Below are positions 1-64,000 of a stretch of 64,000 bases of DNA, in pieces (positions within the stretch are counted from its first letter, which is position 1; the number at the start of each line of letters is the position of its first letter). The position numbers and the translations under genes were made by a program. Below the pieces are notes generated by a model. The model saw only the letters and a list, made by a program, of their open reading frames with translations, was not told where the DNA came from and did not search any database. This DNA is from an uncultured Acidobacteriota bacterium (GTDB lineage Bacteria > Acidobacteriota > Vicinamibacteria > Vicinamibacterales > UBA8438), in contig CAJWLU010000003.1 in the NCBI GenBank assembly GCA_913043225.1, positions 176,665 through 240,664 on the forward strand, in the 5' to 3' direction.

Positions 1-1
1 C

Positions 2-178
2 GATGTGGAGACACCATCGGGCACCATCCGCGCCACCTTACCGCCCGCCACCATTGAGGACGTCAAGCCGGTCATGGCGTCCGTGCCCTCGCTTGGCGAG
101 GCCACCGATGCGGTCTTGGACGAGCTGGGTTTCGATTCCTCGACGGTCCGTCGGTGGCGCGACGATGGAGTGATCTAA
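2..178 (+). CDS. CaiB/BaiF (family III) CoA-transferase, C-terminal fragment; 5' end outside window
   Basis: Frame 2 reads ...PVMASVPSLGEATDAVLDELGFDSSTVRRWRDDGVI*, the typical C-terminus of family III CoA-transferases; not in the ORF track. Confidence 0.75.
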   Translation, partial: DVETPSGTIRATLPPATIEDVKPVMASVPSLGEATDAVLDELGFDSSTVRRWRDDGVI

Positions 179-196
179 GACGAGGGAGTGATCTAA
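161..196 (+). repeat. 18-bp tandem duplication including the stop codon
   Basis: GACGATGGAGTGATCTAA followed directly by GACGAGGGAGTGATCTAA (1 mismatch). Confidence 0.9.
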
Positions 197-212
197 TAGG
201 AGAGGAGTCACG

Positions 213-713
213 ATGCCAATCAAAGAAGGGTGGACCGGACGGGTCTACGAAGATTTCGAGGTGAGCGACATCTACGAGCACCCCCTCGGCCGCACGGTGC
301 TTGCCGCTGACAACACCTGGGCCACGCTGCTTTCGATGAACACCAACCCGATCCACTTCGACCATGCGTTCGCTGCCAATACGCCGTTCGGACGCACCCT
401 GGTGGACTCGACGTTCACCCTGGCGGTGGTGACTGGCCAGTCGGTGACCGATCTATCTCAGAACGTCATGGCCAACCTGGGCTGGGATGAGGTGCGGTTG
501 CCGAATCCGGTGTTCGACGGCGACACGATCTACTCGCGGAGCGAGGTGCTGGCTAAGCGGGAATCGAACTCAAGGCCGACGGTTGGCATTGTCACCGTCA
601 AGTCGACCGGGTTCAACCAGGACGGTAAGATCGTCATCGAGTTCAAGCGCACGTTCATGGTCTACAAGCGAGGGCACGTGCCGCCGCGGTTCCGTCCGCC
701 CTCACCCGAGTAG
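213..713 (+). CDS. MaoC-family (R)-enoyl-CoA hydratase/dehydratase
   Basis: GRVYEDFEV..IYEHPLGRTV..DN....LLSMNTNPIHFD hot-dog-fold motif; RBS GAGGAG upstream. Confidence 0.9.
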   Translation: MPIKEGWTGRVYEDFEVSDIYEHPLGRTVLAADNTWATLLSMNTNPIHFDHAFAANTPFGRTLVDSTFTLAVVTGQSVTDLSQNVMANLGWDEVRLPNPVFDGDTIYSRSEVLAKRESNSRPTVGIVTVKSTGFNQDGKIVIEFKRTFMVYKRGHVPPRFRPPSPE

Positions 714-731
714 GACGAGTCTGGGAGCGTT

Positions 732-2186
732 ATGCGGGACTGGACGCGGCGGGTGTGTCGCGTAGGGTGGGTCTCCGGACTGGGCCTGCTGATCGCCGTT
801 CTGGCGGTCGGTTGCGGGCCTTCCTTGCCAGAGGTTGATGGCGATCTGGCCTTCGTCGGGGTGAACGTGCTCCCGATGACGGGCCGCGGCGGTCCGGTGG
901 TTCTCGAGAACCAGACCGTGGTAGTCGACGGTCGCCGGATCGTCGCGATCGAGCCTACCGCCGACGTGGCCGTAACCGACGGCGTGAGGCTGGTCGAGGC
1001 CGAGGGCCAGTATCTGATGCCCGGGCTGGCAGAGATGCACGGGCATCTGCTGGGTCGGCCGCTGCTACCGGCTGACATCCAGAACCTGCTCTTCCTCTAC
1101 GTCGCCAATGGCGTGACCACGGTTCGCGGGATGCAGGGCGATCGATCGCACTTCAGGCTTCGCGACCAGATTGCGCGTGGGGAGACCATCGGTCCCCGTC
1201 TGTTTCTCGGCAGTCCCTCGTTGAACGGTGCGCGCGTCACTTCTCCCAAGGTTGGCGCCCAGCTCACCCGCGAGTACGAGCAACGGGGGTACGACCTGGT
1301 CAAGATGCACGAGGGGTTGAGCCTCGAGAGCTTTGATGCGGTGGCCGATATGGCCCGTGAGGTTGGTATCCCCTTTGGGGGCCACGTGCCAGACGAGGTG
1401 GGGCTGCTCCGCGCGCTTGAGGCCGGTCAGGTGTCGATCGACCACCTCGATAACTACATCCAGGCGCTGGTCCCCGAGGATCTTCGGCCGGCCGAGTCCG
1501 TCGGGCTGTTCGGGGTGGGCGAGCTGCTGCCGTTCGTGGACGAAGGCCGCCTGCCTGAGCTCGTCGAAGCGACCCAAACTGCCGGTGCCTGGGTGGTGCC
1601 GACGATGGTGCTGTGGGAGACGGCTTTCTTCGGCGCTTGGTCATCGGCGGAGTTGCGAGGCGAGCGGCCCGAATTGCGTTTTGTGCCGCCGGAGCTCGTG
1701 ATTGAGTGGTCGCAGGCGATCGACGGCCGACTCGCGGGGACGGATCGGGTGGCCAATCGAGGGATCCGTGAGCTGCGGCGAACGATCTTGCGGGCGCTCG
1801 TCGATGGCGGCGTTCGGATCTTGCTAGGTACTGATTCGCCCCAGATCTTCAGTGTGCCCGGGTTTTCGCTGCACCATGAGATGGCGTTGTGGGTCGAGAA
1901 CGGCATGACGCCCTACGAGGTGCTCGAGACCGGCACCCGCCGGGTGGCCGAGTACTACGATGCGACCGACGACTTCGGGTCGGTCGAGGTCGGTCTCCGC
2001 GCGGACCTTCTGCTACTGACCGCCAATCCAATCGAGAATATAGACAATGTCGCCAAGCGCGCGGGGGTGATGTTGAACGGCCGTTGGTTCCCCGAAACCC
2101 ACATTCAGCAGAGGTTGGCGGAGATGGCGACGTTCTACGGTCATTGGACCGCACCCCTGCAGCCAAGAACCCATGAAAACCCTTGA
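732..2186 (+). CDS. Amidohydrolase family protein, probable exported lipoprotein
   Basis: PGLAEMHGH metal motif, GGHVP, SIDHLD, LLGTDS, G..ADLLLL..NP; N-terminal hydrophobic stretch ending AVGC. Confidence 0.85.
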   Translation: MRDWTRRVCRVGWVSGLGLLIAVLAVGCGPSLPEVDGDLAFVGVNVLPMTGRGGPVVLENQTVVVDGRRIVAIEPTADVAVTDGVRLVEAEGQYLMPGLAEMHGHLLGRPLLPADIQNLLFLYVANGVTTVRGMQGDRSHFRLRDQIARGETIGPRLFLGSPSLNGARVTSPKVGAQLTREYEQRGYDLVKMHEGLSLESFDAVADMAREVGIPFGGHVPDEVGLLRALEAGQVSIDHLDNYIQALVPEDLRPAESVGLFGVGELLPFVDEGRLPELVEATQTAGAWVVPTMVLWETAFFGAWSSAELRGERPELRFVPPELVIEWSQAIDGRLAGTDRVANRGIRELRRTILRALVDGGVRILLGTDSPQIFSVPGFSLHHEMALWVENGMTPYEVLETGTRRVAEYYDATDDFGSVEVGLRADLLLLTANPIENIDNVAKRAGVMLNGRWFPETHIQQRLAEMATFYGHWTAPLQPRTHENP

Positions 2187-3552
2187 GCCGTCGTCCGCCC
2201 TGGTGCGCTGTGGTGAGTTTGTCGCCAGCGCCCATGTTCTTCCTGCCGCACGAAACGCGGCGCGCAACGCTGTACTGGATACGGTCGGCGTGACCCTGGC
2301 CGGGTCGATCGCGCCGGCAGCTCGCCTGGTGCGCGAGGTGGCCAGGAGTGAGGGGGGCGCAGCGCGTTGTGGCGTTCTTGGCACGGGCGAGCGGACGGGA
2401 GCCGGCTGGGCGGCGCTGGCCAACGGTACCGCCGCCCATGCCCTGGACTTCGACGACATGTGCTTCGTGTCGATGGCCCATCCCTCCGCCCCGCTAGTTG
2501 CGGCTGGCCTGGCGGCGGCGGAGTTGGTCGACGCCAGCGGAGAGGCGTTGCTCGATGCCTACTGCGTCGGCTTCGAGCTTGAGGCGGCGCTCGGCCGGGT
2601 CATGAACCCGACCCACTACGAGCGGGGGTGGCACGCCACCTCCTCCATCGGCACGTTGGGGGCGGCCGCGGTGGTTGCCCGTCTACTCGGGCAGGATCCT
2701 GCGACCACCGTACGTAGCTTGGCCATCGCGGCGTCGGGCGCCTGCGGGCTGAAGGAGAGCTTCGGCACCATGGTAAAGCCACTGCAAGGCGGTCTAGCTG
2801 GCCGCCACGGGGTGCTGGCGGCACAGCTGGCCGCGACCGGCTTCACTGCGACCGAGCTCGCTGTCGAGGGGGCGCAGGGGCTGTTGGTGGCGATGCAATC
2901 GCGGGGGGACGATTTCTCTTCCGAGGTGAGGGCGCTCGGGCAGCAGTGGGAGATCGTTGATGGCGGGATCACGGTGAAGCTCTATCCGTGCTGCGCGGCG
3001 ACCCACCCGACCATCGACACGCTCATCGACCTGCGAGCCGAACATGGATTCGGGCCCGAAGATGTCGAAGAGATCGAGGTGGCCGTCGACAGCGTCACTC
3101 CGACCGTGCTCATTCACGACCGGCCGTCGACCGGACTCGAAGGGAAGTTCAGCATGCACTTCTGCGCCGCCGCGGCCGTCGTCCACGGCCGGGTCGGTAT
3201 CGAGACCTTCGAGTCAGGTGTCGACGACCCGACTGTGCGTGCTCTCTTGCCGCGGGTCGTCATGCGGGCCGACCCTGAGGTCGGCATCGATCAGCCCACG
3301 CTCACCGAGGCGGTCGTCACCGTGCGGCTGAAGGACGGTCGAACCCTCGAGCGCCGCGTGCGCGGGGCTCGCGGCTATCCGATGAATCCGCCGACGCGTG
3401 ACGATTTGGAGCAGAAGTTTCTGTCCTGTGCCCGTCGTGCCCTGTCGGCCGAGGCCGCCGATGATGCGCTGGCCTGGCTTCGCGATCTCGACCAGCGCCC
3501 TATTGCCGGGTTGGTGGAACTGGTTGGCCAGCCAGCCGCCGCCGTCGTCTGA
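2173..3552 (+). CDS. MmgE/PrpD family protein
   Basis: AALANGTAAHALDFDD, HPS, RGWHATS, KLYPCCAATHP and KFS motifs. Confidence 0.9.
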   Translation: MKTLEPSSALVRCGEFVASAHVLPAARNAARNAVLDTVGVTLAGSIAPAARLVREVARSEGGAARCGVLGTGERTGAGWAALANGTAAHALDFDDMCFVSMAHPSAPLVAAGLAAAELVDASGEALLDAYCVGFELEAALGRVMNPTHYERGWHATSSIGTLGAAAVVARLLGQDPATTVRSLAIAASGACGLKESFGTMVKPLQGGLAGRHGVLAAQLAATGFTATELAVEGAQGLLVAMQSRGDDFSSEVRALGQQWEIVDGGITVKLYPCCAATHPTIDTLIDLRAEHGFGPEDVEEIEVAVDSVTPTVLIHDRPSTGLEGKFSMHFCAAAAVVHGRVGIETFESGVDDPTVRALLPRVVMRADPEVGIDQPTLTEAVVTVRLKDGRTLERRVRGARGYPMNPPTRDDLEQKFLSCARRALSAEAADDALAWLRDLDQRPIAGLVELVGQPAAAVV

Positions 3553-3559
3553 GGAAGTT

Positions 3560-4414
3560 ATGCCACATCGCCGTGTTCGTCGGTCCATCCTGTTCGTGCC
3601 AGCCGTCCGTCCCGATCGTCTTCCGAAAGCGATCGCGACCGGGGCCGATGCGGTCTGTCTCGATCTGGAAGACGGTGTCAGTTTCGCTCAGAAGGACGAG
3701 GCCAGATCACAGGCGCTGGCGTTGTTGAAGGACCCGGACGCGGGGCGGGCCGAGGTGGTGCTCCGGGTGAACGAGCCGGCGTCGGAGCTGGGCGAGCGGG
3801 ATCTCACCGCGTTGCTCGAGTCTGGCGTTCGCCCTGATGCGCTGATGATACCCAAGATCAGCGGGCCGGAGACGATCCAAGCGCTCGACCGCCGGCTGGC
3901 TGGCCGTTTGGATGATCTGCCGCTCTACGCTCAGATCGAGACGGCCGCCGGGGTCGCCCACGCTGACGCGATCGCCACCGCGTCGCCGAATGTGGCTGTC
4001 ATGTTCTTCGGCGCGGTCGATCTGTCAGCCGACCTCGGGTGCGTCATCGAATGGGACGCATTGCTGTATGCGCGCTCCAAGGTGGTCACGGCGGCGGCGC
4101 TGGCCGGAGTCGACGCGATGGACACTCCGTTCCTCGACGTCAAGGTACCTGACGCGCTGGCGGAGGAGTCGCGAGCGGTACGGCGGCTCGGGTTCACCGG
4201 CAAGGCTGCGATTCACCCCACCCAGGTGATGCCGATTCAGTCCGCCTTCTCACCGGACGAAGAGACCGTCGCCTGGGCCAGGAAGGTGGTGGTCGCCTAT
4301 CAGGAGAACCGGGGCGGGGTCTTGCTGGTGGAGGGGAAGCTGGTCGAACGTCCCGTGATCGCGGCCGCGGAACGGGTCCTGGCGATCGCCGACGCGATCG
4401 AGGCGGCGACCTAG
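3560..4414 (+). CDS. CitE/HpcH-HpaI family CoA-ester lyase
   Basis: RRSILFVPA, DAVCLDLEDGV, IETAAGV, GFTGKAAIHP; start reassigned to ATG 3560 after GAGG. Confidence 0.88.
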   Translation: MPHRRVRRSILFVPAVRPDRLPKAIATGADAVCLDLEDGVSFAQKDEARSQALALLKDPDAGRAEVVLRVNEPASELGERDLTALLESGVRPDALMIPKISGPETIQALDRRLAGRLDDLPLYAQIETAAGVAHADAIATASPNVAVMFFGAVDLSADLGCVIEWDALLYARSKVVTAAALAGVDAMDTPFLDVKVPDALAEESRAVRRLGFTGKAAIHPTQVMPIQSAFSPDEETVAWARKVVVAYQENRGGVLLVEGKLVERPVIAAAERVLAIADAIEAAT

Positions 4415-5865
4415 CCGACGGCCGGGCTGGCAACCAGTGCGGGCGGCGGGGTGGCCGGCACCGACACGGTGTCTCTGCTGTGGCGTTTCCGTATCTGCTC
4501 ATTACGGTCATGGGCCAGCGCGTTCTGGAGCAGCGGCAGGTGGAACACGCCGTCGCCGCAGATCGCCACCGTGTCCGCCGAGATCGAGACCCACCCCAAC
4601 TCTTCGAACGCCGCCCACACGACTCGGTGTTCCTCGACCACATCGGTCCCGAAGAGCCGGACGTAGGCGGCGCGATCGACAGACATCCCTTGCATTTCCT
4701 GGAACAGCAGATGCAGCTGGAGGTCCGGTCGGCCGTAGTGAAAGCCCCGCATCACGGGATAGCGCCCCTCCCGGATGCAGTCGAAGTACTCGGCGATGCG
4801 GACCTGATTCATGAAGGCCCAGCCGGGCGCTTGAGGAGTGCCGAAGAAGAATGAGATGCCGGCGTAGCCCCAACCCCAGGCGTCGAAGCCGATGGCGCCC
4901 TGGTCGTCGGTCTGGAACGGCTTACGGAAGAGTTCCTCGTAGAGATAGGAGCTCGGGAGCTCCGAGTCCTGCCGCTCGAAGTCGTATGGCGTCACTTGCC
5001 GATAGCCATGCGCTTCCAGCACCTCCTTGCCCACCCGATACATCTCCAGGTTCTGTTCGGTCGAGGGCAGCTCGGATCGATGGTGACGCGAGAAGGCGGT
5101 GCGACCGGCCACGTTGAGCTCGTAGTGGGTGATGTGGGTGACGCCGGTGGCGGAGACCGCCTCGAGGTCACGTACCATGTGGTCCAGCGTCTGGTTCGGC
5201 CAGCCGAAGATCAGGTCCACGCTCGCCGGGAGCCCCAGCGCCTCACATGATTCGAGGGTTTGAAAGACCTGCTCGGCCCGTTGCTTTCGCCCACTCGCCT
5301 TGATCAGCTCGTCGTCCAGCTGCTGGACACCCATGCTGATGCGGTTCATGCCGCTCTGCTTCATGCCGAGTAGCTTGTCGTGGCTGAACGTCTGCGGGAT
5401 GCCTTCGAGGGTGATCTCGATGTGGGGAGGGATCTCGAAGACCCCTCGCACGACGTCCATCAGCCGCGGGTATTGATCAGCTTTGTAGAGGTTCGATGTG
5501 CCTCCGCCGAAGTAGATGCTGGCCAGCTCGGCCCCGGCGAAGTGGTCGCGGAATAGATCGCCCTCACGTTCGAGATAGCCGAGATACTCGTCCAGCTGAC
5601 GGTGACTCGTGTAGATCTCGCTCGGGAACAGGCAGAAACCGCACCGATCTGGGTCGGTCGGCAGGCAGTACGGGGTCCCGACGTAGAGGTTGACCCGTTT
5701 CCTAAGAGCGCGGCCCGCTGTGGCGCGGTCCGCGAGTACCTGGTCCATCGGAACCTGCTGCTCCAGCCACTGCACGGGCGACGGGTAGCCGTGGAGCACC
5801 TTGTTGCTCTGGCGGCGGCGGCGTTGCTTGTCCACGAAGGCGTGAACCGCCTCAATGCTGTGCAT
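4411..5865 (-). CDS. HemN-like radical SAM protein with non-canonical Cx7Cx2C motif
   Basis: LYVGTPYCLPTDPDRCGFCLF, IYFGGGT, NRISMGVQ, DLIFGWPNQT, HITHYEL. Confidence 0.85.
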   Translation of the reverse strand: MHSIEAVHAFVDKQRRRRQSNKVLHGYPSPVQWLEQQVPMDQVLADRATAGRALRKRVNLYVGTPYCLPTDPDRCGFCLFPSEIYTSHRQLDEYLGYLEREGDLFRDHFAGAELASIYFGGGTSNLYKADQYPRLMDVVRGVFEIPPHIEITLEGIPQTFSHDKLLGMKQSGMNRISMGVQQLDDELIKASGRKQRAEQVFQTLESCEALGLPASVDLIFGWPNQTLDHMVRDLEAVSATGVTHITHYELNVAGRTAFSRHHRSELPSTEQNLEMYRVGKEVLEAHGYRQVTPYDFERQDSELPSSYLYEELFRKPFQTDDQGAIGFDAWGWGYAGISFFFGTPQAPGWAFMNQVRIAEYFDCIREGRYPVMRGFHYGRPDLQLHLLFQEMQGMSVDRAAYVRLFGTDVVEEHRVVWAAFEELGWVSISADTVAICGDGVFHLPLLQNALAHDRNEQIRKRHSRDTVSVPATPPPALVASPAVG

Positions 5866-5936
5866 GCTGGGTACAGAGAAACCAGAGGCGCCGAACGGCG
5901 TGCCATGGCGCTGGAACTCGGCTCGTTAGTGACTGG

Positions 5937-5965
5937 ATTGTCGACCGGACAGGAGGGGTTGTCAA
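5937..5965 (-). promoter_or_regulatory. Putative sigma70 promoter of the radical SAM gene
   Basis: Minus strand TTGACA-N17-GACAAT about 70 bp upstream of the start. Confidence 0.5.
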
Positions 5966-6054
5966 CCCGAGTCGAGTGGGTGTCCGCGGGCAAAGCCGAG
6001 ACCTGGAATACAACCTGCGGGCGACTGATTTTGAGTGCTTGCGAGGGAACTTCG

Positions 6055-8616
6055 TTACCGGATCTTCGCAAGAACGGCGTGATGATAGTTGAAGTCGACC
6101 CGCTTCGGTCGTGCTGGGAGCGGCAGGGTCACCCGCACTTCTTCCTCATCGACCCAGATCCTTCGGAGCATCGGCGGGCGGTTCTCGAAGGTTAGATGGA
6201 TCGGCACCGGCATCCGAAATCCGGCCGAGACGTCCCTCTGGCGAATGGTACCCTCCAAGACGTACCCGTCGCTCTCCGTGCGCACGTCCAGGTCCACGTC
6301 GTAGGTCGGGACCTCGACTCCGTAGACCCACTGGTCGAAGAACCAGTCCATCGGTTCGCCAAACGTCTCGTCGACCGCGTCCTCGAACGATCGGGTCGAC
6401 ATGACGCCGCCGACGTGCGCGGTCGCGTATCCCCGCATCAACTGGCGGAAGCGTTCGTCGCTCCCCGTGTCGGGGTCGAGCAGCATGGCGCGCAGCATAT
6501 GCAGGATGTAGGCGCCTTTCTCGTAGACGATGACCCGGTAGTCGAACGGGGTCTCGGTGGAGTTCAGCCGATGGCCTACCACCAGCGCTCCAGAGTCGTG
6601 GCCGTCGCTTCGCTGGAGCGCGCCCGGCGAAAATCCGTAGTGGCGCAGGCCCATACCCTGTCCCACCTGGCCTTCGCCTAGCACGTCGTGCCGCCAGGCG
6701 TCGATCATCTCAAGGAACTGGTCCTCATCCTCCAGGGCTTGAAGCGCGTACAGTGCCGCCGCGTACTGGGCAAAGCCCTCGCTCATCCACTGGTCCCGAT
6801 AGTCTTCCCAGTCAATGGCGGCGCCCCACCACTGGTGAGCGACCTCGTGGGCCCGGAACAATTCCGCCTCGCCGGTGTGGAGCTCCCCGAAGGCCTGATA
6901 GGAGAGTAGTAGCAGGCCGGGAAAGGCTTGACCACTTTGGGTCGGGGTTTCGGTGGTCAACAAGGAGGAGAACGGGAACGGTCCGAAGTAGTCGCTGAAG
7001 AGCTCAATCGATGCCGTGAGGTCCTCGACCGTCTTTTCCCGGTTGCCCGGCGCAAAGCCCAGGTGGTTGTCGTTGCCGTACACTGAGACCGCCGGCGGCG
7101 ACGCGCGTTCGACCGTTGTTACGTCGAATTGTCCGAGGTGGAATGACATGTTGCGTACCGGCTTGTCGGTGACCCAACGCATGATCCGAGTGTCGTCCAC
7201 CACCTCTTCGCGGGTCATGACGCCGCCGCTGGCCACCTGATAGCGCTCAGGCATCCGGAAGGTCAGGTCAAGCCGGGTCAACCGGGTGTCTGGATGACGG
7301 GGTTGCCAGTAGATAGTGTCCTTGAGCAGGAAGTCGTTGCTCTCGCGAAGGCGTTCGATGAGCTCGCCCTCGTAGGCCAGCTGGACGACGAATCGTTCTC
7401 CCGCCTCGAACGTGCGCGGTAGCTCGATCGTGATCCAGGGCTCGAAGACGTCGTCAGCCATGAGCCGATCGTCACGTTCGCGGACGAAGGGGACCGCCTC
7501 GCCGGAGAGGGGGGTCGGCTCGTCGGGTGCGGGAGCTTCCGCGGCGGTGTTCTCCTTCGCCTCCATCTGGAGGAGCGAGGGCGACGTGTCTCCCTCTGGC
7601 GGCGGAGCGAGTCTGACGTCGATCACCTCCAGCACCTGGCTCAGTAACAGACGAAGACCCCGCGTGGGTTCCAATGGCTCGATCAGCAGCGCCGCGGTCC
7701 CACTCGCGTCTCCGTTGCCCTCAAGCGCGAGATCCACCTGGGCGCGTGGCACTCTGATGCGCGGGTTCCATGCGTCGCTGTCGAGTGGCCGGGCCGGTAG
7801 CCCAAGCGCGCCACCGGTTACCTCGTCGTCGAGGCTTTCCGGATCGACGACGTAGCCATCAAGTGCGCGCGCGCGCTGCTCCGCGGTGAAGTCAGGCAGG
7901 AAGTCGACGCGGAGCCAGTAGTCTCGGATGCGTCGCCGGCTATCGTGCTTGTAGAGTTCGACTTCCTCTCTCGCGCCGGGGTCGCGCGTGATGGTGAGCC
8001 AGCCTTCGTCCTTAGTGTCGATATCGGCTAGGAGAAACGCACGGTCGCTCTGAAGCGTGCCGGCTTGCCGCCGGAGGAGGTCCTCCAGGATCCGTCCGTC
8101 CGGGTTGTGGAGCTGGTCCTCAAGCCGATCTTCCCGCCGGTCGTCGAGATACCGCGCGGCTCGTTTGGGGTCGCCCTCGTCGTCGGCCGGGTCGGCCAAC
8201 GCACGGAGGTCTCGCAGTGTGTCGCTTACGGACCAGACCACGAGTCGCTCGAACGCTTCGTCGACGTGGTGGTCGTCGGAGAGCTTCTCCAGCTGGTGGT
8301 ACTCCACCGCGTCCGGGGCGAACCCGCGGAGCACGCCGTCTCCGAGGTAGACGGCGATCGGGATTAGGCCGTCGACTTCTTGCCCGAGATAGAGTCGGCC
8401 GTCGGATAGCTCCAGTTCGAAACGGTCGAGACGCAGGCGCTGGCCACGGATGCGACCTGCGTAAGTCATCTCCTCCCCGCGCAGCGTGGAGTAGCGGCCT
8501 GGCGGTTCCCGTTCCTCGTCCTGTGCCACGCTCGGGGTGGGTATCCCTAGAGTGACCGCGTAGACGGCGAGCGGCAGCAGTACGACTCGGCCGCTGGGCA
8601 TGTCGCCAGCGTACAC
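6055..8616 (-). CDS. M1 family zinc aminopeptidase, secreted
   Basis: AHEVAHQWWG (HExxH), WMSEGFAQY, YEKGAYILHML, WFFDQWVYG; signal peptide; true start may be ATG 8601. Confidence 0.9.
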   Translation of the reverse strand: MYAGDMPSGRVVLLPLAVYAVTLGIPTPSVAQDEEREPPGRYSTLRGEEMTYAGRIRGQRLRLDRFELELSDGRLYLGQEVDGLIPIAVYLGDGVLRGFAPDAVEYHQLEKLSDDHHVDEAFERLVVWSVSDTLRDLRALADPADDEGDPKRAARYLDDRREDRLEDQLHNPDGRILEDLLRRQAGTLQSDRAFLLADIDTKDEGWLTITRDPGAREEVELYKHDSRRRIRDYWLRVDFLPDFTAEQRARALDGYVVDPESLDDEVTGGALGLPARPLDSDAWNPRIRVPRAQVDLALEGNGDASGTAALLIEPLEPTRGLRLLLSQVLEVIDVRLAPPPEGDTSPSLLQMEAKENTAAEAPAPDEPTPLSGEAVPFVRERDDRLMADDVFEPWITIELPRTFEAGERFVVQLAYEGELIERLRESNDFLLKDTIYWQPRHPDTRLTRLDLTFRMPERYQVASGGVMTREEVVDDTRIMRWVTDKPVRNMSFHLGQFDVTTVERASPPAVSVYGNDNHLGFAPGNREKTVEDLTASIELFSDYFGPFPFSSLLTTETPTQSGQAFPGLLLLSYQAFGELHTGEAELFRAHEVAHQWWGAAIDWEDYRDQWMSEGFAQYAAALYALQALEDEDQFLEMIDAWRHDVLGEGQVGQGMGLRHYGFSPGALQRSDGHDSGALVVGHRLNSTETPFDYRVIVYEKGAYILHMLRAMLLDPDTGSDERFRQLMRGYATAHVGGVMSTRSFEDAVDETFGEPMDWFFDQWVYGVEVPTYDVDLDVRTESDGYVLEGTIRQRDVSAGFRMPVPIHLTFENRPPMLRRIWVDEEEVRVTLPLPARPKRVDFNYHHAVLAKIR

Positions 8617-8768
8617 CAGCTTGTCAGGACTGGACGTAGGTAGGGGGCCCGGCAGCGGGTGGTGGGGTCATCGGTCACCCAAGCTTAGGCTGGCGCCACT
8701 TGAGGAAAAGTGAGCGGTTTTCCCCCATGGGTGACTCGTCCGGTCGCGTTCCCGATGACCCTGCTATG

Positions 8769-9221
8769 TCAAACGCTAGGGCGTCGAGAACTGAACACCG
8801 GTTCTCTCGGAACGTCCTCGACGGCAATCCTGAAGCAGTGGGAGCCCGAAGGATGCGACCAGAAGGCACCTTCGTCCTGAAGCTGTTCCGCGGTGGAGAA
8901 GCTCGTGCACAGCTCGTAGCTGTCTTCTGCAAGCACTTGATAGGAATACGGTTCTCCGGACTCAGGGTCGCTCAGCTGAAGTTTCGGTTCGGCCGAGGAC
9001 TCCAGCACCCTGAGCGCAAGAGGAAGCGCGCCGACCCGATTCCAGTACACGTCCACAGCCCGGGCCACCGCACGAAGCTCGCTCCGGCGTCGGGCATCAA
9101 GGCGTCGGTCCCGCTCGACGGCCGGCGACCCGAGGAGCCCGAGCCCGATTCCCACCGCCATGGTGGCTACGAGGATCGCCGCGACGAGTAGTCGCGTGCC
9201 CCCGGGGGAGCCGGCCTTCAT
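8769..9221 (-). CDS. Single-TM hypothetical protein with pilin/pseudopilin-like features
   Basis: TM helix then GSP..R..RLD.RR..EL, LP..L..L, DPESGEPYSY, YELC..F; ATGA overlap with the upstream gene. Confidence 0.65.
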   Translation of the reverse strand: MKAGSPGGTRLLVAAILVATMAVGIGLGLLGSPAVERDRRLDARRRSELRAVARAVDVYWNRVGALPLALRVLESSAEPKLQLSDPESGEPYSYQVLAEDSYELCTSFSTAEQLQDEGAFWSHPSGSHCFRIAVEDVPREPVFSSRRPSV

Positions 9222-9865
9222 GCCTCAGTCTCGCGTTCGTCGGCACGGAGGTCTGAGAGGTAGTACCAGAATCCGCCGCCCGCCAGCGCTCCGACGGTGA
9301 GGACCTTGAGCAAGAACCTGGTGGTCAGCTCACCCCCCAGCAGGTTGAAGACCAGCGTGGTGACATCGCCGATCAGCACCGCCGCCGCCACGAACAGCGT
9401 GAGATAGGTCAGCCACCGCCGCACCTTCGATGCCCGCTTCGCTGGGTCGGCCGCCAGTTCCTTGCCTACCAGCTTGGAGAGTCCGACGAAGAGTGGGCCG
9501 GCGACGATCAGGAGAGATACGGACCAGCGGATTTGTTCGCGCATGACCTGGACGGGTCGCGTGTAGCTGAGGTCTGGGAACGCGTAGTTGATCAGTTCGA
9601 AGAGGAGTTGGCCCAGGCTGAACGCACTCAGATAGAGCGCCGTGAACAGCAGGAGGTAAACGAAGGCGTCCCTGGCTGACAGGTACGGCTGCGGGCGGGG
9701 GACTGGGAGCGGAAATTCCACGTCAGCGTAGCAGGTAAGGGCTCCGCGAATGTCCGCCCCATCCCAGCCGGCGTTTTTGAGCGCCGTCCGCAGGCGAGAT
9801 CGATCTACACCGCGGGCCAGACCGTCCCTGACGAATCGCCGAAGTTCTTCGGGGGCTGCCATCAC
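9218..9865 (-). CDS. DUF5671-like membrane protein
   Basis: PVPRP.PYLSARDAFVYLLLF..LY and SKVRRWLTYLTLFVAA motifs; about four TM helices. Confidence 0.7.
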   Translation of the reverse strand: MMAAPEELRRFVRDGLARGVDRSRLRTALKNAGWDGADIRGALTCYADVEFPLPVPRPQPYLSARDAFVYLLLFTALYLSAFSLGQLLFELINYAFPDLSYTRPVQVMREQIRWSVSLLIVAGPLFVGLSKLVGKELAADPAKRASKVRRWLTYLTLFVAAAVLIGDVTTLVFNLLGGELTTRFLLKVLTVGALAGGGFWYYLSDLRADERETEA

Positions 9866-9871
9866 TCCTCC

Positions 9872-10333
9872 TCAGGTATCCAGTCTGTGTGTGAGCTCGC
9901 GTATCGTACCGACCGTGCGCTCTAGGTCGGCCTCGGGCAGACCGTCAGCGATTCGGGCGGCCCAGTCGTGACCGACGTCGGTCAGCGCGGCTTCGATCCG
10001 TTCACCTTTCCGAGTCAAGACGAGCAAGGGTGAACGAACATGGTCGGGGTTGGGGTCGTAACGCACGAGGCCGTCCTTTGCGAGCAGGTCTGCGACCCGC
10101 TGCACGCTCTGGCGCGACATACCCATGCGCCGGGCGATCTGCGGAACGGTCCTGGTTTCCTCGGCCACTGCACCGATGACCTGCCACCGCGCCTGCGTCT
10201 GGCCGAGCGGCGCGGTCAATGCGGCGCCGTGGCGCAGGAGCGCGCCGTTTAACCGAAAGATCTCGAGTACCAGCTGTCGGAGGGTGTCTGCGCTGGCGGG
10301 TCGAGTGGCCGGGGTGTACTGGTCTGAACCCAT
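9872..10333 (-). CDS. MarR family transcriptional regulator
   Basis: EIFRLNG, QARWQVIGA, TVPQIARRMGMSRQSVQRVAD, NPDH.RSPL..LT.KG winged HTH. Confidence 0.9.
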   Translation of the reverse strand: MGSDQYTPATRPASADTLRQLVLEIFRLNGALLRHGAALTAPLGQTQARWQVIGAVAEETRTVPQIARRMGMSRQSVQRVADLLAKDGLVRYDPNPDHVRSPLLVLTRKGERIEAALTDVGHDWAARIADGLPEADLERTVGTIRELTHRLDT

Positions 10334-10352
10334 ATGACACTATTGAACCATA

Positions 10353-10370
10353 TAGACATTATTCTGTCAA
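10353..10370. promoter_or_regulatory. Putative MarR operator overlapping a minus-strand -35 (TTGACA)
   Basis: TAGACA-TTATTC-TGTCAA imperfect palindrome 20 bp upstream of the marR ATG in an AT-rich patch. Confidence 0.55.
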
Positions 10371-10604
10371 TATGAATAGCCGTGCTACTTTGCCGCATTT
10401 GCCGGCGACCCGAGGCGCTGGTCGGGTTATGACTGGACGGGAAGGACCGGTGGCTGAGGTCGCAACTCACTACCTCCGCGCGGTCCTTGGGGGAGGCACT
10501 CGTGTGGCTACGAGCCCCATCCAAGTCATGGAAGATCCCGACCAGACGCCTCGAGTGACGCCCGCCCGCAGGGCCGGAGAGCCTGCTCCAACCCCGCGGT
10601 CCTG

Positions 10605-10838
10605 CTAGTGGGGAGTCGTGTGCTGTATATCGACTTCTGAATCGAGTGTCCGCTCTTCGTCTTCGACTCCGAACTCAACATAGGCGTCGCCAAGCAGACG
10701 CACCAGCTCCCGTAGTTCTCGCTTGGTGAGCTTCAACACTAGGGGACCCAGATCTACGTGGATGCAGCCGTGTTGACACTGCGACACGGCCCAGTGCCGC
10801 CGTTTACGGGGTTGCTCTTCTGACGTTTCCTGTTTCAT
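10605..10838 (-). CDS. Small hypothetical protein with CQHGCIH motif
   Basis: 77 aa, RBS GGAG, starts 12 bp after the TonB receptor stop. Confidence 0.7.
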   Translation of the reverse strand: MKQETSEEQPRKRRHWAVSQCQHGCIHVDLGPLVLKLTKRELRELVRLLGDAYVEFGVEDEERTLDSEVDIQHTTPH

Positions 10839-10850
10839 GATGTCTCCGTA

Positions 10851-13127
10851 CTACCAATCAAGGGCTAGAGACGTGATGACGCTGCGTCCCGGGCTCGAAT
10901 AGCGGTCGATTACTGGGTCGTTCGTGCCTCGGCCGCGGACGTTCCACCACTCAAAATAGGTTTCATCGGCTAGGTTCAGTAGTCCGATTCGGAAGGTCAC
11001 CGCGTCGGCCGGCCGGATCGAGGTGACGAAGTCAACCACCTGGTACCCGTCCGGCGCGAATTGTCCGTCACCGGCATCCAAAGCAGTCTGTCCTTCGGTG
11101 ATCCGTACCGACAGCTCGCTTGTCCACCAGCCGTCTGGGTCGATGTACTGGAGCCCAATGACGCCTTCGTCCGGCGTAATCGAACCGAGGGGTGTGTCGG
11201 TGTCGCCGGACACGTCGGTCCCGGTTATGGCGGCCCAGCTAGCGCGGAGGCGGACACGGTTGGTGAGATACGTGTCGGCCCTCACTTCGACTCCCCCGAT
11301 CTCTACCTCTGACAGGTTCTGGCTCTGGAACTCCAGGAGGAATGTGGCGGGGTTGAACCCGACCGCGGTTAGCTCGATGAAGTCATCGTAGCGATTCGAG
11401 AAGGCGGTGACATCCAGGCTTGTCCGGCCAAATGCGGCCCGCAGCCCAACTTCAATGTTGTCGCTCGTCTCGGCATTCAACCCCGCGTTCGGGAGCGTGG
11501 TGTATCCGCCCGCTAGGTTGGTGAAGCCGGTGTTGATCGCGCTGTAGGGAGGTGCGCGGAAACCGCCGGCATACTGGGCGTGCGCGGTTAGGTCGTCCGT
11601 GATCAAGACCGTGGCGCCAATCTTCGGCGACATCGCGTCGGCCGAGAAATCAGCTGGCACCGGATTCAGTCCGGCAAGGTAAACCGCGTCCTCCTGGTTG
11701 GCGTCGAGTGAGTACCGGTCGTAGCGGACTCCCGGGACGATGGTCAGACGGTCTACGCGGAGCTCGGCTTGCACATAGACGCCGGTCTCATCAACGTCGC
11801 TCTCTGGGAAATACTTCGCCGGGAAGATGAGGCTGGTCGGCACCGGCGCACCGGTGATGATGTTCGTTTCGCTGCGATCACGCAGCACATCGAACGCATC
11901 ACGTGTGAAGCTGGCGCCGAAGGTCAGCATCAGCCCGTTCTCGGTACCCCCGACCCAGTGTTGTCCTTGCCCTGAGGCGCCGAAGCCCCGCTGCTCGAAA
12001 TTGACGGTGCCGGTCCTCGAGGACAGCGTGGGCGGACCGAACGCGACGATTGATCGGGACTCGTCTACGACTTGGGAGGTGTCGCCCCCCTGGCCGTAGA
12101 CCCGCCAGGTGAGCACGTCTAGTCCACGCTGCGGTGTCAGGACGTGATCGAGCGAGATTCGCCAGCGCTTCTGAGTGTCGAGGGCCTGCGCGCTCGTCGT
12201 GCTGAACGCGACCGGACCGTAGAAGGTTGTGCCCTGAAGCGAGTACGCCGTCGTGTTGATCTGGGTGTCGAACACCTCGATCGCGCTTCGGAAGATGTTT
12301 CCTGGAGACGCAGTGAAAACCATCTTGCCGAGCGCCTGCAGGCCTTCGCGGTCTTGAGGGTTTGGTGCGGTGCGGGTGACGTCCAGTGTTTCGATTGTGC
12401 CCTGGTTCTTGGTCTCGTTTCCCCGGCTGTAACTGGTAAACAGCGACCCCTGCACGCTCTCGTTGCCTAGGGCGAACGCGAAGTTGCCGCTGGTATCGTC
12501 AGAGCGCCCGTCCCAGGTGGTCTTGACGCCGAGGTAGCGCTTCTGGTCCAGCAAGTAGTCGGCAGGGTCTTTCGTGAACAAGGACACGACACCGCCTAGG
12601 GCGTCGCTGCCGTAGAGGGCCGAGTTGGCGCTCCGGACGATCTCGACCGACTTGAGCGTGTCCACGTCGAGGCCTGCCTGATGGATGCTGAACGGCCCGA
12701 AGTCGAACTGCTCGGAGGTCTGTACCCCATCGACCTGGGTCATGACACGGTTACCACCCACGCCACGAATGTTGAAGCCGTTCAAGCCGAGTCGGGTTAC
12801 GTCGTTCTCGACATAGACGCCAGGTTCGAACTTGACGAGGTCGGAGAAGCTCTCGACCATCCGCTCCGCGATGGTTTCGCTATCGATGACCGACACCACG
12901 CCCGGGGTCTCCCTCAGCGATGACGGCGAAAGCGTGGCCGTGACCGTTATCTCATCGAGATACGTCGTCGGCTCGTCCTCGGTCGACTGATTGGTGCTGG
13001 CACTAGTCGACGTTTGCGGCTGAGCCAGCACCTCGGCGGGCAGGAGTGCCACCGTTAGCGAGAAGACGAGGACGGCTCCTGCCCCCTGGGGACCGCGTCC
13101 GCGTCGGAGCTGTTGTACGAGCTGCAT
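10851..13127 (-). CDS. TonB-dependent receptor, heme/hemoglobin type
   Basis: TonB box DEITVTAT, plug FNIRGVGGNRV..VDG and SALYGSDALGGVV, FRAP motif followed by GFTNLAGGY...PNAGL, C-terminal W; start set at ATG 13127 after GGAG. Confidence 0.88.
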   Translation of the reverse strand: MQLVQQLRRGRGPQGAGAVLVFSLTVALLPAEVLAQPQTSTSASTNQSTEDEPTTYLDEITVTATLSPSSLRETPGVVSVIDSETIAERMVESFSDLVKFEPGVYVENDVTRLGLNGFNIRGVGGNRVMTQVDGVQTSEQFDFGPFSIHQAGLDVDTLKSVEIVRSANSALYGSDALGGVVSLFTKDPADYLLDQKRYLGVKTTWDGRSDDTSGNFAFALGNESVQGSLFTSYSRGNETKNQGTIETLDVTRTAPNPQDREGLQALGKMVFTASPGNIFRSAIEVFDTQINTTAYSLQGTTFYGPVAFSTTSAQALDTQKRWRISLDHVLTPQRGLDVLTWRVYGQGGDTSQVVDESRSIVAFGPPTLSSRTGTVNFEQRGFGASGQGQHWVGGTENGLMLTFGASFTRDAFDVLRDRSETNIITGAPVPTSLIFPAKYFPESDVDETGVYVQAELRVDRLTIVPGVRYDRYSLDANQEDAVYLAGLNPVPADFSADAMSPKIGATVLITDDLTAHAQYAGGFRAPPYSAINTGFTNLAGGYTTLPNAGLNAETSDNIEVGLRAAFGRTSLDVTAFSNRYDDFIELTAVGFNPATFLLEFQSQNLSEVEIGGVEVRADTYLTNRVRLRASWAAITGTDVSGDTDTPLGSITPDEGVIGLQYIDPDGWWTSELSVRITEGQTALDAGDGQFAPDGYQVVDFVTSIRPADAVTFRIGLLNLADETYFEWWNVRGRGTNDPVIDRYSSPGRSVITSLALDW

Positions 13128-13238
13128 GGCTATACTCCAAATGGGTTCCGGTCCGCCCCATGCGGTACCGGCGCTCACTTGGGCGCTCCCGTTCGGCTCC
13201 TACACCATGGGCGGGGGCGCCCACCTCTGATCCAACGT

Positions 13239-14552
13239 TCAGTTCAGTGCCTTGTCGTCCGAGCTGACTCGGATAAGTTCGGTCCCGGCCCGGATCAGGA
13301 TCGCATCGTCAACCGCCGCGATCGCTGTGACGGGTGCGCTGACCGACAAGTGGTTAGTAGCCACAACCTGGGCCGTTTTCGCCGATGCCGCCAGTATCTC
13401 GGTCGTACCGTCCTCACCAAAGAAGAAGACGTGGTCTCGGTGACCGAGCGGAGTAGCCCACGTGGACGCGGAAAGCCGATGGGTCCACTGGACCTCGCCC
13501 GATTGTGGGTCCAGGCAGCGTGCCGCGCCCGCTGGGTTGATCCAATATATGCACTTGCCGTACGCGAACGGGGAGCCGAAGTTTGAACCGCTACCGGTCT
13601 TCCAGGCGACGGCCGTTTCGTCGAGTTTGCCGAGCCCGCCCCGTCGGATGGCAAGGTTTGCATCGACCGCCAGTCCTCCCACCACGACGAGCTCGTTCGT
13701 GACCGTTGGGGAGGGCACATGGTTGCCGCTCAGACCGGCGAAGTGCCAGCGGCGTTCGCCGGTGACGGCGTCGAAGCCTTCGATCTGTCCGGACGCGCTG
13801 ACGACGATCTCATTGCCTTCGGGCGATAGCACTGGTGTGGTCCAGGCGACTCCGGCGTCCCGCTCGGTCCGCCATAGCGTGTCGCCAGTGGTTCGATCGA
13901 CCGCGAGAAGATAGGAGTAGGTACGTCGAGTCAGAAGTACCACGACCGCACGGGGAGTCAGCAGCAAGGAGTTTCCGACCCCGTGATTACCTCCTACGGA
14001 TCCATAGTCCTTGGTCAGATCACGTTGCCAATGCACTGCACCGTCGTGGCCCAAGGCGATAAGGTCGCCGCTGGCGAAGAAGCTATAGATGCGGTCTTGG
14101 TCGACGACTGGAGTGGGCGCTGCTTTGGAGACGTAGTCATTGAACTCGTGTGGTTCGGAGGCATCGAAAGCCTGGCGCCACTGTTCGCTGCCGTCTTCCA
14201 GATTGAGCGCCGTGACCCACAGACGTTCTTTCATGGCGCCTTCAATCGAGGTGACGAACACTGAACTGTCCCAGATCACCGGGGAGGACTGCCCAAACCC
14301 CGGGGTGGTGACACGCCAGGCGACAGTCTGGTCGGACCAGGTAAGTGGGAGTCGGGCGGCGTGGCTGACGTTGGTACCGTCGCCGCGGAAGCCCGGCCAT
14401 CGCGTAGCGGCCTCGGAGGTCGCAAAAACGAAACCCGCGCGCCGAGTTTGGGCAGCATGGTCTGCCAGGAGGAGGAAGACCAAAGCCACGATACAGCCGC
14501 CCGCAGAGGGCAGTAGCCCTCCGAAGATCGGTGGAGGCGCTAGCGATCGCAC
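13239..14552 (-). CDS. PQQ-like/BamB-like beta-propeller protein, exported
   Basis: WPGFRG, GQSSPVIW and repeated A.D..TG...W tryptophan-docking blades. Confidence 0.85.
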   Translation of the reverse strand: MRSLAPPPIFGGLLPSAGGCIVALVFLLLADHAAQTRRAGFVFATSEAATRWPGFRGDGTNVSHAARLPLTWSDQTVAWRVTTPGFGQSSPVIWDSSVFVTSIEGAMKERLWVTALNLEDGSEQWRQAFDASEPHEFNDYVSKAAPTPVVDQDRIYSFFASGDLIALGHDGAVHWQRDLTKDYGSVGGNHGVGNSLLLTPRAVVVLLTRRTYSYLLAVDRTTGDTLWRTERDAGVAWTTPVLSPEGNEIVVSASGQIEGFDAVTGERRWHFAGLSGNHVPSPTVTNELVVVGGLAVDANLAIRRGGLGKLDETAVAWKTGSGSNFGSPFAYGKCIYWINPAGAARCLDPQSGEVQWTHRLSASTWATPLGHRDHVFFFGEDGTTEILAASAKTAQVVATNHLSVSAPVTAIAAVDDAILIRAGTELIRVSSDDKALN

Positions 14553-16321
14553 CGGCGCCCCCCTTTCAGGCTGACGCCGGCAAGGCTGGCGTCGCTGTCA
14601 CAGCGGCTACGTTCGTCAGGCTGCCACCCCATGATCTGGCGCATCGCTGCCTCGCCTTGAGTGATTAAGTCACCGATCCAGCGAGCAAATAGCGGGTGGG
14701 GAGCGAAGCCAGCTCCGATCTGCACTCCGTCGAGGTCGCTGAGTTCGTACTGGGATGGGCCGGTCCCGGTCATCCGGGCTGGAATGGCCAGCACTGTCCG
14801 GCCGAGGGCTCGTTCGGCTTCAATGATGCCGTGGATCTGGGCCTCGGCTTCCTCGCGGGCGTCGGGCCAGTCTTCTCGCCAGTTGGCCCAGTGGAATGCC
14901 GCGAAGTTCGGTTCGTGCTCCTGCATCTGCGAGGCGATCGACTCAAGGTTCTCCAACCACGCCGCGTTTCCCTCGTCGCTGCCCGCACCGTGACCAAGGA
15001 GCAGCACGGCCTCCTGCGAGGGATTGTTAGAGAGGGCTCGGGCGCGCGCCGCGAGCGCCTCCGCAAATGCCGGGTGGTCTTCCAGGCCGCCAAGGGTGGC
15101 GAAGATCGCCGCAGAGCGCACCCGAGGGGGTGGTCCCATGCCCATGGACATGCCCGGTTCATCGCCGAGCCCCATCAGATACTCGATGCGGTCGAGAAAT
15201 GACGCTGCTTGGGCGAAGACCCGAATGAGCACGATGGCCCGCGCACCGCGTTCTTCCAGGCGTGAGACGGCTCGACCGAGCACGACCGGGTCGGCCATCG
15301 AGAAGGCATATTCGACCAACCGGCTCTGGGTTAACTCGGCGAGCGGCTGGCGAATCGACTCGTTCCAGTCGATGTCGGCGCCGTGCGGCATCAGCACGTA
15401 CCCGATCTCGTTGGCTGTGGGTGGAATCCAGCGATTGGCCTCTTGGGCCATCCAGACTGTTGCCATGGGGTCTGGGATGACCCCTTGAGCGAGGAACTCC
15501 ACCGAGACCCCGGCAAGGCTCCTACGTAGGGAGCCGTTCAGGTCCATCATCGAGTCCATGCGGGAGCCCAGGTGCCAGGGGATCACCAGGACGCGATCAT
15601 GGGCTTTGGCCAGCGCGTCTGCAGCTGGTCGAATCCGGTCGAGCGACGATTGGAGTTCATCGAAATCACCACTGGGTCCTCGTACCACCACGACGTCAGT
15701 GGCTGCGAGCCCAGTTGCCCGGCTAACCCTCCCGAGAGTGTCTGATAGGTCAGCTTCCATGGCGGAAGTCGAGCTTGCGTCGACCGCTCCGGAGCCGACC
15801 ACGAGGACCGCGACGTCCGGTGGAGGGGCCCCGGGCATACCTGGTCGCACGCCTGCGGTAGAGAGGCGCTCAATCAGGATCTCTTCGGCCAGATACGAAG
15901 CTCCGAACGGGTCCGCCACGGCAATGTCTAGTCCGGTGTTGTTGATGGCGTCGTGGACCCGCACCAGCAGGGGGTGAGTACCGGCCAGGAAGAGCGGCAG
16001 TGCCGCGATCTTAGATGCCCCGTTGAGGCGGAGACGCTCTATCGCAGGTGAGGCGAAGCGCATCGGGTCACCGTCCCACGGAAGGAATGCGAGTTCAGCC
16101 CGGAAGGCTTCTGAGAACTTGCGAAACGCATCGCGCACTTCGTCGTTTCCGAGAAATCCACGGTCTGGGGCCACGACGAGGAAGCCGACCTGACCAGGAT
16201 CGGCCGGTGGTACCAGTCGCGGCACTCGGGTTTCCATGACGTGCTGCGCTGACGTCGTGGTTCCGGCAACCACAATGAGGGCGAAGAATGCCGCGAGGTA
16301 GCGTATGGGCAGTCTGGTCAT
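14540..16321 (-). CDS. Exported protein with CbiX/SirB-like (class II chelatase fold) domains
   Basis: Sec-type signal peptide; VLMPHGA..DWN, EYAFSMADP, LLLGHGAG and GFAPHPLF..W motifs; the N-terminal half resembles a second degenerate copy (IAALPLFL). Confidence 0.65.
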   Translation of the reverse strand: MTRLPIRYLAAFFALIVVAGTTTSAQHVMETRVPRLVPPADPGQVGFLVVAPDRGFLGNDEVRDAFRKFSEAFRAELAFLPWDGDPMRFASPAIERLRLNGASKIAALPLFLAGTHPLLVRVHDAINNTGLDIAVADPFGASYLAEEILIERLSTAGVRPGMPGAPPPDVAVLVVGSGAVDASSTSAMEADLSDTLGRVSRATGLAATDVVVVRGPSGDFDELQSSLDRIRPAADALAKAHDRVLVIPWHLGSRMDSMMDLNGSLRRSLAGVSVEFLAQGVIPDPMATVWMAQEANRWIPPTANEIGYVLMPHGADIDWNESIRQPLAELTQSRLVEYAFSMADPVVLGRAVSRLEERGARAIVLIRVFAQAASFLDRIEYLMGLGDEPGMSMGMGPPPRVRSAAIFATLGGLEDHPAFAEALAARARALSNNPSQEAVLLLGHGAGSDEGNAAWLENLESIASQMQEHEPNFAAFHWANWREDWPDAREEAEAQIHGIIEAERALGRTVLAIPARMTGTGPSQYELSDLDGVQIGAGFAPHPLFARWIGDLITQGEAAMRQIMGWQPDERSRCDSDASLAGVSLKGGRRCDR

Positions 16322-16459
16322 AACGTCTCTCTGCGTTGCACGTCACGACCCCAGTTGCCTGTGATGCGGGCGGGTGTCGTCACGCTCTTCGTGCGGTCGG
16401 CCCTTCTGGACCAAGCGCTCGACCAGCTCGCCGGGTGCTGCTACACCTAGCGGACTGTC

Positions 16460-16488
16460 TTGATATTGAGAATGAGTCTCAATATCAA
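16460..16488. promoter_or_regulatory. Fur-family box 1
   Basis: TTGATATTGAGA-ATGAG-TCTCAATATCAA, perfect 12-bp inverted repeat upstream of the chelatase/receptor operon. Confidence 0.85.
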
Positions 16489-16499
16489 CATTAAGGTGA

Positions 16500-16529
16500 A
16501 CTGTATGTCCGACCGAATCGGTCGGTCAA
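16500..16529 (-). promoter_or_regulatory. Putative sigma70 promoter with a second palindrome in its spacer
   Basis: TTGACC-N18-TACAGT on the minus strand; CCGACCGA-A-TCGGTCGG at 16509-16525. Confidence 0.55.
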
Positions 16530-16536
16530 GGAAAAA

Positions 16537-17751
16537 TTATTTGAGGCGAGAGCGTTCGTGGTGGGATCTCAAGAGGCCCTCTCTTGCGAGTCGCCGAATC
16601 AGTGTGAGGTTTCCTGCGGTGTCGAGCGGACCCGGGAGTTCAAGGGCGGTAAACCTTTCATTAGCACAGATGAACTCGATGGCTTCGGCGACATGGAGCG
16701 GGAACCGCAACTCCTGCCCAGCGAAGCACATCACGCACTCGTTCTGCGAGAGGTACGAGTGGATGGCCATCTCTCGTCGAATGACCACCGTATCCTCGTT
16801 CACCAGATGCTGGTCGGCCCGCTGAGTCAGAAGGTCTGAGAAAAGCGGTTGATTGGCCGCAGATACCTCACTGGCAAACCGTCGCCAGACATCCTCAAAA
16901 GAGCGATCGAGTGCCAAGTCAAAGTGCTGGCGAGCCAGGGTCGCGGTCTCTTCTGGTGTGAGTTTCCCACTCGCGAAACCGACTGGGAGGTTGGCGCGGA
17001 GGGCTGGGTTCTCGAGGGCTGCGGCCGACACTGCGTCGGCGAGAAAGTCAGCCCATGTAAAGGCGGTCAATCCGAGGGTGATGTGAAGAGAAGCGGTATC
17101 GACCGACCGCGCGGCATGCATCAGTCCTCGCGGAAGATAGACGAAGTCGCCCGCATGAAGATCGAACTCGTCGATTGTGCGCCCAGGGCGATCGACGTCC
17201 GGATTGCACTTCTGCCCTCGCAAGGGCAGCGCGATCGGGCTCTCGAAGACACTCCACCGTTTTGAGCCGCTGACTTGCATCACGAAGACGTCGTGGGTGT
17301 CCCAATGGGGCTTGAACCCTTGGGCCTCTGGGGGCGTGAGATAGATGTTGGTCTGGATGCGGGAACCGAAGCGCTGCCCCAGCGCGACGCAAAGCGCCGC
17401 GAGTTGGGGGAGGCGACGATGGAGCCCACGAAAGATGACGGTCGCGCCTTCGTCGAAGAGGCGCGTCACTTCCAGCGGTTCGGCTACCCCGGCTGGGCCG
17501 GTGAACCGGCTGGCGTCGATGGCGGTCTCGTCGGCTCGCACTAGTGAAATGTCAGGGAAGCGGAGCGCATGCGTCCCCAGCACGTGGTCCAAGTCGGCGA
17601 AGGTCAGGAGCGACTCGAAGTAATTGGGCTGTTGGCGGTGGACGACCCGGTGTCGTCGCTCGTAGAACTCATCCTCGAAGGTTGAAGTCGAGAGCGGATC
17701 GAGTAGCCAGGCGTACGGAGCGTTGGCGATGGGCGGCGTGTGTGGCTTCAT
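16537..17751 (-). CDS. JmjC/Cupin_4 2-oxoglutarate Fe(II) oxygenase (NO66/ROX-like)
   Basis: NIYLTP...QGFKPHWDTHDVFVMQVSGSKRW (HxD), GDFVYLPRGLMHAA (distal His), SLHITLG, C-terminal winged-helix-like tail LIRRLAREGLL. Confidence 0.9.
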   Translation of the reverse strand: MKPHTPPIANAPYAWLLDPLSTSTFEDEFYERRHRVVHRQQPNYFESLLTFADLDHVLGTHALRFPDISLVRADETAIDASRFTGPAGVAEPLEVTRLFDEGATVIFRGLHRRLPQLAALCVALGQRFGSRIQTNIYLTPPEAQGFKPHWDTHDVFVMQVSGSKRWSVFESPIALPLRGQKCNPDVDRPGRTIDEFDLHAGDFVYLPRGLMHAARSVDTASLHITLGLTAFTWADFLADAVSAAALENPALRANLPVGFASGKLTPEETATLARQHFDLALDRSFEDVWRRFASEVSAANQPLFSDLLTQRADQHLVNEDTVVIRREMAIHSYLSQNECVMCFAGQELRFPLHVAEAIEFICANERFTALELPGPLDTAGNLTLIRRLAREGLLRSHHERSRLK

Positions 17752-17813
17752 GGTGTCGCCTGGCCGCTGCGCGAGCGCCAGCCCGTCGACGCTCTGTCTG
17801 GGAAGGCCTGGCG

Positions 17814-18281
17814 CTACTGATGAAGCTCGACGCCCTGGGCGACGAAGCTTACTTCGGTTGCCGTGCCGTCAGGGTTTCGAGTCAGCGCGACACCCTCGGC
17901 GATGAGGTGATCCGCGTCGGCTTTGGAGAAGACGTTCGTTTCCAGGCGGCCTTCGAGGCGAGCTCGTTGTCCGGCTGAGTCCGTGGGGACGAAGAAGGCG
18001 TAGTCTCTGAAAGTTACCCGGATTCCACGGTCGTCGCCAGGCCTGACTAACTCCATCCAGCAGCCCTTGACCTGACAGACCCGCTTGACTTCTCCCTCGA
18101 GCGTCAGCAGACGATCCGCATACTGGTCAGCCTGTTCGACAGCTTCGTCAAGCCCAATCGCTGGGGAGCCGCCGAGCCTGGTTCCTCGGGTCACGATGTT
18201 CTGGGCGGTGGCCGAGCCTATCGAAAGCACTGCGGCGATGGTGAATGCGCTGATCTGACGAGTAGGGCGTAGTGATATCAC
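17814..18281 (-). CDS. DUF4920-like exported protein
   Basis: Signal peptide; GEVKRVCQVKGCWMEL, IRVTFRDYAFFVP. Confidence 0.8.
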   Translation of the reverse strand: MISLRPTRQISAFTIAAVLSIGSATAQNIVTRGTRLGGSPAIGLDEAVEQADQYADRLLTLEGEVKRVCQVKGCWMELVRPGDDRGIRVTFRDYAFFVPTDSAGQRARLEGRLETNVFSKADADHLIAEGVALTRNPDGTATEVSFVAQGVELHQ

Positions 18282-18390
18282 CTAAGGTCCCTTCTGTGAG
18301 CGTCGGACAGAGCTTTAGCATAGCAGAAGCCGATCCGACCGCGAGGTGAGCGGTGAGGTCTGTGCAAGCGTACCTAAGAGTTTTTGATTT

Positions 18391-18420
18391 ATTGAGATTG
18401 AGACTCAGTCTCAATATGTT
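18391..18420. promoter_or_regulatory. Fur-family box 2 overlapping a plus-strand promoter between divergent operons
   Basis: Perfect 9-1-9 ATTGAGACT-C-AGTCTCAAT (18397-18415) plus an extra ATTGAG hexamer; TTGAGA(18392)-N17-TATGTT(18415). Confidence 0.85.
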
Positions 18421-18426
18421 ATATGT

Positions 18427-18520
18427 AGAGACCCACCTGCCGGGTAGGTGGGTGTAGCGGGATATCGGGGAAAGGGGACCCCAGATAGATGCCCGTGGGG
18501 CGAGGCAACGCCCCACGGGC
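18427..18520 (+). ncRNA. Candidate structured RNA (sRNA or flavodoxin leader)
   Basis: Two hairpins just after the predicted promoter: ACCCACCTGC/GTAGGTGGGT (18431-18453) and perfect 12-bp GCCCGTGGGGCG/CGCCCCACGGGC (18491-18520). Confidence 0.35.
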
Positions 18521-18697
18521 CGTCGAACCTGCATCGGCCGTCTGAGAGCGAATCAAACGGGTAACCAGCGTCGTCCGACCTAGCGAATGTAGCACACCGT
18601 TGGACGGCTGCTGCGGCCACTTTCTGCATGCGTGCATCTACGGCGGACCAGGTCGAGGATCAGCACGGTGTAGCTACTTCCCCAAGGACCTCAATAC

Positions 18698-19258
18698 ATG
18701 GAAGCGTCAATCGCCATCTTCTTCGGATCCACCACCGGCAGTACACAGATGGTCGCGGAAAAGATCCGTGATCTCCTGGGTGAGCGGCTCTCTCACCTCG
18801 CCGATGTGAACACGGCGGAAGCGTCTGAACTCGAGCAGTACGACGTGATCTTCTTCGGAGTGCCAACGTGGAACGTTGGTGAGATGCAGGATGACTGGGC
18901 CGATTTCATTCCCAATATGTCGGAACTGAACCTTGCAGGAAAGAAGGTTGCCTTCTTTGGGGTTGGCGATGCGGTCGGCTACGCCGAGAACTTTCTGGAT
19001 GCTATGGGCGAGCTCTGGGCGGCCGTGTACGCACAAGGCGCGCCGACACTGGTAGGCGTGTGGCCGACCGACGGATACGTGTTCGAAGCATCGAAAGGGC
19101 TTTACGACGACAACCATTTCCTCGGCGTGGGTCTCGACGAAGACAACGAATCTCACCTAACAGATGAGCGACTGGACCTCTGGCTTGCGCAGGTGCTCCA
19201 GGAGCTGGCCTTGGTTGAGGCCGCAGGAGAGGCCGTCGACGAGGCGGTTGCTCAGTAG
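18698..19258 (+). CDS. fldA: Long-chain flavodoxin
   Basis: [56 protein letters not shown]. Confidence 0.93.
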
Positions 19259-19286
19259 CCGTTGGTGCTATGCAGGAAGGAGAATA

Positions 19287-19892
19287 ATGATGAACTACAC
19301 CGGGCCCAAAGTGCGTCTGAGTCGAAAGCTGGGCGTCGCCCTGACCCCGAAGGGGCAGGTGGCGATGGAGAAACGGCCGGGGCGACCTGGCCAACATGGT
19401 GGGATGCGTCGCCGCCGGCAGGAGACGTCTTACGGAAAACAACTGCTCGAAAAGCAGCGTCTACGCTTTCAGTACAACGTACACGAACGTCAGATGCGCA
19501 CCTACTTTAAGCGGGCGATGCGGAGAGAGGGACCGACTGGAGATAACCTCGTTCAGCTTCTCGAATCGAGACTTGACGCCCTCGTATATCGGGCGGGTTT
19601 GGCCCGTACGATCTACGCGGCACGTCAGTTCGTTAATCACGGCCATATCGACGTCGATGGCAAGCGTGTCGACATTCCCTCCTTCAGCGTTCGCATCGGC
19701 CAGACCGTTGGAGTCCGAGAGAAATCCCGTCAGCTGGATTGCTTTCGGGACGGACTGGGACTAGAGAGCGCGCCTGCCTATCTGAGGGTGGCAGACACCG
19801 AGCTTTCGTTCACGAAAGACCGCGAGCCGGAAAGAGACGAAGTTCCGGTCATTTGTGACGTTCGCCAGGTGGTCGAGTTCTATTCCCGCTGA
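19287..19892 (+). CDS. rpsD: 30S ribosomal protein S4, form lacking the N-terminal Cys motif; probable paralog
   Basis: [67 protein letters not shown]; not in the alpha operon. Confidence 0.95.
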
Positions 19893-20166
19893 CGTCTGTT
19901 TTTGGGTCGAGTCTGGCTCAGCTAACTGGTGATGACCAGCTGGAAGGGGTGTGGTTGATGTCGTTCGGTAGTTCTCCGAGCTGCCAGTGTTGATAGTAAG
20001 GCTGTTGACGATTCGAGACTCGTCCTTGTCACGCGTGCGACGCTGCTGATGAGGGCGGGGCGTAACTCTGAACGGCGAGCGTCGGTCAACGGCCGCTAGC
20101 CGGGTTCTTCAGGAATTTCCGTGACTAGGCCGGACCAGAATAAGTATCCGGCTCCCACGAGAGCGT

Positions 20167-20472
20167 CTAACGGGCCGCCGCTCGTTTACCGAAAAGCCTA
20201 CCGACAGCTTGCATCCGCTGCCAGAAAAAGTCGAACTGCCCGAGCAGCGTGCCGTACCCGATCAGGAAGAGGTGATACATCGGAACCATCACCACGAGGT
20301 AGACGGTCCACTGTACCCATCTCTGGGCATCCGGCGGTAGCAGGAAGGCGATGAGTGGAGCCTTCACCAGTACCGTCGACGTGCCAGCCAGCGAGAAGGC
20401 CACCAGGACGGCGACGGTGCGCCAGAGTGTCAAGCGCCAGCGCTCCTGCATGCGCTGCAGGGTCGCTTTCAT
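20167..20472 (-). CDS. DUF6787-like small membrane protein
   Basis: ERW, AFSLAG and P.Y...L..YGTLLGQFDFFW pattern; TAATG overlap with the upstream peptide gene. Confidence 0.7.
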   Translation of the reverse strand: MKATLQRMQERWRLTLWRTVAVLVAFSLAGTSTVLVKAPLIAFLLPPDAQRWVQWTVYLVVMVPMYHLFLIGYGTLLGQFDFFWQRMQAVGRLFGKRAAAR

Positions 20473-20678
20473 TACTGAGAGTCGCTATCGGAGTCTGTGC
20501 CGTCGCCGCCGCTGCTCGGGCAGGCCGCCGTCATGGCCGCGCTCACGCCGATGGCTCCGGCGATCACCGTCTTGGCCAGGAATGAGCGCCGGTCCACGCG
20601 GGCCGTCTGAATGTCGCTGTCGGACAGCGTGGCGGTCCCATCCTTCAGTTTCTTCGCTTCCGGGTGTCTGGTCGTCAT
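20472..20678 (-). CDS. 68-aa twin-arginine/lipobox peptide with Asp-Ser-rich 16-aa C-terminus (candidate RiPP precursor)
   Basis: RBS AGGAG then MTTRHPEAKKLKDGTATLSDSDIQTARVDRRSFLAKTVIAGAIGVSAAMTAACPSSGGDGTDSDSDSQ. Confidence 0.75.
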   Translation of the reverse strand: MTTRHPEAKKLKDGTATLSDSDIQTARVDRRSFLAKTVIAGAIGVSAAMTAACPSSGGDGTDSDSDSQ

Positions 20679-20742
20679 TGGTCTTGTCTCCTGATTGTCC
20701 GAAGGCATCGGCCTAGCTTGACCGGCACCTCGAGTAGCATGT

Positions 20743-20778
20743 AATTTACACCGTATGAGATTGAGACTCAATCTCATA
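20743..20778 (-). promoter_or_regulatory. Fur-family box 3 overlapping the peptide gene promoter
   Basis: Perfect 12-1-12 TATGAGATTGAG-A-CTCAATCTCATA (20754-20778); minus-strand TTGAGT-N17-TAAATT. Confidence 0.85.
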
Positions 20779-21017
20779 TTTCTCTAGTGAAATCTGCCCT
20801 GAGTCCATTCCTCGAGGGGGTGTGCATCCAGCCGGTTGAAACCTCGCAGGCCGGCGACCTGCTTTTCATGCCTCGGCGACAGATGAGGTCGACAATCCAG
20901 AGCTTTCTGCCTTCGATCTGGGCGCCCTGATTCTAGAGGTCGCCTGGGGACAGCTTGCTGGCGAGCGTGCCGAACTGAGTAGCGTCCATTTGCTACAGTG
21001 AGTTTCGACGAAAAGGG

Positions 21018-21105
21018 TGGTGCGGAAGGGGGGATTTGAACCCCCATGAGCCATTGGCTCGCTAGCCCCTCAAGCTAGTGCGTCTGCCAGTTCCGCCACT
21101 TCCGC
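21018..21105 (-). tRNA. tRNA-Leu(GAG)
   Basis: GCGGAAG acceptor stem, anticodon arm CTAGC-TTGAGGG-GCTAG, long variable arm, GGTTCAAATCC, encoded CCA; downstream of secG. Confidence 0.97.
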
Positions 21106-21132
21106 TCGGGTGGGTGCGGTGGGTGCACCGCC

Positions 21133-21519
21133 CTACTGTGGTGCGGCTGGTGTGTCTGCTGCTTCCTCGGAGGTTTCGGCCGGGGCTTCCGCCGGCGTGT
21201 CTGGCGCTGGAATCTCGACCGGCGCGGTCGCCGGCGCGGCGGTCGGTAGGCCTGGGCCGTCGACGCCGCTCAACACCGATCCGGTGGAACTTTGCCCCGT
21301 GATGGCGAGTGCCATCGCCCCCACCATAAACAGAATGCCGAGCACCGTGGTGGCCCGTGTCAATACCGTGGCGCCGGCACGGGCGCCGAACGCGGTCTGA
21401 CTGCCGCTTCCGCCGAAGGCGGCCGCAATGTCGCCTCCTTTGCCCTGCTGCATCAGCACAACGGCCACGAGCAAGAGACAGGTAACCACGTACAGTGCGT
21501 TGAGAAGAATGCCCACCAT
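21133..21519 (-). CDS. secG: Preprotein translocase subunit SecG
   Basis: VLMQQGKGGDIAAAFGGSGSQTAFGARA...LTRAT; tpiA-secG-tRNA-Leu order. Confidence 0.95.
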   Translation of the reverse strand: MVGILLNALYVVTCLLLVAVVLMQQGKGGDIAAAFGGSGSQTAFGARAGATVLTRATTVLGILFMVGAMALAITGQSSTGSVLSGVDGPGLPTAAPATAPVEIPAPDTPAEAPAETSEEAADTPAAPQ

Positions 21520-21556
21520 AACCGACCCAGTATATCGCGCCTGACGCCGATCGCTA

Positions 21557-22321
21557 CTACCTCTTCGGCCGGCTCGCGGCCACGATTTCGGCAAAGCTCG
21601 TCGGCTCGAGACTGGCGCCGCCCACTAGGGCGCCGTCCACGTCCGCCCGTTCCATCAGCTCCGCCGCGTTGGCAGGCTTGACGCTGCCACCGTAGAGGAT
21701 GCGGCAGGCGGCAGCCGCTGTTTGACCGAACGCCAGCGCAAGCTGCTCCCGGATGTATCGATGGGCTTCGTCGGCCTGATCTGGCGTGGCGACCTTGCCG
21801 GTGCCGATCGCCCAGACAGGTTCGTAGGCCACCACCAACTCGGTGACCTGCGCCGGGGTTAGCTGGGCGAGGCCGTCCCCGATCTGCCGGTCTAGCACGC
21901 CGAAGGTGTGTCCCGATTCCCGCTCCGCCAGCGTTTCCCCGACACAGACGATGGGCGTCAGCCCGGCCGCGAGCGTGGCCCGTGTCTTGGTATTGACGCC
22001 GGCGTCGGTCTCACCGAAGAGCTGCCGTCGCTCGGAGTGTCCGATGATCGCGAGCTGAACCCCGGACGCCTGGAGCATGCTCAGACTTACCTCGCCGGTG
22101 AATGCCCCGTGCGGCTCGGCGCTCACGTTCTGGGCGGCGACGCGGACCCGGCTCTCCGAGACGGCCTCGACCAGCGCCGGCAGAGCCAGGAACGATGGCG
22201 CTACCACGATGTCCATATCGGTGACGTCGTGCACGAGCGGTGTGAAGGCGCCGGCGTACTCCACCGCTTCGGCCACGGTCTTGTGCATCTTCCAGTTCGC
22301 GGCGACGAACGGTTTTCGCAT
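21557..22321 (-). CDS. tpiA: Triosephosphate isomerase
   Basis: ANWKM, IGHSERR, AYEPVWAIGTG, LYGGSVK, DGALVGGASL. Confidence 0.98.
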   Translation of the reverse strand: MRKPFVAANWKMHKTVAEAVEYAGAFTPLVHDVTDMDIVVAPSFLALPALVEAVSESRVRVAAQNVSAEPHGAFTGEVSLSMLQASGVQLAIIGHSERRQLFGETDAGVNTKTRATLAAGLTPIVCVGETLAERESGHTFGVLDRQIGDGLAQLTPAQVTELVVAYEPVWAIGTGKVATPDQADEAHRYIREQLALAFGQTAAAACRILYGGSVKPANAAELMERADVDGALVGGASLEPTSFAEIVAASRPKR

Positions 22322-22324
22322 CCT

Positions 22325-23530
22325 TCAGTCCATTTCCTCTCCGGCATCCGGGAGTACATGGACTCCGGGCAGCGTGCGACCTCCCAGCAGTTCCAGCGAA
22401 GCGCCGCCACCGGTGGAGACGTGCGTGATGGCGTCGGCGACCCCGGCGCGGCCAATCGCTGCCACCGAGTCACCGCCCCCGACCACCGAACGAGCCGCAC
22501 TCTCGGCCACCGCCTTGGCTACGGCCACGGTCCCCGGAGCGAACGGCTCGACCTCGAACACCCCCATCGGCCCGTTCCACATGATCGTCTTGGCTCCCGC
22601 GATCACCTCCGCGTAGCGAGCTATGGTCGTCGGACCGATGTCCACCCCGAGCCGCTCGCCGATGGCCGGATCGTCGACGGCCAGGGTCTCGTGCGTCGTG
22701 TCCGCGTCGAGCGATGGCGCGACGACATGGTCTCGCGGGAGTTCCAGTCGAACGCCGCGGCTCGTCGCCTCGTCGAGGATGCGTCGTGTCGTCTCGATCA
22801 GGTCTGGCTCAACCAGCGAGCGTCCGACCGGGAGGCCCTGGGCCAGGAAGAAGGTGTAGGCCATGGCTCCGCCGACGAGCAACGCGTCGACCCGACCGAG
22901 GAGATTGTCGATGACCTCGAGTTTCCCCGACACCTTGGCGCCGCCCAGGATGGCGATAAACGGTTGGGCCGACTGGCTCAGCAGTCCACCCAGGTGCTTG
23001 AGCTCGGCCGCCATGAGCAGGCCGGCGGCCGCGTCGTGCAGGTGGTTGACGATGCCGGCGGTTGAGGCGTGGGCGCGATGGGCAGCCCCGAACGCGTCGT
23101 TCACGTAGCAGTCGGCCGATTCAGCGAGCTGGTGGGCGAAGTCCCGATCGTTGCTTTCCTCGCCCTGGTGAAACCGCAGGTTCTCGAGCAGTACGATGCG
23201 TCCGCTGCCGACCTGCGCCAGAGCCGCCTTCACTGGTGCGCCGACGCAGTCGTCCGCAAATACCACCGGCCGGCTCAGCACCTGTTCCAGATGTACGGCC
23301 ACCGGTTTCAGGCTGAACGCCGGGTTGGACTTTCCCTTCGGTCGACCCAGATGAGAGCCGACGACGACGGTCGCGCCACGGTCGAGGGCGTGCCGCAGCG
23401 TTGGTAGGGCCGCCCGGATTCGGGTGTCGTCCCCGATGATGCCATCCCGGATCGGAACGTTAAAGTCGACACGGATGAACACCAGCCGCCCGTCCAGGGC
23501 AAGGTCGTGGATCGTCCGCTTCGCGATCAT
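22325..23530 (-). CDS. pgk: Phosphoglycerate kinase
   Basis: RVDFNVP, SHLGRPKG, LLENLRF, NDAFGAAHRAHAS, GGAKVSGK, STGGGASLE. Confidence 0.98.
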   Translation of the reverse strand: MIAKRTIHDLALDGRLVFIRVDFNVPIRDGIIGDDTRIRAALPTLRHALDRGATVVVGSHLGRPKGKSNPAFSLKPVAVHLEQVLSRPVVFADDCVGAPVKAALAQVGSGRIVLLENLRFHQGEESNDRDFAHQLAESADCYVNDAFGAAHRAHASTAGIVNHLHDAAAGLLMAAELKHLGGLLSQSAQPFIAILGGAKVSGKLEVIDNLLGRVDALLVGGAMAYTFFLAQGLPVGRSLVEPDLIETTRRILDEATSRGVRLELPRDHVVAPSLDADTTHETLAVDDPAIGERLGVDIGPTTIARYAEVIAGAKTIMWNGPMGVFEVEPFAPGTVAVAKAVAESAARSVVGGGDSVAAIGRAGVADAITHVSTGGGASLELLGGRTLPGVHVLPDAGEEMD

Positions 23531-23538
23531 TGCTCGTA

Positions 23539-26010
<2,472 letters not shown>

Positions 26011-26011
<1 letters not shown>

Positions 26012-27030
26012 TGCAGCACCTGCTGGCCCGTCTCTACGCTGCCGCGGCTCGTCGCCGTCGTCGGTACTTTGCCACCCATCCTTCCGCGCGGCGCCGCCTG
26101 CGGTGTCCGGTCGTGAGCGTCGGAGCGCTCAGTGCGGGTGGCAGTGGGAAGACCCCGGTAGCAGCGGTGGTAGCTCGTCGCCTGGTGGCGATGGGCGAGC
26201 GTCCGGCGTTGCTGAGTCGTGGCTATCGCCGCGCGGACCCGGTCGAGGGCGTGGTGGTCGTGCGCGATCATTCGACCGTGCGCGGGACCCTCGAGACCGC
26301 CGGCGACGAACCGTGGATGCTGGCCCAGCAGCTCGACGGTGTCGCGGTCGTGGTCGCGCCCGATCGCCATCTCGCGGGAACGCTCGCCGAGTCTCACTTG
26401 GGCGCCACCGTGCACGTGCTAGATGATGGGTTTCAGCATTTCGCCCTTGAACGGTGTGTCGATCTGGTGGTGGTCCGGCCCCACGACCTCGAAGACGCTG
26501 TCTTGCCCGCAGGGAAGTTGCGTGAGGCGTTGACGACCGCGGTCGAGGCGGATGCCGTTCTCGTCGTTGATCCCGATGCCGGGGTTCGCGCCGGCGTGGC
26601 CGAACGGCTCGGTGTCACCACCTGTTTCGGTGTCACGACGACCCTCCAGCCTCCTGTCGTTCGGTCGCCCGCCGCGGCGGAGGAGCAGGTACTCGTTGGT
26701 GTGCCGGTCTTCGCCGTGGCAGGGATTGCCGACCCCGGCCGTTTTGTGCGCGACCTATCCAGTGCCGGTTGGGCGCCGGTTGGCAGCGCGCTCTTCCCTG
26801 ACCACCATCCCTACACAGAGGCGGACATCCAGCGCTGTGTCCGCCAGGCGGCCGCCGCTGGCGCCGAGCTGATCGTCACGACCGAGAAGGACTGGGTACG
26901 TTCGGCTCGCTGGTTCCCCAGCACGGTTCAGGTAGCCGTGGCGTGTCTGGAGACGAAGGTGGAGCCGGCAGGAGGCTTTGACCGGCTGCTGGCCGAGCGT
27001 CTGGCCATAGCCCGGGAGCATGCGGCGTGA
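26011..27030 (+). CDS. lpxK: Tetraacyldisaccharide 4'-kinase
   Basis: VVSVG.LSAGGSGKTP, LSRGY, GDEP, LDDGFQH, FPDHH, TTEKD. Confidence 0.95.
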
Positions 27031-28007
27031 GCGCCTTCTCTCCCGGGCGTCGACTTCGTCCGATCCGCCATCGGCTCGAATATGCGACGGTAGTTGCTGT
27101 TCGGCTAGCGGTGCGCCTGATGCCCCGGTCGTGGATGCTCACGGCCGCGACCGGGTTGGGCCTGGTGTTTCACCGACTGGACCGTCGCCGCCGTGAAACC
27201 GCGGTGCGGAACGTGTGCGCGGCGTTCCCCCTGCGCACGGAGGTTGAGTGCCGGGAGATTGTCCGGGGCGCGTTCAGCAATCTCGGTCGCCACATTCTCG
27301 AACTGCTGCGTTTCGACACCCTGAATGTGGAACAGATGACGGACGTGGTCGAGCTCGAGGGCGTCGAGCGGGTGGAGCAGGTCCTCGCGTCCGGGCGGGG
27401 CGCCATGTTCTTCACCGGTCACTTTGGGTTCTGGGAGCTCCAGATCATGGTGCACGCCGTACGGTTCGCGCCGATCGTGATGGTGGCTCGCACCCTCGAC
27501 AACCCACTGCTCGAAGCGATGATTGAGCGGCTGCGTACACGGGTCGGCACGCGGGTGATACCCCGCCAGGGCGCCATCCGGGAATTGCTGCGGGCATTGC
27601 AGCAGGACGAGTCGGTCGGCATGATGATCGACCAGCACATGCAGGACCGCAGCGCGATCGTGGTGAACTTCTTCAATCGGCCTGCGGCCACCACCTCAGC
27701 GATCGCCGCGCTGGCGCTTCGGACCGATGTTCCGGTGATCCCGGTCTTCGCGTTGCCGCTGCCGGACGGGCGTTATCGCCTGATCTATGAGGCTCCCGTC
27801 GACCGGCCGGATCCGGATGATCCCGACGCCGTCCGGTTGCTGACCCAACGTTGCACCGATGTGCTGGAGATTTACGTGCGTCGCTACCCGGAGCTGTGGC
27901 TCTGGATGCACCGCCGTTGGCGGGTCGCCGATGAGATCGCCGCGCCGACCTCTTCGGCGCCTGCGGTCGACTCTGCGCCTCCCGCGTCGGCCCGCGGAGG
28001 GAAGTGA
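27027..28007 (+). CDS. Lipid A late acyltransferase (LpxL/HtrB family)
   Basis: TGHFGFWE (Hx4E), LDNP, IDQ, FFNRPA.T, WLWMHRRW. Confidence 0.9.
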   Translation: MSAFSPGRRLRPIRHRLEYATVVAVRLAVRLMPRSWMLTAATGLGLVFHRLDRRRRETAVRNVCAAFPLRTEVECREIVRGAFSNLGRHILELLRFDTLNVEQMTDVVELEGVERVEQVLASGRGAMFFTGHFGFWELQIMVHAVRFAPIVMVARTLDNPLLEAMIERLRTRVGTRVIPRQGAIRELLRALQQDESVGMMIDQHMQDRSAIVVNFFNRPAATTSAIAALALRTDVPVIPVFALPLPDGRYRLIYEAPVDRPDPDDPDAVRLLTQRCTDVLEIYVRRYPELWLWMHRRWRVADEIAAPTSSAPAVDSAPPASARGGK

Positions 28008-29059
28008 CACCCATGCGCTTCCTTGTCCGCACGCCGAACTGGTTGGGCGATCTGGTGATGGCACTACCGGTGTTTACCGCCTTACGGGCGCAGGAGCGCG
28101 ACGCCATGCTAGTGGCGGCAGCGCCAGCTGCATTCGCTCCGTTGCTGAGCGCTGTCGGGTCGATCGACGAGGTCGTCCCGCTCGATCGTGCCGTCTCCGG
28201 CGGGATGGCGCGGCTGCGGGCCGAGGCGGCGACGCTCCGCGAGGGCCGATTCGACCGGGTCTTACTGCTGCCCAACTCCTTTGGTTCGGCCTGGGCGGCC
28301 CGACAGGCCGGTATTCCCGAGCGGTGGGGATATACGGGTCCGGCTCGTCGGTTGATGCTGACGCGTGCTGTCCCGCGTCCGCCTTTACGTCCCCATCGCC
28401 ATCTGACCGTCGATTACCAGACGCTGGTCGAGGGGGTGGGCGTAACTCCGGTGGCTCCCGTGCCTCGCCTCGCTCCGACCGGCGGGATGACCCGCCGGGC
28501 CAGGACCCTGCTCCAGGGTGTTGGCGTAGATCTCTGTCGACCTATGGTGGGGGTGGCGCCGGGCGCGGCCTACGGACACGCTAAGCGCTGGTCTCCAACG
28601 AGCTACGCCGATGTCGTCGCCCGGCTTGTCGCCGACCGACACCTGCAGGTGGTGCTGGTCGGGAGTGGGCACGATCGCGATGCGGGCTATGCGATAGAAT
28701 CCTCGCTTCCGCGCGATGGGTTGGTGCGGGACGGTGTCTTCAACCTGATCGGCCGTACCGACCTTACCGAACTGGTCGGCGTGCTCGCAGGCTGCCACGC
28801 GTTCATTTCGAGCGATTCGGGCGCCATGCATCTGGCCGCGGCGCTCGGGGTTCGCGTCACGGCGCTCTTCGGCCCGACTGATGAACGGTTGACCGCGCCG
28901 GTCGGATCGCATGCGGTGCTGAGTCGGTCGGTCCGGTGTCGGCCCTGCTTCTTCCGTGACTGTCCGATCGACCATCGCTGCATGCGTCGCATTACCACTA
29001 GCCAGGTCTTCGAAGCCGTGAGCGATGGCTTAGATCAGCAGGTAGGAGGATCGTCATGA
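28004..29059 (+). CDS. waaF: LPS heptosyltransferase II
   Basis: PNWLGDLVM, LPNSF.SA, PGAAYG.AKRW, DSGAMHLAAA, C.PCF.R.CP..H.CM. Confidence 0.92.
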   Translation: MTPMRFLVRTPNWLGDLVMALPVFTALRAQERDAMLVAAAPAAFAPLLSAVGSIDEVVPLDRAVSGGMARLRAEAATLREGRFDRVLLLPNSFGSAWAARQAGIPERWGYTGPARRLMLTRAVPRPPLRPHRHLTVDYQTLVEGVGVTPVAPVPRLAPTGGMTRRARTLLQGVGVDLCRPMVGVAPGAAYGHAKRWSPTSYADVVARLVADRHLQVVLVGSGHDRDAGYAIESSLPRDGLVRDGVFNLIGRTDLTELVGVLAGCHAFISSDSGAMHLAAALGVRVTALFGPTDERLTAPVGSHAVLSRSVRCRPCFFRDCPIDHRCMRRITTSQVFEAVSDGLDQQVGGSS

Positions 29060-29619
29060 GGCAGGCGGTCTTCCTGGATCGTGACGGTACGCTCAACGAG
29101 GACGTCGGGCATCTCGATCGGCTCGACCGTCTGACGCTTTTTCCGTTCGCGATCGATGCGGTCCGTCTTCTGCACCAAGCCGGATACGCGGTTGTGGTTG
29201 TGACCAATCAGGGTGGCATCGCGAAGGGCTTGGTGGAAGAGATGTTCGTCACCGACCTGCATGCCCGTTTGACCGAGTGGTTCGCGGCTGGTGGCGGGAT
29301 TATCGAGCGGTTCTACCACTGTCCGCATGATCCGCGAGCTGCGATCCCCGCCTACCGCCGCGAGTGTGACTGTCAGAAGCCGCGACCGGGCATGGTGCGA
29401 CAGGCTGTGGCAGACCTCGACTTGGACCCCACACGCTCGTACGTGGTGGGCGACAAGTGGAGCGACATCGGTCTGGCCCGCAACGTGGGTGCTACCGGCA
29501 TCCTGGTACGGACCGGCTACGGCGTAACCCAGGAGCGGCATGCGGACACGAGTGAGTTATTGGTGGCCGATGACCTGATGGCAGCCACGGTACACATCCT
29601 TGCCGAGACCGACCGATGA
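29056..29619 (+). CDS. gmhB: D-glycero-D-manno-heptose 1,7-bisphosphate phosphatase
   Basis: FLDRDGTLN, VTNQGGI, CPH..CDCQKPRPGM, VGDK.SD. Confidence 0.92.
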   Translation: MRQAVFLDRDGTLNEDVGHLDRLDRLTLFPFAIDAVRLLHQAGYAVVVVTNQGGIAKGLVEEMFVTDLHARLTEWFAAGGGIIERFYHCPHDPRAAIPAYRRECDCQKPRPGMVRQAVADLDLDPTRSYVVGDKWSDIGLARNVGATGILVRTGYGVTQERHADTSELLVADDLMAATVHILAETDR

Positions 29620-30668
29620 AGCTAACGACTATCCATCCGGCTCCGGGTGAGGTCTCGTTGTCGACCCGTCTCGTCAAACTCATCGAGGCATTCGCCACTC
29701 CGCGCATCACGGTGGTGGGCGATCTCATCGCCGACGAGTTCATCTACGGTCGTTTGGACCGGGTGTCGCGAGAGGCTCCGGTCCTTATCCTCCAGTACGA
29801 CTCCACGGAGGTCACTCCCGGCGGGGCTGGGAACGCGGCGCACAACGTGGCGGCCCTAGGCGGCCGGGCGGATCTGGTCGGACTTGTGGGGAACGACGAG
29901 ATGGGCCGGCGCCTGCGAGCCAGCTTTCCGCGACGGGTTGTCCGTCGTCGGCTGGTGCGGTCTCCTGGCTACCGAACTCCGACCAAGACCCGCATCCTCG
30001 CCGGTGGCATCCACTCGGCCAGGCAGCAGGTCGTGCGGATCGATCGAGCCAGCGTCGACATTACCCGCACGCTGCGTGATGCCGTGCGAGATCAGGCGAT
30101 GGCTGCGGCAGCCGAGAGTGATGCCGTCGTGATCTCCGACTACGGATCCGGCCTCATCACGCCCGCGCTGGTCGCCGCGGTGAAGCGGGCGCTGCCCCGA
30201 CGCGGGCGGCGGGCGGCGGCGCCGGTGTTGCTGGATTCCCGCTATGCGCTGCTCCGCTATCGGGGACTGTCGATTGCGGCGCCAAACGAATCTGAGGTCG
30301 AACAGCTGTTGGGGGTGACCATCGGTGATGACGGGCGCGCGCTCGAGCGCGCTGGCCGACAGATTCTTGCTCAGACGCGGATGCAGGCGATCCTGATTAC
30401 GCGCGGTAGTCGGGGGATGGCACTCTTCGAGCCGGATCGTCCTACCCAGCACATTCCCATCTACGGGAGCGACGAGGTGGCCGACGTGACGGGCGCGGGC
30501 GATACCGTGATCGCCACGATGGCCATGGCCATGAGTGTCGGCGCCTCCTGTGCAGAGGCGGCGCTGCTGGCCAACTATGCAGGCGGTCTGGTCGTCATGA
30601 AGCGGGGGACGGCCACGATCGACGCTAGTGAACTCCTGCAGGCGGTGACGACGGATCTGGCGCCATGA
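29616..30668 (+). CDS. Heptose-7-phosphate kinase (HldE kinase domain, PfkB family)
   Basis: RVSREAPV, PGGAGN, ISDYG.G, PNESE, DVTGAGDTV. Confidence 0.9.
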   Translation: MKLTTIHPAPGEVSLSTRLVKLIEAFATPRITVVGDLIADEFIYGRLDRVSREAPVLILQYDSTEVTPGGAGNAAHNVAALGGRADLVGLVGNDEMGRRLRASFPRRVVRRRLVRSPGYRTPTKTRILAGGIHSARQQVVRIDRASVDITRTLRDAVRDQAMAAAAESDAVVISDYGSGLITPALVAAVKRALPRRGRRAAAPVLLDSRYALLRYRGLSIAAPNESEVEQLLGVTIGDDGRALERAGRQILAQTRMQAILITRGSRGMALFEPDRPTQHIPIYGSDEVADVTGAGDTVIATMAMAMSVGASCAEAALLANYAGGLVVMKRGTATIDASELLQAVTTDLAP

Positions 30669-30682
30669 CCGGGAGGTAGTGA

Positions 30683-31168
30683 GTGGGCGAGGGCCGTGTG
30701 TTGACCGAGTCGGCGCTGGTCGAGCGGGTGGCCGCCGACCGCGCGCGGGGACGGACCTTCGTGTTCGCCAATGGCTGCTTCGATGTGCTACATGTCGGAC
30801 ATGTGCGCTACCTGACCGGGGCGGCGGTCGAGGGCGACCGGCTAATCGTCGCCGTGAACGACGACGCGTCAGTACGTGGACTCAAGGGGCCGAATCGGCC
30901 GGTGCAAGCGGCCGGGGATCGGGCGGCGCTGGTGGCCGCGCTGCGGGTGGTGGACTACGTCGTGGTGTTTTCGGACTCGGACGTCGAGCGCCTGTTGACT
31001 TTGTTGAAGCCGGAGGTGCACTGCAAGGGCTCGGACTACACGATCGACACGGTGCCTGAGCGCCAGGTGGTCCAGGGATATGGCGGACGGACCGTCATCG
31101 TTGGTGACAACAAGGACCACTCGACACGCGACGTCATTGCCCGGATCCTGTCGGGTAAGGGGGTCTAG
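30683..31168 (+). CDS. Heptose-1-phosphate adenylyltransferase (HldE domain II)
   Basis: ANGCFDVLHVGHVRYL, VNDDASV..LKG..RP, KGSDY. Confidence 0.92.
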   Translation: MGEGRVLTESALVERVAADRARGRTFVFANGCFDVLHVGHVRYLTGAAVEGDRLIVAVNDDASVRGLKGPNRPVQAAGDRAALVAALRVVDYVVVFSDSDVERLLTLLKPEVHCKGSDYTIDTVPERQVVQGYGGRTVIVGDNKDHSTRDVIARILSGKGV

Positions 31169-31199
31169 CTTGTAGCGCGGCGCGTTCGCACGACACTCC

Positions 31200-32216
31200 A
31201 TGCACGCGATCCTGATCGTTCGTCTCGGCGCCCTGGGCGACATCGTCCACACCTTGCCGATGACCGCCGCTCTCCGCGCCAGGTTCCCCGAGGCTCGCCT
31301 CGACTGGCTTGTGGATGAAAGATATCTCCCGCTGCTCGATCTGGTGCCCGTGATCGACCAGCGGGTCGCCTGGCGGTCTCGTTCCCGGTCCCTCCGCCAG
31401 CGAATTTCTGAGCTCAAGCGGATGTTGAGTGCCACCCCCTATGACGTGGCTCTCGATGCACAGGGCCTGATCAAGTCGGCGGTACTGGCCAGCGCGAGCG
31501 GCGCGTCTCGCGTGATCGGGTTCACGTCTGACGCACTGCGGGAGCCGCTGGCGAGTTGGTTCTACACCGAGACCCACCGACCGGACCTCTCGGGCCACGT
31601 CATCCAGAAGAACCTGGCGCTGGCCACCGCGCTGGAAGCATCGGCTGGCGACCCGCAGTTTCCGCTCGAGATTCCAGATACGCCCGAGGTTGCGCGCCTC
31701 CGTGCGCAGATCGATGGAGCGCCCTATGCCGTACTGAACCCTGGCGCCGCCTGGTCGAACAAGCGCTGGTCGCCGCAGCGCTTTGGTGAACTCGCGCAGT
31801 TGTTGGCCACTCGCCACGACATCAGGTCGGTCGTGACGTGGGGGCCAGACGATCGCGACCGGGCGTCCGCGGTGGTCGAAGCCGCCAGTGTGGCCGCCGT
31901 GCTGGCTCCCGCCACCGACATTGCGGCTCTGGCCGATGTTCTTCGGGGCGCTCGTCTCGTCGTGTCCGGCGATACTGGTCCGATGCACCTGGCGGCAGCG
32001 CTCGGGACACCGGTGGTGGCGTTGCATGGTCCAACCGATCCCACGCGCAATGGTCCATGGGATTCCGCCGACGTGGCCGCATCCCGCTACGAGGCCTGCC
32101 ACTGCCCGCAACGGCGGCGGTGCCGTCAGGCTGTGTCCTGTCTAGATGAACTCGCGACCGAGGCCGTCGCCGAAGCCGTTGCGACGCGATTAGGGGCAGG
32201 GGAGGCCGGACGGTGA
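31200..32216 (+). CDS. waaC: GT9 glycosyltransferase, probable heptosyltransferase I
   Basis: ILIVRLGALGDIVH, DAQGLIKSA, NPGAAW.NKRW, GDTGPMHLAAA. Confidence 0.8.
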   Translation: MHAILIVRLGALGDIVHTLPMTAALRARFPEARLDWLVDERYLPLLDLVPVIDQRVAWRSRSRSLRQRISELKRMLSATPYDVALDAQGLIKSAVLASASGASRVIGFTSDALREPLASWFYTETHRPDLSGHVIQKNLALATALEASAGDPQFPLEIPDTPEVARLRAQIDGAPYAVLNPGAAWSNKRWSPQRFGELAQLLATRHDIRSVVTWGPDDRDRASAVVEAASVAAVLAPATDIAALADVLRGARLVVSGDTGPMHLAAALGTPVVALHGPTDPTRNGPWDSADVAASRYEACHCPQRRRCRQAVSCLDELATEAVAEAVATRLGAGEAGR

Positions 32217-32782
32217 GGTTGCCCACCGCGCCCGAGGCCAGACCCGCGTCCGAAGTCACGCCGGTCGCCGTGTCGCCATGGCTGATCCGGGTGGCTCGGT
32301 TACGGGTAACCGGTGGGTTTCTAGTGGCGGTGCTCGCCTACTGGCTGGCTCAGCCCATCTGGCAGTCTCTACTTACCGGCGCGGTCGTCGCCCTTGTGGG
32401 GGAGGGAGTCCGCTTCTGGGCCGCCGGACATCTGGAGAAGGCGACGGAGGTGACGGTGTCGGGGCCGTACCGTTGGACACGCCACCCGCTCTATGTCGGG
32501 TCGTCGATTATGGGCCTCGGGGTGGCCGTGACCTCACGGGCGCCACTGGTGGCCGTGCTTGTCACGGCCTATCTGGTCGTCTCGCTCGGCGTGGCGGCGC
32601 GCCTCGAGGAAGCGACGCTTAGGGCGAAGTTCCCTGGCGACTATAAACGCTACGCTGAGGGCACCGTCCGCGACGATCGAAGTTTCTCTCTCGCCCGTGC
32701 TCGGCGGAACGGTGAGGTCCAGACCTTGCTCGGGTTGCTCGCAGCGCTGGCGTTGCTGGCGCTCAAGATCCCTTGCATTTGA
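32213..32782 (+). CDS. Isoprenylcysteine carboxyl methyltransferase/PEMT family membrane protein
   Basis: GEGVRFWAAGHL, GPYRWTRHPLYVGS, EE..L...F...Y..Y. Confidence 0.8.
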   Translation: MRLPTAPEARPASEVTPVAVSPWLIRVARLRVTGGFLVAVLAYWLAQPIWQSLLTGAVVALVGEGVRFWAAGHLEKATEVTVSGPYRWTRHPLYVGSSIMGLGVAVTSRAPLVAVLVTAYLVVSLGVAARLEEATLRAKFPGDYKRYAEGTVRDDRSFSLARARRNGEVQTLLGLLAALALLALKIPCI

Positions 32783-32809
32783 CCGCGGCCCCGAGGGCGA
32801 CGGTATAAT
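32779..32809 (+). promoter_or_regulatory. Putative tRNA operon promoter
   Basis: TTGACC-N19-TATAAT; spacer is long, -10 is perfect. Confidence 0.5.
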
Positions 32810-32848
32810 TGCCTGTTTGGTGTGGTCGCGGGACACGGGTCCTAAGCC

Positions 32849-32924
32849 GGGCGGTTAGCTCAGCTGGTAGAGCACCGGCTTTACACGCCGGGTGTCACAG
32901 GTTCGAGTCCTGTACCGCCCACCA
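32849..32924 (+). tRNA. tRNA-Val(TAC)
   Basis: Cloverleaf with CCGGC-TTTACAC-GCCGG anticodon arm, GGTTCGAGTCC, encoded CCA. Confidence 0.97.
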
Positions 32925-32984
32925 TCATGCACCAAGGCGGTGGGGCATCGAAGCGACCGCCGAACACTTCGTCAACTACGATGC

Positions 32985-33061
32985 GGGGTCGTAGTTCAGT
33001 TGGTCAGAACGCCGGCCTGTCACGCCGGAGGTCGCGAGTTCGAGTCTCGTCGGCCCCGCCA
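32985..33061 (+). tRNA. tRNA-Asp(GTC)
   Basis: CCGGC-CTGTCAC-GCCGG anticodon arm, GTTCGAGTC, discriminator G plus CCA. Confidence 0.97.
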
Positions 33062-33073
33062 TTACTCTTACGG

Positions 33074-33116
33074 AGCCCGTCGCTCGGGGATGCCCCGGGA
33101 GGCGGGTTTTTCGTTT
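33074..33116 (+). terminator. Rho-independent terminator after the tRNA pair
   Basis: GC-rich hairpin GCCCGTC..CTCGGGG/CCCCGGG..GGCGGGT followed by TTTTCGTTT. Confidence 0.75.
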
Positions 33117-33149
33117 CCTGCACCTCCTTATCTTTGATGGTTCGACGCC

Positions 33150-33446
33150 GTGAGTGACCAGGATCCTAAAGACGGCCCGCGCCTTGATGCCGACCTGCGC
33201 GGTGGAACCTATCGCGGCTGGGCTCGAGTCGGCGTGTGCCTGATGGGATTGTCTCTGGCTCTCTGGGTGGCGCTGCCGGTGGTTCCCTTCCTGCCCTTGT
33301 CTACAGCACAGAAGGGTGGGGTGGCTACGGGTCTCATCGTCGTGGCCGAAATTGCCTTTTGGGGAGGGGCAGTGATGGCCGGGCCGACGGCGGCGCGGCG
33401 GATGCGGTCTTGGTGGCGGTCGTCGTCCAAGGTCGATTCGAACTGA
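33150..33446 (+). CDS. Small two-TM protein (transporter suffix domain-like)
   Basis: VVPFLPLS..K....L.VVAEIAFWGG...AG pattern. Confidence 0.6.
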   Translation: MSDQDPKDGPRLDADLRGGTYRGWARVGVCLMGLSLALWVALPVVPFLPLSTAQKGGVATGLIVVAEIAFWGGAVMAGPTAARRMRSWWRSSSKVDSN

Positions 33447-33530
33447 ACCACTGCTCGCTGGAGGCGCTCCGGGCTCGTGGGCCGCCGATGCCCCCAGACC
33501 CAATCTGCCGAGCATAGTAGGATGGCTCCG

Positions 33531-34556
33531 ATGGGGTTCACGTCCATCCGAGGCCACCAGGCTGTGCGCCGCTTGCTGCAGCGGGCCGTGACCCATGATC
33601 GTCTCCCGCCCTGCTTGCTCTTCACCGGTCCGGGCGGGGTCGGGAAACGGCTGACGGCCGTGACCCTGGCAGCTCGCATCAACTGCGAGTCGAGATTCGA
33701 TCGGGAGAATGAGTCGGCGGAGGCCTGCGGGGCCTGTGGTGCCTGCGAGCGAATCGGGCGTGGCGTGCACCCCGACGTGATTCTGATCGCTCCAGAAGAG
33801 GCCGGGGCCATCAAGGTCGACACCATCCGTGCTGCGGTTGCCCAGGCGGGCTATCGACCTTTCGAGGGTCGGCGTCGCGTGGTCATCATCGACGAGGCGG
33901 ACCGTATGGTGGACCAGGCGCAGAATGCGTTGCTGAAGACCCTCGAGGAGCCACCGTCTGGGTCGATGTTCTTGCTGGTCACGGCACGTCCGCACCAGCT
34001 ACTCGCGACGATCCGGTCTCGGTGTCCCGCGCTCAGGTTCGGTGGCGTGCCGGTCGATGACATCGTCGACCTGCTGGTCACCGAGCATGGGATTACCCGC
34101 GCGGCGGCGCGGGCGGCCGCCGTGGCGTCTGATGGCAGCGTTAGTGTGGCGCTCGAGGCCGAGTCGGATGAGTATCTCGAGGCGCGCGACAGCGCGGCTG
34201 CTGCGCTCCAGGCGCTGGCCTGTGCCCGGGACCCGAAACAGCGGCTCGAAACGGCCAAGACGCTGGTCCCAGAGCGGCGGGGTAAGAAATCGAGTCCGGC
34301 TGCGGATCGTGAGACACTGAGACGTCGGCTGCGGGCCATGGCCGCGTTGCTCCGGGACCTGCAACTCGTCGCCGCCGAAGGCGCATCGTCAGGTCTCGCT
34401 CACGCCGACCTCGAGTCGGACATGCGTGCGCTGGCTCGCGGGTTCGACGCAGCCAGGTCCCGGCAAGGGTTCGCGACGGTCGATCGAGCCTTGAACGCGC
34501 TGTCTCGAAACGCCAGTCCGAAAGTGGTCGTGGACTGGTTGGCCCTGCGTTTGTGA
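33531..34556 (+). CDS. holB: DNA polymerase III subunit delta'
   Basis: GPGGVGK, Zn site C...CGACGAC, HPDV, IIDEAD, AQNALLKTLEEP, TIRSRC. Confidence 0.95.
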   Translation: MGFTSIRGHQAVRRLLQRAVTHDRLPPCLLFTGPGGVGKRLTAVTLAARINCESRFDRENESAEACGACGACERIGRGVHPDVILIAPEEAGAIKVDTIRAAVAQAGYRPFEGRRRVVIIDEADRMVDQAQNALLKTLEEPPSGSMFLLVTARPHQLLATIRSRCPALRFGGVPVDDIVDLLVTEHGITRAAARAAAVASDGSVSVALEAESDEYLEARDSAAAALQALACARDPKQRLETAKTLVPERRGKKSSPAADRETLRRRLRAMAALLRDLQLVAAEGASSGLAHADLESDMRALARGFDAARSRQGFATVDRALNALSRNASPKVVVDWLALRL

Positions 34557-34563
34557 GAGTACC

Positions 34564-35355
34564 GTGGAGACCTCTGCCTCGCCATCCACCACGCCACGCT
34601 ATGTCAGCGTCAAATTTGACGCGGTGGGACGGACCCATTCGTTTCTCTTGCCGGAAGTGGACTTCGAGCCACGGTTGATTCCGGGTGAGGCCGTCGTCGT
34701 CCAGAGGGGTGAGCGCCTGGCCTACGCCGCCGTGGCCAAGACGATACCGGCGCTGGCCGAGCGGAAGGCGCCTAGGGGCGACCACTCCCCGACGGTGCTG
34801 CGCCGGGCCACGCGCGACGACGTGCTCAAGCGCTTTCGCCACGAACAGCGAGAACGTGAGGCGCACCGGCTGTGTAGTCTCAAGATTCGCGAGCATGGTC
34901 TGCAGATGAAGCTGGTCAAGGTCGAGCAGCGCTTCGATGGGTCGAAGCTGCTGTTCTTCTTCACGGCCGAGGGCCGGGTTGACTTCCGCAACCTGGTTCG
35001 GGAGCTCGCCGGCGAGTTCCGGGTGCGTATCGAGATGCGTCAGATCGGCTCCCGAGATGAGGCGAAGGTCATCGGGGGATACGGGACCTGCGGCCGACCG
35101 TTGTGCTGTACCACGTGGCTGCCATCTTTCGAGCCCATCTCAATCAAGATGGCCAAGCGCCAGAATCTCAGCCTGAATCCGTCCCGCCTCTCGGGCGCCT
35201 GCGGCCGGCTCAAGTGCTGTCTGCGTTTCGAGCTTCCGAACGCCAAAGGCGAGCAGCACGCCGGGTGTGCTCATGAACGGAGTTGTTCCAACGCAGCCGG
35301 TGGCTGCGGAGGATGCGACGGAGGCTGTGGCCCTGGCGGGTGTGGCAGCGGCTAG
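34564..35355 (+). CDS. ricT: PSP1-domain Fe-S protein RicT/YaaT
   Basis: FFFTAEGRVDFR.LV, RIEMRQIG.RDE, CGRPLCC, SGACGRLKCCL; follows holB. Confidence 0.9.
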   Translation: METSASPSTTPRYVSVKFDAVGRTHSFLLPEVDFEPRLIPGEAVVVQRGERLAYAAVAKTIPALAERKAPRGDHSPTVLRRATRDDVLKRFRHEQREREAHRLCSLKIREHGLQMKLVKVEQRFDGSKLLFFFTAEGRVDFRNLVRELAGEFRVRIEMRQIGSRDEAKVIGGYGTCGRPLCCTTWLPSFEPISIKMAKRQNLSLNPSRLSGACGRLKCCLRFELPNAKGEQHAGCAHERSCSNAAGGCGGCDGGCGPGGCGSG

Positions 35356-35387
35356 CGGCCGCCCGTCCGCGAGTTCCCTCGATTTCG

Positions 35388-36314
35388 ATGACCCGTTCGT
35401 TGCGTCCGCGCGTCGGCGTGACCGTCGGTGACCCCGCCGGCATCGGTCCTGAGATCGCGCTCAAGGCGGTCGAAGATGCCCAGGTGCGCGCGGTGTGCGA
35501 ACCGGTGCTTTACGGACCATCGACGGCGGACGAACTGGCCGCCTACGCGCCAGGGCAGATCACGGCCGCGGCGGGCCGGGTCTCTTATGACGCTGTCGGG
35601 CGGGCGGTGGCCGACGCGATGGCAGGTCGTCTGGATGGGCTGACCACCGGTCCGATCCACAAGGAAGCCTGGGCGCTCGCAGGGTTCAAGTGGCGCGGCC
35701 ACACCGAACTGTTGGCCCACTTGACCGGTACCGAGCACGTGGCCATGCTGTTCGAGGCGCCGCGCCTTCGCGTTGTGCTGCTGACGGTGCACGTGCCGCT
35801 GGCCGAGGTTTCTGGTCTACTGACCCGTGAGCGGGTCGATCGAGTACTGGCACTGATCGCCGACGAGTTGCCGGCCTTCGGCGTCTCGCACCCCCGCCTG
35901 GCTGTCGCCGGTTTGAACCCGCATGCTGGTGAAGGGGGCCTCTTAGGGGACGAGGATAGGTCTGTGCTCACGCCAGCAATTTTGGCCGCCCGCGAACGTG
36001 GTGTGGATGTCACCGGGCCGCTCCCGGCTGATACGGTGTTTCGTCAGGCAGTCGAGGGACGCTACGACGTCGTGGTGGCCTGCTATCACGACCAGGGGTT
36101 GATTCCGGTCAAGCTGGCCGCGTTCGGCGAGGCCGTCAACGTGACGCTCGGTCTCCCGATCGTCAGGACGTCGGTCGACCATGGGACTGCGTTCGACATC
36201 GCGCGTCAGGGTGTCGCCGATGCCGGAAGCCTGGTTCGGGCAGTCGTGCTCGCGGCTCGGCTCGCCCGATCGCGTCGCACCGGCCTCGACCGCCCGGCGA
36301 TGGGTACGTTATGA
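35388..36314 (+). CDS. pdxA: 4-hydroxythreonine-4-phosphate dehydrogenase (PdxA family)
   Basis: GDPAGIGPE, GHTELL, GLNPHAGEGG, YHDQGLIP, RTSVDHGTAFDIA. Confidence 0.92.
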   Translation: MTRSLRPRVGVTVGDPAGIGPEIALKAVEDAQVRAVCEPVLYGPSTADELAAYAPGQITAAAGRVSYDAVGRAVADAMAGRLDGLTTGPIHKEAWALAGFKWRGHTELLAHLTGTEHVAMLFEAPRLRVVLLTVHVPLAEVSGLLTRERVDRVLALIADELPAFGVSHPRLAVAGLNPHAGEGGLLGDEDRSVLTPAILAARERGVDVTGPLPADTVFRQAVEGRYDVVVACYHDQGLIPVKLAAFGEAVNVTLGLPIVRTSVDHGTAFDIARQGVADAGSLVRAVVLAARLARSRRTGLDRPAMGTL

Positions 36315-36796
36315 CGAGCCACGTTCCGGTCACCGAGACGCTCATTACCGACAACCGGAAGGCGCGCCACGACTACCACCTACTGGAGAGTTTCGAGGCA
36401 GGGATTGTGCTGCTTGGCACCGAGGTGAAGGCGATCCGCGAAGGGCGGGTCAACCTTCGAGACAGTTACGGGCGCCTCGAGGATGGCGAGGTCTATCTCC
36501 ACAATATTCACATCAGTCCCTACAGTCATCGCGGCTATGCCACACACGAGCCGCTGCGTCGGCGGAAGCTCCTGCTGCACAAGCGCGAGATCCGCAAGCT
36601 GATTGGAAAGGTCGTGGAGCGGGGGATGACGCTGGTGCCTACCCGCATGTATTTCGCACGAGGGCTGGTGAAGGTGACCGTAAGTCTGGCCAAGGGGAAG
36701 CGTACGTACGACAAGCGGGAGACGGTCCGGCGGCGCGAGGCCGACCGCGAGGCGCGCGCAGCAATCAAAGAACGCGCAGCAATCGAAGAACGATGA
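36311..36796 (+). CDS. smpB: SsrA-binding protein
   Basis: NRKARHDY, EAGIVL.GTEVK, RKLLLHKREI, KGK..YDKR. Confidence 0.97.
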   Translation: MTSHVPVTETLITDNRKARHDYHLLESFEAGIVLLGTEVKAIREGRVNLRDSYGRLEDGEVYLHNIHISPYSHRGYATHEPLRRRKLLLHKREIRKLIGKVVERGMTLVPTRMYFARGLVKVTVSLAKGKRTYDKRETVRRREADREARAAIKERAAIEER

Positions 36797-37665
36797 GAAC
36801 GCTTGTCACCGGGGCGGCCGGACAGTTGGGACGTGAGGTCACGAGGCGTTTCGCCCAGTACGGACCGGTGGTTGCTCTTCGCCGAGACGGTCTGGACATC
36901 ACCGATCACGAGGCCGTGCTGACTGCCGTTGGCGAGGCGGCGCCGGATGTTATTCTGAACTGCGCCGCCTACAACAAAGTCGACGGGGCAGAGGACGATC
37001 CTGTGACGGCGATGCGGGTGAACGCCTTCGCGGTGCGGTCCCTGGCGACTGCAGCCCGTGAGCGCGATGCGGTCTTCGTTCACTATGGCACCGACTTCGT
37101 CTTCGACGGCGACGCGAGCGAGCCCTATACCGAGTCGGTGGCGCCCGGTCCGCAGAGCGTGTACGCCACGTCAAAGTTGCTGGGAGAGTGGTTCGCGGCA
37201 GGTGCGCCCCGGCACTATATCCTCCGTGTCGAGAGTCTCTTCGGTGGAGGGGCCGAGCGCACCGACCCCGGTGATCGGCCGCTGGGTAGCACGCTCGACC
37301 GCATGGTAGACGCGCTCGAAGCGGACCGTCCCATCAGCGGGTTTACCGATCGGATCGTCTCCCCGAGCTATGTGCCTGACGTCGCTGCCGCCACCGCGGT
37401 GCTCGTGACTACGTCGTCGGCGCCTGGACTGTATCACTGTGTCAACACCGGGTACGCCAGCTGGTATGACCTCGCGCTGGCCGCAGCCCGGCGCCTGGGG
37501 AGAGAGGCCCTGCTGTCACCCATTACCATGGCTGAGGTCAACACGCCGGCTGCACGTCCACGCTACTGCGCACTCTCGAACGACAAGATCCTCGGCGCCG
37601 GGGCGGTCATGCCCCGGTGGGAAGACGCGCTCGAGCGCTACCTTGAAGCGAGGCAGGCCTCCTGA
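36793..37665 (+). CDS. rfbD: dTDP-4-dehydrorhamnose reductase
   Basis: LVTGAAGQLG, NCAAYNKVD.AE, TDFVFDG, Y..SKL.GE, A.RP....LS. Confidence 0.88.
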   Translation: MRTLVTGAAGQLGREVTRRFAQYGPVVALRRDGLDITDHEAVLTAVGEAAPDVILNCAAYNKVDGAEDDPVTAMRVNAFAVRSLATAARERDAVFVHYGTDFVFDGDASEPYTESVAPGPQSVYATSKLLGEWFAAGAPRHYILRVESLFGGGAERTDPGDRPLGSTLDRMVDALEADRPISGFTDRIVSPSYVPDVAAATAVLVTTSSAPGLYHCVNTGYASWYDLALAAARRLGREALLSPITMAEVNTPAARPRYCALSNDKILGAGAVMPRWEDALERYLEARQAS

Positions 37666-37669
37666 TGCC

Positions 37670-38311
37670 ATGACGCCAACGATGGCGCCCGCGGCGGCGC
37701 TTGCCAGACTGCAAGCGGGGAACCGACGGTTCACGGCGGATCCCGAGCGCCGGGGGGCGCCAGGCGGGTCGTGGCTCCAGCGCGCGGGGACTCAAGCGCC
37801 GTTCGCCGCGGTGCTCGGCTGTGCCGACTCTCGGGTGCCGGTGGAACGGGTGTTCGACCAGGGTTTCGGCGAGTTGTTCGTCGTTCGGGTGGCTGGCAAT
37901 ATCGCTGGTCCCACTCAGGTCGGTTCGGTCGAGTATGGGGTGCGGCATCTTGGCATCCGCTTGGTGGTGGTGCTCGGTCACTCCGGGTGTGGCGCGGTCG
38001 ACGCCACCGTGGCGACGCTTGACTACGTACCTGCGCCGTTGTCGTCTGATTTTGTGTCCATCGTGGACGAGATCCGTCCCGCCGCCGTGGCCGCCCAGGA
38101 GGCCGTTCCCAAGGCCACCCGCGAGGAGTTGGTTCGTATCGTCGTTCGACGGAACGCGGAGGCGGCGGCCGCGCGGCTCCGAGTGGCGGCAGGACTCGAA
38201 CCGTTGGTGTCGGCAGGGCAGGTTCTAGTGACCCCGGCCGAATACTCGCTTGAGACCGGGGTCGTGGAGTTTTCTCCGCCTCCGCTCTTGGATAGCCGGC
38301 ATCCTCACTAG
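37670..38311 (+). CDS. Beta-class carbonic anhydrase
   Basis: LGCADSRVP, VRVAGN, LGHSGCGAV. Confidence 0.93.
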   Translation: MTPTMAPAAALARLQAGNRRFTADPERRGAPGGSWLQRAGTQAPFAAVLGCADSRVPVERVFDQGFGELFVVRVAGNIAGPTQVGSVEYGVRHLGIRLVVVLGHSGCGAVDATVATLDYVPAPLSSDFVSIVDEIRPAAVAAQEAVPKATREELVRIVVRRNAEAAAARLRVAAGLEPLVSAGQVLVTPAEYSLETGVVEFSPPPLLDSRHPH

Positions 38312-38523
38312 TCCAGCGCACTGAGTGGACTTAGGCTGATCGATTAGGGCACAAGGATCTACTGTTTCAGGAGTAAGGTTTCGGCAGGAAGGGCTCTTTC
38401 ACTATGGAGCCACCCAACACTGTCACGACGAATGGGCTAACTCGCTGCTTTTCGCAGGTTCTTGGGCTTCGCTGATGGTCCAGTCTCGTGGAGAAGCTGC
38501 GTTTCGCAGGAGATAGTATCGTT

Positions 38524-39702
38524 CTATTCCTTACCATCCGTTGGGAAGAAGACGTGGTGGCGCTCCTCCTGCGGTGAGTGCCTGTCGGGCCCGGCCGCGA
38601 CATCGTCCAGCACCTCGTCCGCCAGCATTCCTACTCGTCGAGCGATCGCGAGGCAGGCCGTTAGGCCAGGCGAGTCGATGCCGGCGGCCTGGATGAGTCG
38701 AGGCTGGTGCGGGTCCAGCCCGATCAAGAAGTCCGAGAACGCTCCAGGATCTTCGCTGAGCTTCGCCCGGATCCCGGTGCTACCAATTCGCAGATCGCCT
38801 GGCCTGACCTCGGGCAGTAACTGGCGCGTCGATTCCACGAACGCCTCCACCGGAAGCCGGTCTCGCTCGTGATCCTGCTTGTCGTCCTGGTAGTGGATGG
38901 TGGGTCCTATTGTGACCCCGCCCCAGGTGGTCGGCGTGACATGGATTCCCAGATGTTCGCCCGTGGGCGCCGGCATCGGGTAGACCGGGCGGGACACCAG
39001 CTGTTGGCTGGGGCCGATCAGCTCGGCGTATTCGCCGCGGCAGGGGTAGATGCGGAAGCGCTGGCCCCCCAGCATCTCCGAGACGACGTCGGCGTCAAGT
39101 CCCGCCGCGTTCACGACCGCCCGGGCGGCGATCCGTTCAGCCGTGGTCCGTACCTCGATCCGCTCGCTTCCCGGTTTGGCCTCGAGCAGTTCGCTGGCCG
39201 GCAGCAGCGCTGCATCGACGCGCTCGGCCGCGTCCCGCAGTGCACGTACTAGCGCTTCTGCCTCGACAATACCGGTTGACGGTGACCACAGCGCGGCCGA
39301 GCCGCGCACGTGGGGCTCGAGCCGCTTGAGGCCGGCCTCGTCCAGGAGCGCGAGATCCTCGACACCGTTGGCCCGGGCCCGAGCCTGGAGGGTTTCCAGG
39401 CTGGCGATGTCATCATCCGGGCCGGCGACAATGAGCTTGCCGCAGCGGCGATGTGGTACTTCGTATCGTGCGCAGAAACGATAGAGCGCCTCCTTGCCCT
39501 CGACAGAGAGAGCCGCCTTTAGCGAGCCCGGCGGGTAGTAGATGCCGGCGTGGATGACCCCGCTGTTGTGGGTGCTTGTCTCGATGCCGAAACGCGGGTG
39601 TCGTTCCAGGAGGCAGACCGTGCGGCCCGGGCGTGCGGCGGCCGACGCGCAGGCGAGCCCCACCACGCCCCCTCCGACAATGAGCAGATCAATCTCTTCC
39701 AT
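38524..39702 (-). CDS. FAD-dependent oxidoreductase, L-2-hydroxyglutarate oxidase-like
   Basis: GGGVVGLA, TSTHNSGVIHAGIYY, CGKLIVA, GIDSPGLTA. Confidence 0.85.
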   Translation of the reverse strand: MEEIDLLIVGGGVVGLACASAAARPGRTVCLLERHPRFGIETSTHNSGVIHAGIYYPPGSLKAALSVEGKEALYRFCARYEVPHRRCGKLIVAGPDDDIASLETLQARARANGVEDLALLDEAGLKRLEPHVRGSAALWSPSTGIVEAEALVRALRDAAERVDAALLPASELLEAKPGSERIEVRTTAERIAARAVVNAAGLDADVVSEMLGGQRFRIYPCRGEYAELIGPSQQLVSRPVYPMPAPTGEHLGIHVTPTTWGGVTIGPTIHYQDDKQDHERDRLPVEAFVESTRQLLPEVRPGDLRIGSTGIRAKLSEDPGAFSDFLIGLDPHQPRLIQAAGIDSPGLTACLAIARRVGMLADEVLDDVAAGPDRHSPQEERHHVFFPTDGKE

Positions 39703-39823
39703 GGTGTGCGGGACGCGGGATCCCAGGTTTCACTAGGGGTGGCGGGGTGCGCCACGGTGAGGACACTACCATGGGCGCGTGCTATATTCCTCGGCTTGGG
39801 CTGCCGCCCGTTGCTGTCGCTTT

Positions 39824-41137
39824 ATGTCATCGGCTTCGAGTCAGGATCTCATCGCGCGTCTTCGCGACCGGTCCGCACGGTTGGGGGTAATCGGCCTCGG
39901 CTATGTCGGTCTGCCGTTGGCGGTGGAGTTTGCCAAGGCTGGGTTCCAGACCGTTGGATTCGACGTCAAGGACGACAAGGTCCGCGGGATCCGGGACGGC
40001 GACACCTTCGGGTCGGACGTGGAGCCGGATGAGCTTCGGCGGGTGACGAGTTCCGGGCATCTCACAACGACGACCGATTTTGGACGTCTGCAGGAGCTCG
40101 ATAGCATCAATATCTGCGTGCCGACACCGCTCCGGAAGACCAAGGATCCCGACCTGTCGCATGTCATCTCCGCCGTGGAGAAGATTGCGAGCCGTCTGCA
40201 GGCGGGCCGGCTCGTCGTGCTGGAGTCGACCACGTATCCAGGTACGGTCGAAGAGGTGGTCCGCCCGTTGCTAGAACACAGCGGGCTGCGCGCCGGGGAC
40301 GACTTCTTTCTGGCATTTTCCCCAGAGCGGGTCGATCCAGGGAACCGGCAGTGGACCACGGCCAATATCCCGAAGGTGGTCGGGGGCGTGAACCAGGACT
40401 CTACTGCGGTGGCCAAGGTGCTCTACGAGCAGGTGGTCGACACGGTTGTACCGGTTTCCTCGCCCGGGGTTGCCGAGATGGTGAAGCTTCTCGAAAACAC
40501 CTTTCGCGCGGTCAATATCGCGCTCGTCAACGAGATCGCGCTCATGAGCCACGAGCTAGGGGTAGACGTCTGGGAGGTGATCGACGCGGCGAGCACCAAA
40601 CCGTTCGGGTTCATGCCGTTCTATCCGGGGCCGGGGCTCGGCGGACACTGTATTCCGATCGATCCCTACTACCTGAGCTGGAAGGCGCGGCAGACCGGGT
40701 TCGAGAGTCAGATTATCGAGCTGGCCGGACACATCAACTCGAGCATGCCGCGCTTCGTCGTCGACCGGGTGGTCGAGGCGCTGAGCTTCGCCCACAAGCC
40801 GCTCCGCGACTCGCGCATCCATCTGTTCGGGGTGGCCTACAAGCCAGACGTGGATGACGTGCGCGAGTCACCGGCTATCGACATTGCGCAGCTGTTGCAG
40901 CGTGGGGGAGCCGTGGTGTCGTACAGCGATCCCCACGTGTCCTCGGTGGTGCAAGGCAACGTGGTGCTGGAGGCGGTGGAGGTCGAGGCGGCGCTCGACG
41001 GCGGGTTCGACTGCGGTGTGATTACCACGAGCCACCGGGAATTCGACTACGGGCTGATTGTCGAGCGTGCTCCCCTGCTCGTGGATACCCGGAACGCGCT
41101 CAAGGGGCAGACTGGCAGTCACATCCACCGACTGTAG
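39824..41137 (+). CDS. Nucleotide-sugar 6-dehydrogenase (UDP-GlcNAc dehydrogenase type)
   Basis: GLGYVGLP, CVPTP, ESTTYPGT, SPERVDPGN, KLLEN, GGHCIPIDP, D.RESP. Confidence 0.92.
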   Translation: MSSASSQDLIARLRDRSARLGVIGLGYVGLPLAVEFAKAGFQTVGFDVKDDKVRGIRDGDTFGSDVEPDELRRVTSSGHLTTTTDFGRLQELDSINICVPTPLRKTKDPDLSHVISAVEKIASRLQAGRLVVLESTTYPGTVEEVVRPLLEHSGLRAGDDFFLAFSPERVDPGNRQWTTANIPKVVGGVNQDSTAVAKVLYEQVVDTVVPVSSPGVAEMVKLLENTFRAVNIALVNEIALMSHELGVDVWEVIDAASTKPFGFMPFYPGPGLGGHCIPIDPYYLSWKARQTGFESQIIELAGHINSSMPRFVVDRVVEALSFAHKPLRDSRIHLFGVAYKPDVDDVRESPAIDIAQLLQRGGAVVSYSDPHVSSVVQGNVVLEAVEVEAALDGGFDCGVITTSHREFDYGLIVERAPLLVDTRNALKGQTGSHIHRL

Positions 41138-41207
41138 CCCGCTGCTGACGGCCTGCGGGTAGAATGCCCCCGGCGTCCTTATCCGGGCGACTCGATAACG
41201 AAACACT

Positions 41208-42200
41208 ATGGCTAAGCGCGCAATCATCACCGGGATCACAGGCCAGGACGGGTCCTATCTTGCCGAGCTTCTGCTCGAGAAGGGGTACGAGGTCGTCGGC
41301 GTCACTCGTCGGCTGAGTGCGCCCAACCTCCAGCGTATTGAGCACCTGCGAGATCGGGTCGAACTGCGGCCCGCCGATCTGCTCGATCAGATGTCGCTGC
41401 TAAAGGTCATCGACGAGGTGCGTCCACACGAGTTCTACAACTTGGCGGCGATGTCGTTCGTCCCCGCGTCGTGGGACCAGCCCATGTTGACCGGTGAGTT
41501 CAACTCGCAGGGTGTGACGCGCGTGCTCGACGCGATCCGTCGGGTGGACACCGCGATCCGGTTCTACCAGGCGTCGTCGAGTGAGATGTACGGGAAGGTG
41601 CGTGAGACTCCGCAGACCGAAGATACCCCGTTCTATCCCCGAAGCCCGTATGGCGTCTCGAAGGTGTTCGCGCACTACATCACCGTGAACTACCGGGAGA
41701 GCTATGACCTGTTCGCCGTTTCAGGCATCCTCTTTAACCACGAGTCACCCAGGCGTGGGCTTGAGTTCGTGACACGGAAGGTCACCGAGGGGGTGGCCCG
41801 TATAAAGCTCGGTCTGACCGATAGTTTGGCGCTCGGCAACCTTGGCGCTCATCGCGATTGGGGGTTTGCCGGCGACTACGTCCGCGCGATGTGGTTGATG
41901 CTTCAGCAGGACGAGCCGGACGACTATGTGGTCGCGACCGGGGTGAGCCACTCGGTGCAGGACCTAGTGGAAACGGCGTTCTCGCACGTGGGACTCGACT
42001 GGCACGAACATGTCAAAACCGACCCCAGGTTCCTGCGGCCGGCTGAGGTCGACCATCTGATCGGGGACTCGAGCAAGGCTCGGGCCGCGCTCAACTGGGC
42101 GCCGTCAGTGGATTTCACCGGGCTCGTAGCGATGATGGTGGACGCCGATCTCGACCGGCTGCGCAACAATTCACCGACCCAACCGGTGTCGCCACCCTAA
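41208..42200 (+). CDS. gmd: GDP-mannose 4,6-dehydratase
   Basis: [49 protein letters not shown]. Confidence 0.95.
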
Positions 42201-42222
42201 CTCTTTCTCAGGTGAGCTGTTC

Positions 42223-43203
42223 GTGCCTAGGGTGCTGATTACGACCGTGCCGTTCGGTGAGGTCGACCCGATCTCGCTGCGTGTACTCGAAGACGCCGGT
42301 CTCGAGTACTTCCTGAACCCGATCGGCCGCCGCCTGACCGACGATGAGCTGGCGTCGCTGGTGCAGGGGTTCGACTGTCTCATCGCCGGCACCGAGCCGA
42401 TCACCGACCAGGTAATGGCGGCCGAACCGCGACTGCGGTTGATATCCCGGGTAGGGGTCGGCCTGGACAACGTCGATCTGACTGCGGCTCGGACCCGAGG
42501 CGTCGAGGTGTCCTACACGCCAGAGGGGCCCGCCGACGCGGTGGCGGAGCTCACTATCGGGCTTTCCCTGTCACTCCTCCGGAGTGTCCATATTGCCAAC
42601 CGGGCTATCCGTACCGGGGTCTGGAAGCGTATCCAGGGGCGTCGACTTGAGAAGGTGACGGTCGGGGTCGTCGGGGTGGGCCGGATTGGCACCCGGGTGA
42701 TCCGTCTGCTCTCGGCGTTCGGTGGCGAGATTCTGGCCAACGACCTCTCACCGGTCACGCTCGATCAGGCGGTCCGGTGGGTCGACAAGGAGACACTGTT
42801 CCGGGAGGCGGACGTCGTGACCCTCCACGTGCCGCTGACGCGTCACACCCGGAATCTGATTGGCGCTGATGAGCTCGAGGTGATGGGAGCCGAGACGCTG
42901 CTAGTCAACACCTGTCGGGGAGGCGTAGTCAACGAGGCCGCGCTCGCAGACGCGCTTCGTCGCGGTGTTATCGCCGGGGCTGCCGTCGACACCTTTGCCG
43001 AGGAGCCGTACCACGGTGAGCTCGTCGAGGTCGAGACCTGCCTGATCACGGCGCACATGGGGTCGATGTCGGCTGACTGCCGCCTGGCGATGGAGGTCGG
43101 TGCGGCCCGGAATGTCGTGGCGTTTCTCGCCGGCAAGCCGCTCGACGAGACAGTGCCAGACACTGAGTACGAGATGCGGGCCGCCGACGAGGAGGTCGGC
43201 TGA
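42223..43203 (+). CDS. D-isomer-specific 2-hydroxyacid dehydrogenase (phosphoglycerate dehydrogenase-like)
   Basis: ISRVGVGLDNVD, AVAEL, GVGRIG, LHVP, NTCRGG, HMGS. Confidence 0.88.
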   Translation: MPRVLITTVPFGEVDPISLRVLEDAGLEYFLNPIGRRLTDDELASLVQGFDCLIAGTEPITDQVMAAEPRLRLISRVGVGLDNVDLTAARTRGVEVSYTPEGPADAVAELTIGLSLSLLRSVHIANRAIRTGVWKRIQGRRLEKVTVGVVGVGRIGTRVIRLLSAFGGEILANDLSPVTLDQAVRWVDKETLFREADVVTLHVPLTRHTRNLIGADELEVMGAETLLVNTCRGGVVNEAALADALRRGVIAGAAVDTFAEEPYHGELVEVETCLITAHMGSMSADCRLAMEVGAARNVVAFLAGKPLDETVPDTEYEMRAADEEVG

Positions 43204-43204
43204 C

Positions 43205-44212
43205 ATGACCTCCGTGGCCCCTTCGTTCTGGCAGGACCGGCGGGTACTCGTGACCGGGGCCGGTGGATTCATCGGCAGTCACCTTGTCGAGGCGCTCGTC
43301 GCCAGTGGGGCTCGGGTGCGAGCCCTGGTGCGGTACACCTCGCGTGGCGACCTGGGCGCTTTGTCGGAGGTCGAGGCTACGGACCGGGACCGGGTCGATT
43401 TGGTGCACGGCGACCTCACCCGGGCCGATATTGTCGAGGCGGCGTTCGACGGGGTGACCGACGCGTTCCACCTCGGCGCTCTCATTGCGATCCCCTACTC
43501 CTACCAGAGCCCGGATGAGGCGGTGGCGGTTAACGTGGTGGGTACCCTGAACGTGCTCCAGGCGGCGCGCCGCGCCGGAGTGCGGCGGCTGGTCCATACC
43601 TCTACCAGCGAGGTGTATGGCACGGCGCTCCGCGTGCCGATCGATGAGACGCACCCGCTACAGGGGCAGTCTCCCTATTCGGCCAGCAAGATCGGCGCGG
43701 ACAAGCTGGCGGAAGCGTTTGCGCGGTCGTTCGACCTACCGGTCGTGACGGTGCGTCCATTCAATACCTTTGGGCCCCGCCAGTCGACCAGGGCGATAAT
43801 TCCGACCATCATTACCCAGCTGCTCAACGGACCCAGAGTCCGCCTTGGTAGTCTGCATCCCAGGCGAGACTTCACGTTTGTTACCGACACCGTGGCCGGT
43901 TTTCTCCGTGCCGCTGAAGTTGACGAGCTGTCTTGGCAGGAGATCAACCTCGGTACAGGCCGGGATGTCTCGATCGGCGAGCTACTGGATGCGATCGCTG
44001 GCCTGCTCGGCGTGACGCCGGTCGTGGAGACTGAACATGAGCGGGTCCGACCCACGAACAGCGAGGTCGACCGACTCTGCTCTTCGAATCAGCGGGCTCG
44101 GGAAGTTCTCGGCTGGCAACCTGAGCTCAGCCTCGAAGAGGGGCTGCGGCAGACAATCGACTGGGTGCGCGAACACCGGTCCTTCTATCTCACGGAGCGC
44201 TACCATCGCTGA
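43205..44212 (+). CDS. NDP-sugar 4,6-dehydratase (LegB-like extended SDR)
   Basis: GAGGFIGSH, HLGALIAIPYSY, HTSTSEVYGTA, QSPYSASKIGAD, RPFNTFGPRQS. Confidence 0.85.
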   Translation: MTSVAPSFWQDRRVLVTGAGGFIGSHLVEALVASGARVRALVRYTSRGDLGALSEVEATDRDRVDLVHGDLTRADIVEAAFDGVTDAFHLGALIAIPYSYQSPDEAVAVNVVGTLNVLQAARRAGVRRLVHTSTSEVYGTALRVPIDETHPLQGQSPYSASKIGADKLAEAFARSFDLPVVTVRPFNTFGPRQSTRAIIPTIITQLLNGPRVRLGSLHPRRDFTFVTDTVAGFLRAAEVDELSWQEINLGTGRDVSIGELLDAIAGLLGVTPVVETEHERVRPTNSEVDRLCSSNQRAREVLGWQPELSLEEGLRQTIDWVREHRSFYLTERYHR

Positions 44213-44240
44213 TCAGGGTGCGCCTGGGGTCCGACGGGCG

Positions 44241-44951
44241 GTGGTTCTGGCCGGCGGTCGGGGCACCCGGCTTTCGCCGCTAACCGTGGCTTTCCCCAAG
44301 CCGTTGGTGCCGATCGGCGACGTCCCGATTCTCGACATCCTGGTGCGACAGCTGGAGGCCGCCGGCGTCGAGCGGATCACGATGGCCGTGGGTCACCTGG
44401 CCGAGTTGATCATGGCCTACTTCAGCGGGGGGAATCGCGGGGTCTCGATCGACTACTCACGCGAAGACCAACCGCTTGGTACGGCCGGTCCGCTGACGCT
44501 CGTGCCCGATCTGGACGAGCGGTTCCTGGTGATGAACGGCGACGTGCTCTGTTCGATCGATTACAACGATATGGTCCGGCGGCATGTCGAGTCCGGCGCC
44601 TGCGCGACTGTGGCGGCCTACACCAAGCAGGTGCAAAGCGATCTCGGGGTGCTGGAAGTCGACGAGCGAGGTCAGCTGCTGGCCTATCACGAGAAGCCGA
44701 CCCAGACCGTCACGGTCAGCATGGGTATCTACGTGCTCGAACCCGAGGTGCTCGAACTGCTTGTACCCGGTGAGCGCTGTGACCTACCAGACCTGGTGTC
44801 CCGTATCCTCTCGGCCCGCAAGCCCTTGTACGTCTACCCGTTCGACGGGTACTGGCTGGACATCGGCCGGCCGGAGGATTACGCCCGGGCGGTCGCGGAG
44901 TTCGACGAACTGAGGCCCCATCTGCTTCCCGGTCGCGGGGAAACGACCTAA
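44241..44951 (+). CDS. Sugar-1-phosphate nucleotidyltransferase (start uncertain)
   Basis: VLAGGRGTRL.P.T...PKPL, PLGTAG, MNGD, EKP, WLDIG. Confidence 0.85.
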   Translation: MVLAGGRGTRLSPLTVAFPKPLVPIGDVPILDILVRQLEAAGVERITMAVGHLAELIMAYFSGGNRGVSIDYSREDQPLGTAGPLTLVPDLDERFLVMNGDVLCSIDYNDMVRRHVESGACATVAAYTKQVQSDLGVLEVDERGQLLAYHEKPTQTVTVSMGIYVLEPEVLELLVPGERCDLPDLVSRILSARKPLYVYPFDGYWLDIGRPEDYARAVAEFDELRPHLLPGRGETT

Positions 44952-45012
44952 ACTCAATCCTTGCCAACGAAATTCAGCTAGGTGAGGGCGGGGCGGCGTC
45001 CTGCCGTCCGGC

Positions 45013-45061
45013 TTGACTGTTTCTCTGTCTAGCCTATACTGTTCAGGTTCACTCCGTGAAC
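45013..45061 (+). promoter_or_regulatory. Putative promoter plus palindromic operator of the polysaccharide operon
   Basis: TTGACT-N16-TATACT followed by GTTCAC-TCC-GTGAAC (45047-45061). Confidence 0.55.
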
Positions 45062-45101
45062 GCTATCGTCGTAAGTATACATTTTATAATACGTTGCAGT
45101 T

Positions 45102-45806
45102 GTGATTGACGGGGACGGAGTCCCTCCGGTGGGGTCGCACGACCACCACACCTTGCGCCTGTTGTCTCGCATTGAGACTGGACAGCTGGTGACTCAGCGA
45201 TCCTTGTCCAAGGACCTGGGCATTGCGCTGGGGCTCACCAACCTGCTGATTCGCCGGGTAGCGAAGAAGGGGTGGGTGAAGGTCGTCAACATTCGACCAA
45301 ATCGCGTGAGGTATCTCATCACCCCCGCCGGGATGATCGAGAAGAGCCGGATCACGCGAGAGTATCTCGACAATACCGTGCGTCTCTACACCGAGACGCG
45401 CGAGCGGATCCGGGCCAGCCTGCAGGTCATCTCTCACGAGTGGTCGGATGCCGACTGCGCGGCAGCCGGGGTGGGAGACCGCAAGCCGGTCGTGTTCTAC
45501 GGGGCAGGCGAGGTGGCCGAGATCGGCTATGTCAGCATGCAGGGGACCGACTTGCGGCTGACCGGTGTGGTCGACGATCACCGCACCGGGACCTTCTTCG
45601 ACCTTCCGATCGACGAGCCGGCCGCGTTGCGGGCTGCGACCCTCAACGGCCGGTCGTTCGGACGGCTGGTCGTCATGACGTTTAAGCAGGCGCCACAGAT
45701 CCGCCTGCAACTGGAAGGGCTTGGATTCCCGATCGAGCGGGTGTGCTGGCTCCACCCGACCGCCGGACGTGACGGGACGCTGCCGTTGCCTAGGAGCACA
45801 TTGTGA
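45102..45806 (+). CDS. Winged-HTH regulator (EPS-associated MarR-like) with C-terminal Rossmann-like domain
   Basis: TQRSLSKDLGIALGLTN, KKGWVK, YLITPAG..EKSR; VVFYGAGEVAE. Confidence 0.85.
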   Translation: MIDGDGVPPVGSHDHHTLRLLSRIETGQLVTQRSLSKDLGIALGLTNLLIRRVAKKGWVKVVNIRPNRVRYLITPAGMIEKSRITREYLDNTVRLYTETRERIRASLQVISHEWSDADCAAAGVGDRKPVVFYGAGEVAEIGYVSMQGTDLRLTGVVDDHRTGTFFDLPIDEPAALRAATLNGRSFGRLVVMTFKQAPQIRLQLEGLGFPIERVCWLHPTAGRDGTLPLPRSTL

Positions 45807-46930
45807 TGAGTGAGGACACCGCAACTCCATTCCCGACCCTGCAGTACTGTCTCCGGTGCTGTCTTCCGGAGACATCGGAGGGACTCGAGTTCGACGAGCT
45901 CGGCATTTGCAAGGCCTGCCGCAGCTCCGAGATGAAGATGCACATCGACTGGGTGGCCCGTGAGGTCGAGCTCAGGAAGCTCCTCGACCACGCACGCGAG
46001 GAGGCCGGAACAAACTACGACTGTCTGGTGCCGATCAGCGGCGGCAAAGATAGCTGCTTCCAGCTGCACGTGCTCTGCAAGGTCTACGGGATAAAGCCGC
46101 TGACCACCACGTTCAGTCACACTTGGTGGACCGAAACCGGCTGGTGGAATTTGCAGAACTGCCTCCAGCAGTTCGATGTGGATCACGTCATGTTCACGCC
46201 GAACCGCAAGTTGGTGAACAATCTCGCGCGGCAGTCCCTTCCGCAGATCGGGGACTCCTGCTGGCATTGCCATGCCGGCGTTGGGGCTTGGCCGCTCCAG
46301 ACGGCTCGGATGTTCAAGATCCCGCTCATCATCTGGGGCGAATCAGCCGCGGAGTTCGGCAGCAAAGCCACCTACGAGGACCAGATCGAGTTCGATGAGG
46401 AGTACTACCTCAAGGTCTCGACCAAGGTGCATCCGGACAAGATGGTCAGCGACCAGGTGAGTCGGCGCGATCTTCGCCCGTTCCAGCTTCCGACTCGCGA
46501 GGAACTCCAGGCCGAAGGTGTGCATGGGATCCACTTGGGAGACTATCTCTTCTGGGATGGCGAGCGGCAGGTCGACTTCATCAAGCGCGAGTACGGCTGG
46601 CGCGAAGACCACGTTGAAGGGACCTACAAGCGTTACAAGAGCGTCGAGTGTCGCATGGCCGGTGTCCACGACTACGCCAAGTGGGTCAAGCGCGGTTTCG
46701 GCCGGGCGACCGACCACGTCAGCGTCGATGTCCGGAACGGCCTAATGAGCCGCGAGGAGGGGTTGGCGCTGGCGAAGCAGATCGATGCGGAGCGGCCTGG
46801 CGAGCTCGACTACTACCTCGGTATCACGGGCTATACCGAGGAGGAGTTCCTCGAGATTCTCGAGAGCCAGCGCCGGGGGGTGGCCGCCAGCCTGCCCAAG
46901 GTGCCGCGGCCGAAGACGGTGAAAGCGTGA
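45803..46930 (+). CDS. N-acetyl sugar amidotransferase (WbpG/PseA/WbuX family)
   Basis: YCLRC..P, G.CKAC, YDCLVPISGGKDS PP-loop, CWHCH, K.GFGRA, R.G.MSREE. Confidence 0.88.
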   Translation: MMSEDTATPFPTLQYCLRCCLPETSEGLEFDELGICKACRSSEMKMHIDWVAREVELRKLLDHAREEAGTNYDCLVPISGGKDSCFQLHVLCKVYGIKPLTTTFSHTWWTETGWWNLQNCLQQFDVDHVMFTPNRKLVNNLARQSLPQIGDSCWHCHAGVGAWPLQTARMFKIPLIIWGESAAEFGSKATYEDQIEFDEEYYLKVSTKVHPDKMVSDQVSRRDLRPFQLPTREELQAEGVHGIHLGDYLFWDGERQVDFIKREYGWREDHVEGTYKRYKSVECRMAGVHDYAKWVKRGFGRATDHVSVDVRNGLMSREEGLALAKQIDAERPGELDYYLGITGYTEEEFLEILESQRRGVAASLPKVPRPKTVKA

Positions 46931-48285
46931 CCGCGCCACGCCCGTCCGAATTGACCGCCAGTCAGAGCGTACGCGCCATGCGCGCGGGCGATCTCACTCC
47001 GACCGCGCTGCTTGAGGACTGCATCGCCCGCGTCGACGAGATCGAGGCGTCAGTCTCCGCCTGGGCGCGGTTCGAGCCCGAGGCAGCCCGCCGCGACGCG
47101 GCACGCCTGGATGAGGAACTAGCCGCGGGTACCCACACCGGGCGATTGCCCGGCATCCCGGTTGGGGTGAAGGATGTCTTCAACACGGCGGACCTGGGCA
47201 CCGAGATGGGGAGCCCGATCTGGCGCGGCTTTACGCCAGGCAACGACGCCCGGGTCGTGGCCCATCTGCGGTGGCAGGGCGCCGTTGTGCCAGGCAAGAC
47301 AGTCACTGCCGAATTTGCGGTCCACCACCCCGGACCGACCCGGAATCCCTACAGCTCCGATCACTCTCCGGGTACCTCATCGAGCGGTTCGGCGGCGGCG
47401 GTTGCTAGCCGGATGGTGCCGCTTGCGCTTGGCACCCAGACCGCTGGGTCGACGATCCGTCCCAGCAGCTACTGCGGGATCTACGGCTTCAAGCCGTCGT
47501 TCGGCGTGATCCCTCGCACCGGGATCCTGAAGACGCTCGACACGTTGGACCATGTGTCGCTGATGTCTCGGAGCATCGAGGATCTGCAATTGATGTTCGA
47601 CTGTTGCCGTGTCGAGGGCCCCAACCATCCCCACGTCCACGACCAGATCGATGGATGGGCTCCCGAGAGACTCTCGATGCCGCTCCGGGTGGCGCTGGTG
47701 CGGGGGCCGGTCTGGGACCGAGCGCAGCCCTACGCCCAGAACAAGCTGCTCGAGTTGGCGCACCAGTGGGCGGCGGATCCTGACGTGCGGCTGGATGAGG
47801 TCACCCTCCCGGAGGAGTTCATGGAGGGTCACGACCTGCACGAGCTCATCTATTCGAAGGCGTTGTCCTACTACTTCCAGCGAGAGTACACCGAGCATCC
47901 CGAGCTCGTCAGCGACCAGTTCCTGGAGATGGTTGAACGGGGCCGGCAGGTCAGCGCCGGTATGTATCAGGAGGGGCTCGCCCGCCAGCGGCGGCTCGGG
48001 CATGCGCTCGACCAGGTCTTCGATCGGCACGACGTCATCCTCAATTTGTCGACCGCCGGGGTGGCGCCCGAAGGGCTTGATGGGCGAGACGGTGAGGACT
48101 GCTGTCTCATTTGGACGCTGTGCCACGCGCCGGCCATGTCGCTGCCGGTGTTCACCGGTCCAGGCGGGTTGCCCTTTGGCGCACAGCTCGTTGGGCGCCG
48201 TTATGGGGATCCGGCACTGCTATGGATCGCCGAGACGCTGCAGGCCAAGGGGTTGGTGCGCGAGTGGATGCCGAGGCCTTTATGA
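46927..48285 (+). CDS. Amidase-signature (GatA-like) amidase
   Basis: GVKD, PGTSSSGSAAAVA, GTQTAGSTIRP..YCG..GFKPS; GTGA overlap with the amidotransferase. Confidence 0.88.
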   Translation: MTAPRPSELTASQSVRAMRAGDLTPTALLEDCIARVDEIEASVSAWARFEPEAARRDAARLDEELAAGTHTGRLPGIPVGVKDVFNTADLGTEMGSPIWRGFTPGNDARVVAHLRWQGAVVPGKTVTAEFAVHHPGPTRNPYSSDHSPGTSSSGSAAAVASRMVPLALGTQTAGSTIRPSSYCGIYGFKPSFGVIPRTGILKTLDTLDHVSLMSRSIEDLQLMFDCCRVEGPNHPHVHDQIDGWAPERLSMPLRVALVRGPVWDRAQPYAQNKLLELAHQWAADPDVRLDEVTLPEEFMEGHDLHELIYSKALSYYFQREYTEHPELVSDQFLEMVERGRQVSAGMYQEGLARQRRLGHALDQVFDRHDVILNLSTAGVAPEGLDGRDGEDCCLIWTLCHAPAMSLPVFTGPGGLPFGAQLVGRRYGDPALLWIAETLQAKGLVREWMPRPL

Positions 48286-48307
48286 CCCTACATGATGGAT
48301 GGTGGCG

Positions 48308-48850
48308 ATGATCTGGTTCTCAGAAGGTGAACGCATCGGGTTGCGGGCGCTTCGCGCCGACGATGTCCCTCGGTGGACCCAGTGGTTCAACGACCCGGCG
48401 GTCACCGCCGATCTGAACAAGGGGCTCTATCCGAACACCGAGGCGTCGCAGGCGGAGTTCTTCGAGCGTATTCACGCGAGCCGTCACGATGTCCTGCTCG
48501 GTATCGCGGCGCTGAGGATCCCGGCTGGCGAGTTGGTGGGCGTGATTGGACTGCATCACATCGATTGGGTGCACCGACGGGCCGATATCAGCATCGTGAT
48601 CGGCGAAGCGTCGTCCCACGGGCAGGGATTCGGTACCGAGGCGATCCGGCTGATCACCGCACACGCGTTTGACACGCTCAATCTCCACAAGGTCACGGCG
48701 GGCATGTGGGCGACGAACCTCGGCTCCCGCCGAGCGTTCGAGAAGGCCGGCTTCGTCCTCGAAGCGACCATCCGCCAGAGCTACTGGCATCGGGATCGCT
48801 ATGTGGACGAGTGGCGGCTGGGGTTGCTCGCCGAGGAGTGGCGCGGGTGA
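48308..48850 (+). CDS. GNAT N-acetyltransferase (RimL/PseH-like)
   Basis: I.IGE....GQGFGTEA, AF..LNLHKV, N..S.RAFEKAGF. Confidence 0.85.
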   Translation: MIWFSEGERIGLRALRADDVPRWTQWFNDPAVTADLNKGLYPNTEASQAEFFERIHASRHDVLLGIAALRIPAGELVGVIGLHHIDWVHRRADISIVIGEASSHGQGFGTEAIRLITAHAFDTLNLHKVTAGMWATNLGSRRAFEKAGFVLEATIRQSYWHRDRYVDEWRLGLLAEEWRG

Positions 48851-50643
48851 GGGAGGAGACTCGGTTCGCGCTGGGCTGGGCCGCGCGGCTGCGATGGTGG
48901 CTGGTTCTCTACGGGGTGGTGCTGCTGGCGACGACCGCCCTCGAGGGAGTCGGGCTCAGCATGCTCGTGCCGATTCTCCAGACAATCAGCGCGCAGGCTG
49001 ACGACAACATCTTCGTGCGTTTCATTACCGAGGCGTTCGCGTTCGTGGGGTTGCCCTACAGCTTGCGGTCTCTCATCGCGGTTTTCACCGTCGTCATTCT
49101 GATCAAGTATCTGTTTGTCGCCTACAGCCGGCACCTGACTCGGGTGCTCAGCGCCCGCATCACTTACGACTTGAGACGGCGCACCTTCGACAACCTGATG
49201 GGGGCGCCCCTTAGCTATTACTACCGGGTGCGGCTGGGGGACGTCGTTGCAACGCTCGGCACCTCGTCCCAGAATGCCGGAGCGATCATCGAGTACGGCA
49301 TGCTCGTGCTGAGCGCTATCGTCTTCTGTGCGCTCTATCTCACCCTGAACATGATCATCTCGGTGCCGCTGACGGTGCTGGCCATCACGCTGGCCGGGAC
49401 CGCGTATCTGGCCATCCTGCCGAGGATGCGGAAGGGGTACGGCCAGGGCACGGAAGAGAAGACGCTCATCGACCGGATGAACACGTTTCTCTACGACCGT
49501 CTGGCGGGCATCAAGCTCGTGAAGGCATTCGGCACCGAGCGCCGTCAGACCACGGGATTCGACGCCATCATCGACCGGTTCCGCAAGCTGACGATCGAGA
49601 TCACGGACAACCGGGTCATCGCCTCGCTCTTCATGGAGCCGCTGCTGTTCCTTCTGGTGGTGGTGTCGCTCGTCGTGTCCATCGAGCTTCTCGACCTCGC
49701 GCTGGCGTCGATGCTGGCGTTCCTGGTCGTGTTCGTCCAGATCCTGCCGAAGGTGAAGGCCATCCAGGCGAACCAGTTGCTGATCAACGAGCTGCTTCCG
49801 CACGTGTCGCGTATCCAGGCGTTGATCGAAAGCACTGGCGAGCGCGAGCAACTGTCCGGTAACCGCCAGATTTCGGCGATCGAGCAGGGCATCAAGTTTG
49901 ACCAGGTCAGCTATCGCTACCCGGGTACCGTTGAACCCGCGCTCGAAGACGTGTCGGTCGAGATTCGAGCCGGGACGACGACCGCGGTCGTCGGAGGCTC
50001 GGGTGGGGGCAAGACCACGTTCGTCGATCTGCTGCTCCGTCTCCACGACCCGGAGAAGGGCCGGATTACGATCGACGACGTGCCGCTGACGGAGTTGTCA
50101 CCTGTGGCATGGCACCGGTTGGTCGGGGTGGTGGAGCAGGAGCCGTATCTCTTCAACGAAACCGTCCAAGACAATATCCGCTACGGACAGACCGGAACCG
50201 AGCCGCACGCGCTTGAGCGGGCCGCGGTCGTGGCGCACGCCCACGAGTTCATTTCGCAGTTGCCCGATGGCTACCAGACTATGGTGGGGACGCGTGGGAT
50301 GACGCTCTCCGGCGGGCAGAAGCAGCGGATTGCCCTGGCCCGCGCGCTCGTCCGGCACCCGGCGATTCTCGTCCTCGACGAAGCGACCAGCGCGCTCGAC
50401 ACTGAGTCGGAGCGACTCATCCAGCGGGCCATGGCGGAGTTGCACGGTCGCACTACGATGGTGGTGGTGGCGCACCGGCTCTCGACGATTCGCCACGCCG
50501 ATCTCATTCTGGTGGTGGAGGGTGGGCGCATCGTCGAGCACGGTGATCACGACACGTTGATGCGCCGAAGCGGGCGCTACCGGGGTCTCTATGATCTGCA
50601 GCACGACCTGCAGCATCCCCGGGTCGAGTCGGCCGGGACGTAG
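48847..50643 (+). CDS. ABC exporter with fused TMD-NBD (MsbA/PglK-like, possible glycan flippase)
   Basis: TM helices; GGSGGGKTT, LSGGQKQR, ILVLDEATSALD, AHRLST. Confidence 0.9.
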   Translation: MREETRFALGWAARLRWWLVLYGVVLLATTALEGVGLSMLVPILQTISAQADDNIFVRFITEAFAFVGLPYSLRSLIAVFTVVILIKYLFVAYSRHLTRVLSARITYDLRRRTFDNLMGAPLSYYYRVRLGDVVATLGTSSQNAGAIIEYGMLVLSAIVFCALYLTLNMIISVPLTVLAITLAGTAYLAILPRMRKGYGQGTEEKTLIDRMNTFLYDRLAGIKLVKAFGTERRQTTGFDAIIDRFRKLTIEITDNRVIASLFMEPLLFLLVVVSLVVSIELLDLALASMLAFLVVFVQILPKVKAIQANQLLINELLPHVSRIQALIESTGEREQLSGNRQISAIEQGIKFDQVSYRYPGTVEPALEDVSVEIRAGTTTAVVGGSGGGKTTFVDLLLRLHDPEKGRITIDDVPLTELSPVAWHRLVGVVEQEPYLFNETVQDNIRYGQTGTEPHALERAAVVAHAHEFISQLPDGYQTMVGTRGMTLSGGQKQRIALARALVRHPAILVLDEATSALDTESERLIQRAMAELHGRTTMVVVAHRLSTIRHADLILVVEGGRIVEHGDHDTLMRRSGRYRGLYDLQHDLQHPRVESAGT

Positions 50644-50719
50644 TCGCAGGGGACACCGTCCGGCGCCCCGGAGGTGGGAACGCGCGCCCACCGGACCATC
50701 ACAGAAAGGACGTCGTTCG

Positions 50720-51508
50720 ATGATCGCCGCGTTGCTACTGGGCCGGAAAGGGAGCATCGGGTTCCCGGGCAAGAATACGTTCCGGGTCCTCGGCCGTCCG
50801 ATGGCTTCCTACCCGATGCGCGCCGCGCATCAGGCGACACTGGTCGACGCTGGCTACCTGTCCACTGACGATCCGGAACTGATGGCCCTGGCCAGAACCG
50901 AAGGGTTCGAGGTGATCGAGCGGCCACCCGAGCTTTGCACGCCGGCCGCGCTGGGCGAGGACGCCTTCGTGCACGGTTACCGGGCGATTCGGGATCAGGC
51001 TGCCGCTCGGGGCGAAGAAGTGGAGCTGATTGCCTTGCTGTTCTGCAACGCGCCAACGGTGCTCGGGGAGACGATCGATGCCGGTATCCGGGTGTTGCGG
51101 GAGCGGCCGGAAGTGGATTCGGCCGTTACCGTTTCCCGCTACAACATGTGGAGCCCGCTCCGGGCGAGGAAAGTCAATCCGGATGGCCTGCTCGACCCAT
51201 TCGTACCGTTCGAGACGTTCGGGGATCCTCGGACGCTGAATTGTGATCGGGACTCCCAGGGGGACGTCTGGTTCGCCGACATGGGCTTGTCTGTTGTGCG
51301 GCCAGCCTGTCTCGAACGAATGGAGGACGGGCTGTTGCCGCAGAAATGGATGGGGCGTAGCATCTGCCCGCTGGAGCAGTGGGGCGGGCTCGACGTCGAC
51401 TATCGCTGGCAGGTGCCTCAGGTCGAACACTGGCTCCGTGAGCACGGAGTCCGTCCGCCGGGTGAGTCGACCGAGGCGCCGGCGGCCGGGCGCGAGGGAT
51501 CGAGCTGA
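50720..51508 (+). CDS. Cytidylyltransferase (CMP-NeuAc/CMP-Kdo synthetase-like)
   Basis: LLGRKGS.GFPGKN...LG.P, LSTDD, IERPPEL, DVDY. Confidence 0.8.
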   Translation: MIAALLLGRKGSIGFPGKNTFRVLGRPMASYPMRAAHQATLVDAGYLSTDDPELMALARTEGFEVIERPPELCTPAALGEDAFVHGYRAIRDQAAARGEEVELIALLFCNAPTVLGETIDAGIRVLRERPEVDSAVTVSRYNMWSPLRARKVNPDGLLDPFVPFETFGDPRTLNCDRDSQGDVWFADMGLSVVRPACLERMEDGLLPQKWMGRSICPLEQWGGLDVDYRWQVPQVEHWLREHGVRPPGESTEAPAAGREGSS

Positions 51509-51509
51509 C

Positions 51510-52424
51510 ATGGCCAAGGTACTCGTTACCGGTGGAGCTGGTTTCGTGGGCAGCCACGTGGCCGACGAGCTCACGCGGGTGGGGCACGAAGTCCGGATCA
51601 TGGACCGTCGCCCGTCGCCCTATCACCGTCCGGACCAGGAAGAGGTGCTCGGAAGCACGACCGATCCGGCGCAGGTGGCGGCCGCCCTCGAGGGATGTGA
51701 GTTGGTCTATCATTTCGCCGGTCTCGCTGACCTCGATGACGCCCGCTCTCGCCCGGTCGACACCGTTACAGAGAACGTGCTCGGCACGGTCACCATGCTC
51801 GAAGCCGCGCGACAGGCCGGCGTCAGCCGGTTCATCCACGCGAGCACGATCTACGTGTATAGCGAGCGGGGTGGTTTCTACCGTTGCAGCAAGCAGGCGG
51901 CCGAGGGCTATACCGAGGAATTCCAGCGACGCTACGGGATGGACTTCACGATCCTGCGATATGGCACGCTGTACGGGACTCGCAGCGACCGCCGGAACAG
52001 CGTCCATCGGCTCCTGGCCGACGCCCTGGAAGACCGGGCGCTCCGCGTGGCCGGTACCGGGGACGAGCTCCGGGAGTACGTCAACGTGCGCGACGCGGCA
52101 CGGTTGAGCGTCGAGGCGCTCGACGAGGTCTATCGCAACCAGCACGTGATCGTGACCGGACCCTACCCGATCCAACTGCGCCAGCTGCTCGAGATGATTC
52201 GGGAGATCGTGGGACAGGACGTCCGGATCGAACTCGGTACGTCCGGCGACGACTATGCGCACTATCAGTTCACGCCGGTGACCTTTGCGCCGAAGATCGG
52301 TTACAAGCTCAGCAGTACCCGCTACCTCGACCTCGCGCAGGGACTGCTTGAGTGCCTCCATGAGATCCATAGCGCCGACAACCGGGACGCTCCATCAGTT
52401 GGGCCGGTGGACACCGAGCGATGA
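51510..52424 (+). CDS. NAD-dependent epimerase/dehydratase
   Basis: VTGGAGFVGSH, Y.CSK, LRYG..YG. Confidence 0.88.
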   Translation: MAKVLVTGGAGFVGSHVADELTRVGHEVRIMDRRPSPYHRPDQEEVLGSTTDPAQVAAALEGCELVYHFAGLADLDDARSRPVDTVTENVLGTVTMLEAARQAGVSRFIHASTIYVYSERGGFYRCSKQAAEGYTEEFQRRYGMDFTILRYGTLYGTRSDRRNSVHRLLADALEDRALRVAGTGDELREYVNVRDAARLSVEALDEVYRNQHVIVTGPYPIQLRQLLEMIREIVGQDVRIELGTSGDDYAHYQFTPVTFAPKIGYKLSSTRYLDLAQGLLECLHEIHSADNRDAPSVGPVDTER

Positions 52425-53149
52425 TGGCTCGACCTCGGGTGCTGCTGTCGCAACGCCTGGTGGTGGGCCCCTACGGCGATCAACGCGACGCGCTAGAACA
52501 CTCCTACGTGACCTACCTCGAAAGCCAGGGGCTGGTTCCGGTGCCAGTGTCGAACGCCACGAGATCGGTGGGCGACTATTTCTCGGACACGCTCGCGGGG
52601 GTGGTGCTGACCGGTGGGAACGACGTGCACCCCAGGAGCTACGGCAGCGAGAGGGCTCCCACCGCGGGAGCATCCGAGGTGCGCGACCGGATCGAGGCGG
52701 CCTTGATCGTAGCGGCGCTTGCTCGAGGGCTACCGGTGCTCGGTTTGTGCCGAGGGATGCAGTTCCTGAACGTGCACTTCGGCGGCGCGGTGACTGACCT
52801 GCGGCACCACCCGTTCGGCGTGGACCATCGACCCGGCGTAAACCACCAGGTGGTCGTTGAGGCGGAGGCGCGGGATTTGCTCGGCGTGGGACGATTCGAG
52901 GTCAACAGCTACCACGATGATGCCGTTACGCGGGGCACCTTGTCGCCCGCGCTCAAGGCCTTCGCCTGGGCCGAGGGTACTGACCTCGTGGAAGGGCTCT
53001 TTCATCCGGAGTTGCCGGTGGCGGGGGTGCAGTATCACCCGGAGCGCCGGGACACGGTGCACCCGGCGGATACCCGGCTGCTTGAGGCATTTCTGCATCG
53101 GCGAAGTTTCTGGCGGGGCGGGGCGGGTACAAAGGAAGGAGAGGGATGA
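52421..53149 (+). CDS. Class I glutamine amidotransferase/gamma-glutamyl hydrolase (peptidase C26; Cj1417-like)
   Basis: SQR.....YG..RDAL, LTGGND, GLCRGMQ, VNSYH, QYHPER (Cys-His-Glu triad). Confidence 0.85.
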   Translation: MMARPRVLLSQRLVVGPYGDQRDALEHSYVTYLESQGLVPVPVSNATRSVGDYFSDTLAGVVLTGGNDVHPRSYGSERAPTAGASEVRDRIEAALIVAALARGLPVLGLCRGMQFLNVHFGGAVTDLRHHPFGVDHRPGVNHQVVVEAEARDLLGVGRFEVNSYHDDAVTRGTLSPALKAFAWAEGTDLVEGLFHPELPVAGVQYHPERRDTVHPADTRLLEAFLHRRSFWRGGAGTKEGEG

Positions 53150-53937
53150 CAGGGATCATCCTGGCTGCCGGCATGGGGACGCGTCTGGGGGCGCTGACCC
53201 AGGACCGGCCCAAAGCGATGCTCGAATTTGAGGGGAGGACTCTCCTCGACCACCAGGTGGCTGCGTATCGTCGCTGCGGGGTCGAACACCTGGTCGTCAT
53301 CGGCGGCTACCGGGACGACACGATTCAATGCGAGGGCGAGGTCGTGCGTTACCGGAACTCCGCCTACGACCGGACGAACATGGTCGAGTCGTTGATGTGC
53401 GCGCGCAACGAGCTGCACGGCACGGTGCTGCTCTCCTACGGCGACGTGCTGTTCGAGGATCGTGTGCTCGAGGCGGCCATCCGGTCGACGAGCGCGATCG
53501 GGGTGACCGTGGACACCGACTGGCGGCCGTACTGGCAGGCTCGCTATGGCGACATCACCACCGACACCGAGACGCTGCGCATGGAGGATGGCCGGCGAAT
53601 TGTGCGCATTGGGCAACCCGATCCCGGTCCCGAAGACCTGGCTGCGCGGTATATCGGTTTGCTCCGCTTCAGTGACACCGGGATCCGTGAGCTGCTCGCG
53701 GTGTATGACCGGGCCCGCGCCGCCCACGTCGGCGGGGCCTGGCAGACGTCGAGCAGGTTCGAACAGGGCTATCTGACCGATCTCCTCCAGGAAGCGATCG
53801 ACCAAGGCGTCGAGGTCGACGCGGTGCCGACCGAGCGCGGGTGGCTCGAGTTCGATACGAAGGACGATTATGAGCTGGCCACGCGCTGGGCTTGCGAGGG
53901 GCAGCTGCGGGAGTTTTGCGCGTTGAGTCTCGAATGA
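53146..53937 (+). CDS. Phosphocholine-cytidylyltransferase-family nucleotidyltransferase (LicC/Cj1416-like)
   Basis: IILAAG.GTRL...T.DRPK, Y.RTNMV.SL, SYGD, YIGL, W.EFDT..DY. Confidence 0.85.
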   Translation: MTGIILAAGMGTRLGALTQDRPKAMLEFEGRTLLDHQVAAYRRCGVEHLVVIGGYRDDTIQCEGEVVRYRNSAYDRTNMVESLMCARNELHGTVLLSYGDVLFEDRVLEAAIRSTSAIGVTVDTDWRPYWQARYGDITTDTETLRMEDGRRIVRIGQPDPGPEDLAARYIGLLRFSDTGIRELLAVYDRARAAHVGGAWQTSSRFEQGYLTDLLQEAIDQGVEVDAVPTERGWLEFDTKDDYELATRWACEGQLREFCALSLE

Positions 53938-55271
53938 TCACCTGGCGCTACGCGTCGGTTGCGGGGCGTTGGCGACTGCTGACCGGCGTCGTTGTCCTGA
54001 CGGGCGCGGCGTGGTGGCTGGTTGCCACCGGGCGGCCGGGCGGACTCTGGTGGCTGGGGGCCCTCGTCGGTACTGCCGAATTGGGGGCCTGGGTCGTGAT
54101 CAGGGTCCTGGCGACCCAGCCCGGCCTTCTGGCGATCGACCACACGCCCACCATCTCGCCGGCCACCTTGGACCGGTTCTTCGAGCATGGCTTCGACGCC
54201 GAACTGGGCTGGATCCGCAAGCGGAACACCTGCAAGAAGGATCTGGGCAAGTACCCCTATCGCATCGACGATCGAGGATCGAGGACCAATCCCGGGCACG
54301 AAGGGCTTCCTGAGATCATCGGCACCTACGGTGACTCCTACACGTTCTGTCGTGAGGTGGAGGACCAAGAGACTTGGCAGTGGCATCTGGCCGAGCGCTT
54401 CTCCTGCCAGGTACTGAACTTTGGCGTGGGCAACCACGGTTTCGACCAGGGGCTGTTGCGATTACGGCGCGAGTACCCGACCGCCCCCACTCCGGTGGTG
54501 GTGATGGGGGTCGTGCCCAGCACCATCGCCCGAATCCTGAGCGTCTGGAAGCACTACAACGAGTTCGGCAACATCATGGCGTTCAAGCCCAGATTCCGCC
54601 TCGATGGGGAGCGGCTGGAGCTATTGCCGAATCCGATTGACTCCCGCGAGAAGTTCTTCGAGCTGTCGAAGCACCTGGACGACATTCAGCGCGACGACTA
54701 TTTCTACGAGCGTCGGTTCCGGCGCGAAGCATTTCGGTTTCCCTACCTGGCGTCGTGTCTCGCCAATCCGCGCGGGGTCCTGCTGGCGCCGGCCAAGGCG
54801 GTGCGCCGTCTCGGAGGCGCGTGGCCCGGGGTGGGACGGCGCGTATCGGCGCTCATCGACGATCGATTGGAAGGCGGGGGTGTTCGCCAAACGGCGGCGC
54901 TCTTTGCCGATCCCGAGGCCGCGGCGCTCCTTGATCGTCTGGTGGCCGAGCTCGCGGCCGAAGCCCGGTTGCATGGCTTCTGGCCGCTGGTCGTCGTGAT
55001 GCCGATGCGCGAGGATCTGGACTACATCCGTCGCCACTGCCACTTCTACCGAACCGCGGTCGACCGCTGGCGCAGTCAGCTCGATGTTCTCGATACCGCG
55101 GACGCGTTGCTCGACCTGCCTGCCGATACCCGGATCTATCGAGAGTGGCACTTTACCCCTGAAGCCAATCGCATCGTGGGGCGGGAGGTGGGCGACCTGC
55201 TGGCGGCACGGGTTCCTGAACGAGTCAACATCGCGCCGTCCTCGACGGCGGGGGTGTCACACGCTTCATGA
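53934..55271 (+). CDS. Membrane-anchored SGNH/GDSL-like hypothetical protein
   Basis: N-terminal TMs, YGDSYTFC, NFGVGNHG.DQ, HFTPEAN. Confidence 0.6.
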   Translation: MITWRYASVAGRWRLLTGVVVLTGAAWWLVATGRPGGLWWLGALVGTAELGAWVVIRVLATQPGLLAIDHTPTISPATLDRFFEHGFDAELGWIRKRNTCKKDLGKYPYRIDDRGSRTNPGHEGLPEIIGTYGDSYTFCREVEDQETWQWHLAERFSCQVLNFGVGNHGFDQGLLRLRREYPTAPTPVVVMGVVPSTIARILSVWKHYNEFGNIMAFKPRFRLDGERLELLPNPIDSREKFFELSKHLDDIQRDDYFYERRFRREAFRFPYLASCLANPRGVLLAPAKAVRRLGGAWPGVGRRVSALIDDRLEGGGVRQTAALFADPEAAALLDRLVAELAAEARLHGFWPLVVVMPMREDLDYIRRHCHFYRTAVDRWRSQLDVLDTADALLDLPADTRIYREWHFTPEANRIVGREVGDLLAARVPERVNIAPSSTAGVSHAS

Positions 55272-56320
55272 GCCGACTCTCGACCGCGGATGCCGTGGAC
55301 GGCGGTTGGGTGGTCTGCCCTACCTGTCGCGAGGGTCTGCGGGCAACCGACGAGGCACTCGTCTGCGCTGGGTGCGCCGCCCGGTATCCGGTCACGAGCG
55401 AGGGTATTCCGCTACTGGCTGCGCCGACCGACGAGTCGGGTACCGCCGAGGTTCAGGAGTTCTGGAGCGCGCTGCACGCCGCGATTGATGCGTCGGCGGC
55501 GGCCATTGTCGAGAGCGGCGAACTGGCCGGGATGTTCGACGACCTCGAGCGGTTGTTCACGCATCGTGAGCATCTGGCCGTTCGGGAGATGCCGATCGAT
55601 GTCTTGGCTGGGCAACGAGTACTGGAGATTGGCAGCGGGGCCGGGGCGCACTCTGCGCTGTTCAATCATCGCGGCGCCGAGATGGTGTCGTTGGACCTGA
55701 CACCGGACCGGGTGGTGACCACCGCTCGTAAGCTGGATCAGCTTGACCCGCCCAGCCTGGCCGTGCAGGGCGATGCGCGGCAGCTCCCGTTCCCCGACGG
55801 GTGGTTCGACATTGTCTATTCCAACGGTGTGCTGCACCACAGTCCAGATATCGAGCGTTCGGTGGCCGAGGTCCACCGGGTGTTGAAGCCGGGCGGGCTA
55901 GCGGTGGTCATGCTGTATGCCCGGCATTCCTTTCTTTATCGGGGCGTGCTGTTTCCGGTTCGCGGCGTGCTCCAGGGGAAGGCGTGGCGAAGCCGCCAGT
56001 GGTTGGGTGAGGCCACCGAGTGGATGTCTTCGAAGCGCCAGACGGTGTCGAACCCCTGGACGATGGTTTTTTCCGGGCGCGAGGCACATCGCCTGTTCCA
56101 CGAGTTCGCCCGGGTGCGGCTCAGGAAGAACGCCTTCACGTTCGATCAGATTCCCCTGGTGGGCAAGCTGGTCGGGCGGGTGGTGGGTCGTTGGACCGGA
56201 TCGAACCCGGCCGGTACGTTGCTGTATGGCGCGCCCTGGCGCAACGAGACGCGTCTTGAACTGTGGGCTGGTCGTTACGTCGGGTGGGGTCTGAATATCG
56301 CGGCGACCAAGGGACCCTGA
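55268..56320 (+). CDS. Class I SAM-dependent methyltransferase with N-terminal Trm112-like Zn finger
   Basis: CPTC..CAGC...YP...GIP; VLEIGSGAG, FDIVYSNGVLHH, LKPGG. Confidence 0.85.
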   Translation: MSRLSTADAVDGGWVVCPTCREGLRATDEALVCAGCAARYPVTSEGIPLLAAPTDESGTAEVQEFWSALHAAIDASAAAIVESGELAGMFDDLERLFTHREHLAVREMPIDVLAGQRVLEIGSGAGAHSALFNHRGAEMVSLDLTPDRVVTTARKLDQLDPPSLAVQGDARQLPFPDGWFDIVYSNGVLHHSPDIERSVAEVHRVLKPGGLAVVMLYARHSFLYRGVLFPVRGVLQGKAWRSRQWLGEATEWMSSKRQTVSNPWTMVFSGREAHRLFHEFARVRLRKNAFTFDQIPLVGKLVGRVVGRWTGSNPAGTLLYGAPWRNETRLELWAGRYVGWGLNIAATKGP

Positions 56321-56345
56321 TGGGGGTTTCCGGAACCGACGGGCA

Positions 56346-57503
56346 ATGATGATGAGTTGGCGATCACTGTTCGGTGGGCGCAAGTCCGGTCCCAGACCCA
56401 ATGTCGTGCTGATTCTTCTGGATCAATTCCGGCACGATGCCCGGTCGGTGCATCCGGTGTTTTCAACCCTGGGCGACCGCGGCTGCCTGTTCTCCGAAAC
56501 CATCACCTACGCGCCATATACCCTGGCCTCGATGCACGCCACCATGACCGGGCTGTATGGGCGACAGACCGGAGTCGACGCCTACACCAAGTCCGACCAG
56601 TTCCAGAGCGGACAGTGTCACACTCTGGCGCAATACCTTCAGGAGGCGGGCTATCACACGAGGGGCTACACCTTTAGTAAGCTGCTGGTCCCGCCGGACG
56701 GTTTCGATTCCCTCTCGATCGTGCCGGAGGATGAGGAAACCGGGGTCCTGGCGAACCAGCTGGCCGAGCTCGACGCCGCCTTTGCACAGAGCAAGCCTTT
56801 CTTCTGCTATCTCCACTATCCGGAGATTCATCACGTCATCGTCCGAGATGTGCTCCGGAAGTACACGCCCTTCGACGAGGAGTATTTCGGCAACCGGGAG
56901 CGTAACCGCGCCGCCTACCTCGAGGCGGCCCGCGGTGCGGCCGAGCACACTGCTGCCTTGCTCGAGGCCGTCGACCGGCGCGATCCGAACGGCGACACTC
57001 TGGTCGTGGTCATGACCGACCATGGTGGTGGGGTCGGAGAGAGAGTGGGCGAAAAGGCCTACGGGGTCTTCACCTACGACTACACGATCCGTATCTGGAT
57101 GTATCTGGTGTGCGCGCCGCTGCTGCCGGCGGGCGCTGAGTTCGACGCCCAGGTTCGGACTGTCGATCTAGTGCCGACGCTCCTCGAACTCCTCGAGCTG
57201 AGTCCATCCAGCCGGCATACGGCGCTCACTGGACGTTCGTTGCTACCGTTGATCCGGGGTGAGGAGACGAGTGGACGACCGGCGTTCACGGAGACGGGGG
57301 GCGTCGAGGGGCCGAATCCGTCGCCCGACCATCCGAACGTCAAGAGTCTGCGGGCCGACGGCTGGAAGCTGATCTACAACCAGACGATCAACACGTTCGA
57401 GTTGTACAACCTGGTCGAGGACCCTCACGAAAGGACCAATCTCTACACCACCCACCCAGAGAAGGCCCGCGAGATGTGGGTCAAGATGTCGGAGTACCTC
57501 TGA
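56346..57503 (+). CDS. Alkaline-phosphatase/sulfatase-superfamily protein with Thr at the nucleophile position
   Basis: PNVVLILLDQFR, PYTLASM....TG, TDHG, DLVPTL, ELYNL..DP.E..N. Confidence 0.75.
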   Translation: MMMSWRSLFGGRKSGPRPNVVLILLDQFRHDARSVHPVFSTLGDRGCLFSETITYAPYTLASMHATMTGLYGRQTGVDAYTKSDQFQSGQCHTLAQYLQEAGYHTRGYTFSKLLVPPDGFDSLSIVPEDEETGVLANQLAELDAAFAQSKPFFCYLHYPEIHHVIVRDVLRKYTPFDEEYFGNRERNRAAYLEAARGAAEHTAALLEAVDRRDPNGDTLVVVMTDHGGGVGERVGEKAYGVFTYDYTIRIWMYLVCAPLLPAGAEFDAQVRTVDLVPTLLELLELSPSSRHTALTGRSLLPLIRGEETSGRPAFTETGGVEGPNPSPDHPNVKSLRADGWKLIYNQTINTFELYNLVEDPHERTNLYTTHPEKAREMWVKMSEYL

Positions 57504-59329
57504 GCGTTCACGCCGCCGCGTTTCGCCGATTCGCGACGCCGGGGCAGCGTCGCGAGCTCTTGCCCTACGCCCGCTTTGCCTTGCGGCAGCCGACCGTCGC
57601 GTTGTCTGCGGTCGTCGACGGAGTGCTGTTCAGCCGGCCCGGCGCCGGCCGGCCACCCGGCGCTCTGGTCTGGCCGCCCCCCCGGTACGCCGGGTCTGGC
57701 GCGCGGCTGTCGGGAGAGAACAGCCATCTGCCGGTGCAGACCTCAGCCGGGCACGCTCCCGTGGCGACGCTCCCCCTCGCCACGTGCGGGTGGGATTTGG
57801 TCGACGGGCCCCCGTGGCACGGTGTTTTCACCGATCCCGAGGACCAGTTCGCCGCCCATCGCTTTGGGTGGGTCTTGCCGGTGCTGGCCCGACACGGCCG
57901 GCTGGGGGCGGCGCCGCTCGCAGAGCTGGCTCTTCGGTGGCAACGCGAGCATCCTCCGGATCCAGACGCGTCCGGATGGGACAGCTATTCGGTGGCTGAG
58001 CGGGTGGTCCACTGGTGCTATCTGCTCGCGGCGACCGCCGACGGGCCGACCGAGACCGCCTTGGTCGACGGGATTCGGAAGCACGCACTCTTTTTGCGAG
58101 ATCGGCTCGAGTTCCGGGGCGAAGCGACCAACAACCACCTCATCAATGACGGCCGGGCGCTCTATCACGCCGGTGTTGTGTCCGATGAGCTCGCGCTCCG
58201 CAGTCTCGGGCGGCATCTGGTCGACTACGGGGCCGCGCACATGTTCGTGGCCGGGTTTCTCCGGGAGGGTTCGAGTCACTATCACTTGTTGCTGTGTCGC
58301 ACGTTCGTTGAGCTCTGGATGCTGGCCCGGGCGGTGGGAGATGCGGAGTGGGCCGAGGTGTTGCGCGGGGAGGTCAGTTTGATGACCGGGGCTGCAAGGT
58401 TCTTCGACATCCAAGGGGAACCGCGCCTCTTTGGCGATCTGTCGCCGGACTTCGAGCCCGCGTTCCTGTCAGGGCTTGCCCGGGGCGGACGCTCGGAGCC
58501 GTCGTCGGGCGAAGAGGCTGAGCCGCAGTGGGACGGACTCCTGGGCGGTTCGACGGACGCTCTCGGAGCGGAAGTTGCCAGCCCGTCACAAGCCGCGGAG
58601 GCAGGCTACTACCGCGCGAGTGGGGGCGACTGGGAGTGCGCCGCCTTTGTCAATCCGGAGGGTCACGTGCCGACGTGGTCGCACGCGCACGCCGATCTCG
58701 GGAGCTTTGTGCTCGACTGGCGCAATATGCCACTTCTCGTCGACGGCGGGCGTGCGACATATCGGCCCTCGCCGCTGGGTGACTACGGACGCAGTGTGCG
58801 CAGTCACAACGCGCTGTCTATCGACGGCCATGAGCCCTGTGTGACGCATGGTCTCAATGGCATCGTGCCCCTCTTGGGGCGCGCCTACTACCACCGGCCG
58901 CCGCAGGTAGAGCTCGACGTGTCCGAGGGGCGTGCCCGGTTGCGCCTGGCCCACGATGGATTCGGACGACTCGGTGACGGGGTGTCACATGCCCGCGACG
59001 TGTTCCTCGACGGCGAGCGATGCCGGGTCACCGATTCGATCGGTGGTCGGGGTCATCGGACGATCGAGACCTTCTTTCACTTTCACCCAGCGGTCGCGGT
59101 CTCACTCGATGAGCCGACGGTGGCGTCGTGCCAGCTGCCCGACGGCGGGCGGCTTCGGATGAGCCTGCCTGGGGCGGCCGTGTGTCGGTTGGCGAGGGGG
59201 CAGGAAGAGCCGCAGCTGGCGGGATGGTACGCCGGGCGCTACGGCGAAACGACGCCCTGCTGGACCCTGATCTGTAAGGCCCGTATGCCGTTGCCGACCG
59301 AGCAGCGCTACGAGCTCGCGCCGGTCTAA
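57476..59329 (+). CDS. Heparinase II/III-family protein (start uncertain)
   Basis: NNHLI, E.SSHYH, HAHADLGSF, LVDGG, HNALSIDG, FHFHP. Confidence 0.82.
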   Translation: MGQDVGVPLSVHAAAFRRFATPGQRRELLPYARFALRQPTVALSAVVDGVLFSRPGAGRPPGALVWPPPRYAGSGARLSGENSHLPVQTSAGHAPVATLPLATCGWDLVDGPPWHGVFTDPEDQFAAHRFGWVLPVLARHGRLGAAPLAELALRWQREHPPDPDASGWDSYSVAERVVHWCYLLAATADGPTETALVDGIRKHALFLRDRLEFRGEATNNHLINDGRALYHAGVVSDELALRSLGRHLVDYGAAHMFVAGFLREGSSHYHLLLCRTFVELWMLARAVGDAEWAEVLRGEVSLMTGAARFFDIQGEPRLFGDLSPDFEPAFLSGLARGGRSEPSSGEEAEPQWDGLLGGSTDALGAEVASPSQAAEAGYYRASGGDWECAAFVNPEGHVPTWSHAHADLGSFVLDWRNMPLLVDGGRATYRPSPLGDYGRSVRSHNALSIDGHEPCVTHGLNGIVPLLGRAYYHRPPQVELDVSEGRARLRLAHDGFGRLGDGVSHARDVFLDGERCRVTDSIGGRGHRTIETFFHFHPAVAVSLDEPTVASCQLPDGGRLRMSLPGAAVCRLARGQEEPQLAGWYAGRYGETTPCWTLICKARMPLPTEQRYELAPV

Positions 59330-59335
59330 CCTACT

Positions 59336-61243
59336 GTGTGTGGAATCTCCGGCGTGGTGTCCGAGGCGCTCGACCCGGTGGAGCGGCGAGCCGCGGTGGG
59401 GCGGATGTGCGACGCGATGGTGCATCGGGGGCCGGATGATGGCGGAGTCGCGGATTTTCCTGGCGCCACGCTGGGGATGCGACGCCTCTCGATCATCGAC
59501 TTGAGCGCCCGCGGTCACCAGCCGATGCCGAACGAGGACGAAACCGTCTGGCTCGTGTTCAACGGCGAGGCGTACAACTACCAGTCCCTGCGCCAGCAGG
59601 CGACCAAGGCGGGACACCGTTTCCGCTCCGAGACCGATAGCGAAACCGTGGTGCATCTGTACGAGGACCACGGCGAGGAATGCCTCACCCGCCTACGGGG
59701 GATGTTCGGGCTCGCCATCTGGGATACCCGCACCCGTGAGGCACTGCTGGCCCGAGACCGGCTCGGGATCAAGCCGCTCTATTACGCCACTCTGCCAGAC
59801 GGCGTGGTGTTCGCTTCGGAGCTGCGCGCCCTGCTCGCGTCGCGGCTGGTCGACGCCGAGCTCGATCCAGCGGCCCTCGATCAGTACCTGTCGTTCGGCT
59901 ACGTTCCCCCTCCCCGCACGATCCTGCGGGGTGTCCGTGCCCTGCTGCCGGGACACTTGGCCCGGGTGGCCGATGGGCGGATCTCGACCCGCCGGTGGTG
60001 GGCGCTCCCGCCCCCCGGCCGGACCAGATGTTCCCCCGTCGAGCGTCCGAGCCAGCTTCGGGCGCTGCTCGAGGAGAGCATCCGGCTCCATCGACTCAGC
60101 GACGTGCCGGTAGGCGCGTTCCTCAGCGGCGGCGTCGATTCCGCATCGGTCGTCGCGCTGATGCGCCGGACGGCGGGTAATGAGGTTCGGACCTTCTCGG
60201 TCGGGTTTGGTGATGGTCCGGCGCGGCTGAACGAGCTCGCCGCAGCTCGCGAGACGGCCGACGCCCTGGGGACCGACCACACCGAGGTCGTGTTGAGCGC
60301 AGCCGACGTGGGGGGATGCCTTGATCATGCGGTGGCGAGTCTTGACCAGCCGAGCTTCGACGGTTTGAACACCTACATCGTCTCGAAGGCGACCCGCGAT
60401 CGCGGAGTGACGGTCGCGCTGTCTGGCCTCGGCGGTGACGAGCTGTTTGGCGGCTACGACACCTACCGGGTCATCCCCCGCTGGCACCGCGCGGTCCGCT
60501 GGTGGGGGAGTGCTCCGTCGGCGGCACGCCGGAGCATCGGGCGGCTACTCGACCGTCATTTCGGCGGCCGAGTCGGAGACGATCGGGCACGGAAGCTGCG
60601 GCGGCTGCCGGACGTCGGCTCGCTCCATGGACTCTATGCGCTGGCGCGCTTGACGGCCTGGCCCTCGGAGGCTCGTGCCCTCTATACCGACGAGACGGCG
60701 GCCGAGGTTGCTGCGGCGGGCGCGCCAGGGCCGCTCGCCGTTCTGGAGGAAGTAACCGAGGGAGCTTCCGGCCCCTGGCGTTCGGTTAGCGAGTTGGAGC
60801 TGACCACTTTCATGTCCTGGCGGCTGTTGCGGGATACCGACACGATGAGCATGGCGCACTCGCTTGAGGTGCGCGTGCCTCTCATCGATCACGAGGTCGT
60901 CGAGTTCACCTGCGGGCTGCCGGAGGGGTGGGAGGCACAGCACGGCCATCCCAAGCGGCTGCTGACCGAGAGTGTCAGCGACCTGTTGCCTGACGGGGTT
61001 GTTGGTCGCCCGAAGCAGGGTTTCGCGTTTCCACTCGAGCACTGGATGCGGCATGAGCTGCGCGCTGCGGTCGAGGAGACGCTGGCTCCCGAGGTGATCC
61101 GGGCCCGCGGCCTCTTCGAGCCGCGTGCGGTGTCCGACCTGCTGAGGTCGTTCCAGGCGGGGCGGGAACCGTATCCTGCCGTCTGGCAGCTCGTGGTACT
61201 GGAGCGATGGATGCAGGGCGTCCTCGATGGCACGAGTGCCTGA
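59336..61243 (+). CDS. asnB: Asparagine synthase-family glutamine amidotransferase, probably amidating the polysaccharide
   Basis: N-terminal MCGI, HRGPD, FNGE.YN, RDRLGIKPLY, LSGGVDS, SGLGGDELFGGY, SLEVRVP. Confidence 0.9.
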   Translation: MCGISGVVSEALDPVERRAAVGRMCDAMVHRGPDDGGVADFPGATLGMRRLSIIDLSARGHQPMPNEDETVWLVFNGEAYNYQSLRQQATKAGHRFRSETDSETVVHLYEDHGEECLTRLRGMFGLAIWDTRTREALLARDRLGIKPLYYATLPDGVVFASELRALLASRLVDAELDPAALDQYLSFGYVPPPRTILRGVRALLPGHLARVADGRISTRRWWALPPPGRTRCSPVERPSQLRALLEESIRLHRLSDVPVGAFLSGGVDSASVVALMRRTAGNEVRTFSVGFGDGPARLNELAAARETADALGTDHTEVVLSAADVGGCLDHAVASLDQPSFDGLNTYIVSKATRDRGVTVALSGLGGDELFGGYDTYRVIPRWHRAVRWWGSAPSAARRSIGRLLDRHFGGRVGDDRARKLRRLPDVGSLHGLYALARLTAWPSEARALYTDETAAEVAAAGAPGPLAVLEEVTEGASGPWRSVSELELTTFMSWRLLRDTDTMSMAHSLEVRVPLIDHEVVEFTCGLPEGWEAQHGHPKRLLTESVSDLLPDGVVGRPKQGFAFPLEHWMRHELRAAVEETLAPEVIRARGLFEPRAVSDLLRSFQAGREPYPAVWQLVVLERWMQGVLDGTSA

Positions 61244-62090
61244 AGATCAGCTCCCGCGGGTGTCGGTGTTGACCACCGCTTTCAACGCCGAGCCGTTCAT
61301 CGTGGCCGCCGTGCGAAGCGTGCTCGACCAGCGTGGGATCGAGGTGGAGCACGTCGTGGTCGACGACGGGTCTGAGGATCGCACTGTGGAGATGGTTCGG
61401 GCGCTGGAGGATGCTCGGGTACGGATTGTCGAAGCGGGTCGGGTGGGGCGTGGTCGGGCGCTCAACCTTGCGCTTGAGACAGCGTCCCATGACTTCGTGG
61501 CCATCCTTGACGCCGATGATGTGGCACACCCCGATCGGCTTGCCATCGAAGTGCGGATGCTTGCCGCCAGGTCCGATCTGGCGGCCGTAGGCAGTGGACA
61601 GTTGTTGCTAGTCGAAGACGCCGAGCCGGTCTTTGATCCGATCACTGAGGTTCCTGAAGCCCGCGATGTGGGGGGGGAACTCTTGTACTACAATCCCTTG
61701 TCGCACTCTTCGGTGCTGTTTCGGCGTACGGCCCTGGAGCGTGTCGGGGGCTACGACGCGCGGCGTCACGCCCTGTACGACTGGGATCTCTACTTCCGCC
61801 TTGTGTCAATCGGGTATCAACTTGCTAAGATCCGTTCCCCGTTGGTGGGAAAGCGGACCCACGTACGCCAGTACTTCGAGGGACGGCGCATGGTCCGCTA
61901 TGCCCTTGAGTGTCTCCGCTTGCAGTGGGCCGCCGTCGGTCGTCTCCGACGAACCCGCCTTAACGCTCCATTACTGTTCGTCCTCTTCCTCTACCGACTG
62001 ATGCCGCGGTTCTTCCGGTTGGGCGTGCGTGGCGTCGTCGGGGGGCGTGCGCGTCGACGACCCCACGGGCCTGATCCCAGTCGGGCATGA
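61227..62090 (+). CDS. GT2 family glycosyltransferase
   Basis: VSVL...FN, VVDDGSED, ALN, LDADD, DWDL. Confidence 0.9.
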   Translation: MARVPEDQLPRVSVLTTAFNAEPFIVAAVRSVLDQRGIEVEHVVVDDGSEDRTVEMVRALEDARVRIVEAGRVGRGRALNLALETASHDFVAILDADDVAHPDRLAIEVRMLAARSDLAAVGSGQLLLVEDAEPVFDPITEVPEARDVGGELLYYNPLSHSSVLFRRTALERVGGYDARRHALYDWDLYFRLVSIGYQLAKIRSPLVGKRTHVRQYFEGRRMVRYALECLRLQWAAVGRLRRTRLNAPLLFVLFLYRLMPRFFRLGVRGVVGGRARRRPHGPDPSRA

Positions 62091-62109
62091 AGAGGGCGGC
62101 TGAGTACAG

Positions 62110-64000
62110 TTGTTGACCACTGTCTATTCCGTGTCATTCATTGGACTTTGCCTCCTGGTGGCCGGGATCAGTGTGTCTCGACCGCTGGTCGGGTTGACGT
62201 TCCTCGTGGCGGTGACCCCGTTCTATTCGATCTTGCGGGAGAGCTCGGCCGGGAGCCCAGTGTTCTTTCTCTGGCCGTACCTGTTGACCGGCGTGCTGCT
62301 GCTGGTGATCACGGGCCGTGAGCTGACCCGGGTCCTCGAGGAACGCGGAGTCGCCCGTCCTCGATGGTTTGTGGCGATGGCAACGATCGGGTTCATCGTC
62401 GGGGCGATCGTGACAGCGGAGATCTGGGTGGGCGCCGTCAGTCTGGTCCTGACCGACTCGGCGCTGTCGTCGACCAGGGAGTTGCTTGGCAACGGGCCAA
62501 TGGGTGTGGCGACGGTTGTTCTCACGGTCGGCGCCGCGCTCTTCTTCGGTCTCTTCCTCAGAGCTATGTACCAGCGTGAGGGGCGCCTGCTGCCGCTCGA
62601 TCTTGTCATGGTGGCGTTCATAGGCTGGGGGGTCCTCCAGATCCTTAATACCTATGACCGTACTGGTTTGCTGTTCACCGGATTAAATGGCTTCCGCTAC
62701 TACTATTTCGCGGCGATGGTCTATTTCCCGGCTCGCTACCTGCTGCGAGCCGAGGGCGATCGGAAGCGATTGATCACAGTGCTCGGTGTTGTGGCGCTGG
62801 TGGCTGGATTCGAGCTCTACGGCGAGAACCTCCTGCTGAATGCTGTGGCCGGCGAGCCGTCGAGCCTGCCGTGGGCCAATGGGTATCTGTCGTCGGAATT
62901 CGGCTACACGCCGGACACCCAGCGGACTTTCTTCGAGGGGCGCTATATTCCGCTCGGGTTCATGTACCAGACGCACATGAGCGGGTTGTTCGTGGCGCTC
63001 GGCTTCGGCCTCTGGTTGCCGCTTACGCTGAGTGCCCGTAGTCGCCCGATGCTCGTCGGCGCCGCATTCGCGCTCTTGTTCCTGATGATCAACAGCATCT
63101 GGACATCCAGGACGGTGCTGCTGCTGGTCGGGGCGGCGTCGCTGCTTGCCGTGGCGTTCGGTCGCGCCGGCTGGCGTCGCTCCGTCGCGCTGCTGGTGGC
63201 CCTGGCCGTGGCCGCGCCGGTGGTGTCGTCTTTCCTGATTCCAGGGGTTCGGTACGACCTTCAAGGAGATCTGGGGTTTCTCGGTGGTCGGGCGCTGCCC
63301 GGCCTCGCGCGAGCCATTGGAATGGACCTCGAGCAGGTCATCGGCTGGAACCCGATGCCGACCGCCAGTCGTGTCACTGGCTACGTCCCGGAATGGCGCC
63401 GTCCGCCCGACGGTTGGCAAGTGGTGACAGGTTTCGTCCGTTCAGACGCCGACACCCAGCTCCGTGAGCATCCGACCAGCGTGGCGCTGTTCCCGTCCGA
63501 GGGCGGCCAAGGTGTCGAACTGCGTTTCACGTTGTCCGATCCGCAACCTTTGGCCGGCCAGGTCGTGTTGGCGGAAGCCTGGGTGTGGGCCGAAGAGCAG
63601 GAGCAGGTTCGAGTCCAGATTCACGACGGCACGCAAGGTTGGCTATCCGACTTTCATCGAGGACCACGGCGAGGACGCGGGTCCTGGGAGCGCGTCGCCG
63701 TCGAGGCCGAGGTGGCGCCCGGGCTGGCGGAGTTGGTGGTGGATATCGACGCCAGAGGCGATTTACCGGTCTATGTCGATTCGGTTCGCCTCTCGATCGC
63801 TGATGCGGGGGTTGTACTCCTGGGTGGAAGGCCCGATGTGACGCGGACGGGGGTGATGGCAGGTCTTGGAGTGTCCGCGACGCCCTCGATCTTCGTTGCG
63901 CTTGAAGCATCCGCGTCGCCAGACACTCCGCCCGACGGCTGGCAGGTGGTGACAGGTTTCGTCCGTTCAGACGCCGACACCCAGCTCCGTGAGCATCCGA
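62110..64000 (+). CDS. Large polytopic membrane protein (Wzy/O-antigen-ligase-like) with repeated soluble domains; runs off the window
   Basis: Manual translation from TTG 62110 (LLTTVYSVSFIGLCLLVAG...) is open to 64000, with many TM helices followed by a beta-rich domain; absent from the ORF track because there is no stop in the window. Confidence 0.7.
   Translation, partial: MLTTVYSVSFIGLCLLVAGISVSRPLVGLTFLVAVTPFYSILRESSAGSPVFFLWPYLLTGVLLLVITGRELTRVLEERGVARPRWFVAMATIGFIVGAIVTAEIWVGAVSLVLTDSALSSTRELLGNGPMGVATVVLTVGAALFFGLFLRAMYQREGRLLPLDLVMVAFIGWGVLQILNTYDRTGLLFTGLNGFRYYYFAAMVYFPARYLLRAEGDRKRLITVLGVVALVAGFELYGENLLLNAVAGEPSSLPWANGYLSSEFGYTPDTQRTFFEGRYIPLGFMYQTHMSGLFVALGFGLWLPLTLSARSRPMLVGAAFALLFLMINSIWTSRTVLLLVGAASLLAVAFGRAGWRRSVALLVALAVAAPVVSSFLIPGVRYDLQGDLGFLGGRALPGLARAIGMDLEQVIGWNPMPTASRVTGYVPEWRRPPDGWQVVTGFVRSDADTQLREHPTSVALFPSEGGQGVELRFTLSDPQPLAGQVVLAEAWVWAEEQEQVRVQIHDGTQGWLSDFHRGPRRGRGSWERVAVEAEVAPGLAELVVDIDARGDLPVYVDSVRLSIADAGVVLLGGRPDVTRTGVMAGLGVSATPSIFVALEASASPDTPPDGWQVVTGFVRSDADTQLREHP
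63402..64000 (+). repeat. Intragenic direct repeat, 525-bp period
   Basis: 63402-63475 matches 63927-64000 (74 bp visible, 2 synonymous mismatches); encodes PPDGWQVVTGFVRSDADTQLREHP. Confidence 0.95.

Follow-up and report, generated by a model that had tools for sequence, protein, structure and literature searches.

Why would a bacterium keep a spare gene for ribosomal protein S4 directly behind a flavodoxin gene? Flavodoxin is the classical iron-free replacement for ferredoxin, and metal-free ribosomal paralogs under zinc control are textbook. The locus described here, within a 64,000-nt stretch of DNA (the window), joins a long-chain flavodoxin gene, fldA, to rpsD2, which encodes a full-length, Cys-free uS4 paralog. 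The initial annotation had read the pair as iron-sparing remodelling, in which the paralog would free iron from ribosomes. Our preferred reading, to which we give a probability of about 0.5, is that fldA-rpsD2 may be a two-gene iron-starvation module that acts as a fail-safe for ribosome building. The source organism appears to be marine and non-thermophilic, judging from the runs that contain its DNA.

The gene pair and the two S4 proteins

The fldA gene (18698-19258, + strand) encodes a protein of 186 aa, which matched the long-chain flavodoxin model TIGR01752 with 196.4 bits (cut-off 146.75) over profile positions 2-166 of 167. Its TAG stop codon is followed by a spacer (19259-19289, + strand) with the ribosome-binding site GGAAGGAG at 19275-19282, and no terminator-like site was found on the + strand between the two genes. 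The rpsD2 gene (19290-19892, + strand) encodes 200 aa, or 201 aa when read from 19287; the two adjacent ATG codons, at 19287 and 19290, lie 28 nt and 31 nt from the fldA stop, respectively. The product matched two S4 models over their full length (NF003717, 239.7 bits, cut-off 116; TIGR01017, 209.8 bits, cut-off 177.2), and the S4 N-terminal domain (PF00163) and the S4 RNA-binding domain (PF01479) both scored above their cut-offs.

Three marine DNA runs yielded contigs that extend across this locus and differ from it by 12 substitutions and a single 1-nt deletion. The strain variant T>A at 19288 abolishes the ATG at 19287, and the ortholog in a related genome (G004, see below) begins with MNQTGPK; for these reasons, translation of rpsD2 probably starts at 19290. 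The distance of 28 bp given in the initial annotation is correct for the first ATG, and the probable start moves it to 31 nt. Within the coding regions of fldA and rpsD2, three of the four strain-variant changes were synonymous. The metatranscriptome run X18 provided one contig of 168 nt, which lay on 19106-19268 only.

The source genome (G000; 3.85 Mb, 96% complete) contained exactly one S4 gene besides rpsD2, at G000:C1:409605-410234, and the two S4 proteins were 41% identical. This primary copy is located between rpsK and rpoA in the cluster rpsM-rpsK-rpsD-rpoA-rplQ; rpsD2 does lie outside the alpha operon, as had been claimed. The primary S4 bears CxxC-x13-CxxxxC at its N-terminus, which is the four-Cys motif that the initial annotation had proposed to look for, and the N-terminus of rpsD2 contains no Cys, again in line with the annotation. 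The genome holds a C+/C- pair, with the intact Cys4 copy (C+) in the conserved ribosomal cluster and the Cys-free copy (C-) elsewhere. Two findings that would have spoken against the iron proposal, an rpsD2 that is the only S4 gene or a primary copy that is itself Cys-free, were hence not made. The closest solved relative of the primary S4 was T. thermophilus S4 (E 5.5e-74), and the Cys region, where the metal site lies, is nearly identical in the two proteins. For rpsD2, the closest solved relative was the uS4 of B. subtilis, a Cys-free and functional protein, which aligned end to end (E 2e-53).

Between G000 and G004, we obtained dN of 0.203 with saturated dS for rpsD2, dN of 0.061 and dS of 1.81 for the alpha-operon rpsD, and dN/dS of 0.11 for fldA. 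The rpsD2 gene is under purifying selection, yet it evolves faster (dN ~ 3x) than the primary copy.

The box, the promoter and the genes behind the boxes

The Fur-family box that the initial annotation placed upstream of the pair is present, with qualifications given below. The candidate operator (18387-18415, no strand assigned, as for the other boxes) consists of an overlapping half-repeat, TTGAGA, and a 19-bp palindrome, which is a perfect 9-1-9 repeat, ATTGAGACTCAGTCTCAAT, at 18397-18415. The palindrome overlaps a promoter-like site oriented towards fldA, TTGAGA-17 nt-TATGTT (18392-18420, + strand), with 9 of 12 matches; one such site was found against 0.6 expected. Read by eye, the equivalent position in G004 is TTGAGA-17-TTTAAA. 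The half-site TGAGACT matches the classical Fur half-site, TGATAAT, in 5 of 7 positions. With at most one mismatch allowed, we counted 8 matches to the pattern TTGAGANNNNGTCTCA in the window, where 0.23 would be expected; none of 100 shuffles reached 8.

A distance of 282 nt separates the box from the fldA ATG in this genome, and one of ~ 690 nt in G004. On the other side of the box, at 115 nt, starts a divergent DUF4920 gene (17814-18281, - strand), which shares the box region and belongs to the context of the fldA-rpsD2 operon, not to the operon itself. Because the box is common to the divergent genes and lies at these distances from fldA, it may chiefly serve the divergent genes. The presumed 5' leader of fldA (18421-18697, + strand; ~ 280 nt) contains two G+C-rich hairpins. 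An Rfam scan of 18150-20200 (E ≤ 1) returned no family; the region thus has no match to a known riboswitch or leader. The leader sequence is not conserved between G000 and G004 and, as the two box-to-fldA distances show, the leaders are long as well as unconserved.

In the divergent operon, DUF4920 is followed directly by a gene for a JmjC_2 protein (16537-17751, - strand). Among proteins of solved structure, this one is closest to the eukaryotic ribosomal histidyl hydroxylases NO66 and MINA53 (E ~ 1e-30), with the bacterial YcfD far weaker (1.8e-6). Since this gene is in the DUF4920 operon, it may share the same box. We considered it as a member of the cassette and rejected it; 14 of the 41 relatives have it, and in G004 it is found on a separate contig.

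Genome-wide, 10 sites carry the exact core TGAGA-N5-TCTCA, and eight of them resemble one another outside the core as well; the box matrix was built from these eight sites themselves, so its scores for them are circular. One box precedes a feoA-feoB fusion, and two precede the cluster L004:572-4051 (G000:C1:153572-157051). We noted four genes in that cluster, for a 467-aa porin-like protein, for two proteins of 187 aa and 156 aa with no family match, and for ApbE; together they may form an iron-regulated extracytoplasmic flavin/redox system. Other boxes precede a gene for a secreted SGL-type beta-propeller and a gene for a 346-aa secreted protein. The window holds three boxes. The second one (16462-16486) heads an operon of genes for a CbiX-like protein (16321-14540), a beta-propeller (14552-13239) and a TonB-dependent receptor (13178-10851). 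The third one (20757-20781) heads the genes for a small twin-arginine-signal protein and a DUF6787 membrane protein, which we observed at 20777-20167 on the minus strand. The remaining target is the divergent pair DUF4920-JmjC / fldA-rpsD2. In sum, an AT-rich 9-1-9 palindrome overlaps a promoter-like site and recurs before iron-uptake genes, as in a Fur regulon. By its predicted gene content, the set behind the boxes looks like an iron-uptake regulon, iron-like and not zinc-like.

We found one Fur-family gene in the 96%-complete genome (G000:C2, L010:1444-2427, + strand; PF01475, 94.6 bits). It directly follows an erpA/iscA-like gene and encodes a protein of 327 aa, in which the Fur domain is fused to a rubrerythrin/ferritin-like di-iron domain. 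On the NCBIfam models, the Fur domain scored 72 bits for Fur, 61 bits for Zur and 53 bits for PerR, all below the cut-offs. The genome also contains one gene for a DtxR/MntR-family regulator, at L241:1024-1698. From this gene complement, the single Fur-family protein is most likely the repressor at the box, and it is our candidate, with the DtxR/MntR protein as an alternative binder. Iron-type regulation of the fldA-rpsD2 pair is, in our judgment, likely, given the predicted regulon behind the boxes.

Distribution and origin of the gene pair

We compared 41 genomes: G000 itself, a single congener, 23 genomes from its family and 16 from its order. Among them, a second S4 was found only in G000 and in G004, and the same two were the only ones with a long-chain flavodoxin. 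G004 belongs to another genus of the same family; its rpsD2 ortholog is 72.5% identical, and its gene order is the same, with fldA, a gap of 32 nt and rpsD2. The segment 18387-18413, which covers the box and the -35 hexamer, is identical in G004 (27 of 27 positions) and is the sole conserved stretch of an otherwise unalignable upstream region. G004 has a second box 370 nt further on, and the genes on the other side of its box encode a Kelch protein, a TonB-dependent receptor and a PepSY_TM protein. In the congeneric genome G001 (77% complete), neither fldA nor a second S4 was found. The comparative support comes from two genomes of one family.

In a sample of 301 genomes across the phylum, rpsD2-like genes (E ≤ 1e-40) occurred in 33, and flavodoxin (E ≤ 1e-25) in two, namely G000 and one case with 39% identity. 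No fldA was present at the 18 loci (± 1.5 kb) fetched for rpsD2-like genes of this sample. Likewise, no flavodoxin gene was present at 160 public loci surrounding S4 relatives (80 genome and 80 metagenome contigs, ± 3 kb), from which we conclude that the linkage is real but narrow, confined to one small lineage. The survey of fldA-rpsD linkage suggested in the initial annotation accordingly yielded one conserved case, G004, and no others among the 160 public and the 18 phylum loci. Outside the family, relatives of rpsD2 reach at most 57% identity, and the best in the metagenome collection 49%. Among 401 sampled Pseudomonadota genomes (including the unpublished G717), none had two S4 matches, 383 had one and 18 had none.

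Five of the genomes were checked with a C+ query. G004, G061 and G073 hold both a C+ and a C- copy; G219 and G029 hold a C- copy only. No flavodoxin was found at the paralog loci of G061 and G073, and no palindrome resembling our box upstream of the C- S4 in G061, G073, G219 or G029. No metal context was seen at the G073 paralog locus. Four further loci (L040, L041, L042 and L069) were rejected as paralog cases, the genomes behind them having one S4 each, and the S4 at L208 (G050) showed an unusual partial pattern, three N-terminal Cys with different spacing, which matches neither C+ nor a clean C-. Two observations concern the surroundings of the other paralogs. In G061, a gene for an MntR/DtxR-family regulator (L230:6806-7306) lies directly 3' of the Cys-free S4 paralog. 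In G073, a perfect 10-6-10 palindrome, ACGAGTTTCC-GTTTTT-GGAAACTCGT, is located just before the ribosome-binding site of the Cys-free S4 (L231, ~ 6700-6740), and it may be an operator.

A maximum-likelihood tree was calculated from 31 hand-picked S4 sequences, most of the ~ 200 fetched loci being left out. The G000 and G004 paralogs were sisters (100/99). They fell in a C- clade (99/96) with the paralogs of G061 and G073 and with sole-copy S4 proteins from G219, a Thermoanaerobaculia MAG, an Eisenbacteria MAG and Marinactinospora, whereas the alpha-operon copies formed a separate C+ clade (99/95). The fldA-rpsD2 cassette was probably assembled or acquired once.

The metal of the four-Cys site and known systems

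If the cassette answers to a metal, the set of ribosomal proteins with metal sites bears on which one. L31, L33, S14 and L36 are each single-copy, and each carries its Cys motif; the genome therefore lacks a zinc-type paralog set. Of the five metal-site ribosomal proteins examined, these four and S4, only S4 has a Cys-free spare. A Zur regulon is not what we see behind the box, which is common to feoAB and the TonB-receptor operons, and no further C- paralogs turned up among L31, L33, S14 and L36. As far as can be judged from the DNA, the predicted response would be one to iron; a zinc-specific induction, with a primary S4 that binds only Zn, was the remaining ground on which the initial annotation would have abandoned its proposal. 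The pairing with flavodoxin, the missing zinc-type set and the iron-uptake regulon together make iron the best candidate metal. That would in turn argue for a need for iron at the Cys4 site of the primary S4, and the presence of a spare metal-free S4 behind a flavodoxin gene suggests such a dependence for the normal four-Cys protein.

S4 is among the primary assembly proteins on 16S rRNA, where it seeds the 5' domain. We propose that an iron-loaded repressor on the palindromic operator would occlude the promoter. At low iron, the repression would be lifted, and one transcript would give both flavodoxin and Cys-free S4. The metal-free S4 would then keep nucleating 30S assembly when the Cys4 site of the alpha-operon S4 cannot load. 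This chain would be coherent only if the Cys4 site needs iron in the form of an Fe-S cluster, like the one in the T. thermophilus model. We infer the identity of the repressor, its iron responsiveness, the co-transcription, the ribosomal incorporation and the Fe-S cluster. A role of rpsD2 as a ribosomal substitute under iron limitation has, by the features of its locus, about even odds; the idea that an Fe-S cluster in the primary S4 is the reason for the module is more tentative, and, resting on the analogy with Thermus, we regard it as rather doubtful. Since S4 binds 16S rRNA first, the paralog is expected in newly made ribosomes. The displacement of S4 from finished ribosomes with release of iron, close to what the initial annotation had in mind, seems to us less likely than a fail-safe for new ribosomes. 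In this respect, rpsD2 can be likened to the S14 paralog of B. subtilis, a fail-safe (cited in PMC3087516 as reference 17), more than to the exchangeable L31.

The features that favour the iron-starvation module have to be weighed against other ways of explaining the same pair. It is unlikely, though it is the strongest of the competing explanations, that rpsD2 is a passenger, either a redundant spare acquired horizontally together with fldA or a protein with an extraribosomal role, with no metal logic. S4 has further functions, as a repressor that binds mRNA and as an antitermination factor. The two genes are seldom found in the phylum (flavodoxin in 2 of 301 genomes), rpsD2 groups in the separate C- clade with sole-copy S4 proteins of other lineages (99/96), and its dN is ~ 3x that of the primary copy, all of which would fit a passenger. 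Nevertheless, gene order, spacing and operator have been kept across two genera at 72.5% protein identity and saturated dS, the full-length S4 models are matched well above their cut-offs, and three of four strain-variant coding changes are synonymous, all of which speaks against this reading. We find it improbable that the module answers oxidative stress, or iron and peroxide stress together, flavodoxin then aiding redox repair and the Cys-free S4 replacing a copy damaged by oxidants at its Cys4 site, whatever the metal. In enterobacteria, flavodoxin is induced by oxidative stress. Moreover, the only Fur-family protein of the genome carries the rubrerythrin/ferritin-like di-iron domain, and its PerR score is not far below that for Fur. 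The other boxes, however, precede uptake genes (feoAB, TonB receptors, PepSY_TM and the ApbE cluster), and genes for catalase, peroxidase or Dps were not seen behind them.

The reading as ordinary zinc sparing, with Zn in the primary S4 and rpsD2 as a zinc-starvation substitute that shares a Fur-family operator by chance, seems to us very improbable. The partner gene encodes flavodoxin, which is not known to play a role with zinc. In the literature on C- paralogs, the S4 site was originally described as zinc-binding, and our Fur domain reaches 61 bits on the Zur model; the characterised C- ribosomal paralogs all respond to Zur or zinc (PMC3087516). Against this stand the four C+ proteins with no C- partner (L31, L33, S14 and L36), the box before feoAB and haem/iron-type receptors, and the survey of Chen et al. 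2009 (PMC3087516), in which no Zur site was found near any S4 paralog in 26 genomes with multiple S4 genes.

Returning to the iron-starvation module, it may bear on more than this one locus. Cys-free S4 in iron-starvation operons could be the iron counterpart of zinc-sparing paralogs, evolved more than once, with the four-Cys site of uS4 carrying Fe-S in vivo well beyond Thermus; we consider this generalisation speculative and on balance not the expected outcome. If it were true, ribosomes would be a sizeable iron sink. With an Fe-S requirement at the Cys4 site of S4, the making of ribosomes would depend on how much iron is available, and ribosomes would contain a large part of the cell's iron. 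This would matter for growth in the iron-poor ocean, the apparent habitat of the source organism. The locus also bears on whether the Fe4S4 modelled in Thermus uS4 is physiological, and it offers an answer to the question left by Chen et al. 2009 (PMC3087516) of how S4 paralogs are regulated. Our literature search returned no report of a flavodoxin gene linked to a ribosomal protein gene and no S4 or alternative ribosomal protein with a link to iron or Fur.

In early 30S structures, the T. thermophilus uS4 site was modelled as Zn. According to PMC10450194, the protein coordinates Fe4S4 in PDB 4Y4Y. The Fe-S assignment in Thermus uS4 is a crystallographic model. The uS4 passages of PMC8141631 and PMC10502375 have no Fe-S content, and the first 300,000 characters of PMC11672702 contain no match for uS4 or for an alternative ribosomal protein. 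The primary S4 described here shares with Thermus uS4 the CxxC-x13-CxxxxC motif in a nearly identical Cys region. It differs in that the 4Fe-4S cluster is modelled in a structure there, whereas here we have the sequence motif, in a host that, by its source runs, appears to be marine and non-thermophilic.

The Zur-controlled C- paralogs (L31 and S14 of B. subtilis, and those of Streptomyces and Mycobacterium) resemble our pair in three ways: the C+ copy is in a conserved ribosomal cluster, the C- copy is elsewhere behind a Fur-family-type palindrome, and the likely purpose is ribosome production under metal scarcity. Our case differs in the protein, which is S4, in the co-targets, which are for iron uptake and not zinc uptake, in the flavodoxin partner, and in that no other C- paralog was found among L31, L33, S14 and L36. 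C+/C-(IV) pairs of S4 are known, e.g., from Nitrosomonas europaea, Myxococcus xanthus, Gemmata and Frankia (PMC3087516). The same work leaves the regulation of S4 paralogs open, with sporulation given for Clostridia and nothing for C-(IV); the words iron and flavodoxin do not occur in its text, and Acidobacteriota are absent from the groups that it lists with more than one S4 copy (PMC3087516, section 7). As in those pairs, our paralog falls in a clade of its own that has spread horizontally, and it has no Zur site; the difference is the iron-type context around it. The replacement of ferredoxin by flavodoxin under the control of Fur or iron is likewise similar, as a long-chain flavodoxin is found behind a predicted iron-type operator, and different, as the flavodoxin gene is here linked to a ribosomal protein gene. 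While C+/C- S4 pairs and zinc-controlled C- paralogs were already known, the iron-type context with a flavodoxin partner had no match in our literature search.

Follow-up and report, generated by a model that had tools for sequence, protein, structure and literature searches.

A conserved short peptide with a twin-arginine signal is tied to a JmjC oxygenase in Acidobacteriota and may be the precursor of a metal-binding product

We analysed a stretch of 64,000 nucleotides from an uncultured Acidobacteriota bacterium, referred to throughout as the window, in which an open reading frame at 20472-20678 of the minus strand encodes a 68-amino-acid product, MTTRHPEAKKLKDGTATLSDSDIQTARVDRRSFLAKTVIAGAIGVSAAMTAACPSSGGDGTDSDSDSQ. 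Direct reading confirms the features that had drawn attention to this gene in a first-pass annotation: the 68-amino-acid frame, a perfect 12-1-12 palindrome, a ribosome-binding site, the RRSFL motif, Cys53 and the tail CPSSGGDGTDSDSDSQ. The gene, its elements and the gene that follows it are laid out as follows.

20472..20678, minus strand: proposed precursor peptide gene, 68 amino acids, stop codon included (sequence reading; eight close homologues of 65-76 amino acids)
20687..20692, minus strand: ribosome-binding site AGGAGA, 8 nucleotides upstream of the ATG at 20676-20678
20610..20627, minus strand: leader motif L18-S-D-S-D-I23, of the L(X)4I type (conserved in alignments A1, A3 and A4)
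20577..20594, minus strand: twin-arginine motif D29-R-R-S-F-L34 (conserved in the close and wide alignments)
20520..20531, minus strand: relaxed lipobox T50-A-A-C53 (C53 and P54 invariant in A1 and A3)
20475..20522, minus strand: predicted mature peptide CPSSGGDGTDSDSDSQ, 16 amino acids (read from the translation)
20167..20472, minus strand: DUF6787 membrane protein, 101 amino acids (PF20584, E 1.6e-19), coupled to the peptide gene via TAATG
20754..20778, no strand assigned: perfect 12-1-12 palindrome TATGAGATTGAG-A-CTCAATCTCATA, 25 bp, a Fur-type box upstream of the peptide gene

A 101-amino-acid reading from the ATG at 20777 was rejected because this start falls inside the palindrome and the eight close homologues reach only 65-76 amino acids. 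The gene had also been credited with a promoter of its own covered by the palindrome, and this claim stands only in part: the palindrome does overlap TTGAGT-17-TAAATT (8/12), an element picked out by eye upstream of the gene, whereas a sigma-70 scan returned no promoter-like site at the scan threshold. Among 22 runs listed for the sequence, none was of RNA. A similar qualification applies to the proposed Tat signal and relaxed lipobox, for which the twin-arginine motif and Cys53 are conserved while the match of the peptide to the Tat-signal model TIGR01409, at 14.5 bits, stays below the cut-off of 16.7. The genome encodes TatC (C1:387688-388323) as well as LspA. Downstream, the stop codon of the peptide gene overlaps the DUF6787 start in the sequence TAATG, an arrangement of translational coupling on which the first-pass annotation is silent. 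DUF6787 was considered as a core partner and set aside, since by tblastn it adjoins the peptide only in a metagenome locus of the same strain (L064; 1 of 80 metagenome loci) and in none of 16 related loci; judged from these comparisons, it is an accessory confined to this strain. We found no mention of DUF6787 in the open literature.

A profile search with the peptide recovered at least 200 cluster representatives, and 146 of the 150 best are no longer than 146 amino acids. The longer ones among those 150 are P0184 (202 amino acids), P0187 (197), P0245 (231) and P0257 (1,424), of which we read P0184 as a read-through call joining peptide and JmjC, P0187 as the peptide with an odd extension and P0245 as probably unrelated. 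That the peptide might be the truncated remnant of a longer lipoprotein, which the first-pass annotation had named as fatal to its proposal, is at odds with these lengths and with those of the close homologues, and we conclude from sequence conservation that it is a genuine, conserved short product. Pfam and NCBIfam searches of 16 peptides gave only sub-threshold Tat-signal matches and compositional ones (SD-repeat adhesin). Weak matches to the profile in another 27 Acidobacteriota genomes (E 5e-5 to 0.01) are confined to the signal region, mostly of long open frames, and we take them to be probably unrelated Tat signals. There is also a Streptomyces match to the peptide (L051), at E 8e-4.

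Conservation extends over three parts of the peptide. L18, D22 and I23 are invariant in alignments A1 and A3, and in the wide alignment A4 the leader takes the form [LI]-x-[DE]-x-[DE]-[IVM], its two hydrophobic positions being L or I and I, V or M in 28 of 28 rows. Among the close homologues, V28, DRRSF and the longer DRRSFLAK do not vary; in A4 the same holds for R31, and conservation of R30, F33 and L34 reaches 90% or more. D62 in the tail is invariant, with S63 and D64 nearly so. A detector built on leader and Tat motif only returned 52 open reading frames, 50-51 of them distinct, across 79 metagenome loci, and all 51 distinct peptides carry a Cys 15-19 residues past RRxFL, with position -1 occupied by A, G or S. 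The relaxed lipobox pattern fits 40 of the 51; at position -3, T, A or S predominates in place of L, which is compatible with signal peptidase I too. Every tail in this set contains D-x-D, and such pairs number 180 against 117 expected, compared with 9 D-D pairs against 120 expected; S, C or T precedes D-x-D in 148 of the 180 cases. Units of the form [S/T/C]-D-x-D are a feature common to the tails of the family, and Cys-framed versions such as CDxD...TDxD...CDxD occur. The number of these units in relatives runs from 1-2 to more than 8 per tail, and because it varies so widely, the suggestion that the product carries exactly three hydroxy-Asp residues forming one hexadentate site is unsupported.

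The proposed modifying enzyme and the gene upstream of it lie on the same strand as the peptide gene.

16537..17751, minus strand: JmjC_2 (NO66-like) Fe/2OG oxygenase, the proposed modifying enzyme (PF08007, E 1.7e-26)
17814..18281, minus strand: DUF4920 exported protein (PF16267, E 2.8e-18), upstream of the JmjC gene in the same transcription unit

Strong matches to the peptide (E <= 1e-11) occur in 7 of 401 Acidobacteriota genomes (G000, G044, G110, G258, G325, G351 and G397), and JmjC orthologues of at least 44% identity occur in exactly those seven; two members of the same family, G073 and G334, have neither. The JmjC gene lies directly beside the peptide gene, in divergent orientation, in 13 of 16 related peptide loci. 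The JmjC alignment yielded 80 metagenome loci (30-99% identity), and a strict detector found the peptide at 48 of them, including 45 of the 60 assessable loci, defined as those with at least 450 bp upstream, and it mostly lies 17-370 bp upstream of the JmjC gene on the same strand. Five further JmjC loci from the metagenomes have clear variant peptides. No peptide was seen at nine of the 60 assessable loci (L080, L123, L127, L129, L130, L138, L139, L141 and L142), and at one more (L114) it is doubtful. Adjacency holds down to about 32% JmjC identity, in divergent and co-directional layouts alike, and co-occurrence with adjacency spans at least three phyla as named by the sources, which list the few named carriers under Acidobacteriota, Gemmatimonadota and Gammaproteobacteria. 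In the window itself the two genes are separated by 2,721 bp and belong to separate transcription units, which counts against the reading that we favour below; in the closest relative with another layout (L065, JmjC 68% identical), peptide, DUF4920 and JmjC genes follow one another on one strand. The link between peptide and JmjC gene that had been proposed for this locus is borne out by their shared genomes and their adjacency elsewhere, and these comparisons support a functional tie between the two.

The structural model of the JmjC enzyme (pLDDT 87) has its best PDB matches in NO66/MINA53 (E 8e-27, TMq 0.72), and the residues of the HxD...H triad, H149, D151 and H212, are invariant across 23 JmjC sequences. 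As read from its sequence, the enzyme lacks a signal peptide. An RRE has three strands followed by three helices; the C-terminal domain of the enzyme (model pLDDT 90) is modelled as one short strand, then a three-stranded sheet, two long helices that have a short helical turn between them, and finally a closing strand. Foldseek ranks the NO66/MINA53 winged-helix domain first for this domain (TMq 0.74-0.77), and the next matches are bona fide RREs (TruD, TbiB1 with leader, ThcOx, PbtF, McbBCD, LynD-type, PqqD and TigE) with prob 0.87-0.98, modest E values of 0.08-0.3 and TMq 0.49-0.60. Going by the model, the domain is first of all a ribosomal-oxygenase winged-helix domain, and it is RRE-like. 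Prediction of the peptide-JmjC complex gave an ipSAE of 0.60 (runs 0.60, 0.63 and 0.58) against 0.02 for the best control, with partner pLDDT of at least 52, contact agreement of at least 56% and 'weak support' as the verdict of the tool. Of 157 solved complexes, 116 reach the mark for this score, as do 2 of 215 mismatches, and scores of 0.60 or less are found for only 18 of those 157 solved complexes, plus both mismatches. The earlier suggestion that the enzyme reads the extended leader is reasonable because the L(X)4I motif is conserved and the C-terminal domain is RRE-like, and the complex prediction adds weak support to it. A distant JmjC homologue (L062, 34% identity) sits in a class I lanthipeptide cluster, where three precursors that share the leader ...VLSDADLESVAGG come before it.

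The best structural matches of the enzyme, NO66, MINA53 and YcfD/RoxA (E 8e-27 to 1e-16), share its three-domain build, but their targets of hydroxylation are His or Arg in ribosomal proteins and they have no paired small precursor gene; a substrate other than a ribosomal protein is argued for here by the conserved pairing with the peptide. We know of no ROX-type JmjC enzyme that hydroxylates Asp, whereas FIH, which belongs to a different JmjC branch, does so. PF08007/JmjC hydroxylases do act on RiPP precursors, as described for PhaI (PMC8784127) and BipG (PMC12707348). A third enzyme, MppG, contains an RRE at its C terminus and requires an L(X)4L motif in the leader; this motif binds RRE domains and has the same spacing as the L(X)4I of our peptide (bioRxiv 10.64898/2026.10.04.756588). 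MppG (Moorena mpp cluster), PhaI (phaeornamide) and BipG (biphenomycin) resemble the present case in placing a NO66/YcfD-like oxygenase beside a short precursor, in the C-terminal RRE-like domain and in the HxD...H triad, and the MppE leader, L(X)4L where ours is L(X)4I, likewise sets two hydrophobic residues at the same interval. They differ in substrate, which is ornithine for PhaI and BipG and a macrocyclised lanthipeptide core for MppG, compared with an Asp-repeat core here. They also belong to multi-enzyme clusters with dedicated export and proteolysis, whereas the unit described here is a minimal one of two genes in which the leader continues into a Tat signal with an invariant Cys, so that the tasks of transporter and protease would fall to the general export system and signal peptidases.

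Two further boxes and an iron-sparing marker lie in the vicinity of these genes.

18393..18413, no strand assigned: second box, 1 mismatch, between the DUF4920-JmjC genes (minus strand) and the flavodoxin-S4 genes (plus strand)
18698..19258, plus strand: flavodoxin (PF00258, E 1.3e-21), a marker of iron sparing, behind the second box
16467..16487, no strand assigned: third box, preceding a CbiX-like / beta-propeller / TonB-receptor operon (10851-16321, minus strand)

The 21-bp core of the box has three sites in the window at up to 3 mismatches, compared with none in 100 shuffles, and six sites in the 3.85-Mb genome at up to 2 mismatches, where the reversed control gave none. The operon behind the third box is a haem-type receptor operon, and a weaker box with 4 mismatches precedes FeoAB. 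Weaker copies of the box stand 6 bp apart beside several sites, which resembles the hexamer arrays that make up Fur boxes, and the box bears a presumed resemblance to the Fur consensus of E. coli. One FUR-family gene was found in this 96%-complete genome. With flavodoxin, DUF4920-JmjC and the CbiX-like/TonB-receptor operon behind boxes and FeoAB behind the weaker one, the assignment of a Fur-type box in an iron-related neighbourhood is supported on sequence grounds.

Among relatives, 9 of the 16 related loci have a PepSY_TM gene immediately after the peptide gene, and PepSY_TM recurs beside distant modules (L108 and L128); CbiX-like genes are present in L071, L108, L128 and L131, and ChaN in L128. 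A Fur-core box (up to 2 mismatches, 14 fixed positions) precedes 3 of 49 metagenome peptide genes, one of them that of this strain, and most distant peptide-JmjC modules have housekeeping genes as neighbours, so the link to iron is seen only in the clade of the Vicinamibacterales type and in a few lineages from the sea. In this genome the box also governs a Cys-less paralogue of S4, whose canonical copy has CxxC...CxxxxC. A Cys-less ribosomal-protein paralogue under such control is a hallmark of zinc regulons, which weakens the case for iron as the metal.

The reading that we favour, with confidence a little above even, is that the 68-amino-acid gene encodes the precursor of a JmjC-modified, Tat-exported, metal-binding peptide that belongs to a Fur-controlled iron-starvation response. 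In the sequence of events that we infer, the L(X)4I strand in the N-terminal extension, directly ahead of the twin-arginine signal, would serve for recognition and would be bound by the RRE-like C-terminal domain of the cytoplasmic NO66-like Fe(II)/2-oxoglutarate oxygenase, which would then hydroxylate the tail, most likely at the Asp residues of the [S/T/C]-D-x-D units. This target is proposed because, of the kinds of residue on which JmjC hydroxylases are known to act, the 16-residue core holds only Asp (PMC11575548, together with general knowledge). The Tat system would export the modified peptide, and cleavage before the invariant Cys would strip leader and signal together, probably leaving a lipid anchor. 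The product would be a poly-acidic (hydroxy-Asp) peptide tethered to the membrane; it would bind metal cations, with Fe(III) the most likely, and it may act in iron uptake under Fur-controlled starvation together with flavodoxin, the haem-type receptor operon and, in relatives, the PepSY_TM-type protein. A bolder version, in which these peptides form a widespread class of gene-encoded metallophores whose repeat Asp residues are beta-hydroxylated by the JmjC enzyme, which Tat and signal peptidase II export and cleave for lipid-anchored capture of Fe(III) at the cell envelope with no need of an NRPS, and from which PepSY_TM-type reductases receive iron, seems to us rather doubtful.

Other accounts of the same genes must be weighed against this reading. 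The enzyme-peptide system could be as described and its cargo another, whether Ca2+, Zn2+, a different cation or mineral surfaces, with iron regulation a lineage-specific recruitment. We think this unlikely, although 46 of 49 metagenome peptide genes are without a Fur-core box, the distant modules lie among housekeeping genes, the box here also controls the Cys-less S4 paralogue, repeat number is highly variable and the Cys-framed CDxD tails recall calcium-binding Asp loops; against it, the box fronts flavodoxin and the haem-type receptor operon here and, in a weaker copy, FeoAB, and PepSY_TM, CbiX-like and ChaN genes recur beside modules of separate lineages. Slightly less probable still is that the peptide is a plain, small acidic Tat lipoprotein that stays unmodified, as a partner of DUF6787 or PepSY_TM or as a cation tether, and that the JmjC enzyme is merely co-regulated and serves another substrate. 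Ser/Asp/Gly-rich stretches behind a lipobox Cys are common as lipoprotein tethers, acidic Ser/Gly-rich linkers among them, and this counts against the reading that we favour; the plain lipoprotein also has on its side the ribosomal oxygenases as nearest relatives of the JmjC fold, the S4 paralogue in the same regulon and the separation of peptide and JmjC genes in the window. What a plain lipoprotein leaves unaccounted for is the exact co-occurrence of peptide and JmjC gene over 401 genomes with adjacency down to about 32% JmjC identity, a leader motif conserved outside the needs of a Tat signal, the JmjC homologue within a lanthipeptide cluster, and the avoidance of D-D together with enrichment of [STC]DxD, which is not simple low complexity.

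The enzyme might instead modify the signal region, for instance one of the twin arginines 7-8 residues past the leader strand, so that export would be gated by Fe(II)/O2. The recognition strand does border the invariant VDRRSF, and relatives of the enzyme hydroxylate Arg, His and Orn, with the YcfD type being arginine hydroxylases (by their PDB titles) and PhaI and BipG acting on ornithine; but such a target leaves the co-variation of [STC]DxD tails with enzyme presence unexplained and has no precedent known to us, and we hold it to be highly improbable. It is least credible of all, to the point of being remote, that the signal-less JmjC enzyme hitch-hikes through Tat with the peptide and is anchored in the periplasm by the lipopeptide. 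An interaction is predicted, the enzyme is without a signal peptide of its own and Tat carries folded, cofactor-loaded proteins; yet catalysis that depends on 2-oxoglutarate is unlikely outside the cytoplasm, hitch-hikers bind mature domains while the conserved element here is the cleaved n-region, and RiPP precedents account for the same facts more simply.

If the favoured reading of a modified, Tat-exported and metal-binding peptide is taken as a guide, three known systems invite comparison. In NRPS siderophores, beta-hydroxyaspartate made by Fe/2OG Asp hydroxylases is a ligand of Fe(III); should the chemistry proposed here be right, the hydroxy-Asp ligand, the lipid tail and iron-starvation control would be shared, and unlike those siderophores the product would be gene-encoded, membrane-tethered, variable in its number of units and made without an NRPS. 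TorD, DmsD and NapD are cytoplasmic proofreading chaperones that bind the n-region or the twin-arginine region of Tat signals before export, as the JmjC enzyme would by analogy; they are chaperones, not enzymes that modify their passenger. Bufferin systems (BufA, the MNIO enzyme BufB, and BufC) yield RiPP metallophores of the periplasm whose signal peptides are of the Sec type (PMC11626156). These resemble the proposed system in cytoplasmic modification, general export via a signal peptide, periplasmic metal binding and metal-responsive control, and they differ in using Sec, MNIO/DUF692 and Cys-derived thiooxazoles where Tat, JmjC and Asp are proposed here, and in being soluble small folded proteins without a lipobox that serve copper defence where the role proposed here lies in iron starvation. 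A bufferin locus pairs a DUF2282 or BUF_6/12Cys precursor with MNIO (DUF692) and DUF2063 partners; our peptide has no match to DUF2282 or any other Pfam family, and the neighbours scanned have neither DUF692 nor DUF2063.

The locus had been put forward as a system without described counterpart, and this needs tempering: RRE-bearing PF08007/JmjC RiPP enzymes and RiPP metallophores with signal peptides are known, but in the papers covered none of them carries a Tat signal, lipobox or Asp-repeat core. A search of the open literature on JmjC RiPPs, twin-arginine RiPP precursors, PF08007 and hydroxyaspartate siderophores found no equivalent system.

If the proposed chemistry is true, this would be, to our knowledge, the first known ribosomal route to iron ligands of the hydroxy-aspartate type and the first known RiPP-like precursor whose leader is built into a Tat-lipoprotein signal. 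Two genes would suffice, the general export and signal-peptidase machinery of the cell completing the product, and the ribosomal-oxygenase branch of JmjC enzymes would gain an Asp-directed activity. Even on a cautious reading, a family of short proteins without annotation, numbering at least 200 sequence clusters, gains a partner enzyme and a testable function. For the abundant, poorly cultured bacteria of soil and sea, the proposed chemistry, if true, would mean envelope-anchored capture of iron.

Conservation shows the 68-aa peptide to be a real, short protein. All of the elements that the first-pass annotation had described for it (the ORF, a ribosome-binding site, a perfect palindrome, a twin-arginine stretch, T-A-A-C and a 16-residue tail) could be read in the window, where they and the neighbouring gene are arranged as follows.

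Peptide gene and surroundings (the first three read from sequence)
20472-20678, minus strand: 68-aa peptide gene
8 nt ahead of the peptide ATG, minus strand: ribosome-binding AGGAGA
20754-20778, upstream of the peptide gene: perfect 12-1-12 palindrome, 25 bp
Start overlapping the peptide stop (TAATG): DUF6787 membrane protein, 101 aa (PF20584, E 1.6e-19)

The product runs from an N-terminal stretch with T-L-S-D-S-D-I-Q-T through V-D-R-R-S-F-L-A-K and an Ala/Gly/Val-rich stretch to T-A-A-C and its final 16 residues, CPSSGGDGTDSDSDSQ. A consensus promoter scan returned nothing at the scan threshold; TTGAGT-17-TAAATT can be seen by eye and overlaps the palindrome. Eight close homologues share L18, D22, I23, V28, DRRSFLAK, G41, G44, A47, MTAACP, S56 and DSDS, and a profile built on 28 diverse members and run against 1.84 billion representatives gave 200 matches at E <= 1e-3, of which 46 reach E <= 1e-10. 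The case against the peptide that the first-pass annotation had itself raised, that it is a remnant of a longer lipoprotein, fails because the close homologues are 65-76 aa long and 146 of the best 150 profile matches are no longer than 146 aa. Among the four longer matches, P0184 is plainly a read-through call in which the peptide runs on into the beginning of a JmjC protein. The family is covered by no Pfam or NCBIfam model; every named entry is called 'hypothetical protein', and the MAGs of origin bear the labels Acidobacteriota, Gemmatimonadota (two) and Gammaproteobacteria.

Genomic distribution indicates that peptide and JmjC enzyme form a pair, which upholds the proposed link to the JmjC gene about 2.7 kb away. 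Strong matches to the peptide profile occur in 7 of 401 Acidobacteriota genomes, and JmjC orthologues at least 44% identical to the window protein occur in exactly those seven; two genomes of the same family are without both. Across 16 related loci (six from the 401-genome sample and ten from a separate search, with genes placed by tblastn), the JmjC gene is the direct divergent neighbour of the peptide in 13, but not in L041, L048 and L049. Metagenome contigs searched with the JmjC alignment yielded 80 loci at 30-99% identity, and a strict detector (a Tat-like motif, an uncharged stretch and at least two [STC]DxD) found a peptide in 48 of them; among the 60 that extend 450 bp or more upstream, it did so in 45. 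Looser patterns recovered a clear variant peptide in five of the other 15, with L114 doubtful, and by strict and looser patterns together no peptide was seen in nine of the 60. These pairing counts are of loci and not of independent lineages, with duplicates across collections such as L043/L067 and L042/L071. At one locus, in one of the seven genomes (G351:C164; L017/L061/L063), the JmjC match lies in two frames, residues 13-167 and 163-326, and the peptide beside it reads RQ for RR and has extra Cys; this copy may be a decaying gene or an assembly error.

The layout of most lineages puts the peptide on the same strand as the JmjC gene and 17-370 bp upstream of it, while in Vicinamibacterales-type loci the two are divergent; some loci (L110, L118, L122) hold two tandem peptides. 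L065, the closest relative with another layout (enzyme 68% identical), has peptide, DUF4920 and JmjC on one strand and is missing the DUF6787 and flavodoxin-S4 genes. Because of these layouts, DUF6787 and the flavodoxin-S4 pair look like later insertions that opened the 2.7-kb gap in the window. A tRNA-Leu (GAG) gene lies at 21018-21105 on the minus strand, about 240 bp past the palindrome; the absence of DUF6787 and flavodoxin-S4 from L065 fits local insertion.

The JmjC protein has no signal peptide as read from sequence, and H149, D151 and H212 are kept in 23 of 23 aligned JmjC sequences. The best structural matches to its model (pLDDT 87) are NO66 and MINA53 (E 8e-27, TMq 0.72), with YcfD and YxbC next. 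Modelled alone (pLDDT 90), the C-terminal 90 residues form a short strand, a three-stranded sheet, two long helices with a short helical turn between and a closing strand; the best match is the NO66/MINA53 winged-helix domain, followed at modest scores (E 0.08-0.3, prob 0.87-0.98) by solved RiPP recognition elements (RREs), including leader-bound TbiB1 and PbtF. All 28 aligned peptides carry a leader hydrophobic pair spaced by four, the same spacing as in the L(X)4L motif, which docks on the RRE of the Fe/2OG hydroxylase MppG by beta-strand addition (bioRxiv 10.64898/2026.10.04.756588). The predicted enzyme-peptide complex scored 0.60 (runs 0.60, 0.63 and 0.58) versus 0.02 for the best of three controls, with partner pLDDT of at least 52 and contact agreement of at least 56%. 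Of 157 solved complexes, 116 came up to the mark used, as did 2 of 215 mismatches; scores of 0.60 or below accounted for only 18 of the 157 and for both mismatches, and the prediction thus hints weakly at binding.

A leader and Tat-motif detector blind to the tail, applied to 79 loci, returned 52 ORFs (50-51 distinct), and in every distinct sequence a Cys follows RRxFL by 15-19 residues, with A, G or S just before it. D-x-D is present in the tails of 50 of 50 distinct sequences. When each tail was shuffled, 117 D-x-D pairs were expected versus 180 found, and 120 D-D pairs versus nine found. Of the 180 residues just ahead of D-x-D, 148 are S (59), C (54) or T (35), and the tails are 27% Asp and 17% Ser. 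The window has one TDSDSDS; other tails are tandem repeats, for example of ASDSDQME (at least five copies), SDSDGSQ (eight copies) or ATDSDQ, or are framed by Cys, as in CDxD...TDxD...CDxD. Cys is missing from a minority (L059, P0260, L120, L140), in which an Ala-x-Ala-type site is followed by SDPD-Lys repeats or QTDxD units. Because tails vary so widely, the fixed hexadentate design with three Asp envisaged earlier is no family trait; the trait that is shared is the [S/T/C]-D-x-D unit.

Distant homologues of the enzyme occur in RiPP settings or beside further candidate modification genes.

Homologue neighbourhoods in other genomes
L062, G365:C1:2729290-2733468: class I lanthipeptide-type cluster with a JmjC_2 homologue, other acidobacterium
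L059, 2803-3225 and 617-1366, both minus strand: carboxyl-methyltransferase-type (ICMT/PEMT) genes directly behind JmjC
L043, 831-1859, minus strand, and L067, 4674-5699, plus strand: the same, LCM-type

The G365 homologue (34% identical) is flanked on one side by three tandem double-glycine precursors (leader ...VLSDADLESVAGG, core with ACC) and on the other by LanC, with a LanB fragment upstream. That of G014 (36% identical) comes after a Tat-signal peptide whose leader is the same (NLTDEQIVTERKLGRRSFL) and has an ICMT/PEMT-type methyltransferase downstream. Such methyltransferase genes hint that a second modification takes place. In L059 the peptide tail is Lys-rich, with ADPD units, and the lipobox Cys is missing. 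Lineage-specific small exported proteins (~130-175 aa, no known family) right behind JmjC in two groups of distant loci, L087/L090/L103 and L105/L118/L122, are possible third components.

A 21-bp box core recurs three times in the window versus none in 100 shuffles.

Boxes and the third operon
20756-20776: box 1, ahead of the peptide gene
18393-18413: box 2, flanked by DUF4920-JmjC and, on the opposite strand, flavodoxin-S4
16467-16487: box 3, ahead of the CbiX-like/beta-propeller/TonB-receptor operon
10851-16321, minus strand: box-3 operon, with an exported 593-aa protein (weak CbiX-type matches), a PQQ_2 beta-propeller and a TonB-dependent receptor

The form of the box, TGA-N-A-N-TGA...TCA-N-T-N-TCA, matches the classical Fur box, and by sequence it reads as a Fur-type operator. 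One FUR-family gene and six strong box sites (reversed control, zero) were found in the 96%-complete genome; a looser scan added weaker copies at 6 bp spacing beside several sites and a 4-mismatch box immediately upstream of a FeoA-FeoB fusion. The low-GC relative L042 has the version TGATAATGAGTCTCATTATCA, and several Vicinamibacterales loci have box-like palindromes in the gap from enzyme to peptide gene; in the metagenome set, a Fur-core box lies upstream of the peptide gene in only 3 of 49. Elsewhere in the genome, two adjoining boxes (157246 and 157310) precede an operon (L007, C1:153571-157310) of three proteins without Pfam matches (467, 187 and 156 aa) and ApbE, probably a further regulon member, and contig C51 has a second CbiX-like gene, 72% identical to the window copy. 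The two S4 paralogues (window 19290-19892, plus strand; C1:409605-410216, minus strand) are 40% identical, and the one behind flavodoxin, under the box, is without the N-terminal CxxC...CxxxxC of the other. Such a Cys-plus/Cys-minus paralogue pair under metal control is unusual both for S4 and for an iron regulon; the pattern is characteristic of zinc regulons, and the Cys-less S4 under the box is a discordant item.

Beyond the box, iron context comes from PepSY_TM genes: in 9 of 16 related loci one follows the peptide directly, in a tenth locus one is close by, and others occur in L074-L076 and L078 and beside the distant modules L108 and L128. L071, L108, L128 and L131 each have a single CbiX-like gene, and L128 also has a ChaN haem-binding gene. 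Like the scarcity of Fur-core boxes in the metagenome set, the unrelated neighbours of most distant modules count against the iron context, and a product that binds another metal is a rival reading to be weighed with these and with the discordant S4. The peptide could also be an unmodified lipoprotein, a reading to be set beside its pairing with the enzyme, or the enzyme could modify the signal itself, to be set beside the recurrent D-x-D of the tails; a fourth rival is hitch-hiking of the enzyme on the Tat peptide.

JmjC-RRE peptide hydroxylases and signal-peptide-bearing RiPP metallophores are already known kinds. Among PF08007/JmjC enzymes, PhaI (PMC8784127) and BipG (PMC12707348) act on ribosomal peptides, as does CzlI of the wider JmjC group (PMC11575548, which also lists the residue kinds that JmjC hydroxylases take); RRE-like domains fused to PF08007 are noted in PMC12710340, and bufferins are signal-peptide-bearing RiPP metallophores (PMC11626156). 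In the open-access and bioRxiv literature we found no leader inside a Tat-lipoprotein signal, and no Asp-repeat cores, two-gene minimal unit or Fur control in such systems.

Our preferred reading remains a modified, exported peptide that is a putative iron chelator. The enzyme would bind the leader strand and, because that strand adjoins the twin arginines, would reach the peptide before the Tat receptor. The window core is limited to C, P, S, G, D, T and Q, among which Asp is the sole residue of a kind known as a substrate of JmjC hydroxylases, so Asp would be the residue hydroxylated. Tat would then export the modified product, a cut ahead of the Cys would take off leader and signal together, and the Cys would be lipidated; genes for TatC and LspA are present in the genome. 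The resulting product may bind Fe(III).
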